Source: Octopus sinensis
Lineage: Eukaryota
Direction: 5' to 3'
DNA: 64,000 nucleotides
Assembly: GCF_006345805.1 (NCBI RefSeq)
Contig: NC_043000.1
Coordinates: 52,886,001-52,950,000 of the forward strand
Shown: piece by piece, positions 1 through 64,000 of the stretch
How the letters are laid out: every line of letters starts with the position of its first letter
Position numbering within the stretch: the stretch's first letter is position 1
Program-made: the position numbers and the translations under genes
Notes under the pieces: generated by a model
Databases searched by the model: none
What the model saw: the letters and a program-made list of their open reading frames with translations, nothing else
Told to the model about the DNA's origin: nothing

Positions 1-298
1 ACACCACATTAAATAGATAATAACCTTTACTATAAGTATTAGGAGTCAACGGGTGTTTTCATGTAGGGAGAGATCTCCTTCCGGTTACATTTTCAAGATT
101 TCACGTTTGAATTTTCGGTACACGTCTTCATTTTAGTGAGAATACTCGCGTTAATACGGAGCTCTACGGGATTTCATGAAAAATATATGAACATACGCAA
201 AGTGGGAGGTAAATTATAAGGAACCCTCAATTGTTACCTCCCCTGCATTGTCCTGCATTTGTGCAAGGAATGTGTTCTTTGTATGCGTCTCTACGTAC

Positions 299-317
299 AC
301 GCACACACACACACACA

Positions 318-367
<50 letters not shown>

Positions 368-427
368 TACGACTGTGTCCATATGTGCAAAAAAGACTGA
401 TACAGAGAATGCTAGAAAGAGAATGAA

Positions 428-462
<35 letters not shown>
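299..462. repeat. Compound (CA)n(TA)n microsatellite plus (GA)n tract; representative of dozens of dinucleotide tracts across the window
   Basis: Directly visible. These tracts generate the YIYI/CVCV/HTHT ORFs in the ORF track. Confidence 0.95.
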
Positions 463-466
<4 letters not shown>

Positions 467-2184
467 GACACACAGACATACATTCCAGACAAATTCGTTT
501 TGCTTCCATCAAAAATATGTACGAGATAAAGCAGGCTATGACGTTTTTTTTTTGTTTTTGTTTTACCTTTCTCTCGTAATTTTGAAAACTATTATTTCTT
601 CGCAGCTTGGGTACAGAACCGAATAGATTGTTTTACTGCTACTAAATAATTTCTCAAAAGATTTTGCCATTAGTTCCTAAAATATCGAGCTTTTGCCACT
701 GAATGTTACTTGCTGAAAGGAAAACAAGAATATTCACAGTCAGACCTGATGTTCCGCTTTTAGATAATCAAATCTAGGAAATATATAGAACACTTCCGAC
801 ATTTCTTCTGATATCACAAACTTTACGATATATTATTGCGGGATTTTGGAATTTCTAGTTATGCTGCTTTCGATACAATAATATGTAAATATTAATATCA
901 ATCTTGAGTGTAAAGGGTAATCAGAAATTGAACGAAAATTTAATGAGGAATCCCATTGAAGTCTTGATTTCATTTCTTTACCAAAATTAGATTTAGTGCT
1001 ATTATTCGAATGGAAAATTTTCAATACTATGTTTTTTTTCAGTTTTACGTAGAAATTTCCTTTCTTTACTATTTATGAAATTAACCAATCGGCAATTGGC
1101 ATTTCTTGTTGTTTGATAAGATATGATAGGGGAATAATTTCATTGTCCTCTTTCTCGTTTCTTGCTTTAAAATAACATTTTTCCGATGTCTTTTAACCAA
1201 GTTTATTCTCTGTGTGAGTTAAATTAAAGTTTAAGAAAACACTATTCTGTTTATGAAGCAAAAAATGGATATTTTGAAATATTCCTTCCAAAACATTTTG
1301 AATCAATTATTAGGAAGGGCTTCCAAAATAATAAACGTTTCTACATATTTTTCAGAAAATATAATTAATTTGTGCTGTAAACCAGTCATTGTTCTGCTGG
1401 AGTGCTACGTCCAGCGACGCAAATGTATTAAAAGGAGAAAAACAAATTATTGGTGTAAATATTTGATGTATTAATTATTAATGATTTACACACTTAGCAA
1501 AAGAAAATTTGCATGGTATAAAAAATAGATTAGTTAAACGTTTCTGAAATTGATACATAATGAACTTTATACGAAAAAGTTTCTAATGTAAAAAGTAGTG
1601 ATTTTTTTCCATTTTTAATGTGTAATAAGACATTAATTTACGAAATGATAATAGCAATATTTCTGTTATACCCCGCAGATGGTATATTAGAAAATGTTTA
1701 AAGTAAAGTAATAAATATTGATTTACTATGGAAGTGATCACATGAATAACGTATGGAAATACAGCGTAATAGGAAGGAAATTCGAAGTATTATTTTTAAA
1801 AATCGATTTTGCTGATCTACAATATCTTGCTTATGGTTATTGGACTTTTAATTGTGTAAAATCATAGTGTGATCAACGATCTGTAGCAAATGTTAAGGAA
1901 GAAGATAATTTTTTATACCGTGAACATGCATTACTTTTCTAATTTCGTTATATGAAAAATGTGCTTGACTAAAAGTTGACTTGGATAGTATTTACCCCTT
2001 AGAAATATAATATTTCTCATTTTTCTTTACGATCTTGTGAGCAAGATTTTAATTTACGAATTATTTGATGAGGCAAATATGCCTTGGTTGGGTATTAGGT
2101 CATTATTGAATAAATGTTGTACACTAGATTGTACGTTGCTACTATATGAATCTTGGTTTCAAATTTTGGCTCAAGATTACCAAA

Positions 2185-2338
2185 TTGGGGAGGAGCAAGT
2201 CGATTACATCGATCCCATTGCTCGAAAGGATGAAAGGTAAATTTTACCTCGGCGAAATTTGAACTCAGAATATAAAGAGAGACGAAATACTATTTAGTAT
2301 ATTATCCGGCATGCTAACGATTCTGCCAGCTCGGCGTT
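2185..2338 (-). mobile_element. tRNA-derived SINE (octopus-type), partial
   Basis: Reverse complement starts gccgagctggcagaatcgttagca (A-box-like) and has gagttcaaatttcgccgagg (B-box-like). The gtcgattacatcgat body recurs at 46.8, 53.4, 54.1-54.4 and 55.9 kb. Confidence 0.8.
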
Positions 2339-2379
2339 TTACCTATTATATTAATATTACACGTCTTATTGAAATGATG

Positions 2380-2590
2380 GAAAACTGTCACCCTCTTCGA
2401 ATTTCTCAACATATACAAGGTGTTTACCGAATCGCTAACTAAAATATTTTGTCCTGCCGTACACTGTGAATTCTCAGATACTTTGGACATTTATAATGGA
2501 AAAATGACCTCATATATATTAAGCGCTAAAACCACATTTTCAAATCATTGGAGTCAGTTTACGGTATTAGATGCACATATCAAATATTAA
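2380..2590 (+). pseudogene. Possible relic Ig (C2-set-like) coding segment
   Basis: About 70 stop-free codons; ...GKMTSYILSAKTTFSNHWSQFTVLDAH resembles the Ig C-terminal pattern S-x-L...dhg-x-xFtC-x-a-x-h, but the Cys is lost. Confidence 0.2.
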
Positions 2591-3014
2591 CGGGGATATT
2601 TTAAATATCAGAGATATACGAAAATGTGATTCAATTTCTCGTGATGAATATTTCATCTCAAATAATTGAAATGGGATGGTTGATAATGATATTACGTCAA
2701 TAATGCTGTTTGGGAGAACATTAAGAGTTGCTGATATCTCATTTCTACTCCTCTTTAATGATAGGATTAGGAATTTCGGAGGAAAATTATGAAGTAATAC
2801 CGGATCTTACATTTTACAGTTATGAGCTATATTTCACTCCTGAATTCAAATTCTTCTTTCCTCCTCCAGATATTAAAATACTGTAAACACACTGAGGAAT
2901 ATCGATAAACAATAATATGAAATATAAGTTTATGTATGCTTAAACGGATATCACATTTACAAAGAAGCAAGATATACACACATCCACACACACGATTCAT
3001 ATTTATTGTATGTG

Positions 3015-3045
<31 letters not shown>

Positions 3046-3046
3046 G

Positions 3047-3081
<35 letters not shown>

Positions 3082-3131
3082 GCTTTCGGTGCGAATGTAT
3101 ACATATATATATATTATTTATAATGTATGTA

Positions 3132-3177
<46 letters not shown>

Positions 3178-3236
3178 TGAATGTATGTATACAAATGTAC
3201 ATATATGTATGTATATACATATATATATACATGTTG

Positions 3237-3286
<50 letters not shown>

Positions 3287-6200
3287 TATATATACCTGCA
3301 CACACCTACACAGATATATGTCCACAAATAAAAATTTATATGTTTATGCGTAAATATAATATCCATGTCACACTGAACCGGGGAAATATTTTCTTCGTTT
3401 AGAAGATGAAAGGGACACTATGAACCAGTTTATGATTTACGCTTTCTCTATAGTCATGTGACTTTAGTACTGCATTCTAATATGTTTTATGTCACCGTAA
3501 AAATTACTTCTAATTTCCTTGTTGATAAATATATATACATTATAGGCAATGCTCGCCCCTTCTAATTATTAATAACTCTGTAAATATCTTTCTGATCTAA
3601 TGAACTTTCTTGTAGATGAAACACTCTCATGAAGACATGTGCAATGATTGTCTCTACTCGCTGCAAATTGACAAACACATCACATTTGAGACATACTTTG
3701 CTTGTTTAAGTAATTTACGTTAGTATTTTCAAAGTATTTTATATACCAATCGTTACGGCAGCACACCAAGTGAAACAAGACTCAAATACGTGTGCGTTTG
3801 CATCACTTGTGAGGCAGTATATGAGAAAATATCCTGCTTTGAAACAGCCTCAGAGATAATGGGATATTCTACTTTATAAGTACGTACATATAAACAATGT
3901 ATTTCTTAATATGTTGTCATACTTCCACCTAAAACAAATAAGCAAATGTTCACATACACATATTTATAATTTTAGTATGAAAAATGTCAGTCTGTTACTA
4001 TGCGATTGAGATAATCTTCAATGGAAATTCATACTGAAGTGGATCGAACATCTGCAACAATTGCGTTTATCAACATCAAACCTGTTTCGGTCTGATATCA
4101 ACAAATTCGCCTTCCTAACTCTCAATTCCTTATGAATTACATAAAAGTTGTTTCTTTCTAACTTATTTCCCAATGTCTATCATTTTCTCCAATAGTCTCT
4201 GGGGTAAAATAACCAATAGATAGTGACCGTATTTTGGGATGCGTAGCTAATGATTAACAAGCTGCTAGTTTTGTTTTTCTTCTTTTATTTTGTTATACCA
4301 TATACTATGACTACCTCTTCGTCACAAACCGTAGGTCGTTATGCCTCTTTGTATATCAACATGATATGTAACTTTTATGAAGATTGTTGAACAGTATTGC
4401 ATCCAAAAATATTATAACTACTTATACAAATATGGCATTAATTAATATAAATTTCGTCACGCTGAAAGAGGCAACAGAATCATGCTTCTAATCGCAAAGT
4501 CATATGTATATTATTGGACTTTACAGCACACGTGCTTCCGTTAATCGTTATAAATTCCGCTAATTAAGAATGGGATATATTATCAAAATTTTGTTATATC
4601 AGTCTAATTTTATGGAGCAATTAAATGCAGTGTCATTTGCAGAAGATGTTCTGTGTCTGACGCTAAAGCACGTAGTAAATTCATGGTAAATAATCAGAAA
4701 TGTGAGATACATTGCTATACAAGGTACTTGAGAGTATAGATTAGAGCGATTCATATGGGTGGGTGTCGCTGTGGTGCAATCAACCAAGGAATAGAAAGCC
4801 TAAGCATATATTATGCGATTAAATTTGCCAGGAGAGTTTACCTAATGGAAGGGCTAATATTCGAAGGAAATCAAATCCATTAAATTTCCAAGACCTCAGT
4901 TACATTTTTAAATTGTCGGTATTGCTGGTGACAATGGTGAGTGGAAACAATAATTGTGACTTTTCATAACAGAATGAAATTCAGGGACTTTGACAAGAAT
5001 GTTATCAGAAACTTTCCTGCTGACAGGGAAGGCAATGGGACTCTATTTTAGACCATTAAAATTGACTGCTTTGCAGACTATTACTCGTCTCGAACAGCAG
5101 TATACTACAGAAAAAAGAATGGTTAAAGAATGAGTGCAAGACAGGGGGGGGGAGTCAGGGGAAAGAGGGAGAGAGGGAGTAAGGAGAAAGAGAGGGAGGA
5201 GAAAGAGAAGGAGAGAGAGACAGATTAACTGACATATTGTTAGGTAAGTGTTCGATAGCTCTAAAACACACTTATATATATTTCTTTCTATATGATCAAT
5301 TTTGAGCTGCACTTAACGACTTCGTTCGAGACTTTTTAAATTGTTATAGGGAGACAGTTAGATACATTATTGCTCTTGTAGTTCATATTTTTAATCGCTT
5401 CTCGCTCGAACCTGCATTCGACATTGGATGGCTGTTATTGGAGGGGTAAGAGCAGTATAGTGAAAAGTATAACAACAGGACATGTGTAAATCACAGCTTC
5501 AACTGGTCTACTGGGAAGAATATATTACGCATTATAATCGCTTGAACGAACACAGCAGTTAATATCAACGTACATTTTAATCTTTGGACAATAATTTCAT
5601 AAGAATTCTAAGGGGATCAAGTCACGGGAATATACTTCCTATAACAGCAAGTAGTTGATGGTCAAGCATTGTTGTTTGAGAAATATATTAGCAAGAATAA
5701 TTTGTCAATGTCTTCTCAGTACACAAAGGTTCTATATCTTTAATGGGTTACTCGTGGATGTCACTTTTCAAGGAATTTCCATTAAATTTCATTAATTAAT
5801 CTTTCAGTTTTTGGCTTCCTACCGATTGAAGACTGATATTCTATTCCTGTGAAGTAGTCACATTGTTAGAGATATTATACAAATAGATTGAGTGTGTCAC
5901 ACACATACATGCACACTCAGACACTAAAACGCATACAAGCACACATACAAAAATACAAACAGACACGCACACACACACACTTGCGCACACACTTGCGCAC
6001 ACACACACATTTATATATATATATATATAGATATATATATATATAAATATATGTGGATAAATACATACACACATGTATAAATGCATGCATATATATATAA
6101 ATATATATATATATACATATATATATATGTATATATATAAATGTATACACATAATATATTTGTAGATATACATGTGAGCATGTGTGTGCATAAAAGTATA

Positions 6201-6542
6201 TATAGAAGAATATACGTAACTACGTATATTCTGGAAGGAAATTCATTAAAAGTCTTAAACCAGAGATTAACAATAGAGCTGCATGAGCTGCATTGTATGT
6301 TTTCAAATTCCTGTTTACTATTCAGTGTATGTCATAACGGATTAGGTCATAATGACTTTCATCCTATTGTTTATAACACAATGCATGCCGTGTTGATATG
6401 TATTGATGACTTTGAGTGGCTTGCGGCCGACGTAATGAGCACGTTCTCTTCTATATTTGCTATTGCTTCCTCTTTAGACATTCATATACATACATACATT
6501 CGCACATACACACACACACACACACACACGCACACACATACG

Positions 6543-6580
<38 letters not shown>

Positions 6581-7107
6581 AGTGTGTGTGTGTGCGTATG
6601 TCTGTGAGCGTGTATAAACTGTACATTAGTATACGTAAATATACAAATATGAAGAAATCACACAGAAATCCTATGCGTATACTCTGCATTATCACACACA
6701 CACACACACATACACACGCACGAGCACATACACACCCACTCACACTCACACTCTCAGGCATATATAAATACGTACATACGTACACAAATATATATGTGTG
6801 TGTGTTTGTGTGTGTGTGTACCTTTATGCGCCAGTGTTTTTGTGTGTCTGCTGCATACTTCCTAATTTTAGTTTAATGAGCACCAACATTTAAATTAGGT
6901 TAAAAATTCATATCAAGATTTGTGCGATTACCTTTGATTCATCGTACTTATATCATGCGCAGAATATTCTATCAATAGGCACTTAGTAATTTCCAAATAA
7001 GAATAAAAAAAAATCATGAAGCCAACTTAATATAGACGCGCATTCAATACATTAACATTACAATTTCATTTATATTATAGAGATTCCAGCTTAACATATC
7101 TTTTCAG

Positions 7108-7360
7108 TGGACCAGTCGATAGTATCACGATTGATTCGAGTCTTCATATGCGTTATTTTATAATAAAAGACAGAAACGGAAAATATCATGTGGTAAAAGG
7201 TCTAAAGATATCTAATAGAAATGAACTTACGTTTTGCACTGCCTCATCCCTCTAGGTAACATTGTATTCCCTAAATTAAGGTTTAATAAGCAAGTAATAA
7301 CTATTTCAAATTACAATTTATGTTTTGAAGGTCTATTGTTAAAGCATTACATTGTATCTC
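7108..7360 (+). pseudogene. Degenerate Ig-domain exon
   Basis: Acceptor atcttttcag, then GPVDSITIDSS...HVVKG...FCTASSL*VTLYS and, after a frameshift, KQVITISNYNLCFEGL-(Y)C. Matches the Ig GP..I / C-x-A-x-S / LtIsN...dEG-x-Y-x-C layout, with stops and frameshifts. Confidence 0.45.
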
Positions 7361-8178
7361 TCGTTTACCTTTCAGCAATGAATTATACAAAACAAATTAT
7401 TTCCTGATATTTCGCACGAATAATGGAAACATTAGTCTTCTATTAAAGGCGTGAACTCATTGCACCTCAATATTTTTATTTAATTTTATCACATTATTTA
7501 TAATAGAATGTCATATGGCATTTAGCTTGTAATATGCTGATCAAAAATATAAGCACTTGGATTACTGATTAACTCAAATATTTTAACACAATCATACAAA
7601 ATATTTATTAAAATGTACTTAGTAATCTCTTATTTGCCAACCATTTGTTACTGATAATATTATATAATTGTATTAATATTTCAATAATGCATTCTCAAAG
7701 GTGATAATATTATATATAAATATTTAATTCAAAATGTAAATCATAAATAAAGTATATGTTCTGAATTAGCAGACATACTAAGTAAGAACAAATGAACTCC
7801 ATATTTTATTAGCTCCTATAGAATAAAAACTGAACCAAAATAGCAGAATCCTTATTGATGCCAATTTTAATTCTTCCATCATCCTCACTCTTTCACTTTC
7901 TACGATTTTGTTACACTGTGGTATTACTGGTTGGTGCACAGTGGTCATTCTGCGGACAAATCTTTGTGATATATAAATGAATCTTCATAAACCAATATTT
8001 AACTACTGCACAGTATATAACTTATGAACACGGAATCATTATATTAGAATATAAATAATTAAAAGTAACAACAACTTCTTCCTGGTTTAATACATATGTG
8101 GATAAGAGATATTGTTAAGTCATTGTGTTTACTCGGTTGCACTAGAATTTTATTATAAATCTTTGTACATGATTCCAG

Positions 8179-8477
8179 GACAATACAGGTGAGTCACAAG
8201 AACGAACAAGTGAGAAACAAACGAGGTTTAGGTGGCATATGGTAACGGTTGCCGAAAGAAGAATAGCAAAATATAAAACAATTATAAGGGTGAAGTTGCC
8301 AACGGAGAGATACAATGATAGCGCTAAATGAGTTTTTATGAACAAGGAGATATACATAACAAGCTGAGGAATTTATTTGTAAACGAAATTGGCCCACTCG
8401 GTACAGAAGTAAAATTTGATGAACTGCCACCAGTTGTGGAATACAAAGTATTAGAACATGTAATAACTTCAAAAAAA
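8179..8477 (+). pseudogene. Candidate exon, SEA-domain-like, with a 1-nt frameshift
   Basis: attccag acceptor and gtaagt donor bracket 299 nt. Adding one A in gctaaatg gives a 100-codon phase 0-0 exon: ...KYKTIIRVKLPTERYNDSAKMSFYEQGDIHNKLRNLFVNEIGPLGTEVKFDELPPVVEYKVLEHVITSKK. Confidence 0.35.
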
Positions 8478-9888
8478 GTAAGTAAATGTTAAAACAATAG
8501 AATATAAATATGATGCTTATAGAGAGAAAAAGTGGAAAAAGAAAACTATTAAAAAACTGTAGGTAAAAACGTTTTAAAACAGTGGAGCTCAATGCATTAT
8601 CGTTAATTTTATATAATCTCATCCGTTTTATGTTTTTGTCCCCATTGTGGTATTGTGTCTGTCCTTGTATTGTGCCCCTATGTGTTAGAGGCTAACTGCT
8701 TGTTATAAAGAATAAAACATTTCAAATTTATTAAACGCATCTCCAGAAACTAATCTGAGCATCATTTCATTAAATTAGTATTTGTAATGTTAATTTCTGA
8801 TGATAATCTAAACGTTATAGGACTGCGGCAGGAATAAATAATATTCCTCGAAGATCACTGTGACGAAATTTATTTTGTATACAAAAATGAAGTGAACATT
8901 AATGATAAACAATTGTGATTTATAAGTGGAGAAGCCCTTGCAAATGTTATAAATTTAATAACTTGCTAACCACAAACGTTTCATTTGCTTTCGAAACGAT
9001 TTCCAAATTGATGTTATTATAAGCCATTTATTGCTGTATATGCACGAATATATTTTTTCCTTTTTGAATTTCGCTTTTAGTATCTTATCTAAGTAATTAC
9101 AAGTGAATTTTACTATTAGTTTTTCTTCTCCTCTTGAAAGTGTGGCATAGTTTGTGAGATGTCGCCTAAGTGACTCAATCGCTTAAGTTTGTATGCATCT
9201 TAATGAAAAATGAAATCATAAACACCACTGATAAATCCTCGTGACAACTTTTATTCAATGCATATTTAATAAATCCGTCAACATACCGTATTTTCTTCAT
9301 ACAAAAATTTATCAGATTAGTTGATTACTTTCAAAATTGCCCTTAATATATGATTCAGTCTTCATACATCATGCATGGAATCTTCTATGTCTTCTGACAT
9401 ACGCGTATTTTTTGCTTCTAAGTAGATATATTTAGTTTGATCGTTTTTAGAAGCAAGATTAGAATATTAATGAAATCTTAGCAATGTATATTACAATATT
9501 TAATAAGTTTAGTTATATTTTTACATCAGTGTCCAAAGCCACTTTATCACTCACCATATAATAATTTAAGAAAATAGATATTTTTCATATAGTGATATTT
9601 ACAGAATATATATGTGTGTGTCTGTGTGTGTGCGTGTATACCCGCATATACTTGTGTGAACTATTCACATACATATATATTCCCATTTTATCTACAGTGT
9701 GAATGTGTATGATAATAGTTCATGCTGCAAATAATTCTCCATAGGAAACGTGTAACATTTTACAGTTGCATTTAATGTAGTCACGTTCAGAAAACGAATA
9801 TACGGTTAATGTGTGCTGGAAATATATATACGAATAGATAGTAAACTAACAGTTAATTTCTCTCGTTGCCTCATTCCTTCTCTAGATG

Positions 9889-9983
<95 letters not shown>

Positions 9984-10011
9984 TAGTGTGTGTGGTGTGT
10001 GTGTGTGTGTG

Positions 10012-10054
<43 letters not shown>

Positions 10055-10067
10055 TATGTACGTATAC

Positions 10068-10268
10068 GACATGGTTCTTGCTGAAAAGAGTAGCGCAAAA
10101 GGCCTTGGAGTCTCAAAATATCGAGTTCTTTTGCAGGGCTTAGAATAACTGAACGACCGCTGCAGTAAGTGTGTAGATCAGCGAGGGGAATATTTTGAAG
10201 AAAATCATAATCAACTGATACTTCTCTATTTTCTTTTACCCAAAGACAGGAACATTTCAGCGCTCTAC
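10068..10268 (+). mobile_element. Mariner-derived MITE / deletion derivative
   Basis: Encodes the mariner transposase C-terminus (IEFFCR/GLE*LNDRCSKCVDQRGEYFE). Degenerate inverted ends: tacgacatggttcttgctgaaaag ... caggaacatttcagcgctctac. Confidence 0.6.
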
Positions 10269-10469
10269 ATATTTGTGTATGTATATATATATATGAATGT
10301 ATGTATGTATTTATGTGTGTGGATGTGGGTGGTTTGTATATGTGTGAGTGTCTGTGTGTGTATCCCTGCGTATGTGTGCGTAAAAATTTAAATTAGCCCA
10401 TAAATAATGCGATATTTTAATAAGACTTCTTCTTATCAAAATTAAGGCAAAGTTCTTTTTAATCTAAAA

Positions 10470-11050
10470 TATACTTTACTTCATCTTTTACAATGCCCTG
10501 CTATCTGGTAGACTTGCAAGGCCCCCTTCCAAAATTCACTTGTCCGTGACAAAAAATACTCCTCCAGTTCTGTTCTGACTTTGTCTACAAAATTCATGTT
10601 TTGCCTGTCTGAATACTTTTGAAGACCGCAGAATAAATTATAATGAGATGGGGCAATGTCTGGGGAATATGGTGGGTGGGCATTGTTTCCCATTCAAACT
10701 GCTCCAGCCTTCGGAATGTCATCCTCGTCTTGAAACCAAAGATGTTTTTTTTTTCTTCTGGTGCTGGTATCGTTGAATGGTTGAATGTCCAAATCCAAGC
10801 TTCTCTGCTAGTTCCTAAACATTTAGGATGGGTTTTTTTCCACCAGAGTCTGCAGGCGTCCCACCAGAGTTTGCAGGTATTCTAGGCTGTAGTTTCCGGC
10901 TCGGGATTTCTGAAACCACCGCTGATATTTTCTTACGCTTATTATCCGATCTCCATATACTGCATTAATATTCCTCGCACTTCCCTGGCGTAGTTGCCTT
11001 TATTGAATTCATAAAGCAAAATAGGCATTTGTTACTCCCATTATAGCTTT
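10470..11050 (-). mobile_element. Mariner (Tc1/mariner) transposase remnant, internally deleted
   Basis: N-terminal ILLYEFNKGNYARESARNINAVYG...YQRWFQKSRAGNYSLE and C-terminal HPPYSPDIAPSHYNLF (the YSPDLAP motif), with frameshifts. Confidence 0.9.
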
Positions 11051-11156
11051 AAAAAAAAACTGCACTCTTCAAAAATTGCACAAAGAATAACTGCACGATA
11101 AAATTATTACCTGCTTGTATAGCAAGTTAATGCAGTACTTTATTCCCTCCCCTTCC

Positions 11157-11199
<43 letters not shown>

Positions 11200-11364
11200 G
11201 GTCCCAGGTTGAGTCGGGGTTAACCACAGTAAATAAGGTACTCAATACATTGCAGAGTAAATTAATTCATTTTATAGAAGGAGCTTCTACAGGACTAGAA
11301 CTATATATATATATATGTTTGTGTGTGTGTGTGTGTGTGTAAGTATATGTACACGCGTGTGTGA

Positions 11365-11411
<47 letters not shown>

Positions 11412-11684
11412 TGTGTGTGTGTGTGCGTAAGTGTATGTATACAGTGTACATATGTGCATATTCAGATTCTATGAACGATATATTACTTTCCGCATGCCTA
11501 TTGGAGTAATTTCCCTTTCTTCGTAGCGTTTTTATTTGTCTTAATAACTTATGAGATGCCGGAGCAAATTTCAGCCCCGGCATCCGAAACTCTGAGTTTT
11601 ATTATAACAGCCAACTAATTGTCACAAATTATAAATATATATATATATATTTATATATCTATACATTTATACGTGTATATGTAT

Positions 11685-11733
<49 letters not shown>

Positions 11734-12662
11734 TGTGTGTGTGTGTGTGTTTGTGTGTGTGTGTGCGTGTGTGTGTCTGTATGTGTGTGTATGCATGAAT
11801 TCAACTTAAATACAACAATAAATTTGCAATTATCTGCCATATAAATTATCGGATCTTCACGTCATACAAACATAACGAAACTTACGTACTCTTCCATCTT
11901 TATAAAGTTTAATTCCCTTTACATTAAACAAAATGAGACTTCACGAAACATTTATATGAAATAAAATATATTTCGTAAAAATTTTATCTTGTCTCACAAC
12001 ATCCTTACCTTCTAGATTCATTTAGACCAAATAAGTTTAGGTTGCTCAATTTTCTATCAATTAGTGTCATTATTATTGAATTTGTATCGCTGATAAACGA
12101 TACGTAATTCAGATATGGTAAGTTAACTCCAGCCTAAGGTGAATATTGAATTCCTGTAATATATAAATGATGTATATATGCGCGCAGTTACATAGTTATG
12201 AGCACGTATATATGTATGAGTTTGTGTGTGTGTACGCGCACGTGACAAATATGCGATCATACACATATGAATGAGACTTCTATGGAATTTTGCAATTCAT
12301 GTTAGACTGTGTACCGTGGTCTTGAATCCAGTGACCAAAGGGAAATATTAGTTGATTATTATCATAAATACGATTAATTTACTGGCAAACGACATTCCCA
12401 ATATTCTTACAATCACTGAAATTAACTTTGGATTTATGATTTAAGTCTAACCTACAGATATGAGGTATTGTACTGAATATATGAAGCGGCATCTTGTTAT
12501 CTTAGCAAAAATACATTTTCATGCAAAGATATTAACAAAGAATTGTAGAAAGTGAAACATATTCAAGTTTCAATGAATTATCAAACTCTATCACTGTTTG
12601 TCCGTTTGTATGTCTGTCAGACCGTGTGTGTGTCTGTCTATCTCTCTCTCTCTTTATCTATC

Positions 12663-12693
<31 letters not shown>

Positions 12694-12702
12694 CTATTTA
12701 TC

Positions 12703-12752
<50 letters not shown>

Positions 12753-12753
12753 C

Positions 12754-12799
<46 letters not shown>

Positions 12800-12837
12800 G
12801 TCTGTCTGTCTGTCTATACATATATCTAAATCTATTT

Positions 12838-13240
12838 CTAACCCTCGCTGCCCCATCGTCTCTGCCTGTAACTTGCCCTCTGAAATGATCTCCAAATACC
12901 TCGACCGTATCCTTGCTCCCCTACTTTTGCACATTCACGACACCAATCTAGCTCTGCGTCTGTTTAACTCTTTCTGCTTCCTTTCTGGCCCCACTCAACT
13001 TCTGCTTACTCTCGACATTAAATCTTTGTATACGGTGATCCCACACAACGACGGCCTTCTTGCGCTTAAACACTTCCTTGATCTTCGGTCAGACCCTCAA
13101 CCTGACATCTCCACACTTCTTCATTTAGCCGTACATGTCCTCTCCCTCAACAGCTTCTTGTTCGTGGAGTAGTTTTCCCAACAAATCTCACGAGTCGCCA
13201 GGGGAACAAGAATGGGCTCCAAATATACGAACCTGTTCCA
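12838..13240 (+). mobile_element. Penelope-like element RT fragment (copy 1)
   Basis: [18 protein letters not shown]...[26 protein letters not shown]...NSFLF...ARGTRMGSKYTNLF are PLE RT motifs; contains a stop; preceded by (TATC)n. Confidence 0.88.
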
Positions 13241-13455
13241 AATCCTAATATATACGGTCCTTATATCGATGACTGAATCGGAACGATCTCACTCACCTTC
13301 GAACATCTCCGTGCAGTAAGGAATTTTGTCAGTGAACAGGACGCGGCTTCAAATCTACGAACATAGTTTGACAAATTAAATTTAAATGTTGAAGTGTATC
13401 TAACGGTTTTTGTGTTTTTAAATTGGCTTATAAACACCTTCTACAATGCAATTGT

Positions 13456-13504
<49 letters not shown>

Positions 13505-14430
13505 TGTGTGTGTGTGTGTTTGTGTGTGTGTGTGCGTGTGTGTGTCTGTATGTGTGTGTATGCATGAATTCAACTTAAATACAACAATAAATTTGCAATT
13601 ATCTGCCATATAAATTATCGGATCTTCACGTCATACAAACATAACGAAACTTACGTACTCTTCCATCTTTATAAGTTTAATTCCATTTACATTAAACAAA
13701 ATGAGACTTCACGAAACATTTATATGAAATAAAATATATTTCGTAAAAATTTTATCTTGTCTCACAACATCCTTACCTTCTAGTTTCATTTAGACCAAAT
13801 AAGTTTAGGTTGCTCAATTTTCTATCAATTAGTGTCATTATTATTGAATTTGTATCGCTGATAAACGATACGTAATTCAGATATGGTAAGTTAACTCCAG
13901 CCTAAGGTGAATATTGAATTCCTGTAATATATAAATGATGTATATATGCGCGCAGTTACATAGTTATGAGCACGTATATATGTATGAGTTTGTGTGTGTG
14001 TATGCGCACGTGACAAATATGCGATCATACACATATGAATGAGACTTCTATGGAATTTTGCAATTCATGTTAGACTGTGTACTGTGGTCTTGAATCCAGT
14101 GACCAAAGGGAAATATTAGTTGATTATTATCATAAATACGATTAATTTACTGGCAAACGACATTCCCAATATTCTTACAATCACTGAAATTAACTTTGAA
14201 TTTATGATTTAAGTCTAACCTACAGATATGAGGTATTGTACTGAATATATGAAGCGGCATCTTGTTATTTTAGCAAAAATACATTTTCATGCAAAGATAT
14301 TAACAAAGAATTGTAGAAAGTGAAACATATTCAAGTTTAAATGAATTATCAAACTCTATCACTGTTTGTCCGTTTGTATGTCTGTCAGACCGTGTGTGTG
14401 TCTGTCTATCTCTCTCTCTCTTTATCTATC

Positions 14431-14509
<79 letters not shown>

Positions 14510-14510
14510 A

Positions 14511-14549
<39 letters not shown>

Positions 14550-14605
14550 TTATCTATCTATCTATCTGTCTGTCTGTCTGTCTATACATATATCTAAATC
14601 TATTT

Positions 14606-15008
14606 CTAACCCTCGCTGCCCCATCGTCTCTGCCTGTAACTTGCCCTCTGAAATGATCTCCAAATACCTCGACCGTATCCTTGCTCCCCTACTTTTGCAC
14701 ATTCACGACACCAATCTAGCTCTGCGTCTGTTTAACTCTTTCTGCTTCCTTTCTGGCCCCACTCAACTTCTGCTTACTCTCGACATTAACTCTTTGTATA
14801 CGGTGATCCCACACAACGACGGCCTTCTTGCGCTTAAACACTTCCTTGATCTTCAGTCAGACCCTCAACCTGACATCTCCACACTTCTTCATTTAGCCGT
14901 ACATGTCCTCTCCCTCAACAGCTTCTTGTTCGTGGAGTAGTTTTCCCAACAAATCTCATGAGTCGCCAGGGGAACAAGAATGGGCTCCAAATATACGAAC
15001 CTGTTCCA
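14606..15008 (+). mobile_element. Penelope-like element RT fragment (copy 2, within the duplication)
   Basis: Near-identical to 12838-13240. Confidence 0.88.
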
Positions 15009-15234
15009 AATCCTAATATATACGGTCCTTATATCGATGACTGAATCGGAACGACCTCACTCACCTTCGAACATCTCCGTGCAGTAAGGAATTTTGTCAG
15101 TGAACAGGACGCGGCTTCAAATCTACGAACATAGTTTGACAAATTAAATTTAAATGTTGAAGTGTATCTAACGGTTTTTGTGTTTTTAAATTGGCTTATA
15201 AACACCTTCTACAATGCAATTGTATATATATATA

Positions 15235-15318
<84 letters not shown>

Positions 15319-15827
15319 TGTGTGTGTGTGTGTGTGTGTGTGTGCGTATGTGTGTGTGTGTGTGTGCGTGCGTGTGTGTGTGTGTATGTATCGATGATTT
15401 GAAGTTTTGTCGAATAGGAGTATATTGTGTGATAAACTATACTGAACAATAACGGGATAGGCTATGTGCTGTGGCTGATAGATTATCTTTGACATATTGG
15501 AATTGCTCAAAGTTATAAGTTGTCAGTTTTATAGTGTAATAGAGTATATAGTATAATAAAATTTATAATATAATAGACATTATTATCAAATATATGCTTT
15601 AAGTCTAACGTTTTATTGTCGTTCTTTTAAACTGTCATTTTTTTTTACATTTATCTAAATAACATAACAGTTATTTATCATGTATAGACATTATATAACA
15701 ATTTATGTGAGAATCTATGAGCGTACAAACCTTTGCATTTATTAATGTTACGACACACACAACGATATCACAGTCACATACATATGTATGCATGTATACA
15801 TGTATGTATATTTGTGAGTGAGTGTGT

Positions 15828-15867
<40 letters not shown>

Positions 15868-16269
15868 ACGCATTACATATTAACCATTTTTACGTATCCG
15901 TATATAGCACATTTCGAACGATAATTCCATTAAACTCATTATTATAGACATCAATGTTATATAGACATCTACTTTCATGTAATCGTAAGAAGCCCTAATT
16001 GGGATACATCGTAGATTAGTATCATGATTCTGCTCTATTTCAAAGTCTTTTAGAGCATATGCAATATATTGTTCTCTGAATTTTCCTGCAGTGGCTTAGG
16101 TATTCACGTCTACTTTTAGTTGTACTTTGACTGCATTGTCTTTGAATCATTATTTTATTAATATTAACTATCAATAATATGTCTTTGGTATAACTATAAT
16201 GTATATCCGGTAGTGGGACCCTAGGACCCTGGTTTCAGGGTTGAGGAGTGTGGAACCACTTCTTAGCCA

Positions 16270-17430
16270 ATATTATTCGCAGGTGTACACTGTCCCGGAG
16301 TGGTACCGCGAAGTGAAGATGAATGTAAAAAGAGTGGTGTGGGTGGAGAAATGGGAGGCAAGTGAAAGGTTCGGGAAAAAGTTAAGTGAAAATTTTGTAA
16401 GAAATAAAAATATGTTTTGGAAAGAGGTACAGATGGTAAGAAATGTGGTTGGAGGAAGGAAAGAAAAGGTGAACAACGTAAATGGAAATTTGTTGAAAGG
16501 CAGTGAGGATTTATAAAGGAGATGGGCAGTGTATTTTAGTGAACTGTTAAATGTGGAGGATGTTAGGGAAACCAAGAGGAGAGAGGAGAGTGCCTGTTGG
16601 TGTGTAATGAAACTACAGTGCAACTGGAAGGGAAGTGTTGATGGAATCCTTGCGGAAGCTGGCACACCAAAACGCGCCAGATATAGATGGGTGTACACTG
16701 GAATGTCTCATTAAAGGAGGGGTGACATTGATTGAATGGTTAGTGAGGTTTATGAATATGTGTTATATGGCTGGAAGAATACCAAAGTGCTTGTATAGTG
16801 CCACAGTACAAGGGGAAAGGGGATAAATGAGAGTGTGGAAACTTTAGGGTTATGAGTCTGTTGTGTGTGGTAGGTAAACTGTATGGGAGAATTCTGATTG
16901 TGAGGGTGAGGAACCAGACAGAGAGTGTACAAGAGAAGGAGCAGCGTAGTTTGAGGAGTGGAAGGGGGTGTGCAGATGGAAAAATTGTAGTAAGGCAGAT
17001 GTGTGAGAAGTGTTTGGCAAAAGGTTAGATGGTATATTGGGCCTGTATGAACCTAGAGAAGGCATATGACCGTGTGGATGAGTATGCAATGTGGCAGGTG
17101 TTGTAGTTGTATGGAGTAGATAGTAGATTGTTGAGCAGTGTTCAGCGTTTTCATAGAGAAAGTAGAGCATGTGTTAGGGTGGGTGGTGAAGGTTGTGAGT
17201 GGTTTGATATGAAGGTGGGGTTAAGACAGGGTTGTGTGATGTCTCTGTGGCTGTTTAATTTATATATGGATGGTGTGCTGAGAGAGGTAAATGCTAGAAA
17301 CTTTGCTGGAGGAACCAAAAATGGTGGGATAAAATGGAGAAAGATGGCAAGTGAGTCAGTTGTTGTTTGCTGATGATACAGCACTGGTGGCAGATTCGGA
17401 AGAACAACTGAGGAGACTGGTGGTAGAGTA
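16270..17430 (+). mobile_element. RTE-clade LINE reverse transcriptase, degenerate
   Basis: MFWKEV...RRWAVYFSELLN; APDIDG; NLEKAYDRV; VGLRQGCVMSLWLFNLYMDGV; FADDTALVADSEEQL. Several stops and frameshifts. Confidence 0.88.
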
Positions 17431-17842
17431 TCCACAGTATTTACTTCGTATATACTTTTAACTCTCCGTGTATATCTTGTCACTGCTAATATTTAACAGT
17501 TTCATACTTTACGGTATACAGCAGTAAAGATCAATTAACTATTTTATTTGAAATTCAGCATCTATGAAAGAACATAACTTTTTGTTTTGCGAGTCGAATT
17601 TATGGCAGCTAAAACAACTCCAAATTTAAACTGCTCCATTTGCAAAATATATATCAAATTAATTTAGGTTCTTTACACAGTTCGTGGCAATTTTTGAGCT
17701 TATTACTAGTATCAAAGTCTTAGTTTATTTCATTCCAATACTATACGACCATATTGTATGTATTGTATTGCAAAGTGATAATAACACATAATTTGATATA
17801 TCAACGGCGAATTTATTGCTATTCTCAGAACAATGAGTGCAG

Positions 17843-18010
17843 AAGGACCCACACAAGTGTTTGTTATAGGAGCCGAATCTCAAATTGTCTTAAAAGGAAT
17901 GACAGTATGGTTGATGCCATCCAAGATAGAAAAACATTTTACTGATAGCTGTAGCATCTCCTTTCGCAGGGCTTTGTCAAACCTAACGAGGATTACACAG
18001 TAACAATACA
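17843..18010 (+). pseudogene. Degenerate Ig-domain exon (N-terminal part)
   Basis: Phase-1 acceptor tgcag|aa, then GPTQVFVIGAESQIVLKGMTVWL with a Cys codon one frameshift away; typical GP..I...V.kG.tV.L.C Ig start. Confidence 0.35.
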
Positions 18011-19729
18011 GTTATCAAATATACAAAATTGGAATGCTTCTGTTCTCCAGGAAAAGAAACAGTATTTTATATTTTCATATTATTTGATGTCACTTGTACA
18101 CTTTGAATAGGAAAATAACGTTTAGGGAAACTCGCTATAAACAGGTGCAACAACAATTCTAACGCAATTATTTGCAATATACATGAATTAATATGGGATG
18201 AAAAAAATTTTTCAAGACGCAAAACATAAAGAATGCACAGACAAATTAGCAGATAAGGTGAATGCAGCACTTGTAGTATGACACTTTGATAATACTATAT
18301 ATGCTATAACAAATGTACAGCCATAAGTGAAACAAGTAAAATAACGTAAATGTGAATGTGGTTGAAGTCTGCGATTTACATGAAAGCCATCAATTTTTCA
18401 ATCTTGTTTAACTTTGCGTTTGAATGTTGATTCACTTTCGATTAGTTGTATTTTATCTCTCAGTTTCCTTGGCATTGTTTAATTATCTCATGGCAGACGC
18501 TAAACAGAGCATATGATTAATTAATTTTAGCCAGGTAGTTTAAACTTTATAACCTTTAAGATTGATGGTGACGTTTCCAATTTCTTGGTTTTTCTTTTAA
18601 TTCAATCTACACATTTTAGTAAATTTATAATTGCAGATTATATATATATATATATATATATATCATGCCTAGTTCTGTTGCCTATATATATCATGCCTAG
18701 TTCTGTTACGTTTACCTATAGATACGCATTCCTCCTGGTACCATATGTCCCTTGATTTATTTTACATGGTTCAATTTGTTATTTCTTTAATGCCGTTTGA
18801 TGCACTTGACATTCCACGCTCTTACTATTCCCCAATTCTCTGATTTATTTTCGCTGCTAGTGATTATGCTTCATACCCATAATTAAATTTTGCTGTATAA
18901 ATTGTTTTCCTATTTTTCAACCAATATTTGTAAACATTCGAACATACTTTTTCGATTGAGAAATTGTTGCTACCGTTATATAGAATGATATCTATAATCA
19001 AGGGGGCTTCAGTAATGGCAATGTCAGAGACAGCAATGTGCAATATTGCTTTCTATAACAAATACTGCATGTTATGAAGTGAATTTTGGCTATGGCCTCT
19101 ACCCGTATTGTGAGAGCATACAAACCCGCTTCTTGACTCGTTTAGTTTTGAAATAAGACATAACGCAACTATGATTTGGTAGCTCACATTTTTTGCATCA
19201 TTTAATTATTTACAAAATACGAGTCTCTGATCATACAACAAAAGTGTTATTCATTTTAACAGGGTTTAGTTAAACACTTCTCTTTCTGGCAGTCTCTCTT
19301 TGAATCTCCTCTCTATATTTAATTAAATTTTCATTTGCATAATTTTGATATTAATATGTTTTCCGTTCAGTTTTTCTGCAATGTTCTTTTATGCAATGTA
19401 TCCTAGTGGCATACGTTACAAACATTTTTACAATTACGTTTTGTAGAATATAGTAGTTATCCTTTTTATTGTTACTGATTTTGCTGCTGTTGTTATAATT
19501 TTTGTCGATATGTTTTCTTGTTAAAATCTCACGGCTTTCTCTAACAAATCTCTATATTTGTACTTGTGGTTCCACTGGGAAATCCTCGGGTGATAAACAG
19601 TATTACAGTGAAATACTTGCTGCACATTACATATAAAAAAAAAACATACATACGCTTATTGAATTATCTATCTACGTACGCATGTCTGTCTGTCTGTATG
19701 TATCTATGTATGTAAATATGTACGTAAGC

Positions 19730-19762
<33 letters not shown>

Positions 19763-19889
19763 ATACATATATATATAAACATATATATATGTATATATGT
19801 GTGTATACATATGATTATATATATATATATATACATACACACATACACACATATATATATATATGTATGCATATATATAGGCATACATA

Positions 19890-19939
<50 letters not shown>

Positions 19940-20400
19940 CATATATAAATGCATATATACTTATTTATACGTACACGTATACGCACAAATTCACACAAAG
20001 ACTCTGTTTCAACACTGATATAGTAACTTATGTACCCCGTAATGCAATATCTATGAACTAGGTATTCCTGTTCAAATTCATTTAATACTTTAATTAATAC
20101 TTTAATTCATTTAATAATTTATTTAAGTATTCATTTTTTTCTGGGAATATGTATTTAGAAAGAATCTCTCAACTGATGTAATACCATGTTTTTGCAGTTG
20201 TTGTCTAAGTTTCTCACATTATTACGCTGATTGATGTTTCGTGCGAAATGTTTGCTGAAAAATAAATGTTTAAATGGTGGTGCCAAGTTGAGTATATAAA
20301 GAGTGTCGATGTGATGCGTGGCTAAATGCATGTTATAACGCAAATGCATGTCTTAGATTTGATGGCATCTGTCCTAACATTGCCTCTTGACGAAATTCCG

Positions 20401-20604
20401 TCAAGCTTTAACATTCGCAGATTTATTTCTCCACTCAGTATGAGAGAAAATAATTTGTTTAATACTATTGACAGGTTTCAATATATCGAATTTGACTAGA
20501 CGTTTTTCACGAATCCCGATAAAATTGAAATACATTTTTTCCGCATCCCATAGATGAACAGGATATATACAGGGAACAACTCTACCATCAACATATTCTG
20601 TAAC
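20401..20604 (-). CDS. Candidate terminal coding exon, unknown product
   Basis: Pyrimidine-rich acceptor (ttttttattcccgtacttgaag), then 67 sense codons VTEYVDGRVVPCIYPVHLWDAEKMYFNFIG...KSANVKA*. No recognisable domain. Confidence 0.25.
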   Translation of the reverse strand, partial: VTEYVDGRVVPCIYPVHLWDAEKMYFNFIGIREKRLVKFDILKPVNSIKQIIFSHTEWRNKSANVKA

Positions 20605-23600
20605 CTTCAAGTACGGGAATAAAAAATACAGACAAATTATCTCTGAATACTTCTCGTTTGTGTTGATGATTTAGAAGAAGCCAAGTTGTCAAGAGATATG
20701 TTGGTTCGATTTTTCTGAATGCTATTGCTTAGAGATCTTGAATTTCTTCATAAATAGGTGAACTAGAAGGCCTGTTACGATCTTATTACGAGTAAGCACT
20801 GCCAATCTCCCGTAGCAGTAGCATAGTTAGTATGAGTACGGAGGGATTCGATCTACAACTGAGAAATATTTAGTTGAGGATCAAAAGTAAGCCAACACAT
20901 GTATCTATAAATTGACCAATCAACGTATAGCTGTAACGTTGTATGGTTTGTCGGATGATCTAAACGTTTTCCCATTTTCATTCTATAAAACCACTTGGCG
21001 GCTAGCTCAGACAAACCACCTTGGGTACTCACAGAAGGCGAATAACTAAGGTCAGATCTCCTTGGGCACTTACAGAGACAGACAGCCTGGAGCACTCGGG
21101 CAAAACAGACGGCACCACGCACTTACACTTGGGGTATTACTGCTAGCGTTCAAGAGAAACAATGCGCTTCTCTCATTCCAGTCATATTTATACTATATGC
21201 GTTGTTTTTATGTAGACAGCCAATACTGTAATTGATGTCCATCTATAAATATATCAAAAGTTAAAATTTCGTAAGTTGCTTCATTTTTTATACAAGCAGC
21301 CAGTTAGTCCACACAATGATAGTCTTCAGCAATATAACACACATCAGCAAGGAAACACCATGATATTGATGGCCAAGCAACAATGCGACATTTGGTGACG
21401 CCTGGCGGCCAGTATATCGTCGCTGACTAGCTGACAAGGAAAGGTCCCCGAGAAGAAAAGGCCAGGATAAACTTCAACAATACCGACCCAACTCATCAAT
21501 CTCATGGAAACCAATTCTCCAGCGTAATAATGGACACGAGACAAGGCAAGCTAACAAAAATATGATTACAGAGACAAATGACGAAAGCTCGTAACTTTTA
21601 AAACTACACCCCACAACTTCTGACCTTCTACGCTTATGTGCTGTAGGTGTGTATATTAATAAGTTAGACACATAATTTCACGCACAAATTGTCTGTCCAC
21701 AAGATAGTTAAAACCAGTTTTAATTGACTTCAAATGCATGATTTCGGAGCAAAATGCGTCTAGAATTCATCCAAATTTGTAGTAAAATTCTGTATCTAAT
21801 CTTTTCCTATAATTTTTTTAAGTGATTCTAACTATCTTGCACTTAAATAGTGCAACTTCACATTTCTCGTCGCATTCTCCTGAAAATAGTGGTAGCCCAG
21901 CTATTCAGACCAGTTTATCCTTTCCTACCCTTCTATTCACTGGGCATCCTTTAATTTAGTTTCTCAGCTTGAATCCAATTATGCAGCGAGTAAAATTTAT
22001 TCAGATTTCACACTATTAGTCAGTTTTATGCTCCTACATTAAGCAATGAATTACTAACATTTTCGATCCCCCGTTTTATCACGGGATGAAAGAGGAGATT
22101 CTACATCCAAACAAAAAGGTTTTCACCAACTCATTCCTAAAAGTTCAGAAGAATGAAAGAATTAGTAGGGTATAACCCATTTGAAACGTAGATGTTGAGA
22201 CAACTTTTTTCTCGCTCCTACTGTCAAACGCGCAAGTCATTTTAACGCATATAGGAGAACAGAGTACTCCTATTAATTCAACTGTGTTGACAGATGTTTC
22301 TTATCAGCATTTTCGTTAATTTTCAAGGATGCACATACTTTCACAGGATTGGTCTATAGATTTACCAATTCTTAATTTTGCAAATATATTTGAACAAATG
22401 TGTAACTGAATTAATATTAGAGCAGGATTCTAAACTATACATATCTGATGATGAGATACGATTTATCTGAAGAGAAAAGAAAGGACACGGCATCATAGTC
22501 CAACTATGTATACATACATTTTGAACGGTTATTCTCATGGAATTCCCCGCAACTTTTACGTAGATATAAGCAAAGACGTACATAATTCTTTTAGCATGTC
22601 TGTATCTCAGAATTCTCTGTCATCAGCCAAGATTTCAAGATAACTTGTTAAAAACAGTAGCATGTTTGCACTATCAATTCTCTATCCTTACACGATATTC
22701 TTGACAAAAATTCAAAAAGCCTCCGAATATTGTAGCCTGTCAGTTACCGCTTGGGTTGTATTTTCGTAATTTCGTTTCTCCGAAATTCTTAAGGCCCTGC
22801 ATTGATTTTTTAAATTAAAGTTGATTTAAACTATCGTTTTCTTCCTTTATAAAAACGTCTACTTTCAGCGGCTGCTTTGCTGGAGTCTGCTTTTGTTTTT
22901 CAGACTTCATACTCGCTCTTTTCATACTTTTATTTCTTAATGTTCCAGAGACCATTTAAATATGTTATAATAAACTATAACATAATTGCAAGTATTTTAT
23001 GATGAAAATAAAATATATATGCGTTTGTACTATATGGTAAGTTCAAATAATAATGAAATAATCGAAAGGAATGTGTTTATCAATCAAAGAATCGTGAATC
23101 AATCAATCACTAAGTATTTCTTTAATTTTCAATTGCCCTTTCTGTCTGTATATATACGCACAAGCATATTCTTATACAAAAGATTTTATGATGTTCTACT
23201 TATATTAAGGAAATATTTACTCCTGTGAGAATATTTTTGGCATATTCTGTTCGATCATTTGAGGATGAGGCATCTATCGAGGTAAGCGAGAAAGAGTGAG
23301 AGTGCTAAAGCAAGAACTGAGAGGGAAAGAAGGTGAGAAAGAGATTGTGAGAGATTCTTAGAGAACTGGTGATATAAATATTTAACTATTTAGTTAGATT
23401 AAATATAATATTTATGCAAATCCTACATAGGGGCGAACAACAACGAAACAGCAACTATTCCGTAATGCACCCTGTCACCGAGTAAGCCAATATGGAGAAA
23501 ACATTTTGTTACTCCCCACCATACCTCAAAAGCATAATTGAAGGTACTACAGTAATATAATCTGTTATATGCCATGATCAAATAACCACGTCAAATATAA

Positions 23601-24509
23601 AGCAGCAGTTCAGCTCCCTAAACGATCTACCAATTCTTCGGCGAAATACAGTTACAGTAAGCATATAGCATTAATTGCTTTCCGCGTGCACATCAGCAGA
23701 ACGAGCACTTGAGAATACACTTGCATTAATTATAATTATATATCATTCTTATTAATTTCCCGCTACTTTCTCCTACTTTCTATTCTTTCCCTCCATATAT
23801 AAATACATAAATAGATATGTGTTGCGCATGCAAAAGAAACTGATTGAATAAGTAGCAAGCTTAAAACAAAAGTGCTCACGTCGATTCTTTCCACTAAAAT
23901 CCTTCAAGGACGCGCCCCTGCATAACAGCAGTCTAATGATTGAAACAAGTAAAAGATAAAAAACAAAATCGATATCGATCATCACTTAACGTATGCGCAT
24001 GAGTGCAATTATTTATCGCCTACTCACTTGAAAATTGGTATTTGTTTATAAACTATTGGTGACACGATGTAAGCTAACAAGAGAAAGAATGAATAAGTAC
24101 AAGCAACAACGTAAAGTGACGCAAGGGATCGAATCACTAGAATAAACACCTGAATCAGCAGCGTAGGAAGGACAAACTGAATATGAGAAAAATACAATCA
24201 TTATTTCCAACTGATAAGAGAATATGAAAATGAGTGAACGTCAAAAATCCAGTAAATATACGATGGTTAAAAGTTTGTTAACATTCTGTGACATGAATAT
24301 TCTCATTAATCCTTGTGATGCTCTTAGATTTATAAATGATCCTTTGAACTCATGGAAGAGAAAAATCATGCTTCCTCAATTACAGCCTTTTCGAGAAGCA
24401 CTGAAACGATTTGTTAAATGAATATAATTCAGAATATATATTATCAGAGGAAACACTAATTTTTATGATTCTATATAAATTTACAACCATCTAAAAACTG
24501 TCCTCTTTA

Positions 24510-24536
24510 CCGTGGAATTACCACGGGCACTGCTAG
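24510..24536 (+). mobile_element. Helitron-like 3' terminus
   Basis: Hairpin ccgtgg-aatta-ccacgg, then gcactgCTAG; the same actgctag ending occurs near 58449. Confidence 0.4.
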
Positions 24537-25149
24537 AATCATTTAGATATTCAAAAATGCTTTATGGATAATCGAACGCTTTTTTCTAGTTTCATTTCTG
24601 TCGCAGTTTCGTAATATCATGTTGAAACAAGCTTTCAAAACATGGAATATAGTAGTATAATGAATCTAATTCCATTCAAATATCACAACAACGATTCTAT
24701 GAATGCGCTACATTTAGACACCATTTTGTTTTCATAACTAAAAATAAGTGTATTTTCGAATTCTTTGAGTGCGATACATTTAGATACTATTTTGTTTTCA
24801 TGCCTAACTGTAACTGTACTTTCAAAACAGTGATATTATACAGATACTGATTAGTAGATAGATGAAAAATTCAATATTCCTTTTATTATCTTCAAAAGAA
24901 ATGGTCAAAAATATAATAATCATTTCTTGTTCTGCGCTGTAAATGACTGCTTATAAAATGTCGTATATAACTTAGGTTAAACAGTTGACATAATGTTATT
25001 TATTTACAACTTAAACATTTACGTTGAAATTTGTATATTATATTGTGTGAAGTAAGTTGTGTGGCTTGCATGTGTGTGCTTTTCTATGGATGATCTGGTG
25101 TTTTAAATTCTAAAGTCATTATAACATTATAAGCAGTGAAGTGTGTTTC

Positions 25150-25500
25150 TCAGTCACATGTTTCTTTGTTCAATACCAACGGGTAGCACGTTGGGCCAGT
25201 ATCTTACTCTATAGCCTTGGGTCTATCACACGATGTTGAGTGGATTTGGTAAAAACTTGTCGTATATGTGTGTGTTTGTGTTTGTGTGTCTGTTTGTCTG
25301 TCTTTGTGTCTGTGCTCGTTTCATTCCCTCTCACCGCTTTACAACCAATGTTGGCACGCTTGCGTCCGCGTAACATAGCGGTTCGGCAAAGACCGATAAA
25401 ATAAATACCAGGTTTAGAAACTAAGTTCTGGGATTAATTCATTCGACTAAAAATTGAGGGCGGTGCCCCAGCAAGACCGCAGTCTAATGACTGAAACAAG
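25150..25500 (+). mobile_element. SINE, degenerate
   Basis: Body with gcggttcggcaaag-accgataaaataaataccagg...gcagtctaatgactgaaacaag and an internal TG/TC microsatellite; related tail at 23.9 kb. Confidence 0.55.
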
Positions 25501-25867
25501 TAAAATATATCTGCACATTCAAAGGGTACAAAACCCATAACTAGAACTTTCAAGTGCATATAACACGTGTATATCCGGAAAATATCATATATTATGTGTT
25601 CGCTAATAATTCCAAAACCCTAAGCGATATTTAATTACAGAACAGAACTATCACTCATAAACTATTGTGGCATCTTATCATGTATATTGCAGCTTATATT
25701 GCAGGTACCTAAATAGTGGGGAGAAGAAACTGGCAAATTCTTGGAAGTCCCAGTATTGACTTAGTGGTAGAGTCGAGTACATCACGCGTAGTAGAAATAA
25801 GATCGGTTGCGCAAGTAATCAGCCGTTATGCAGTTTCTGCTGAGTAGATTTAAACATGAAATGGGCA

Positions 25868-25945
25868 CCTTGCTCAAACACAGAAACTGCCACCCGGTCC
25901 AAATATCGTGCCTATGAACTTATGATGGCGATTCCTGCAATGTAA
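25868..25945 (+). pseudogene. Degenerate EGF-like module
   Basis: PCSN(T), then after a frameshift RNCHPVQISCL*TYDGDSC. The stop TGA sits where a Cys (TGY) is expected in C-x-C-x(n)-Y-x-G-x-x-C. Confidence 0.4.
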
Positions 25946-26956
25946 CCACTAAGTTACTTGCCCTTACAAGACGAGACGTAGTACTGAATAAACTATGAAC
26001 ATAACGTAGAATTAGCACGAAAGAAAGTATAATGGTGATTTCATTACTTATATCATCAATATAAGATAAGGTGCAGTCGATCACTGGGATTCATGTCATC
26101 ATCTAGCCCCTAACCAAAGATTTTAGGCCTTGTGCCTACAGTAGAAATGATTATATTTATAATCAATTTTACATTAATTTATAATCAATTCTACATTAAA
26201 TTACAACTGCAAAAACGGAACAATGGCATAATTCTAATCATTTCTTTCTGACGGTAAAATAACATAATGTAACATAATTGTGATACTTGATTAAAATTAA
26301 AACGAACTGATTTGACTTAAATTTATTTATCATAATTGAACTTAAATATGTATCGCAATTCTATGATTATACATTTTATGGTTGTTACCTTAATGAAATA
26401 TCTGTTGAGCATAATCAAAATACGAACTATAAGTGAGATTTACGATCTGTTTTAATGCTGAAATATTCCATTTAAAAATCTATTTTAAGCCTTTATGTAT
26501 CTACATGCAACTCGTTCGAACTTGGGTTTACTGTATTATAACAATCTGACGTAGTTTAATGACCTGTTATTACTCAAGGTCTAGATTACTCCCTCTCCCT
26601 CCCGCTCTCTTTCTTTCTCACTATACACACACATACATATAGATATACAAACGTATATATATTCTCATGTATATGCATCTATAAATACATAAAATATAAA
26701 TGTATTTATGTTTATATAAATATATGTGTATCTATCTTTATCCATCTATGTGTCTACCTATATATGTGTGTGTGAATGTATCAAATAGATGTTTTATAAA
26801 AGTATTCTGCAATTACAATAACAGCCATACCAACAATCCAGCAAACCTCCATCACCAGCTGCCTCAGGGATATCACTGTAGTTTCGACACCCGGACAGTA
26901 CCTTTCAATCCAGCGGTGTCAACAGCACTAAAACAAGTACTGTTTAGGAACAAACA

Positions 26957-27028
<72 letters not shown>

Positions 27029-27038
27029 TATATTATAT

Positions 27039-27082
<44 letters not shown>

Positions 27083-28229
27083 CACATTCATTCAATCGTA
27101 ATTCTAGGAAGGCTTAAACACTAACATTATTAATTAAATTACAACAAAGAAACACAATTACCCTATGTACAAACACACTATCAGTAAATAAATTCACTAA
27201 GTAAACCTATAACTAACTCCTAAATTATCTAATTATAAAGCAATCTAGCTCTTGAAGTCCTTACAGATAATATTCCTACCATTCATCCTTACTTATTAAT
27301 GTAAAAGTGAAAGCTTTTATATTCTAGTCTTTCCAAAACAAAAACAAACTTTATTGAACTAATAACGTAACTAATTCTGAGTGAATTACACTATTTTATA
27401 ACCCGAAAGTTAATAATTAACACACTAAATTAGTATTGATTATTTGTTAACCTTATATGCTTTAATGGTAAACTTACACTAGTAATTCAATAGATAATAC
27501 TAAAATATCCTTATAATCAGGAACTAATAAGAGAATACCTGCATTTAACAATTATTATAAAAACCTTGCCTATATGTCTCTTTCACTCTCTCTCTCTCTC
27601 TCTCTTATATATATATATATATACATATATATATGTCTGTATAGATGTTCGTGTATGTGAGTGTGTGTGTGTGTGTATGTGTGTGAGTGAGTGTGTGTAG
27701 GTATGTGTGTGTAAGTGTGTGTGTGTGTATGTGTGTGTGTCTGTGTGTGCCCGCGCACGTGAAATAAAGTATCCAAAAATGATCAGAAGCTCTTCCCGAG
27801 CCATAGGCTTCCTGGATCCTGTGGCTTATATATTCTGCCATTGGATGGGACACCAATTCGTCGAAGAATTATTGAAAGTTTTATTCAGAAAGTAGATGCA
27901 TCACCTGAGCCCAGGAGTCCAGATGACAATCTTACGATCATGAGTGCAAAACCTTAATAATTAATCCACGTATCACCATACACACACGCACACGCACACA
28001 CACACGTAAACACACGCACACTTGCATTTGCTTGTATGTTTATATGCATGTGCGTCTGTGTTTGTTCGTGTGTGTGTGTATATGTAAGTGCTTGCATATT
28101 TATGCTTAAAGTGTTTCGAGTTATATCCCACGTTACATGTAAAGAAAGATTTGCATTGTATTAAACCACTTATATTGATTTGTATATGTGTATATCTGTC
28201 TCAGTTTATGTGTGCGAGCAAAACGTCCT

Positions 28230-28720
28230 CCGTCCAAGGAACAGTGCTGAGTTGTCAAACATTTAAGCCAAAGGCCTCCCCTTTGAGAAGCACTGATTTG
28301 ACCTAAATTTGAGACACCAGCAAAAGAATAAGTAAAGATAGACTTCCTTCCTTCATGCTAAGTTTGAAGAAAATATCTCTTTTGCATCTTTCTTTTTTTT
28401 GGTGTCTTAAATATACTGCATTTTGTGGCATTACTTCAAGCCAGCCGGCTTTTTTGCGCAAACTGCACGTGCATTTTTCTCGAATACGCGTAGTATCGAT
28501 CGCAACAGCTGATGCACTTGCGCGTACAAATGCACGTTTCCGCGGCTTTATTGATCACATTCTCACCTGAAATCGATTTTTGTAATTTTCGCAAGACTTA
28601 TACACGCCCTGATACCGTCAGTATGTACATATCAAATTTGAGCACAATCGGATGGAGGATGCCCGAGATCTTAGAAGACACGCACACAGACAGACAGAAC
28701 GGATTTTATATAATAGACTT
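28230..28720 (+). mobile_element. Non-autonomous Helitron/DINE-1-like repeat (tentative)
   Basis: Ends ...aaatttgagcacaatcggatggagg...acagacagacagaacggattttatataataga, a layout typical of such elements. Confidence 0.3.
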
Positions 28721-28989
28721 ATGTGTAATGCCATTATTGGAGGTATTGTCCAAATTCCGGACAAGGTTCTATGGATTATACAAAAGATATCTTGCATTCA
28801 TATCTCAATCTGCTACATAGCAGAATAAAATGCAGGTTCTTATATAATCATTGACTATGTTCGACAAAGTTTCTCGTAACAGCTAAATACGAAATCGTAT
28901 ATCAAATGAATGGCACATTGTCGGTCATGACGACTAGTGTTCAGTTTGTCCCAATTAACGTAACGACCTGCTACTGAAATTAACGTTCA

Positions 28990-29195
28990 AGTTACTGAGT
29001 GTCAAACAAACAAACTATTATCATAGTCCTCGGGGGAGATTCAGCGTGACGCACAATGCGATGAGAATGGTCCTGTGAATTACAGGTACAACTGAGTGAT
29101 GTCAGCTGAGATGATTAGAATAACATCTGGGAATCGAACTCACGACCTTACTATCATGAGCCAAATACTCCTAAACAGTAAGACACTCGTCTTCA
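28990..29195 (-). mobile_element. tRNA-derived SINE
   Basis: gggaatcgaactcacgacc is a reverse-complement B box; body resembles 39052-39362. Confidence 0.6.
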
Positions 29196-30899
29196 TATAA
29201 TAAATACAATATATGTAATGTGACGCGTCTAGCTAGGGGCGAATAATATTTGATTAAACTTGCATAGTTAAACAATTAAGGAATTTATCAGTATAAGTTA
29301 ATATCAAAAATGCAATTTATTTCGTGAACATTGTTAAGTATCTTATTTGTTAACATTTAAGGTAGTATTGTTCCTTTAACTGCTATATGATGGATTACTT
29401 ATAAACAAAACATTAGCTCAATCTGTAAATTGAGTTTTCATCCCAACCAGATTCCTTACAAAAATGTATTGTTTTCAATAATTTTTGTGATTAATGCTAT
29501 AAAAAAAGAATATATTTACTAATCTTGTATGAGCATAAAGCTTATTATTAACATTGATTTGAAGTGAAATTGACATGTAAACTCCATCTGCATCTGCATC
29601 TGCAGGAACTATACTACTTCAGTCTGTAAGTGAAGATAAAAGTCATCGTGGATGAATCAAAATCAGCATAACAAACACTGCTGTTTTAGACAGAAAAATC
29701 GATTTCCAATTTAAAAGAAAGCCAGACGTACTATGTTATACATAAAATGATAAAACTTTAAATAAATAAATACAAGAATAAAATCAAATATTTTAGTTAC
29801 ATCAATATTTGCGGTATTTCAGAGCGCTGAAATCGAATATTTTTTTTCCTAACTACTCCTCACTTCTCGAAACAATAATAAATATTAAACAAAGAATAAT
29901 GTAGATTTGGATCCGTAACAGGGAAAATATAAAAGGGAATATAATGATAATAACATAGATCTAATGAGCAAATCGAAATTTGATTTAAATGTATAGAGCT
30001 TTAAAGAAGTTGGCAAAACAATAGATTTTAATAACTATGTTTAAAACAATTTAAATTACACGAAATCGAGAAAATGAAATACTAACGAAAGAATATAATT
30101 AAAAAATACCAAAAAAATGCTTTTAAACTAATAATCCAACTATATATATATATAAAATAAAATGAACTACCTGAACTCATGTCGAACGATAGGAAGTGCT
30201 GAAGAAGAAGCTTACATATTTAGAGAAGATCATGTGAAGCCAAACTTTACAGTGTAAATTCGTTTATTATTAAAAATTGATAAAGAAAAGAAACAATAAA
30301 TTAGCATATCTAAAGCATCAGATAGATTACAACTGGAATTTATCATTTAGTGCCTAGTAATTTTGAAGAGAACTTATATTTCAAGAGCATATTTATATAG
30401 GTCGTTTTTGTACGTGAATTATAAAACACTCTACTATCTAGGATGTTTGGAGTATTTCTACATATTTATGTTTGCGAATATTATATTGATTTATAAATAC
30501 AATGAGGAGATACCTTCCGAAAGCGATATATAGATTCCGAGAAACATGAAACTACATTCATAATTACGACTCTTTTTTTATCTTCGTGCAATGGCTTTGA
30601 AAAGCATGTAGATATTTACATGTACATCTGTGTGTGTGTCCTTTGCATCAATAGATTTTACTTAATGATCATTACGATTTTGTCCAATCGAACATGCTGA
30701 AGAAAAACGAGTGAATCATCACGAATGATGTTCGAAGATCAATTCATGTACATTTTACATGTATTTCGTATATATTTCTGCATATATTTATTCATACAAT
30801 ATTTTGTCCAAACTTTTTCAATGCTCAGTACGCGTAATATTTGAAATGCATTAAAACACTCATATACGAAATTGATACATTTGTCTGGGCACGATATGT

Positions 30900-31612
30900 G
30901 GACCGTGTCTCTGCCTTTTTTCTTCGCACCCACCCCGCCGTTCCCCGTCTCCTGCATCCACTTACCTACCACTGCTCCGACATGTTCCTCATTCTTTCCT
31001 ACTGTACCTCTGCTCTTTTCTCTCGCAGCCACCCTCCCGTTGCCCGTCACCCGTTTTCACTTTCCTACCACCACTCCACCATGCCTCGCACCTTTCTGAG
31101 AGGCTTCATGCAGCTCCTGTCCGGAGCCTCCACCTCGTATATCTTCTCCAACCTACCTCTTAGCTCCTTCAAACGTGCCCATAACCTGCATGACCCCCTG
31201 GTCCACAATTTCTTCCCTAAACTCACCTTCCAGCCTGATTCGTTCCCCAGATTTCGTCCACGCTGTCGCACCAGCCTCGACCTCTCCAACACCACCATCC
31301 TTACAGACACCGATTATCGTCCCTATCACATCATCGACTTTACCTACACATCTAGTAATATCGTTTACTGCATCTCCTGTACATCGGTTAAACGGGATGC
31401 CTCGTTGTGACCAATTCACAGAGCACCTCCGAGACATCAGGCTCGGCAATGACACCCCGGTCTCGTACCATTTCTACTGTACCGGTCATTCGCTACAACA
31501 TCTGTGTATGTTCGGATTATCTTTGCACAGAGACCACCCGGACACGGGCCTTCCCCGTGAAAAGGGATTAATCTTCTCTCTTCACTCCTTTGTGCTATAT
31601 GGGCTCAACTAA
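30900..31612 (+). mobile_element. Penelope-like element 3' part (GIY-YIG endonuclease), degenerate
   Basis: SFKRAHNLHDPLVH...DFTYTSSNIVYCISC...FTEHLRDIRLGNDTPVSYHF...GLIFSLHSFVLYGLN*. Confidence 0.85.
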
Positions 31613-32349
31613 CCTCCTCTCTTAATCTGACACTAACCTCACCTCCTTTCCTTATTTGAACCAACCCCATACTACTCTACACTTATTAAAACTGACCACG
31701 TCTCAGCGCCCACACCACATGCCATCATCTACATACCCACACACCTTAAATATCGTCATCACACATACCACTATATGAGCAGCCACGCACACTGTTTAAC
31801 TCAGTAAACACAGCACGCGCCATCATGCATACGCCCATATCCACACAAACACATAATACCTGAACACAGACAATATATACTCCCACATCCACACAAGCGC
31901 ATAACAGCGGAACAGAGATAATATATACATGCTCACGCAACACGCATACATCGATAAACATAAGTTTCACCCTTATAAGATACCATACACATGCACACTG
32001 TTTCATTACAAACACATACACGCACATGTGCAGACACCACATGTAAAATGCACACATCAACTACTACACACAACACACATACACTCACACACATGTTACG
32101 CTACGCGCACACACACTCACGCACATCAGAGTCACTCGCTCTTATTCACACACACCATTCTCCCATACACTCACACGCACATGCACCTTCTCTTGTTGGA
32201 ATCACTCGCACTATTATTATCTCCCTTTCATTAAATCTCAGTTTTTATTATTATTTCCCTTACTTTCAACCGATTTTTTTCTAATCATAAGCCAAGCTGG
32301 ACCACTGAATACTGCACGTGGTTTTCCTTCTCACTCCGCTTGTTTCCTC

Positions 32350-32470
32350 GTATTCCTTTCTGTTGAAGAGCGCATGCTCGAAATATAAAATACTTACTCA
32401 TTTTTCCCGTGCTTCAAACTATTACACCTGTTGTTATTCATATATCTGTCTTCGTCTTATTTTTCTATAC
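32350..32470 (+). mobile_element. Penelope pseudo-LTR tail with a hammerhead-like motif
   Basis: ttcctttctgttgaagagcgcatgctcgaaa..., located downstream of the PLE ORF; an inverted copy lies near 38660-38795. Confidence 0.55.
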
Positions 32471-32612
32471 ATTTCAACTATATATATATTAATTAGAGTG
32501 AAGGGCAAGGATAAAATCTATATAATATTTTATCAGGTAATTAGCGTGTAATAACCAGTTACGGTAAAAAGTTGAGTACATAATTATATATATATATATA
32601 TATATAATATAT

Positions 32613-32659
<47 letters not shown>

Positions 32660-33231
32660 CTATATTAAGGGCAACTAATTAGTATTTCTACAGGCCAACT
32701 TACACGCTATAAGAAGACTCCAAATGGTGCCGAGGTACCTTAAGTATCATATAAATACGCTCTGAAAGCGGGGGAATAAACGAAAAGATTTTTTAAGAGG
32801 TACAGTTACATATCAATTGATTTCAGGTTTACGGACCAATATCTGTTTTCCTTCCTCAGCAAAACACAACCACTTGTATATATTTATTATGTGTTATGAC
32901 TTTTATTAATGCCTGCGACCCAATGGTAAATTATTTTGAATTATTGTCCTCATATTTACGATAATTATAAACAATTATACATACCACACGAAAAAAAAAA
33001 TATACACAGTGCATATACAACTGTTCAAATTTAAACACAAATTAAAATTTTTAAATCGAGTTCGTTTAACTCAGCTACGTGTGAATAACCAAATAATTTT
33101 GCTCTAGGTGAAAGTATATATATTAAATATGATTAAGGATAATATCTGTATACGAGTTAACAGTTAGTTAGCGTGTGATGACTAGATTAGGTAAAAATAA
33201 TTGCTTACATAAGTTTATAAATATAATTTTA

Positions 33232-33334
33232 AAAACTACATTAAGGGCAACTAGCGAGTATTTCTACAGGCCGAGCCAAACGTGGGGCTCGGCCTGTAGA
33301 AGTACTCGCTGCTGGTTGCCCTTGATATAGTTTT
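33232..33334. repeat. Imperfect ~103-bp palindrome (arms of ~46 and ~49 nt, 8-nt loop); third copy of the arm at 32658-32696
   Basis: aagggcaactagcgagtatttctacaggccgagcc / ggctcggcctgtagaagtactcgctgctggttgccctt. Confidence 0.9.
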
Positions 33335-33499
33335 ATAATTATACTTATAAAATCATGTACTCAGATATATACACACATATATATATACGTATATGTGTGT
33401 GTGTGTGTGTGTGAGTGTGTATGTTTGTGTGTGTGTGTGTAACAAAACAGTAACTTTCAAATTCCTTTCTACTCCGAATTTCAGGGTGTACATTAGCTG

Positions 33500-34950
33500 G
33501 TACTAATGTGGTATATCCGGAATGTCGGCGGACATTCGCTTGAAATTTACCAGAAATGCATACATCTGGTGACAGCAATAGGATAGTTCGTATTTCCTGT
33601 TCATGAATACTGCGGGCTGGTAGAGAATGTGCAGTCTTTTGCGGGGGCAGAGCCGGCACATAGGGGCGCCACGTGAATACGGTGGTTCCCTGTCGACAAT
33701 AGTCCAGTTGATGCTGGATGTTTCGTCTCGGAGATCACGGAGTCTCCTGAGAAAGTCAGACAGGGAAATAGAGTACTGTCTGTCTCTGGATCTGGACGAG
33801 TGTATGCGCTGTGAGTATCTTCCTATGTAATCATTGGCCATCATACCCTTATAGTTCCTAGTGATTCCATCAGAGGGTGTAAGAGAGTGGCTCTGTATAC
33901 TACGGCCCTTGAGAAGCAGGATCTTTCTAGAGAGCAGGTGCTGAGGTTTCGGATGTTGCAGACTGAGTTTGTGGTTGTGCAGGTGCATTTTTACATCTGT
34001 TGGTGCGTGTGATGTTAGATACAATGTTGTCTAAGCAGGAGTAGCCCACCTTGACATTCTTAGGGGGTTGAGGTAGGACTAAACCAGATAGTTTTCCTTC
34101 TCTGTATCCTCTTGTGGTGAGAAGAGGGTTCTTAGGGATCGTCCACATACGTGAGCTTCTCACTAAACCCGCTTCTAGCCAAAGCACTATCGTAGTGGGG
34201 TGCGGCCCTATTAGAGACCTCCCTGTTGGTCGAGAGTTTAGACATCCGCTTTATAATGTCTGAAAACAGATTTCTAATTACAGCGCTGGGTGGATTGAGC
34301 TCTTGTAGATATATACCCTTTCCTTGTTAGGCTTTCTCTAGGGTTAATATTTGTCCGTGTCTAGGTCTAATGTTACATCCGTGAAACCGAACGTACTCTG
34401 AAAACAATTTTATCAAGTCCTTCCTGAACATGCTCATGGTGTAGCCGATCATATCGCTGAGACAGCCAGACTGTCTTTCCTAAAGAGGGCCGATTTATGT
34501 GTATGGCTACGTCTCTTTTGGAGAGCATCCAAAATCGATAACCCCCAGTCAAAGTCTCTTATAGAGACATCAAATAATGGATCACCTACCGTCTTCACCC
34601 AGAAGGAATTGCCATGCACCAGAGTTAACGTTTTGGCATTTAGGATGTTTCTGATATCAATACTACTTATGCTGGTGAATTGCTCAGCAAAAGGTAGGTC
34701 CTTCAGCAGGAAGGACTTAGATATGAAAGAGTAGAAGTCAAAAATGTCGCACTAGGTGAATCATCAAGCAGATTTATCCGCGATACCGCAGAATCAGTCG
34801 ATCACAACTGCGCTGGAATTCTATTGAGTCAACTCTGTAGTCCTTCTGACGTCGAAGTCGATAGTATAGAGAATATATTTGCTAATGATGTCTATCTCAC
34901 TTTTGAAGGGGTTGTTCAGTCAGCATTCGAGGTTAGAGAGGAAATTGGAA
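33500..34950 (-). mobile_element. Penelope-like element (RT + GIY-YIG), degenerate; a second lineage
   Basis: DIFDFYSFIS...NILNAKTL...WVKTVGDPLFDVS (RT) and YIG...SISLSDF...INWTIVDREPPYSRGAPMCRLC...ILY (GIY-YIG C-terminus). Confidence 0.8.
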
Positions 34951-37900
34951 TAATTTCCTTAAGTGTAGTACAGGACATATATTAAGGTGGGTAGCTAGTT
35001 CCTTTGCTTCTGTGTTTATGCCATTTCATGTAGATTAATGGGTTTTCTTGTATGTGTTGGTGATGGTGCTAGTAAGGATTCTTGAGTGTGTGAGAATGTT
35101 TGTTACGTAAATATTCTTTGTTTTGTTCTGCGAGGATGTGTAGGTTGGGTAATATTTAATACTGATCATATAGACATTTAAGGATTTAAGGAAGGGCTTA
35201 TATACATACATACACACACACATATATATAATGTTTGTATACACGAACACACACTAACACACCCACACACACCTACCCACATATATATATACCTATTCTA
35301 TTTTCTGACCTAAATACTCCAGAGCATCACCTTCAAGCATTATTCTTTCTAAAGACAGCTTAAGTATTGATTTCTTTACAGTCACCATTCATTTTCAGAA
35401 ACGTGTTGAATTGTTTATTTGTGGAAGTTTGCTGCAAGAAAAGTGACAAGATCTCAGCGAGATTAAACAAGGAAACAATGCACAGAACTTGAGAAAAGGA
35501 ATCAAACTTTTGAAAACTGAAACGAAATTCGCTATCAAATCAGTTTATATATACAGTTACATATTACTGTCTCCGTTTCCAGCTGTTCCTGAAAATAAGA
35601 AAGTGTTCTTCATACAGCCTCTGAGCATTAAACTATAATTTTAGGAAGCAGATATATGACAAGCTGCAATTTTCAATGAAAATAAATAGATTGTTCAAAT
35701 ACGGATCCACATGGATGGAAAGCTAAATGCCATTGTCACTGTAGATGCTCCAAAACAAATGCTGCAATACGGTGGAGATTCATAAATCATTTCGTTTTTG
35801 CATTTGGTTTGTAAGATTCTTCATGGGAAGGCGTGTGTTGAAACTAATTTTGTTCTGTCTAGGGAGAGTCACTATGTCAATATTCATAACGCATGCACTG
35901 GTTCAATTCCATGACCCTATTATTAGTTAATTGGTTTAAAATTATTGCAACTAACTAATTGATCGTTTGTTTGTGAAACAGGTAATCGTTTGTTTTATTT
36001 ATGCACGTCAAATTTCTATCGTTGCCACTCTTAACATTTTCAGTTAGTTCTCTCCCAGTTTATTACGCAGGCCCTGGTTGCCCGTCTGACACTTTGTTGC
36101 CTATACTTGTGTAGAAATTGATAGGTGTGTGTGTGTGAGGGGGGATTGCCAGCGTACATATTACATATGTATGTGTGTTATTGCGTGCATGTGTGCACAT
36201 TCCTGCATCCGTGTGAGTGCGTATGTATGTATATATGTGTGTATCTATGCATGTATATATTTATGCGTGTATTCTTGTGCTTTTCTATATTCCCGCGTTC
36301 GTGTGTCTACTAGCCTGTGTGTTCATGTGCGTGCGCATGTATGCGTAGGGACAGGTTTATTAACCTAATAAATCCGCTATAATTATTTCTTATCGTTATC
36401 TTGTTTGATAAAGCTGGGTTCTTACAAATAACATATTTGGAAACTATAGATTTCATATAATAGGAGTGGGTGAGTTGAATCTTGTTTGTAGGCTCTAACT
36501 ACGGTTCAGTATCAAGGACAAGGAATTTATTGTTAGGGGGCCTTGCGGGGTATTTTACAGTTACCTTGATACTCAGGTGGGCATAGTTCTCTATGCGCTG
36601 GATTCTCTTCATTGTACACCACTCGGCTTCCTAAGTATGAGCACGTGAGATTGTCCTAAGTAGAATGTCGATATCATCTATTTATCTAGAATTAGTATTA
36701 TTGCTACACATTATTCATCTGTGGATTGCTTAAGTGTTTTGTCCTACCAGGTTATAAAGAGGCCGGCCACGTCCAAGTCACACCAACACTGAAGGCTGCC
36801 CTTAAACCTGCATATAGAGTTTCTTACTGAACTTTACTATATGGCTCTACAAACGGTTTTATTTTTATGCTAGCTGCTATTGCATGTGCAGCCAGCTATC
36901 ATATTTCTCACCTGATTGTAACTCTCTGGATCCTGGGTGGATATAGACAAGCCTCTCCACCGTCTGTGGAGCCCTTCTTCGCTACCAATGTGACGATGAG
37001 TGGTCTTCTTCGTTCTGACCAGGTGGGGCGGAAACTAATAAGGTCATGACTATCCGCGTAACCACTGCCATAGGTTAATCTAAGGAGAAAACTGAGTTCT
37101 ACTGCTTTTACTTATGAGAACTCTACTTAAGTGATACAGATTTTTCCGCATCGTAATCAATGTCAAGAGACGATTAGAATTATACCCTGGCTATACTACC
37201 TACTATACAGCCTGTGAGGTGGTCGGAACGGCCACACTCATTGTCTCTACTGAGGAGCACGCAGATCTTGCTAGGAGTAGGAATTTCTATAGTTGCTGCA
37301 ACTATTAGCCCCTCATGCCGTTCGAGATCGGGAGCACGTAAATCATATAGTGTAGAAACACCGTTGTTAGGTGTTTGGAAATTTCGTGTGGTCCATTTTT
37401 ATGTTGGAGCACGTTGCACCACATTCCCCTGTGTGCATTGAGATATTTGCCTACTTTATCATGTTCTTGTACTGCAACGTCTTTCATGTTATTGGTGTGC
37501 TGTTGTTGTGTATGGACATAGCTCTACAGGCTGTCTACAGGCATTCTATAGGATTTGTCTGTAGGAAAGAACACTATTTCATTGTTCCTAACGTATTGTT
37601 TTAATATTTGTAGGCCTTAGCATGTGTATGATGGATGGTTAGGGAGGGGTATGAATTCAATTTTGCTTATTTGCTCTGTGCGTGTGTATGTTTGTGTATG
37701 CATATGTGCGCGCGTGTGTATTGGAGAGATATGGTGGTAATAACTCTTTGCTTAACCAGCATATTAAACAGCGCATTTGATATTTAACAAATTGTCTAAC
37801 GATAAAGAAGTGATATTGAACAAGTGCCTATGTTTATTATTATTGGCATTATCGCTCGGTGTGTACGTAGTTTTCTATGATTTGTTTTACTTTTTACTCC

Positions 37901-38654
37901 TCATGTATATCCCATTCATGCTCCTTTCTTTTCTCCTTTTAATTTCCACCAAAAAACTGCATTAAAGAGAGCAACACATTTCAATAGAATTTTTAGTACA
38001 AATTATCAATATTTTAATTCGCATATAACGAATATTTTTAAAATGTCAGGTCTATGCGTATGATTTAGTAGCAGTTACTTGGATGGCTCTTCTTTTGATT
38101 CAAAGTAATTTGTTTTTATAGAATGTAGAATGTGGCTGTAGTAATACGTTATACATTTCACTTGAAACTTGAGTATCAGCAACTCTTTCATGGGGAAATA
38201 TCTTCTATTGCATAAACTGAGTGATTGTATTTGGGATGAAGTAATAGCTAAGCTAAGGATGAGCTTTAACCATGAGATATCCTCGGTAATAACGAGACAC
38301 AGGTATTGGAGCTCTAGCAGAATGTTATTAACAGTTAGGAGATGTGTGGTGCGCTGGTATTTTCTTGATTCGAAGAGAATTTTATTTATTTATTTATTTA
38401 TTTATTCATTTATTGTTGTTAAAAGAATCAAAGTTGTCATGTCCCTAAACATATATTTTCTGATGCACATACAGCGTGTATATGATGGGTGGTTATGAAA
38501 AAGGAGGAACTCAGTGTCCTTTATCTGTTCAGTGTGTGTGTATATGTGTGTGTGTGTGTTTGCTGATAAGGCAGGATGTAGTTCTCGAAGTTTTGAAGGA
38601 AGTGCTTTGAGAGAAAACTGATCACCAGGGAACATCTGAGTTGTTTAAGATTGG

Positions 38655-38800
38655 GACAAAATTGAAAGTGTTCTCTATTTGGTAAGGACGAAGAGAGGAG
38701 TATAAACAGCAAGTAGGTGTGTTGGTTTGACGCTCGGGAAGGTGTGCAAGTATTTTGCTTTTCGAGCCTACACTCTTCAACAGAAAGGAACACGGGGAAA
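38655..38800 (-). mobile_element. Penelope pseudo-LTR tail (same family as 32350-32470)
   Basis: Reverse complement reads ttcctttctgttgaagagtgtaggctcgaaaagcaaaatactt...cttcgtc. Confidence 0.55.
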
Positions 38801-39051
38801 TAAACAGACAGTAATAAAAATATTTTGGAGTTAGCGGTCAATCATAGCGACTGGTTGGACGTAAGAAGTTAGGCAGGAGAGCTAGGAAGAAAGGAAGATA
38901 ATAGAGTACTGGTGATCACAAAACGAAGGTGCGCGTGCGTTGGATATGTGAGAGTGTGTAAATGTGTGCGTGTGGATACAGGCTGGTGACTTTGACGTGT
39001 GTATGTGTGTGCGACTGTAATGTGTGGATATGTTGATGATGGTGTGCGTCG

Positions 39052-39362
39052 CATGGCTTAGTGGTTAGGGCATTTGGCTCACGATCGTAAGGTTGTGATT
39101 TCAACTCCCGGCGACGTGTTGTGTCCTTGAGCAAAACACTTAATCGCACGTTTCTCCAGTCCACGCAGTTGGCAAAAATGAGTAGTAACAGTATTTCAAC
39201 GCTCCGGCCTTGTCACACTTTGTGTCACGTTGAATCTCCCTGAGAACTACTTGAAGAGTACACGTGTCTTTGGAGTTCTCAGCCACTTGCACGTTGATTT
39301 CACAAGCCAGCTATTCCGTTGACTATATGAAACGGGACCCTCGTTGTTGTAATCAACGGAGT
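39052..39362 (+). mobile_element. tRNA-derived SINE, near full length
   Basis: Head catggcttagtggttaggg (A box) ... gtgatttcaactccc (B box), then ttgtgtccttgagcaaaacactt; ends in (TA)n. Confidence 0.85.
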
Positions 39363-39374
39363 GCTCCTTTTTTA

Positions 39375-39482
<108 letters not shown>

Positions 39483-41063
39483 GTATATATATATGTGTGT
39501 ATATATTTATATATATACATATATATATATTTATATATATATACAGATATGTATATATATATATATATTATATATATATATATATATATGCGTGTGTTTA
39601 GACGTATAAGCGCGTGATTGTGCGTAAATATATACTGTTTGTCTGTGTGCAAGTGTATATCTTGCTATATACGACTATGTCATTTTCCTCTGTTTGTAAA
39701 CGTATATGTATTAAAGTCTCTCTGTCTATGCGGTGGTATTCAATTTTGGCAAAATTTTCAAATAAAAAATCATGGCTGCATTTTTTGGTTTTTTCCATAT
39801 ACTTCCTCGAAGCTTCAAATTAATTTTAAATGAAAATATGAATCATTGAATAATACAATGCCAATATACCTATTCTCACAATACCAATTTCTATTGCAAT
39901 TCAGAACAGTTCAAGTTAAATTTGTAGCAGAAAAATTCATAGGCCTTTAATTTTTGAATCCATATTCCAAGAAAGCGTTAATAAATAGAAACCGTTTCAG
40001 AACAATATATTATTAATAATGAATATAAAATGTAATATAGTGTAATATGAAAAAGCGTTCCATTTTTAGATCGCAAAATTCCATATCGCTTTTGTAGGAT
40101 ACACCGTCCGATATTGGTTCTTTCTAAACTAAAGTCATTGATTTTGCTGTAATATTCAGTCCCAAAATAGTAGCTCATTCATTTCTTCTTTAATATATGA
40201 TATTTTTGTATCTTTTCAAAATGGATTTTGCATCATTATACATTTAAACTCATTTAATGGTTTTCTACTACACGTCGTATACGTCTAATATTACTGTGAG
40301 TTATATAGAAAAATTTGTAGCACCATATATGTTTTGACATATTGCAATTAGCAACCAAATTCTTTCAGATTGTATCTATATTTTGACACGAAAATGATTA
40401 ATTCATTTCATTTCAATTTCATTGCAAAACGTCTTGGAAATACTTCATCCCGTTTAATTTACCACAAAGTCTTCAAAACTGCGGGCCTTGTCAAAACAAT
40501 TGAAGTAATAAAGTGACGAAAAAGTTACTGTTTATACATCATTTCAAAGGTAAACTACACATCTCTAGCTACATTTCATATGATATGTGAAAATGATGCT
40601 AAGCATTTTTCGGACGTGCTAACCATTCTACTATCTCACTACCATAATAATACCAAATACTTTTAATAATACCAAATAGTGAAGCCGAAATGTTCACCCT
40701 AGCGTCTCAAGATATAATTAGCGGTGAAATATGGGCATTATTTTTATCTAAGAAGGTAATATCATTATCCAGTATGATGCTTGTATATGATACCACGGCT
40801 AATTCGACGTGCAACCTTTTTTGTCGACGCCACGTTTTGGTACTTCAGGGAAACAAACATATACTCGCACGCAAAAAAATCACACAAAAGCACACAAACG
40901 CACTTGCACACACCCACGTACGCACAAAGAGACAAATACATATAGAGATAGAGGGGCGAGAAATGCATTGCGATATATTGAATATGATGGACGGTCATTT
41001 TTTCTATCCACGCACTGGGAAATGTACCCCACACAACTGAGATAAAGAAGGATGGATAGATAG

Positions 41064-41115
<52 letters not shown>

Positions 41116-41220
41116 TGGGAGAGAGATAAAGATTAATGCAAGAAGACAAAAACAGAACGAGAGTAACGTATTTACTTTGAATAACAAGTAAGTCAGGCTC
41201 AAATCTGCGATGCCAAATTA

Positions 41221-41280
41221 GTGACGCCAAATGTGTCTCACACCTCTATATAAGAGCACCAGCGATTACAGTATGTGGTG
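41221..41280 (+). promoter_or_regulatory. Possible Pol II core promoter (CRE half-site plus TATA box)
   Basis: TGACG at 41222, TATATAAG at 41247-41254, then ttacagt and a gtatgt donor-like site; acceptor-like sites near 41317 and 41378. Motif-only evidence. Confidence 0.25.
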
Positions 41281-41766
41281 TTGCGTGTTTGTTTCTTTGT
41301 TGCTGTTTTGCTAACAGACCATATCTCTTTGAGCTGCACTGAATATATGTGGCATCATATCCTTCATTTCTTTTACAGCAGTCTAAGATTTCTGATATTT
41401 TTGTTGCTATATCAGAACATTTAGATGTTCCTACATTAGTTTAAGTTTTTGACTTGCCAGCAAACCCTTTTTATATAGGGCATGAATATTATCTAATCCG
41501 TAGAATCGGCAGTACATTTGTTCCGTTTCATTACGTTCTAAGTACAAATACGTTCGTATTTGTGCCATAGGTACGTTTGTTTATATCGACGATCCATCTC
41601 AACGGCTACATATCGACTCCAGAAGGAAGGCAACATCAATTTTTGCCAAAATGGTATTTAGAACTGTAAGGATAAGATTCTTGTATGTGAATTGAATATT
41701 TTAAATTTGTTTCGTGGGTGTGTAGTAAGAAGATTGGTTCCCGACTGAATGCTTCCAGGATCAGTC

Positions 41767-41800
<34 letters not shown>

Positions 41801-43213
41801 CGCGCATAAATGTATATATATATATATATATATAGGATAGTAAATGTTTTCCTGTATATGTCATCTACATACTTCAAGTAATGTGTATTTAGCATTTAAT
41901 ATTCCAAATATATTGCTTTGAAATTAATATAACTTCCGTGTGTACGTGTCTCCATAAACAAGTTTTATAGGGTATAGATTATATTCATTTGCTCTCATCG
42001 GGTTCTTGTGGATTCACGCGCAATCGCACAGGTGTAGTATATTATTGATGTGGTTAGGAATGTCAGGAAATGGTCACTGATTAGCACAGAAGTATATATT
42101 CCGTTTGAAATTTGTAGCCACGGAGATTAACTCCTTCATTTCATAGATTGATAGGGAATCAACAACAGCAGCAATAACTGCAACAATAACAAGGACAATG
42201 ACATGAACATCAATAAAATCATTCTCTGTAGCTAACAAGGAAGTATCTTCACGGTTGTTGGAGCACGTGCATTTGACATTCAAATACCTGTGAAATAACA
42301 CCATACCGTCTCAGAAATTGCGAACGCGTCAGCGTGCACCAGGTGCATTATGATAAGATACATTTATCATCCAAGGATGGAATAAATTACGCCAAAGCCC
42401 TACTCGCTCTGGCCAATATTGGATCAACAACTTTAGCTATCGGTCTTATTTTGCGTTCTATATATTCATTCGTTATACATTAGTTAGTAAGGTGAGGTGA
42501 ATGAGAGGTGGCTTAAGAATGAGAGAGACAGAGTGGGGAGGGGTGAAGAAAGAAGGGAGAAACAAGCGGAGAAAGATGACGAACTGAATGTAGACGAACG
42601 TCAAGAATAGTTAAACAAAACTAACTTATGAATGCTATAAAAATGCAAATCATCCTATCATCCTTTCTTAAACAAGACTTCTGATTTTTTTTTCCATTGC
42701 GTGACATTTTCACGTGTCCTACTTGCATATACATATATGCGTATATATAACAAGAACGGGAAGGAGGGAAAATATTACATCTTCACTTGATGATTACACC
42801 ATGCATTAGTGACGATCGTTTCTATTGTGCCAGCATATTTATATATAGAAAAATGTACAAAATCTCAGTACAATTAACATCCAAAGATAGGTGATGAAGC
42901 AGAATTATTACTAAATATCTTCAAGGTATTGTCAATTTCACAGTCGAAATTAACTTTATCTAACGTATCAAAATCTAGTTCAGGGAAATTATCATTAGAT
43001 ATAATTACAAAATTTACACTATCAGTTCTATTTGTGTTTACGATTGATTCTGTATTTTGTATATTTTCATCAGTCTTACCCCCTTTTGTTCTGGTATTCT
43101 CTAGAGAATATTCTTTTCTTTGTAGTTAGATCGTAGATGATCTTCTTCTAGCATATTAGATGTCCGCTTAGCATATTCTTCTAGCATATTGGAAGTCCCT
43201 TATTATACGCATG

Positions 43214-43277
<64 letters not shown>

Positions 43278-43303
43278 GGGTGTGTGTGATTGTGTATAGA
43301 AGA

Positions 43304-43748
43304 ATATATTAATAAAAAGAATTCCAACCTTGTCTGATTTTCACGTTTTATTTACAATCTTATAATGATATATTATAAGATAATATATTATAATTGAATA
43401 AAATAAAATGAAATAGTAGAATGTTAAATATTCATTCTGATTGAACTAGTACTTTCATGCATTGAATTCTGCAATCTTCGGGTTCATGTAGTAGTGTTGA
43501 CAGTCATGCTTCACAATTTTTGACTGTGTCAAAAATTGTGAAGCATGACTGTCAACACTACTACATGAACCCGAAGATTGCAGAATTCAATGCATGAAAG
43601 TACTAGTTCAATCAGAATGAATATTTAACATTCTACTATTTCATTTTATTTTATTCAATTATAATATATTATCTTATAATATATCATTATAAGATTGTAA
43701 ATAAAACGTGAAAATCAGACAAGGTTGGAATTCTTTTTATTAATATAT
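43304..43748. repeat. Perfect long inverted repeat: two 221-bp arms with a 3-nt spacer (tgt, 43525-43527)
   Basis: Arms compared base by base with no mismatch found; (TA)n tracts lie near both ends. Confidence 0.98.
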
Positions 43749-46499
43749 ATATATATATATACATATTTCCGAACACACTAGTCCCATTTAATGACAATTA
43801 TAATTCTCATTTTGGGTGAAACATTGCAAACTGCTGTTTATATTAATTTTATAGCCGAAAAATCGAGCGGCCTTAGCAGATGAAATAACGGAAATTGTCG
43901 AAATTGGCCTCCGTATTAAGAATTCACGATCGGCATTTTTCGAAGTACTATTTACGTGTACATTACAAATATGAACGATATGTCTGTACGCATGCAATCT
44001 GAGTATATGTTATTCATTCAAGTACAAGGAGTAAAATAAATATATCATTTCGGTATGTGGTAATTTATTTGATAACTGCCATACACACACAGACATTGGC
44101 ACACATATATGTTCACGCAAACACACGCACACATATATATATACATAGAGAGATAGATAGAAAAACTGAGAGAGATAGAGGGAGAAAGTTGGTTCTGGGG
44201 GTTGAAAACGCACCTGAACCTTAAAACGTGTTGTAGTTTTTAAGTATTCTAAAAGATTTATCAAAGTACCAAACCAGTTTCAACAATATATTCATTGTCA
44301 ACAGTAACACACTTTCAAATGATTGTATTAGATTTGATGGACAGAAATATGGTACACAGGCAACAGATTCGGGACCGCATATCTATGAATGTTGCAGTAA
44401 ATAAACTCCAAAATTTTTGCCCGCAAGCAAATATCCAAAACACGAACTTTTCCCTCTGTTTTAATGCACAGGAAATACTTCAGCGCATTTTCGATTGAAT
44501 ACCAAAAATATGTTTAGTAAGTGATGTAAATCATTACTAAATACTGTATAACAAAACACTAGTATAGGAAAACTTAATTTATTCACAAAAATACCTCTAT
44601 AAGCAACAGATATAAAACAAATGTTTATGTAGCCGGTGGCGCCCGCGATTCGAAACCCTAACTCCAAACTGCTGTATAGTAATACATTGCACCTTCTCAG
44701 GCTCCAGGCTTAATCAATTAGATTTTATTTTCGGTTATACCCAGACACTCAAGAAAAAATCGTTGTGGTAACCGAGTCCAGTAGCTTCTCAAAGTAATCG
44801 ACTAGCCAGAACGCAGAAAGACAGTGACATAAAAGCAACTTAACAAGACTTTTAACAAAAACAAATAGCGTATGCAGTACACCAATGAATGAGAGCACTG
44901 GATCTGTCTTGGCCAAAACCAAGTGATTAAAACAATCGATTAACAAATGACGTGACCAGGAATTCAAGCAGAACGCTAGACTATTATCAAACATCCGAAT
45001 AATGAGTAACATATTCAGGCAGCCACCCAGTCAATATCCTAGACCATAGGAGAACAAAAACAAGTGACGTCATTGAGTTTACAATTAGTCATATTTTGAA
45101 ACTCTTAAAACCTACTTATACTAAGTAATTTCAGCTTACAACTGCTGAAACACTCACAAGCAAAACCTGTGACAAAGAAACCGCCTTCATGCACTACAAA
45201 ATTAATTAGCAATAAAACTCAATGTGAATGAACTTTCAGTCATTTATGGTTGTTATGAAAGTCATCGAACATCTGAACAGTTATTTCTATCTAGCTCTGT
45301 GAAACGTAATAAATATTGGAATTTGTATAAATTTTTGATCGTTTAAACATAATTTTTTTCCGAAGTTTTCCTTGTATATTCAATCTCCCCTAATCTTCTT
45401 TTATTTACCATTGAAACACAAAAATTGGTCAAAAGTAAATTCAGGTGCATTTTTCAACCTCCCAAACCGACTCTTTCTCTCTTTCTCTCTCTCTCTCTCA
45501 GTTACACACACACACACACAAACACGTTATATGAATATATAAGGCTGCCTCTTTAAATTTCTGAATTATAATTTTTATACAAATCAGAAATATTGATGCT
45601 TCTTTTGCTGCTGTTTAATTTCAAGTCACACATAATTAAGCAAACCATTGCCCAACTGTGTTTTAGTAGTGAACTACCATACTATACTACATTGTGTAAT
45701 GAGTCCTTTACTCAAATCGTAAGATATAACCCGAAGGAAATGTAGATATTTTCAGAATATAATTGGGAATATTACTGACAACATCAATAATTTTTCAGTG
45801 TTATGCCTGTTTCTCTCTTTGTAAGAATTCAAAATTATTTCAATATTCGTTACAAATCCTGATAATTCGGCTAATATTACTGTACTATTTGGCCCGTTCA
45901 TAATTTTATAAAGATATAATGGTGCATTTCTTTTCACAAACGTTGTTATACAAATTTTAATTTCTTTATATAGATTATTTCCTTGAATAATAATATTCCA
46001 CGAATTTATATATATTACCTTGAGACTATTTCTTTTAGACCTGTTTTTTTACATGTTGCTGTTTAGGAATACATTCACCAGAACATACACGATAGAGCTG
46101 GTCTACAACTAAAGACATTCCGTGAGTTTCTCTCCTTTTGGAAATCTAGGATACGTTTTTTTTTTTATTTTGAATATAAAGCCATATACTTGAGCGAATT
46201 TAAATGATATATCTACAAGCTCCTACCCTATCAAAGTAATCATGTTTGCATAGCTTGAAATATATTTACATTACAGCTGGCGTTCAACTTCATTTCGCAT
46301 AATTTAGCTATTCCAACTTTTACCGTGTGTTTTTATATGCAGTTCTTGCTCCTGTACTCATATATAGAATAGATAAAGTGCATGTCACAGATTCATAGGA
46401 CTCTTACTGCCTTTAGCATTTTACTGCTGCTCTCTTTTTATAAGTATGCCGGGTTCAGTAACTTAATTATTAAAATATTCCCCACCGAGGTCACTCGCA

Positions 46500-46790
46500 C
46501 AACAAACGCAGAATCTGCTGGAAAGAAAACAAATGTATCGATCACCTTTTGAATGAGTGCAGTATAATAGCACAAAATGAGTTTGAATACTACCTAAAAT
46601 CCTGAAAGAAATTGAAACTATAACTCGGGTTGCAGACCTGCAGGAAAGTACTCTCCTATATTCTACAAGAATCCTGAGGTAGAATCTTGAGATTGGAGGA
46701 GACATGTTTTCACGTAAAACCAAAATAGAATAATTATAAATAAATGTAGCACACCCTGGTGTAACAACAACAACCATAATAATAATAATT
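46500..46790 (+). mobile_element. R4/Dong-type LINE 3' relic, internally deleted
   Basis: RICWKENKCIDHLLNECSIIAQNEF (degenerate CCHC) and KEIETITRVADLQESTLLYSTRILR* (C-terminus), followed by a caa/taa triplet tail. Confidence 0.65.
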
Positions 46791-46794
46791 TCTT

Positions 46795-46970
46795 CTATAG
46801 GCACAGAGCTTGAAATTTTGCGGAAGCTTTGAACAGGTACTCATTTTTGTTGACCCCGAAAGAATGAAAGGCAAATCCGGCCTCGGTGGGATTTGAAAAC
46901 AGAAGGTAAAGATGGAGGAAAAATAGCGCAAAACATTTTGCTCAGCGTACTAGCGACTCTGTTACTACGC
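46795..46970 (-). mobile_element. tRNA-derived SINE
   Basis: gaccccgaaagaatgaaaggcaaatccggcctcggtgggatttgaa body; same family as 2185-2338. Confidence 0.75.
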
Positions 46971-47006
46971 CTTATTATCATTATTATTATTATTATTATT
47001 ATTATT

Positions 47007-48281
47007 CAGTAGTTTTATTTTTATAGCGTGCTTTCATTTCACTACCGAGCACAGCTCTGTGTGCCTTGGGTATGTGCTTTGATTTGTTGTGATGCTCTGA
47101 TGGTTATTGTAGGATGTGTTATGCGTAGGGTGTGTGCAGTGCCTAGTAGTGCAATTTTCTGTATGTTATATGTGTTTGTAAGTCCTGGTGTTTTTGTCAT
47201 GTATTTGTCTGAATATTTTTTTATCATGCCTAATGCACCTACTATGATAGGAATTGTTTCTGTTTTCAGATTCCACATTCTAGTTACCTCTATTTCCAGG
47301 TCTTTGTATTTTGAGAGTTTCTCCATTTCTTTTAGAGACACGTTGTCATCAGCCGGTATTGATACATCAATTAGAAAGCATTTTTTTCTTCATGATCTCT
47401 GACAACTATATCTGGTCTGTTGGCCTTAATTTCTCTATCTGTGTGTATCGGCATATCCCAGAGTATGGTTGCTTTCTCGTTTACTGTGACCTTTTCTGGT
47501 GTGTGTCTATACCATCTTTTTTCTGTTGTTATTCCATAATGTTGGCATAGCTTCCAATGTATGTAGGTTCCAACTCTGTCATGTCTGTGAATATATTCCT
47601 TCTTAGCCAAGACTGGGCAGCTAGAGATAATATGACTTATTGTTTCTTATCCATCTCCACATATTCTGCAGTTACTTGTAATATTTCTTTTCATTACATG
47701 TTTTTGGTAATTTCTGGTGGGGAGGCTTTGGTCTTGTGCTGCAATTAAAAATCCCTCTGTTTCTGCTTTGAGTTCTGAGCTTCTCAACCATTGCTGGGAT
47801 TTTTCTTTGTCTATTTCTTTTGCGTTTAGTTTAGTCCAGTATTTACCATGAAGGGGCTTTTCTTGCCATCGTTTTATCATGGTTCGTTGCTGTTCTATTT
47901 TTAGTTTGGATTTCATTTGTTTTATAGCTTTTGTTGTTTCTTCATCTTCTTCTTCTTCTTCATGTTATTAGGTGGTATGATTTCTTGTTTGTATTTGTCA
48001 GCTTCCTTAAATACTGAGAACAGTTTTTTGTTTTGCTCGTGTTTTGCCGCTATCTAGATCAGTTTTCCTTCCTTCTGAAGTAGATATTTTTGCAGTCCTA
48101 TGGTGGTTATTTTATAGTAGTTTTCCAGCTGTATAAGGCCTCTACCACCTTCTATACGTTGTATATATAGTCTTTCTATGTCAGATTTTGGGTGATGCAT
48201 CCTAGATCCTGTCATTATTTTTCTTGTTTTCCTATCTATTTTGGTCAGTTCATTTCGTGTCCAGTTAAGGATATTGTAGCT

Positions 48282-48282
<1 letters not shown>
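47007..48282 (-). mobile_element. 5'-truncated R4/Dong-type LINE, frameshifted
   Basis: ORF pieces 47647-47916, 47371-47610 and 47042-47341 encode WQEKPLHGKY...AAQDQSLPTRNY...CRICG, RHDRVGTYIHW and NRPDIVV. Both ends abut (TAA)n. Confidence 0.93.
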
Positions 48283-48354
<72 letters not shown>

Positions 48355-48429
48355 CATCATCATCATTATCATTATTATTAATATTGATATTGTTATTATT
48401 ATTATATTATTATTATTATTATTATTATT
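48283..48429. repeat. (TAA/ATT)n microsatellite between the two R4/Dong elements
   Basis: Directly visible, with a few CAT/GAT interruptions. Confidence 0.97.
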
Positions 48430-51400
48430 CTATGTTTGACTTTTGCTTTATATTTGTACAAGTTGGCTCCAAGTCTCACCCAGAGACCTCAAGAGACAAC
48501 AGGGTTGGAAGTTCATGTTGTTGTTATGCCTAGTGTGCCATATATTTGGGGGGTGGGGATGTTGTACTAATGAATGTCTAAAAAAAAAAGTTTTTTTTTT
48601 TGTTTTTTTTTTAACCGAAAATGATGGTTGTTTTAAACCTTGAGGTTACATAGAGAGTATTTTGCGTAGGATATGAGCAGTTCCCATGAGCACTATCTTC
48701 TGAACTTCTGCCATTTTTGGGTTTCCTGGTATCTGAGTTAGGTAGCTATCAGCCCCTTTTGCTATCATTCCCAGGGCACCTATGACAACAGGTATTGTTT
48801 TAGTCTTCAGCTTCCACATTTTGCTGATTTCTATTTCAAGATCTTTATATTTGCTCAGTTTTTGGTAGGTCCTGACAGATACGTTTATATCGATTGGGAC
48901 AGTCATATCAATGAGGAGGCATGTTCTTTGTTTGAAGTCTTTCAATATGATGTCTGGCCTATTTGCATCTATCTTCCTGTCAGTTTGAATGGTGAAGTTC
49001 CAGAGGAGTGAGATGTGGTCATTTTCAAGCACTGGGGGTGGTTTGTGTTCCCACCAGTTTTTTTCATGGGGCAAATCCAGGTTTTTACAGATTACCCAGT
49101 GAATATATTGTGCAGCTCTATCGTGCCTGTTGAGATACTCTGTAGGCGCTAGAAGACTGCACTTGGAGACCACATGGTCAATGGTTTCATTTTGTTGCTT
49201 GCATACACGACACGTTGGACTGCTTCTGATCTTTAATATGTTGGCCTGGTAGTTTCTTGTTGGTAGGCATTGATCTTGAGCTGCTATGATAAACCCCTCT
49301 GTTTCCGATTTTAAGCCAGAGGCCATTAGCCATTGATGGGTCAGGGCTTTGTCGATATCTGCATTATTCGCTCTCTTTGGGTATTTGCCATAGAGAGGTT
49401 TTTCTTGCCATTTATTATTCAGAATATCTAAGGCCGCAGTTTTGGCACGGGTTTTCATGCGCCTAGCTTTTTCTGTGCTTGTTTCTTGTATGTCTATCTC
49501 TAATTCCGAAATTGGTTGTATTCGGAATTCACTTAGATATTCCTTTGCCTGTTTTGTGACTGAGTATGATGCTTTCTTGTTTTCATGTTTTGAGACAAGT
49601 TTTAACATCCAGTCCTCAGAGTTTTTCAGGTAGGTGTCTAGGCCAATTGTAGCAATCTTCATTGTTATTGCCAGTTGCAAAAGACCACGGCCTCCCTCTT
49701 TTCTTGGCAGATAGAGTCGTTCTGTATCTGCCTTAGGGTGGTGCATTCTATGCATTGTCAACAGTTTCCTTATTTTTCTGTCGAGCTGACATATTTCAGT
49801 AATTGACCAGTTAACAATATTGAAACTGTAAGTCACGACTGGTATAGCTAATGCATTGATTGCTTCGTTCCTGTTTCTTGCATTCAGCTCTGTCTTGAGT
49901 ATTGCTCTCACTCTTCGATAGCATTCTCTCCTGATCCTTTCCTTCATCTCTGAATGCCTTATTCCGTTCCCTTCAATTACCCCTAGGTACTTGTAGCTCT
50001 CCGCTGGGTCTAGTTCTTTTATGACATTCTGTTGGTCAAGGTTAACGTTAGATGTTTCTGTCATTTTTCCTTTGATAAAGGTAGCCTTTGCACATTTATC
50101 GAGGCCGAATTGCATTCTGATGTCGTCACTGAATTGTTTGACTATCGCTAGTAAGCCCTTGAGTTGTTGATCATTTTTTGCAAAAAGCTTTAAATCATCC
50201 ATGTAAACGAGATGATTTATATTTTTATCAAACATTTTATACCCGTACTGCGCGTCATTGAGCAGCTTTGAGAGAGGTATTAAGGATAAACAAAAGAGGA
50301 GTGGTGACAGTGAGTCACCCTGGAAAATCCCACACGAAATTTTTACATCACCAGCATTTAGGGATTCACTGTCACTGTTCAGAGTTAGTGTGGTTCTCCA
50401 TGATCTCATACTTACAGTCAAGAAGTTTCGCAGAGTTGGTGCTATCTTATACATTTCAAGGCATTTCCTAATCCAGCTATGTGGTAGGCTATCAAAAGCC
50501 TTTTTATAGTCTATCCAGGCTATTGATAAGTTTTTGTGTCGTTTGTGACAATCTTCTAAGATCATCTTATTGATGAGTAGTTGGTCTTTACAGCCGTAGG
50601 ATCCACGTTTACATCCTTTCTGTTCATTAGGGAATATGCTGCTGTCTGTTAAAAAACTATAGGTATATTCCGTCAGGACAGATGTTAGTGTTTTGTACAT
50701 AGTTGTTAAGCAGGTTATGGGTCTATAGTTTTTTGGTTCATTTATTTCTTCACTTTTTGGAAGCAGGAATGTTAACCCATTAACTAGCCAAGGAGGCATC
50801 CTACTAGGGTGTTGCAAAACATCATTGTACAGTTCTGTTAGCAGTTCATGGCTCTCTGGGAAGGCATTCAGCCAGAAGTTAGGAATTTTATCCTTTCCTG
50901 GAGACTTCCATTTGCTTGACCTCCTGAGAGCAGATCTTATATCTTCTACCTTGACACCCTCCCACTTTTGCTCTTCTAAGGGGTCCAGTTCTGTAGATAT
51001 TCTGGCAATCCAGGGGGCCTTTTCGTTGTGTGTTTTTTCTTCTGCCCAGATTTTATTCCAAAATCTCTGCACTTCTTCTTTTGATGGTACAGACCCTGCA
51101 GTAAACGCTGTTTTTCCTATCTTCCTGTAAAAATTCTTGGTGTTATTTTTGTTGTCCTTGAAAAATCTAACACGCTTTTCATACCTCGCTATGCGGGCAG
51201 CTTTGGCAGATACCTTTTGTTTGATGGTTTCTATGGTGGCATCAATATCAAGTATAGTTTTCATATTGTATTTTTTCAGTAATTTTTGGGTTTTTGTAGG
51301 TTTGGTAGTCTTGTGAGCCTTAAGGTTTTTCAAATATTCAATGTCAGATCTAAATACTTTAATTTGTTGTTGCAGACGCTCTTGCCAAGAAGGCTTTTTG

Positions 51401-52233
51401 TGGGACTGTTGCCGTTTTCTAATCTTTACACCACATAGGATCGTTGAGATTTTCGCGGATGCATAGTATAGGTGGTTGAGGTTTGTGATATCAACATCAT
51501 TAACTGAAATTATATCCTTAAGTGCAAGCCGGATTTTACCAATTATTTTCATGTTTTGGTGAGAGTTGCGGATTTTAGGAAGTGTATCACGCTCATCCAT
51601 GCTGGTTTCTTTAATTTTCAGCCATTCAATCATGATTTGATTTTTTAGCTCATGTAGTTCTGTTGGGTCAATATTTGTGTGACTTTCTTTATCTATTTGA
51701 TGCTCATCTGTCTTAGTGTTTATGATTGGTTCAGGGCGTATTTCACTTTGCCTATCACTTATACTAACTCTTTCAATCCTCTCTTCGTTTTTATCCGCCC
51801 TGGGCTGGTCTATAATCATTTCCTCTGTATTATCTTCTCTAGCTGCAGCTTCGTTCATTTTATCCGATATTGCTTGTCTAACCTGATCAATCTCTACTTC
51901 AGTCAGTAATTTCTTTTTTATAATGTTTCTTCTAACATTGGCAAGCTTGTTACTGTCTATGTAGGGTCTTACTTCAGGGTGTTTCTGTCTCCAGTTTAAG
52001 TATGCTTGTACAGTGCTAGACTTATCTGTGGGGAAATATATGGCATGGTAGAAGGCCTCAAGAACTTCTTTATTATCTTCCCTAGACCATTTTTCCTTCT
52101 TTTTCTTTTGATTATTTGGTGGTGAGCATGGATGGCCATCTGTTGGAATATTCCGGTTGTGGGGTTCGTCCAGCTCCTGTGTGTTGGGAAGATTTGATCC
52201 AGTAACTGATTTTTCAATCAGGATTTGGTTCAA
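48430..52233 (-). mobile_element. Near full-length R4/Dong-clade RLE non-LTR retrotransposon inserted in (TAA)n
   Basis: Single long ORF plus a ~215-nt 3' UTR ending ...caaacataga before (ATA)n; (TAA)n on both flanks. Confidence 0.95.
48646..52233 (-). CDS. Retrotransposon polyprotein: Myb-like N-terminus, RT, CCHC zinc knuckle, PD-(D/E)xK restriction-like endonuclease (1195 aa, uninterrupted)
   Basis: KWSREDNKEVLEAFY; KSPGKDKIPNFW; NYRPITCL; WIDYKKAFDS; GIFQGDSLSPLLF; YMDDLKLF; YKYLG; CRVCKQQNETIDHVVSKC; RHD; RPDIILKD...LIDMTVP...KLSKY. Confidence 0.96.
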   Translation of the reverse strand: MNQILIEKSVTGSNLPNTQELDEPHNRNIPTDGHPCSPPNNQKKKKEKWSREDNKEVLEAFYHAIYFPTDKSSTVQAYLNWRQKHPEVRPYIDSNKLANVRRNIIKKKLLTEVEIDQVRQAISDKMNEAAAREDNTEEMIIDQPRADKNEERIERVSISDRQSEIRPEPIINTKTDEHQIDKESHTNIDPTELHELKNQIMIEWLKIKETSMDERDTLPKIRNSHQNMKIIGKIRLALKDIISVNDVDITNLNHLYYASAKISTILCGVKIRKRQQSHKKPSWQERLQQQIKVFRSDIEYLKNLKAHKTTKPTKTQKLLKKYNMKTILDIDATIETIKQKVSAKAARIARYEKRVRFFKDNKNNTKNFYRKIGKTAFTAGSVPSKEEVQRFWNKIWAEEKTHNEKAPWIARISTELDPLEEQKWEGVKVEDIRSALRRSSKWKSPGKDKIPNFWLNAFPESHELLTELYNDVLQHPSRMPPWLVNGLTFLLPKSEEINEPKNYRPITCLTTMYKTLTSVLTEYTYSFLTDSSIFPNEQKGCKRGSYGCKDQLLINKMILEDCHKRHKNLSIAWIDYKKAFDSLPHSWIRKCLEMYKIAPTLRNFLTVSMRSWRTTLTLNSDSESLNAGDVKISCGIFQGDSLSPLLFCLSLIPLSKLLNDAQYGYKMFDKNINHLVYMDDLKLFAKNDQQLKGLLAIVKQFSDDIRMQFGLDKCAKATFIKGKMTETSNVNLDQQNVIKELDPAESYKYLGVIEGNGIRHSEMKERIRRECYRRVRAILKTELNARNRNEAINALAIPVVTYSFNIVNWSITEICQLDRKIRKLLTMHRMHHPKADTERLYLPRKEGGRGLLQLAITMKIATIGLDTYLKNSEDWMLKLVSKHENKKASYSVTKQAKEYLSEFRIQPISELEIDIQETSTEKARRMKTRAKTAALDILNNKWQEKPLYGKYPKRANNADIDKALTHQWLMASGLKSETEGFIIAAQDQCLPTRNYQANILKIRSSPTCRVCKQQNETIDHVVSKCSLLAPTEYLNRHDRAAQYIHWVICKNLDLPHEKNWWEHKPPPVLENDHISLLWNFTIQTDRKIDANRPDIILKDFKQRTCLLIDMTVPIDINVSVRTYQKLSKYKDLEIEISKMWKLKTKTIPVVIGALGMIAKGADSYLTQIPGNPKMAEVQKIVLMGTAHILRKILSM

Positions 52234-52251
52234 TTATTATTATTATTATTA

Positions 52252-52324
<73 letters not shown>
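52234..52324. repeat. (TAA/ATT)n microsatellite, 5' flank of the intact element
   Basis: Directly visible. Confidence 0.97.
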
Positions 52325-52326
<2 letters not shown>

Positions 52327-53052
52327 ATGATTGATGTTAAGTCGCTTGTTTTGGTGCTCCTGGCAAGTCGAACACCGTAGCAAATTTTTACAGTTCAAAT
52401 TAAATGAACATGCTGTTTTATCTCATTTGACCTAATAAAAAGTAGGATATTCTGAACAAAGTGTCGGTTAATGAAAATTCTTCCTTTGTCAGGAGACAAA
52501 CAAGAAAAGAAAATTATTGAAAAAACCATAACCTTATTAGCAATAAAAGCAATTTAGTTTTCATGTCTTTTCTTCTTGTATTGTCGCTGATATCTCATAC
52601 AAATTCAAAGTAGGTGAATTAGTACAGAGAAGCTTAGTTTGTCATAGTTTTTTTTTTAAAGAAAGATGGATGCCTTTTTTCCTCCATCCCCCGAATTATT
52701 AAAAAAACTTCGAATAAAAGAAAATCAATGTGTATACCCCGCCTTCAGTACTGGGTCTTTTATTTTACGTGAAATTGATGCAATTAATACTACTACTTAA
52801 ATTGGATCACTCAATGTGTGTCTTTAGCTATCTAGATTTTAGAAATGAGAAGAAAGCAAACAAATAAGTCGAGTAGCTATGATGCACACCTATCTATAAC
52901 ATTTTACCACAGTACTACAGAGAGAAAACACAAGAGTCTCGGTTCAAATGAAAATTAAGACTTTGATTTTTGATTCGACATAAGTTGCAGACGAGACTAC
53001 GGAGACGAAATTGAAAGAAGATAATGATGATGATGATGATGATGATGATGTT

Positions 53053-53083
<31 letters not shown>

Positions 53084-53305
53084 TTAATAACAACAATAAT
53101 AATAATAATAATAATAAATAAAAATAAAGATAATATGCTGCAACTACTACTATTCTGATAACAGGAATCTGAGGCCCAACTACCACTTCTACCACTAACT
53201 CCACAATGGAAGCAGAATATTGTGAATAACGGTGGTAATGAAACTGATGCCATTGAGGATGACAATGTTGCACCCGGCAATAGTGATATTAAACATTTTA
53301 TTAAT

Positions 53306-53452
53306 ATTGGTTTCAAATTTTGGCACAGGGCCAGCAATTTTGCCCGTCGAACTTTCAGGGTCGATAAAGGAAGCAGCAGTTGAGTATTAGGGTCGATGTA
53401 ATCGACTTGTTTCCCTGGAGTTACTTGCTTTGGTCCAAACTTTGAAATCAAT
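53306..53452. mobile_element. SINE-derived segment with SINE 3' ends in inverted orientation
   Basis: attggtttcaaattttggcac ... gtccaaactttgaaatcaat, enclosing the agggtcgatgtaatcgac body. Confidence 0.6.
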
Positions 53453-54009
53453 ATCATTTGCATAATGTGAATTGTTTAAAAGTCTTACTTATTCTTTAAC
53501 CTGTACTGTGCACGAAGATCTCATTCATGTATGCATTATTACCTTTGTTTTGACGTTAAATAGTATTTTAGAGTATCAATCTTGACAGTGAGGTGTCATT
53601 TGTTTGGTAAAAACTATGAATTGCATATTTGTGGAATAACGAAATGCGTCGTTAAGCAATACTAAACTTATTCATATTTCTGCTTCCAACGTGCACATCA
53701 CACTAGTACATGCTAAATAAATGCATTCTATCAGATTTCCTTTTATGTTATTTGTTTCTTTATGTGATTTAGCCACAACTTGGATTTCATGGAGTATACA
53801 TACACAGAATGGCATTCTAGCCATAGCTTACCTTCTTGCTCACAAGAAAACTGGATTACATTAATATTGCGTGATTTTAGGATATTAAGGCGTGATGAGA
53901 AGTAATAGGCTCCATAATAACCTTGATGATGATGATGGCGGTGATGAAGATGATGGCGATGACGATGATGATGATGATGATGATGATGATGAGGGGGAAG
54001 AGGAAAATA

Positions 54010-54450
54010 AACCCTTGTATTATAGTCATAGGGTGTGAAATTGTGTGCTAGGAGATTATATTCACACTAGTACTTGACTGATATTTGTTTTATCGACCAC
54101 GAAAGGTTAAAAGGCAAAGTCCACCATGATGACATTTGAACTCAGAAGACAAAGTCGGACGAAATAACGCTATGTATTTTCCCCAGTGCACTGAAGATCC
54201 TTCCAGGTCACCGTCTTCATAATAATATTAATCATTTCGACTATAGGCGCAAAGATTGAAACTTTGAGGAAAGAGCAGGTCGATCTCATCAACCCCAATA
54301 CTTGACTGGTAGTTATTTATCGACCCCAAGAGAATGCAAAGCAAAGCCATCCTCGGCGGAATTTGCGTTTAGGACGCGAGGAGACGGAAGAAAGACCGCT
54401 TTGCATTTTTGCCGGCGCGCAAACAATTTTACGAGCACATTTGAGTGTAG
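54010..54450 (-). mobile_element. Two adjacent tRNA-derived SINE copies
   Basis: The ttatcgacc...aaaggcaaag...atttg body occurs twice (about 54090 and 54320). Confidence 0.7.
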
Positions 54451-54869
54451 GGATTACTTGATATCATCGAGCCCACAACTTAATGAGTATCAGCGAAATT
54501 AGTGCAATACTCCTTGTATCATAATATTCATTTCTGTTTCGCAGAATTACTATTTATCGGAGATTGTTTTACACGAGCTTCTGCCCTGCTAATATATAAA
54601 CGGTTCACACATACATTGCTGGCTTTATACGCAGCTTTTCGATAAATGTAATGTTGGGTTATTTATTATTATCAAATACTCAGATCTCTTATTTTTAATA
54701 ATACATAAACGCTCACAGTATTTCCAATTTCAAATATTTCAAATATTATTACTAATCTCTTTTGTATATTCTGTCTCCGCCTATAGTTCTCATCCAGCAA
54801 ATAGCGTATGTATAGATCTAGTGATAGATTAATATTTGTAGATTGATTAGATGCCGTCAACATAGCTGT

Positions 54870-55530
54870 CCACTAAGTCAACAATTGCACCAGCTCCACC
54901 AAATTGCTTAAGACTTCTGATTCGCAGGTAATTCCACTATTAATCTTACTATCGAGATAAGTGACGTGGCCAGCAACCTCGACATTATCACCCACAAGAA
55001 CAACTGTGGTGGAGTCCGCAAAGAAGCTAACAAAGCGCTTCATCTTTGTTTTGCTCCGAGAGATTCCAAGGTCAAACGACTCCGCTTTCTGTCTCTCTCT
55101 CAGTTAAGGGAAAGCGCCACTTAAGTCATACAGAGAATTAGCAAGAATAAATCTCACCATCAAACCCAAGGTCTTTCATCCTAGATTATGAGTGCACCAC
55201 AACACGATCATGCCACCAGTTGGCCACGTATCCAATCAATGATAGTATTGAACAAGTAGGAGCAAAGACAAAAAACGTCTGAGAGATCCCAGAGCTAACC
55301 AGCAAAAAATCAGATCTAAAACACCGATACCGAACTGCACTGAGTGTTCCGGTGTACAAAGCTACTATCTTTTTTCCGAGGTAGATCCTGCTTACTGTGT
55401 TCTCGTCACAGAGCTTCTGGTTAGGTGGGCAGCTCGTGTTTGTCAAATATATGTCACATAGCTACGGCAGATTAGGTGTCATTTCGCAAATATGGGACTG
55501 AGACTGACCCTACTCGATGCCTCAGTGGAG
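54870..55530 (+). mobile_element. Highly decayed CR1/L2-like LINE 3' end (tentative)
   Basis: SYRELARINL resembles the CR1 SYEERLxxLNL motif; GC-richer, non-microsatellite block. Confidence 0.25.
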
Positions 55531-55819
55531 ATGACTCGAAATATACCGACAATGAAAGTAAGAACCTACGCGCTGCAAAGTTGAGTGCAGTTTCTGAGTA
55601 GGGTTTGTGTGAAATGAAATTGAAACTTCACACGAATTCCTAAATTTGGATAGTAGATAAAAGTCGATTATGTATACTCTACTATCAAATTGGTATTTTA
55701 TTTCTGTGGGCCTAGAAAAATGGAAGGCAGTGTACATCATGCTGAGAATTAATCCAGGAAAAATGACCTAGTAGTTTTCGCTCCTGAAGAACATTCTAGT
55801 TGATAATATTTTGCTTGAG

Positions 55820-56005
55820 GCGAAGGCGTTGTAATTCTAAGCGGCAATTCGTACATCTTTGTATTCTGATTTCGAATTCCACCGAAGTTGATATTGCCTT
55901 ACATCCTTTGGGAGTCGATAGAATACCAGATGAGTACAAAAACCGATGTAATCGGCTGTCTCCTGTCCCGATATTTCTGGCACTGAGACAAAATGTGCGA
56001 CCAAT
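55820..56005 (+). mobile_element. tRNA-derived SINE
   Basis: ctaagcggcaattcgt...tctgatttcgaattccaccgaagt...catcctttgggagtcgat. Confidence 0.7.
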
Positions 56006-56528
56006 ACTTTACTTCGCATGACTCTGGTATATGTAAGATTAAGTTAGTTAGTATAGACTATCAGTTACATTGCTGCTTACACTAGAGCATCAGAATTTGT
56101 ATCTAAGTACATACAGACAATTGGTACCTCAAAAAGAGGAAAATATGTTTCAGCTTAGGGAGAATTAGAACTCAGCATTTAAGACACTCAATGAAATATA
56201 ACTTCAGATTTTGTTCACTATCCTACAGAATCACTGCCTTTTGAAAGGATAAATAGTTCTAAATAACTGCACGCTACATGATGAAGATGACTGATTTATT
56301 ATGAAAGTAATGTTCATATACTTAGTCATTAATTTCTTTCATTTAATGATTTGTGTTCATCTCCCACAAGGGATTTGATCCCATGGGTGATTACGTATTA
56401 TTAATCTTCTGAAGAAGGAACAATTGATTATATATATTGACCTTATAACAATACACTATTTCCGTGAGAATGATAACTAATTTTCAAATGAACTATCTCA
56501 TTAACGTCGAACGGCATTCCTTTATTAA

Positions 56529-56572
56529 TACATACATACATACATACATACATACATACATACATACATACA

Positions 56573-56600
<28 letters not shown>
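56529..56600. repeat. (TACA)n tetranucleotide microsatellite
   Basis: Directly visible. Confidence 0.95.
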
Positions 56601-56605
<5 letters not shown>

Positions 56606-57289
56606 CTATATATGTATGTATGTATATATATGTATATATGTATATATACTCATATTCATATGTCTTACGACCCAAAGCACATGCTCTCTCTTACTTAATC
56701 TCTTTCTCCCTCTCTTCTCTCTCTTCTCTCTCTTCACTAATCATGTAAATTTATCTAACATATGAGCTTATCAAAGTATTCTTCAGGTATGAATTGATTT
56801 GGGTTATTAATGCAGATGTTGTCTTCGATTGTTTCCTAGTGGCATGCTTTCTCCGAACTGCCACTCAGTATGTAAATTCTGTTTAATCCGGTTAATATAA
56901 CTAAGAATTCATTGTACTTGTGTGGACTCCACTCCTTGATCCACGTAGTAGAAAATTATGATTCATCTCTTGCATATATTTTCATTCTATCCCTTTAGGA
57001 AATCTGTATTAATAATGAACTTCAACGGGCGATCAGTGCCCAATTATGACTCATATTTCTTTTTAGCAAAGTATCACCGGCATTAAAGATAGTCATTGAT
57101 CTTGTGCGTTCTCTGACGAAATTAAATTTGGTTTGAAACGCTGTAAGAATCTGTGTAGTTTCACAAAGGGAAATAGTGTCGATCCGTCAATGTTACATAA
57201 ACATTACGCATATCGGCATCATAAGCTTAAAGATTTGTATTGGAGATAAATCTACGAATAATACTAGCTAACACAGTTTCTGTAATTTC

Positions 57290-57602
57290 GTGCATATGTT
57301 TAGAATGTACAGCAGCCCATCTAGCTCTTGGTTAGATCTCCCATGGTCTCTTATAGCTCTTGGTCATTCTTTTCAAACAACTTTAGATCGCCCATGGTGT
57401 CTTATCGTGCGGAGAATGTTGTACCGAAAGCCAATGTTTTACAATTCATTTGAGACTGACATCAGTGCTATGTGAAAAGTAATGGAGTGGGGGGTCACCT
57501 TGGAAGTTGCCTCATTTGATGCTGATGTTGTTGGATTCGCACACCATATTATTGGCCATTCTAATTCATAAGAATTTGGAGATGACGAGAAATCATATAT
57601 AT

Positions 57603-57659
<57 letters not shown>

Positions 57660-58447
57660 ACTCAACTTATGTGTCTGTGTGTTTAACTTCCCGGCACATC
57701 TCCTCCTAGCCAACAAATAGTAGAACCACAAAAAATGGCTCACTTAAATTTTAGGCGAATGAAAATTGAACTGCGCTATATCTGTTCCGAAATTCATCTC
57801 GCAAGTGCAAAACTCGAAAATGTGTTTGTTTAGGCGTTATTCCATGCATTGAATAGTGAACTTTACTCAGTCAGCTGTTTGACGTGATCTGTGTGCACCA
57901 CGCGTGCAAGCATGCGTAAATTGCATGAAAAATAAAAAAATCAAGATATAAAAACGAATCGCCGTAAACATTGTAGAGATTCGGTAAAAAAATGAATTTT
58001 CGGGATGTAGCCTGAAGGGTTTTTTCGTATTAATCGTTTGGACTTTGTGAACACATAGCAATTGCTTTCATAACATTTTTGACGCTTTGAATTAAATGTG
58101 ACCATTTTGCGTTGAGTCTGCAGTTTGAATCACTTGAACCAAATTTTAGCAGGCCGGATTTTTTATCATCACGATACATCGCCAGCGACTCCCTGAGACT
58201 CTTCCCTGAAATCCCCGTTGAGAAACACTGATCTAAAAGAATAATTCAACGATGCAATTATTTGATCGACAAAAATTTATGAAAAGCTTCTACGTACTTT
58301 CTATTGAGGAAATGGAACACATGAGCGCAAAATAGAGGGCTTGATTTTAAAACCCAAATAACTGAATTTTGATTGAACTTCATCCAAGTTTAGCTTAATT
58401 CACACGTGCATAGAACGCACGAGCGCACGAGCCGGGTAATACTGCTA

Positions 58448-58501
<54 letters not shown>

Positions 58502-59165
58502 CAAAGGCCTTGAGTATCCATGTCTGAAGGATATTATCAAACGCTTTCTTTTAGTCTTCCATGCCAAACTCAAGTACTTTGGTTCTGGCAATTTCCTAAA
58601 ATCAATCTATTTATGAGCAATTGGTCTTTGTTCACCTAGAAATTTCCTCAACAAACTTTTTGATCTTGCGGACAGGAAGGCGTACATTCAAGGAAGGCGT
58701 ACATTCCTTCAATTGTTATAGATGTGTGAATATTGTAAGTGGTATTGAGATATGTTATTGTTCAGTAATTCTTCGGGTTTTTATGCCATTAGTATATGGT
58801 TATGTAATTCCTCAAGTCTGCCAGACAGGTACTTGCTCTGAGTCCTCAATGATGTCAGTGAGAGATACAACAAGATTTTCCTGCACTTGTGCCAAACAAT
58901 TTCGCCAAAAGTTTGAGATTCGATATGGTCCTGGGGTTTTCAATTTGTGAGACTTTCTAAAAACGCATCTTAGTTATTCTAATCCTATTTCCTCCCACTT
59001 CTGTTCTTTAACTTCAGAAGTCTCTCTATCTCATGTTCCCTTCAGTCAACTTCAGCCTTATACTGTTTCGTCACTCCATGTTTTCTTCCAGAACTCTTTC
59101 ACAATAATGTCTTAGGTGTTTCTTCTACTTCCATCTTAATTTTGCCAAATTCCCAGTATAATTTA
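57290..59165 (-). mobile_element. Old R4/Dong-type LINE RT relic, split by an insertion
   Basis: EFWKKTWSD...EQKWEEI...KTPGPYRISNFW...PVWQT*GIT...KAFDNILQTWILKAF | ISIK*GNFQGD...MGDLKLFEKNDQEL (degenerate YMDDLKLF). Confidence 0.8.
57597..58478 (+). mobile_element. Non-autonomous Helitron-like insertion flanked by (TA)n
   Basis: 3' end has the hairpin cgtgc-atagaac-gcacg, then ...tactgCTAGt; it interrupts the R4 RT relic at an AT site. Confidence 0.55.
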
Positions 59166-59168
59166 CTC

Positions 59169-59184
59169 CCTCCTCCTCCACCAC

Positions 59185-59276
<92 letters not shown>

Positions 59277-59300
59277 ACTGCTGCTGCTGCTGTTGCTGCT
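59169..59300. repeat. Compound trinucleotide microsatellite (CCT)(CCA)(CTA)n(CTG)n
   Basis: Directly visible; lies between two R4/Dong relics. Confidence 0.97.
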
Positions 59301-60600
59301 AATGTTACTCTTTTTATCTTAGGCTCTGTTGTAAGACCCGCAGTCTTACATGTGTGGTGAGCTTGCTGCCTGCATCTTACGGTAGTATGCTATCTGATCT
59401 TTCCAACTATCCAATACTTACCTGATTATTCTGGCCTTGCCAAGGAGCCAAACCTTTTGTGATAGTTCTACTGGACACTCAATTCTGATTTCCTTTATAT
59501 ACCTCTTGATGTATTCTGATACTCTTCCGAAGGACTCAACAATTATTGGCACTATCTTCACTTTCTTCATTTTCCATAGCCGGTCAATTTCGTTCTTAAG
59601 AGAATTGTATATATTTACTTTATCGACTTCCTTCTTGACTACTCGTGGGTCAAAGGGGCTCGCAACATCAACTATATAGCATATGTGGTACACCTTGCCG
59701 ACTACTATTTAGTCTGGTTTGTTATGTCTAGCACCTGATTTGTTTGGATTGGAAAATCTCAGCGGAGTTTGCGAGTCTCCGACTCCAACACTCTGCGGTT
59801 TGTGTTCATATCACGTCGTAGCTCTTTCTAATCCCCATTTTTCGCACAGTTTACAGTGTAAGACTTTCGCTACCTCATCGTGTCACCACTCGTTCGTGAT
59901 ATGGGCAAAGGTCTCGCCCACTCTATTACACCTGCAGTACATTGAAACCAGTGAATATACTTCTTCATTCCTAAGGTTCACCCTCCAATTCAGGATCAAA
60001 GCCTGGTTTTGCGTTGCCAGTATAGTGCTCTCGGTTTCTTTTTTCAGTCTTCCTTACTTCAGCCAATCCCAACTATGTCTTCTAGCAAATTCAGTTGTGG
60101 CTACATGGATTTAATTATGTAGTTCCTTGTTGCGTACTTCTTCGTCGTCCTTTTCCTACTTATTTTTTTCATATTTTCTCTGCTTTCAATACTCTCATTC
60201 CTAACTCACTCTAGAAAAGTTTCCTTACTTTGGGCTAGGTATCTGGTTGAGCTCTCGAGTTCGATACATACGCAGTCTTCCACACTTGCCAGTACCTTTC
60301 CTGTATTTGTGCTCATCATGCCATTCCGCTTCCTCTATTTGACCTCTTCATTTGTCCTCTTCTTCAAGGTATGCACGTGGGTGATGGACTCCACGCATCC
60401 TTAGGTAGGAGCTTTCTTGACTTCTTGTTTAAGTCCTTTAGCCCCTCCGCTGTTTACGTTAGGGCCATACCGGACAACTGTGACTGCGTGTAAGTTTACC
60501 GCCAGCATCATGTTGCTGGCATTCTGCTTTCAAAGCAGTATTCTTCTCAATCGCTGCAGGTACTCTTTCTTTGTCTTTTCTTTCATATTTTAGTGTTTAA
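59301..60600 (-). mobile_element. 5'-truncated R4/Dong-type LINE (RLE end), degenerate
   Basis: CRCNRVGETFAHI...HDEVAKVLHCKLCEKW...YEHKP...KPD...IVDVASPFDPRV...EIDRLWKMKKVKIVPIIV. Confidence 0.85.
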
Positions 60601-60700
60601 TTCAACCTGCCTCAATTATTCCCGGCTGTTTATAACCGTTTTCAGGTACCATTGCCTTCATCTTTCCACCATGTCACATACACATGCTTTCTCACCGCAG

Positions 60701-60967
60701 CCAGTGAGGTTCACTATTCTGTTAGACAACGAAACCCGGAAGATAGCCTTAAAAATAGAATGGGTTCCAGGTGGCAATAATTCGGAGTGGTCAGTGTTTT
60801 TGCTTAGAGTTGTGGGCAACGTCGAACGTGAAAGGAAGACACATGTGTTAAAAAATAAAGCTTACATTGAGGCAACTCGTGGCATGCCGGTGTCGAGTAG
60901 AGGGCGTGAAGTTTTTATAAAATAAACAGATGAAACAACAGTAAACGTCTGCACCAGAGGTGACAAC
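60701..60967 (+). pseudogene. Candidate FN3-like exon with a single in-frame stop
   Basis: Acceptor ctttctcaccgcag and donor gtatgt bracket 267 nt (89 codons, phase 0-0). LKIEWVPGGNNSEWSVFLLRV resembles FN3 strand B (W-x-PG) of nephrin-type CAMs; TAA at 60923-60925. Confidence 0.4.
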
Positions 60968-61102
60968 GTATGTCTAGGGAGATTTATGTAAAGCAATCGG
61001 GTTTCTTTTATTAGGATCCTTACTAGGATATCAATATGTGTGGGAGAATTACTTCTTTGTCATACTCAGCTAAGGGAAGAAAAACGACAGAGCAATTACC
61101 AT

Positions 61103-61148
<46 letters not shown>

Positions 61149-61837
61149 ATACTAAGATATTCATGGGGGTACGTTTTCCTTCATAAAATTATCCTATAAT
61201 TTCAAGCTGGTTTATTTTTCACGGATGGTAAATGCACAACTATAGTGTATGTAATAGAATGTGAACTATGATTTTAGGTGTCATTCCTGCGGAAGTAAAA
61301 TGCTTTAAAGTCTTCTTTTGTTTTACCACTATCGCTGCTGTATCAATTTATGTATCCCTTATTGAGTTACATACAGGTCACCTATTATCATTTGCATCAA
61401 AAACATAAATATTTGCTCTGGCATATTACAATATCAAATATGTTAATGTATCATAAAAACAACGGAAATAATATATAACAATGTATGAATTCAAAACAGA
61501 TAAGTAATTTACAGATATGCATCAGCATATCTGTAAATTGACAATATTTATATTATTGCATATTTCAGTTTAGCGAATATATACAGTATTGGAATGAATG
61601 CATGATTATTTTTCACGGTTGCAGTCAGACATAAAAAATGACACAACACATATTTTGCCGATATTTTCAATTTAAATTCAAAACATATACATATATATAT
61701 ATATATACACACATACGTAATATACTCAATTGTTTAGATTGATAAATATATTCGTCTGAGTAAGATAACTACTACAATAATATATAAATGGGTCACGTAT
61801 TTTGAGATAAAATTGATGATTTGTGCCGGCAATTTGG

Positions 61838-61954
61838 AAAATCAAGTTCATTGTAATGCGTCTTTATCGTTAAAATAAGTACTAATAGCACACCAAAATC
61901 AAGTTCATTGTGGTGCGTCTTTATCGTTAAAATAAGTACTAATAGCACACCAAA
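61838..61954. repeat. 57-bp tandem duplication
   Basis: aaaatcaagttcattgt...taatagcacacc at 61838 and 61895; two substitutions. Confidence 0.95.
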
Positions 61955-62490
61955 GGCACTTTAATGAAGATCCAAAACTAATTAAAAAGAAGGAAATAGA
62001 TTAATCTAATACAGATTTAGATCAAATTAACTGGCATTTTAAAGGTTTCTGCAAGTATTTTCCAACTGGAAACTTGTCGAGGCACCAATGTTGGATTCCA
62101 TTCCTCTTTGACAATAACACAAACATCATATTGTACCCAAGTCTGATAAAATAAATGTTCTACTTAATCAGAAAATCAATGAATTTAATATAATTTTTCA
62201 ATGGCATTTATATGAGATTATTGCATTTCATTTTGTTTATTCTATTTATGAACTTATTTTAATTGTGAGTATTTGGAATAAAGATTAGATTGTTACTAAA
62301 TATATATTTCTATTAAATACAGTATCTGAAAATAAGATAATATGCTTAAATATTTGAAATTTATCAAAATTGGTATCATGGGCTTTCAAAGGTGAAATAC
62401 CCGTCATTAGTGTATAATTTTAAAATGGTTTTGTATTGAAACAACGAAAGAATGAGGAAATATTTTCATAAAGCACACACACACACACAA

Positions 62491-62540
<50 letters not shown>

Positions 62541-63471
62541 TCATATATATATATACTCGCACCATACACTAAATAAAGTATGCAAAATAAAGAATAAACA
62601 AAATGTGCGGTAAAGTAAGTACAGAATAAAAATTGTGGATATAAAATTATAAATATCAACACAGCAAATATTTTAAAACAGACAATGAATTGCAAAAATA
62701 ACTTGAAAGTATTACATTAATTGTGAATTTGTAATTTTATTCTGTGATGTGTAGCTATTTAAATCTAAAATTGTTCAAACAGCACATGTATTTCACGCAA
62801 CAAAGATATTTATTCCACTGGCGTTTGTGAGATCTAAAGAGACATGATAGCAGCTTGTTACAACATAAGATTATCCAAACATAATGAATGCGATTTCTTC
62901 ATGACTAGCAGTCGGTGTCTAGTGAAGATTAGCGTTTTGATAGTAGGAGATGTCGATAATTTGTGAACGACTTATTTAAAGTTTTGCGCTGAAATAATAA
63001 GTAAAATAATTATATTTACTTTCCATATATAATTTAAAGTTTTCAAGCAGCGTCAATGTTCTTGAATATTTATATATTTTTTATACTTCTGACATCTGTT
63101 AATTGGAATAACAGAAACTATATCTATATTTCTAACGAATTGAATCATAGGTATGCATCGCCATGGCATACCAGCAACTAGTTCTTGCACTATATATACA
63201 GCTATAGACTGGCGATTCGAATCGTCACCGTTTCGCTTCAGATAGGTAATATTAATAGCCTCAAAATGGCGAAATATCTAAGTCCATCACTCCTAAATTC
63301 CAACGGAAGTGAGTTGTTTTGCCTGTCTATAACTTTCTTGCGCTTATAACATTCAGTCTTATGAAAACATCGTCTCCCAAGTATTATTCCGCAGTCAACC
63401 GGTGAACACATGAAACATATACATTGAGGGTGTGTAGTCGATAATGTTTACATCTATATTTCTATTTTCAG

Positions 63472-63720
63472 GTAACGTAAGAGATATAGGTACTTGGTGC
63501 TGGTGTAGACGTAAAGTGCTTAAATGGAGTGACGTCGGTAAAAAGATTGCCAATGGATAAATATCACGGTTAATGTATAGAGACAACAGAGTTGACGTAC
63601 GAGAGATGGTATGGCAGTTCAAAGGTGAAGTTTAGTTAAAATATACGAAGAATACAAGGTTCGAAGTGTCGAATACAAACAAAGGTGAAGCAAAGAGGAA
63701 GGTGTCGTTATGTAAATATG
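63472..63720 (+). pseudogene. Possible degenerate Ig-domain exon
   Basis: Strong acceptor tatttctattttcag; with frameshifts reads NVRDI-VLGAGVDVKC...VWQFKGEV*...RFEVSNT. Confidence 0.25.
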
Positions 63721-63765
63721 AGTAGTTTAGAGATATGTAATAAGTTATTATCAATCTAGTGCATC

Positions 63766-63807
<42 letters not shown>

Positions 63808-63927
63808 AACTACTTTGGAGGTTAAAAACAATAACATTCTGTTGTGAAGTAATTCTAACCCTCTAACATCGAAATTAAATTTCCAGGTTATTGCAGCAAT
63901 TACGTTATCATTATCAAAAACGAAAAA

Positions 63928-63996
<69 letters not shown>

Positions 63997-64000
63997 CATA

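What the first reader, a model, noticed from the sequence alone, without database searches (positions are those of the whole stretch)
48283..52324. Apparently intact microsatellite-targeting R4/Dong retrotransposon
Seen: one uninterrupted 1195-codon frame with all RT motifs (YMDD), a CCHC knuckle, RHD and a PD..D..K nuclease, with (TAA)n directly at both ends. Established: R4/Dong-clade RLE elements are site-specific, and Dong inserts in TAA repeats. Inference: this is a young, possibly mobile, sequence-specific TPRT system in a probable cephalopod genome, relevant to microsatellite turnover and to R2-like targeted-insertion tools.
Basis: partly seen in the sequence, partly recalled or inferred. 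Interest (0 to 1): 0.8.

Follow-up and report, generated by a model that had tools for sequence, protein, structure and literature searches.

The report
Truncated Dong retrotransposon in TAA repeat
A jumping gene of the already known Dong type sits inside a TAA simple-sequence repeat with its long protein-coding frame unbroken, but this copy has lost its front end (leader and start codon), so it is an ordinary, recent, probably dead-on-arrival insertion, not a demonstrably mobile element.

Summary
On the minus strand, 48646-52233 is one open frame of 1195 codons. It has RT motifs (YMDD), a CCHC knuckle, RHD and a PD..D..K nuclease, and (TAA)n abuts both element ends.

The clade call also holds. 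The RT-to-CCHC region matches Dong of Aedes and Bombyx (37% identity, 433-455 bits), then R4 (257 bits), and every other RLE clade at 132 bits or less. An NJ tree puts it inside R4+Dong and inside Dong, both at 100% bootstrap. TAA targeting is supported: in 27 of 49 relatives with a usable 3' flank, sense (TAA)n is the first repeat after the ORF. A second, decayed Dong-like fragment sits in the same TAA array.

"Apparently intact, possibly mobile" does not hold for this copy. Homology to six relatives runs straight into the upstream TAA array. Those relatives carry 250-560 nt more: the 5' UTR, a conserved start codon and a conserved block. Here an in-frame TAA precedes codon 1, and the first ATG is codon 126.

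The coding sequence is undecayed, so the insertion is young. Dong elements that target TAA are already described in insects and a snail, and a full-length-ORF Dong is reported in the Octopus bimaculoides repeat library. This is a new member of a known kind, of modest interest.

The parts
52234..52325 (-). Upstream (TAA)31 target microsatellite. It directly abuts the truncated 5' end of element A.
   Evidence: No Dong-like coding homology lies further upstream (52326-58500), so this array is not the tail of another copy.
48430..52233 (-). Element A: a 5'-truncated Dong-type (R4 clade) non-LTR retrotransposon, 3804 nt.
48646..52233 (-). Open frame of 1195 codons. It has no start codon: an in-frame TAA lies just upstream and the first ATG is codon 126.
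   Evidence: It differs at 6 of 221 positions that are invariant in 11 full-length relatives. Among their nearest 10, that count is 1-8.
51859..52092 (-). Conserved N-terminal four-helix domain (about aa48-125; W49, P68, W81, L97, R102, I104 are conserved). Candidate target-DNA-binding module.
   Evidence: Alignment. AlphaFold2 pLDDT 91.7. No significant Pfam, PDB-sequence or Foldseek match.
49978..50757 (-). Reverse transcriptase domain (aa493-752), with YMDD at 50194-50205.
   Evidence: Pfam RVT_1, E=7e-28; motifs.
49159..49212 (-). CCHC zinc knuckle, CX2CX8HX4C (aa1008-1025).
   Evidence: Aligned with the CCHC of R2 and Dong references.
48829..49128 (-). Restriction-like endonuclease: RHD, PD (aa1093-1094), D1109, K1125.
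   Evidence: Aligned with the PD..D..K nuclease motifs of solved R2 proteins 9nl3 and 9dou.
48430..48645 (-). 3' UTR (216 nt), ending ...AAGTCAAACATAG next to (TAA)n.
48472..48488 (-). Conserved 3'-UTR hairpin GGTCTC-tgggt-GAGACT, 59 nt before the TAA junction. Probable RT recognition element.
   Evidence: Found in 14 of 38 3' UTRs scanned (12 relatives plus window copies A and B), with many compensatory pairs, against 2% of shuffled UTRs.
48283..48429 (-). Impure (TAA)49 array between elements A and B. It is the downstream target flank of A and the upstream flank of B.
47007..48282 (-). Element B: an older Dong-like fragment of a different subfamily (46-56% aa identity to A). It is 5'-truncated at about aa802, spread over three reading frames, and has its own 3'-UTR hairpin at 47048-47065.
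46972..47006 (-). (TAA)12 array at the 3' end of element B, followed by unrelated sequence.

Best explanation
A (TAA)n microsatellite was hit at least twice by Dong-type retrotransposons. These are R4-clade non-LTR elements with one ORF encoding an N-terminal helical domain, a reverse transcriptase, a CCHC knuckle and a C-terminal PD-(D/E)XK restriction-like endonuclease.

The older insertion is element B, which is now frameshifted. The younger one, element A, is the finding. It entered the TAA tract upstream of B in the same orientation.

Mechanism, inferred by analogy with R2:
1. The element protein binds its own RNA through the 3' UTR, which carries a structurally conserved hairpin.
2. The nuclease nicks the (TTA)n strand of the repeat.
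3. The freed 3'-OH primes reverse transcription of the RNA (target-primed reverse transcription).
4. In this event cDNA synthesis or 5' joining stopped about 250-560 nt short of the RNA 5' end.

The copy therefore lacks the 5' UTR, the start codon and the first ~25 codons.

Shown: the anatomy, the clade, the TAA association, the 5' truncation and the undecayed ORF.
Inferred: the biochemical steps, the role of the hairpin and of the N-terminal domain, and that an active full-length master exists or recently existed in this genome.
For: Anatomy and R2-like RT+CCHC+RLE alignment.

Clade:
- blastp gives DongAa 455 bits, Bombyx Dong 433, R4 257, and all NeSL, Utopia, R2, HERO and CRE references 132 or less.
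- NJ tree (569 columns, 200 bootstraps): R4+Dong 100%, Dong excluding R4 100%.
- Reference sequences came from PMC5678591 supplement 10.

TAA targeting:
- Arrays touch both ends of A and both ends of B.
- L001 has TAA at both ends.
- L002 holds three Dong-like elements head-to-tail, separated by TAA arrays.
- In 49 relatives with a usable 3' flank, the first repeat after the ORF is sense (TAA)n in 27 and ATG-then-TAA in 2. Inside 215 kb of ORF-matching sequence there are only 5 AAT arrays.

5' truncation:
- Nucleotide homology to L002, L005, L006, L007, L011 and L054 starts at the first base after the TAA array.
- Those relatives continue upstream through a conserved block, a conserved ATG context and a 5' UTR.
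- 10 of 13 full-length relatives have an N-terminal M...RIGRRA..G.RPS segment that is absent here.
- The first ATG is codon 126.

Youth:
- The frame is open, and only 6 of 221 family-invariant residues differ, mostly conservatively. This is within the 1-8 seen in its nearest 10 full-length relatives.
- 4.9% of possible substitutions would create a stop. From that number I infer that substitutions alone limit neutral divergence to roughly under 2%.

3'-UTR hairpin with covariation.
Against: - No second copy from the same genome was available, so age, copy number and the existence of a full-length master are not measured.
- The full-length relatives used to call the truncation share only 47-58% amino-acid identity with this copy. 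A lineage-specific short 5' end cannot be formally excluded.
- R2-type elements are known to start translation without a conventional AUG, so absence of an ATG alone is not proof of inactivity.
- No nuclease or TPRT activity has been shown for any Dong protein in the papers read.
Confidence: 0.85

Rival explanations
1. One reading: this is a complete, autonomous and possibly active Dong element. Its RNA begins at the TAA junction and is translated from the first codon of the open frame, by non-AUG or internal initiation after co-transcription through the repeat.
For: The frame is open across all 1195 codons and all catalytic motifs are intact. Conservation is as good as in relatives. The 3' UTR and its hairpin are intact. 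R2-group elements can be co-transcribed and processed (PMC3774820).
Against: Six relatives from several subfamilies continue 250-560 nt upstream of the point where this copy meets (TAA)n. That stretch includes a conserved ATG context and a block about 90% identical at the nucleotide level (by eye), both missing here. An in-frame TAA lies directly upstream, and there is no ATG for 125 codons. There is no room for the 5' ribozyme described for Bombyx Dong, and Rfam finds none.
Confidence: 0.08
2. The TAA arrays are not a target. They are tails made by the element itself, as the I factor of Drosophila ends in (TAA)n. On this reading the insertion is not site-specific, and the upstream array belongs to something else.
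For: Every 3' end in the family is followed by (TAA)n. An element-templated tail would also produce that pattern.
Against: TAA arrays also directly abut the 5' ends of both full-length and 5'-truncated copies: window A and B, L001, L011, L017, L019, L020, L022, L023, L025, L028, L034 and L079. Upstream of A's 5' array there is no other Dong-like element whose tail it could be. Orientation relative to the repeat strand is fixed in 29 of 33 TAA-flanked relatives. Published work treats TAA as the Dong target (PMC3812793, PMC3774820).
Confidence: 0.04
3. It is a host-domesticated gene derived from a retrotransposon, with its frame kept open by selection for a cellular function.
For: The frame is long and open and its residues are conserved.
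Against: There is no start codon. The typical element 3' UTR hairpin and TAA junctions are retained. A decayed sibling lies next door. Relatives are multicopy and also sit in TAA arrays.
Confidence: 0.02

Closest known systems
Dong of Bombyx mori (Xiong & Eickbush 1993; GenBank L08889), and DongAa / DongAg of mosquitoes
   Same: Single ORF with RT, CCHC and a C-terminal RLE. 37% identity over 610-622 aa from the RT to the CCHC, and 100% bootstrap grouping. Inserted in (TAA)n with the sense strand reading TAA (PMC3812793, PMC3774820).
   Different: It belongs to a separate sub-lineage recovered mainly from marine metagenome assemblies (96.5% bootstrap) that is sister to the insect Dongs. This copy lacks the 5' end, where Bombyx Dong carries an HDV-like ribozyme (PMC3774820).
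DongBg of the snail Biomphalaria glabrata (Kojima & Fujiwara 2004, as cited in PMC3812793 and PMC3636483), and the Dong consensus in the Octopus bimaculoides repeat library (PMC9115989)
   Same: Dong-type elements in molluscs. DongBg is TAA-specific. The octopus consensus has a full-length ORF with the complete domain set.
   Different: Neither sequence was available here, so identity to the window copy was not measured. The octopus paper found no evidence of recent Dong activity.
R4 of Ascaris / Parascaris (Burke et al. 1995)
   Same: Same clade: 29% identity, 257 bits, 100% bootstrap for R4+Dong. It shares the YMDD-type RT motifs (FYMDDLKLYA) and NYRPITCL.
   Different: R4 targets a site in the 28S rRNA gene, not a microsatellite. 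The window element groups with Dong, to the exclusion of R4.
R2 (solved structures 8gh6, 8ibw, 9dou, 9nl3)
   Same: The overall RT-linker-CCHC-RLE architecture aligns over aa428-1168 (E about 1e-30). The TPRT mechanism is presumably shared.
   Different: R2 has N-terminal zinc-finger and Myb domains, an AFADD-type motif C and a 28S rDNA target. Here the N-terminus is a four-helix domain with no detectable zinc-finger or Myb match, and the RT groups elsewhere.
Other microsatellite-associated RLE elements: some HERO families, and Togen at (TG)n (PMC4640811)
   Same: RLE-type elements that insert in simple repeats.
   Different: The RT is far from the HERO references (92 bits or less) and from the NeSL/Utopia references (132 bits or less). 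Togen itself was not available to compare.

Membership tests
R4/Dong clade of RLE non-LTR retrotransposons | Single ORF with a reverse transcriptase followed by a CCHC knuckle and a C-terminal PD-(D/E)XK restriction-like endonuclease; no APE domain. | tested here: met
   Pfam RVT_1. Full-length alignment to solved R2 proteins, including CCHC and PD..D..K. Motif coordinates. No other ORF lies within the element.
R4/Dong clade of RLE non-LTR retrotransposons | RT phylogeny groups with R4 and Dong rather than with R2, NeSL/Utopia, HERO or CRE. | tested here: met
   blastp bit scores: 455 and 433 (Dong), 257 (R4), 132 or less for the rest. NJ bootstrap 100% for R4+Dong and 100% for Dong. Limits: 18 references and a distance method.
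Dong (TAA-specific sub-lineage) | Insertion in (TAA)n microsatellites in a fixed orientation. | tested here: met
   Arrays sit at both ends of A and B. 29 of 49 relatives have sense TAA as the first downstream repeat. TAA also lies at the 5' ends of many relatives.
Dong (as characterised in Bombyx) | HDV-like self-cleaving ribozyme at the 5' end, cutting at the TAA/element junction (PMC3774820). | tested here: inconclusive
   This copy has no 5' UTR, so the feature cannot be present. Rfam finds nothing in the window or in 14 relatives. A hand-written HDV-like descriptor found one candidate exactly at the junction of L002 (2530-2682), with a 3% hit rate on shuffles, and none in 12 others.
Full-length, potentially autonomous copy | Complete 5' UTR, initiation codon and full N-terminus, as in full-length family members. 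| tested here: not met
   Homology to six relatives begins at the TAA junction. Those relatives extend 250-560 nt further, with a conserved ATG context. The first ATG here is codon 126, and an in-frame TAA lies upstream.
Full-length, potentially autonomous copy | Complete 3' end: the 3' UTR with its conserved structure, joined to the target repeat. | tested here: met
   The 3' UTR is 216 nt. The hairpin GGTCTC/GAGACT lies 59 nt before the TAA, as in 12 relatives with compensatory changes.
R2 | N-terminal CCHH zinc finger(s) plus Myb, and insertion in 28S rDNA. | tested here: not met
   No zinc-finger or Myb hit in Pfam. The N-terminal domain model has no significant PDB match. The flanks are TAA, not rDNA (no rRNA hit). 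The RT groups outside R2.
HERO / NeSL-Utopia | RT phylogeny. | tested here: not met

The most novel reading that the evidence does not exclude
The conserved N-terminal four-helix domain has no detectable relative among solved structures or Pfam families. It could be a previously uncharacterised module that reads the (TAA)n repeat and sets strand orientation. On this reading, its divergence in sister lineages retargets the same TPRT machinery to other repeats: window elements C and D next to (CAG)n(TAG)n, and metagenomic relatives next to (AG)n, (AT)n and (AAG)n. That would be a natural series of repeat-specific insertion enzymes, distinct from the zinc-finger/Myb solution of R2.
Probability: 0.15. 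Interest if true: 0.55.

Novelty: new member of a known kind. Interest (0 to 1): 0.25.

Why it matters
Mostly as annotation. It is a clean example of a microsatellite being used repeatedly as a landing site by Dong-type elements, and it splits one TAA tract into three arrays. That is relevant to how such loci behave as markers and how they evolve.

The undecayed ORF implies that an active master of this family existed recently in this genome. A full-length copy, if found, would be a natural candidate for biochemical study of a repeat-targeting RLE/TPRT enzyme alongside R2.

Two features are the parts most likely to repay further work: the conserved 3'-UTR hairpin and the unassigned N-terminal domain. 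Neither is specific to this copy.

Tried and rejected
- Exact-protein look-up of the ORF in public assemblies: not on record. No same-genome copies could be tabulated. The best relative is 62% identical.
- Rfam scans for an HDV-like or other ribozyme in the window element and 14 related loci: only chance-level hits to mir-459, DLEU2_6, CrcZ (on the TAA repeats) and MIR7723.
- Hand-written HDV-like descriptor on 13 relatives' 5' ends: one candidate in L002, none elsewhere, 3% false-positive rate. Left as inconclusive.
- 'Myb-like' idea for the N-terminal domain: no Pfam or PDB sequence match. The confident AF2 model has no Foldseek match better than E=1.7; weak rows include Sap1, a homeodomain and a SANT domain. 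I dropped the Myb label.
- RNAalifold on eight 3' UTR ends picked a register-shifted weak helix. The hairpin was instead established by a direct stem search with a shuffle control.
- Organism identity: Pfam on the other long frames gave nothing. Exact SINE-like strings were not found in the octopus supplement. Shorter strings led to one O. vulgaris transcript with only 72-83% matches over 40-76 nt. Not decisive.
- The O. bimaculoides Dong consensus is not among the supplementary files held for PMC9115989.
- L003 (a TARA scaffold) has no TAA flank, but it is an assembly with a 494-nt terminal duplication and is uninformative.
Full report
**Observation.**
On the minus strand, window 48646-52233 is a single frame of 1195 codons without a stop. 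For sequence of the same base composition the chance of this is about 1e-35. The next-longest stop-to-stop frame anywhere in the 64 kb window is 207 codons.

- YMDD at aa677-680
- a CX2CX8HX4C knuckle at aa1008-1025
- RHD at aa1036-1038
- RPDI, LLIDM and KLSKYK at aa1092-1130

Pfam finds RVT_1 at aa493-752. A sequence search of the PDB aligns aa428-1168 with solved R2 proteins (9nl3, 9dou, 8gh6; E down to 7e-30). That alignment includes the CCHC and the PD..D..K nuclease motifs.

Tandem Repeats Finder gives (TAA)n, read on the element strand, at 52233-52325 (31 copies) and at 48283-48429 (49 copies, impure). The first array touches codon 1. The second touches the last base of a 216-nt 3' UTR. 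TAA-type arrays are rare in the window, which is otherwise dominated by dinucleotide repeats.

**Clade.**
I took an alignment of RLE-LINE proteins (RT to CCHC) from the supplement of Mahbub et al. 2017 (PMC5678591, supplement 10). It contains R2, R8, R9, R4 of Ascaris, Dong of Bombyx and Aedes, CRE, HERO, NeSL and Utopia.

BLASTP of the window ORF against these references gives:
- DongAa: 37% over 610 aa, 455 bits
- Bombyx Dong: 37% over 622 aa, 433 bits
- R4: 29%, 257 bits
- everything else: 132 bits or less

A neighbour-joining tree on 569 trimmed columns with 200 bootstraps places the ORF inside R4+Dong (100%) and inside Dong to the exclusion of R4 (100%). There it sits in a sub-lineage with unnamed relatives recovered mainly from marine metagenome assemblies (96.5%), sister to the insect Dongs.

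**Target.**
The collection holds no identical protein, and the closest relative is 62% identical. I therefore tested specificity on relatives.
- L001 (62% identity, 5'-truncated) has TAA arrays at both ends.
- L002, on a 1.76 Mb contig, has three Dong-like elements of different subfamilies head-to-tail, separated by TAA arrays.
- L004 ends in (TAA)31.
- A scan of metagenome contigs returned 80 further loci.

Of 49 loci (L001, L004 and the metagenome set) with at least 120 nt after the ORF, the first simple repeat downstream is:

| First downstream repeat | Loci |
|---|---|
| sense (TAA)n | 27 |
| (ATG)n followed by (TAA)n | 2 |
| antisense TAA | 4 |
| (AT)n | 3 |
| (AG)n | 1 |
| none (mostly short flanks) | 12 |

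The distance from the ORF to the TAA array is 60-315 nt. Only five AAT arrays occur inside 215 kb of ORF-matching sequence. TAA arrays also abut the 5' ends of many full-length and truncated relatives.

Within the window itself, tblastn finds a second Dong-like fragment, element B (48284-47123, aa802-1190 equivalents). It shares 46-56% identity with A, is spread over three reading frames, and starts at the edge of the middle TAA array. It ends ...AAACTACTG next to a third TAA array at 47006-46972.

One ancestral TAA tract was therefore hit twice by different Dong subfamilies. This pattern, together with TAA at 5' junctions that have no upstream element, argues against the idea that the arrays are only element-made tails.

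**This copy is 5'-truncated.**
I aligned the element's first bases with the 5' regions of relatives. The window sequence TTGAACCAAATCCTGATTGAAAAATCAGTTACTGGA... is homologous from its very first base to an internal stretch of L002, L005, L006, L007, L011 and L054 (...GGAACCAGGCTGAGGTCGAAAAATCTGCTACTGGA...).

In all six relatives the element continues upstream through three features:
- a block of about 40 nt (ACCGCATCGnnCGTCGnGCGGGTnAnCAAGGnnCGCGTC) that stays about 90% identical (judged by eye) among elements only ~50% identical in protein;
- a conserved start context (TTGGCAGTAAGGTTAAAATGCAC);
- a 5' UTR.

Where a 5' TAA array is present, the distance from it to the point where the window copy begins is about 250 nt in L011 (the closest full-length relative, 58% identity) and about 560-650 nt in L002 and L006.

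At the protein level, 10 of 13 full-length relatives carry an N-terminal M-x(8)-RIGRRA..G.RPS segment that the window frame lacks. In the window the codon before the frame is TAA, and the first in-frame ATG is codon 126, beyond the conserved N-terminal domain.

The copy therefore lacks its 5' UTR, its start codon and about 25 codons. It also has no room for the 5' HDV-like ribozyme shown for Bombyx Dong (PMC3774820), and Rfam finds none. 'Apparently intact' is right for the frame and wrong for the element. This is the usual product of incomplete target-primed reverse transcription.

**State of the coding sequence.**
At the 221 alignment columns that are invariant in the other 11 full-length relatives, the window protein differs at 6: R46K, Q360D, a deletion at F362, K438R, D838E and G1003R. 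The same leave-one-out count is 1-8 in its nearest 10 relatives. It also has a three-codon in-frame deletion around aa361 relative to every relative.

4.9% of all possible single-base changes in the frame would create a stop. From that number I infer that an open 3.6 kb frame limits neutral divergence since insertion to roughly under 2% from substitutions alone, and less once indels are counted. 'Young' is therefore reasonable. Copy-to-copy identity could not be measured.

**Other anatomy relevant to mechanism.**
*3'-UTR hairpin.* The 3' UTR carries a hairpin, GGTCTC-tgggt-GAGACT (48472-48488), 59 nt before the TAA junction. Element B has GGCACA-cagagc-TGTGCT at the same distance. A strict search (6 bp starting with GG, a G-rich loop of 3-6 nt) finds such a hairpin 54-82 nt before the TAA array in 14 of 38 3' UTRs scanned, against 2% of shuffled UTRs. 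The stems differ through compensatory changes: GGTCGC/GCGACC, GGTACA/TGTACC, GGTTAT/ATAACT, GGCTAC/GTAGCC and others. By analogy with R2 this is the likely RT-binding element. That role is an inference.

*N-terminal domain.* The conserved N-terminal region (aa48-125) is predicted with high confidence (pLDDT 91.7) as four helices. It has no significant match in Pfam, in PDB sequences or by Foldseek. My initial 'Myb-like' impression is not supported. It remains the obvious candidate for target recognition.

**Known context.**
- TAA microsatellites are the described target of Dong in Bombyx, DongAg in Anopheles and DongBg in the snail Biomphalaria (PMC3812793 and PMC3636483, citing Xiong & Eickbush 1993 and Kojima & Fujiwara 2004).
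- RLE clades and other microsatellite-specific families (some HERO families; Togen) are reviewed in PMC4640811.
- Petrosino et al. [quoted passage not shown] MELT gave no evidence of its recent activity.

The finding is therefore a new member, or possibly a known member, of a known kind.

**Organism.**
The window is 34% G+C and rich in microsatellites. Four short stretches match a repeat in one O. vulgaris transcript at 72-83% identity. This is compatible with a cephalopod but does not establish it.

**Verdict.**
This is a Dong-type, TAA-targeting, R4-clade retrotransposon copy. It is recent and undecayed in its coding sequence, but 5'-truncated and so probably not autonomous. It sits next to an older sibling in the same microsatellite. 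Interest is modest (0.25).

Noticed in passing
window 47007-48282 (minus strand); TAA array 46972-47006: Element B is a second Dong-like fragment of a different subfamily (46-56% aa identity to A). It is 5'-truncated at about aa802, lies in three reading frames, and sits between the middle and a third TAA array. It shows repeated use of one microsatellite as a landing site.
   Followed up: yes
window 58500-60661 (minus strand); repeat at 59185-59309: Two more Dong/R4-like fragments. C covers aa738-806 and aa968-1193 equivalents (60661-59412). D covers aa388-593 (59102-58500). They lie head-to-tail on either side of a (CAG)n(TAG)n array. C ends about 100 nt after its ORF, with a hairpin GTAAGAC-tgcgg-GTCTTAC, directly at the array. 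This may be a sister lineage with a different trinucleotide target.
   Followed up: partly
L042 (3719-3758), L037, L041, L059, L081 (22-96), L031, L036, L038, L040: Some metagenomic relatives of the family are flanked by other repeats: (AG)20 six nt after the ORF match (L042), (AT)n (L037, L041, L059) and (AAG)n upstream (L081). Four have the TAA repeat in the opposite orientation. This suggests target switches within the Dong-like clade.
   Followed up: no
window 48472-48488 and 47048-47065; relatives listed: A structurally conserved 3'-UTR hairpin lies 54-82 nt upstream of the TAA junction. It is a 6-bp stem starting with GG and a G-rich loop, with many compensatory stem changes. It is found in 14 of 38 3' UTRs against 2% of shuffles.
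   Followed up: yes
L002 3040-3085; also L005 about 545-590, L006, L007, L011, L054: A nucleotide block, ACCGCATCGnnCGTCGnGCGGGTnAnCAAGGnnCGCGTC, lies just 3' of the conserved start codon. It is about 90% identical (by eye) among elements that are only ~50% identical in protein. That suggests an RNA- or DNA-level function, with a possible GCGCG/CGCGT stem. The window copy begins just downstream of it.
   Followed up: partly
L017 57-130, L019 54-125, L022 72-135, L023 84-155, L025 56-120: A more distant Dong subfamily (~34% aa identity) starts exactly after (TAA)n with a conserved ~75-nt motif: GCGCCAGT, then a variable hairpin with covariation (TGGTGGAT..ATCCACCA versus TAGTGGAT..ATCCACTA), then AATATCGGCTTGGTGCCCGACGCTTCACTGGACC. 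It is a candidate 5' processing element. It has no Rfam match and did not fit my HDV-like descriptor.
   Followed up: partly
L002 2530-2682: A candidate HDV-like fold starts exactly at the TAA/element junction. P1 is GGCTCT/GGAGCT with a G1-U wobble, P3 is ACC/GGT, L3 is TGCTCGT, P1.1 is GC, P2 is CTCTC/GAGAG, and there is a ~100-nt J1/2 insert. It is a single descriptor hit with a 3% shuffle rate, and no clear P4 was seen.
   Followed up: partly
window 51859-52092 (aa48-125 of the ORF): The conserved N-terminal domain is predicted confidently as four helices (pLDDT 91.7). It has no significant match in Pfam, PDB sequences or Foldseek/PDB.
   Followed up: yes
window about 51145-51155 (aa~361): An in-frame three-codon deletion relative to all 14 aligned relatives (FKDNK---NNTKNFY versus FYRQNKxFxTDAKKFY), in an otherwise conserved stretch upstream of the RT.
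   Followed up: no
window 12633-12828 and 14401-14596, with adjacent TA/TG arrays at 13455-13559 and 15223-15389: Two nearly identical (TCTA)49 arrays, each followed by TA/TG repeats about 1.77 kb apart. This indicates a local tandem duplication.
   Followed up: no
window 53290-53420, 40591-40650, 2154-2327: Short stretches resemble a repeat present in an Octopus vulgaris transcript (72-83% identity over 40-76 nt). It may be a SINE family shared with cephalopods.
   Followed up: partly
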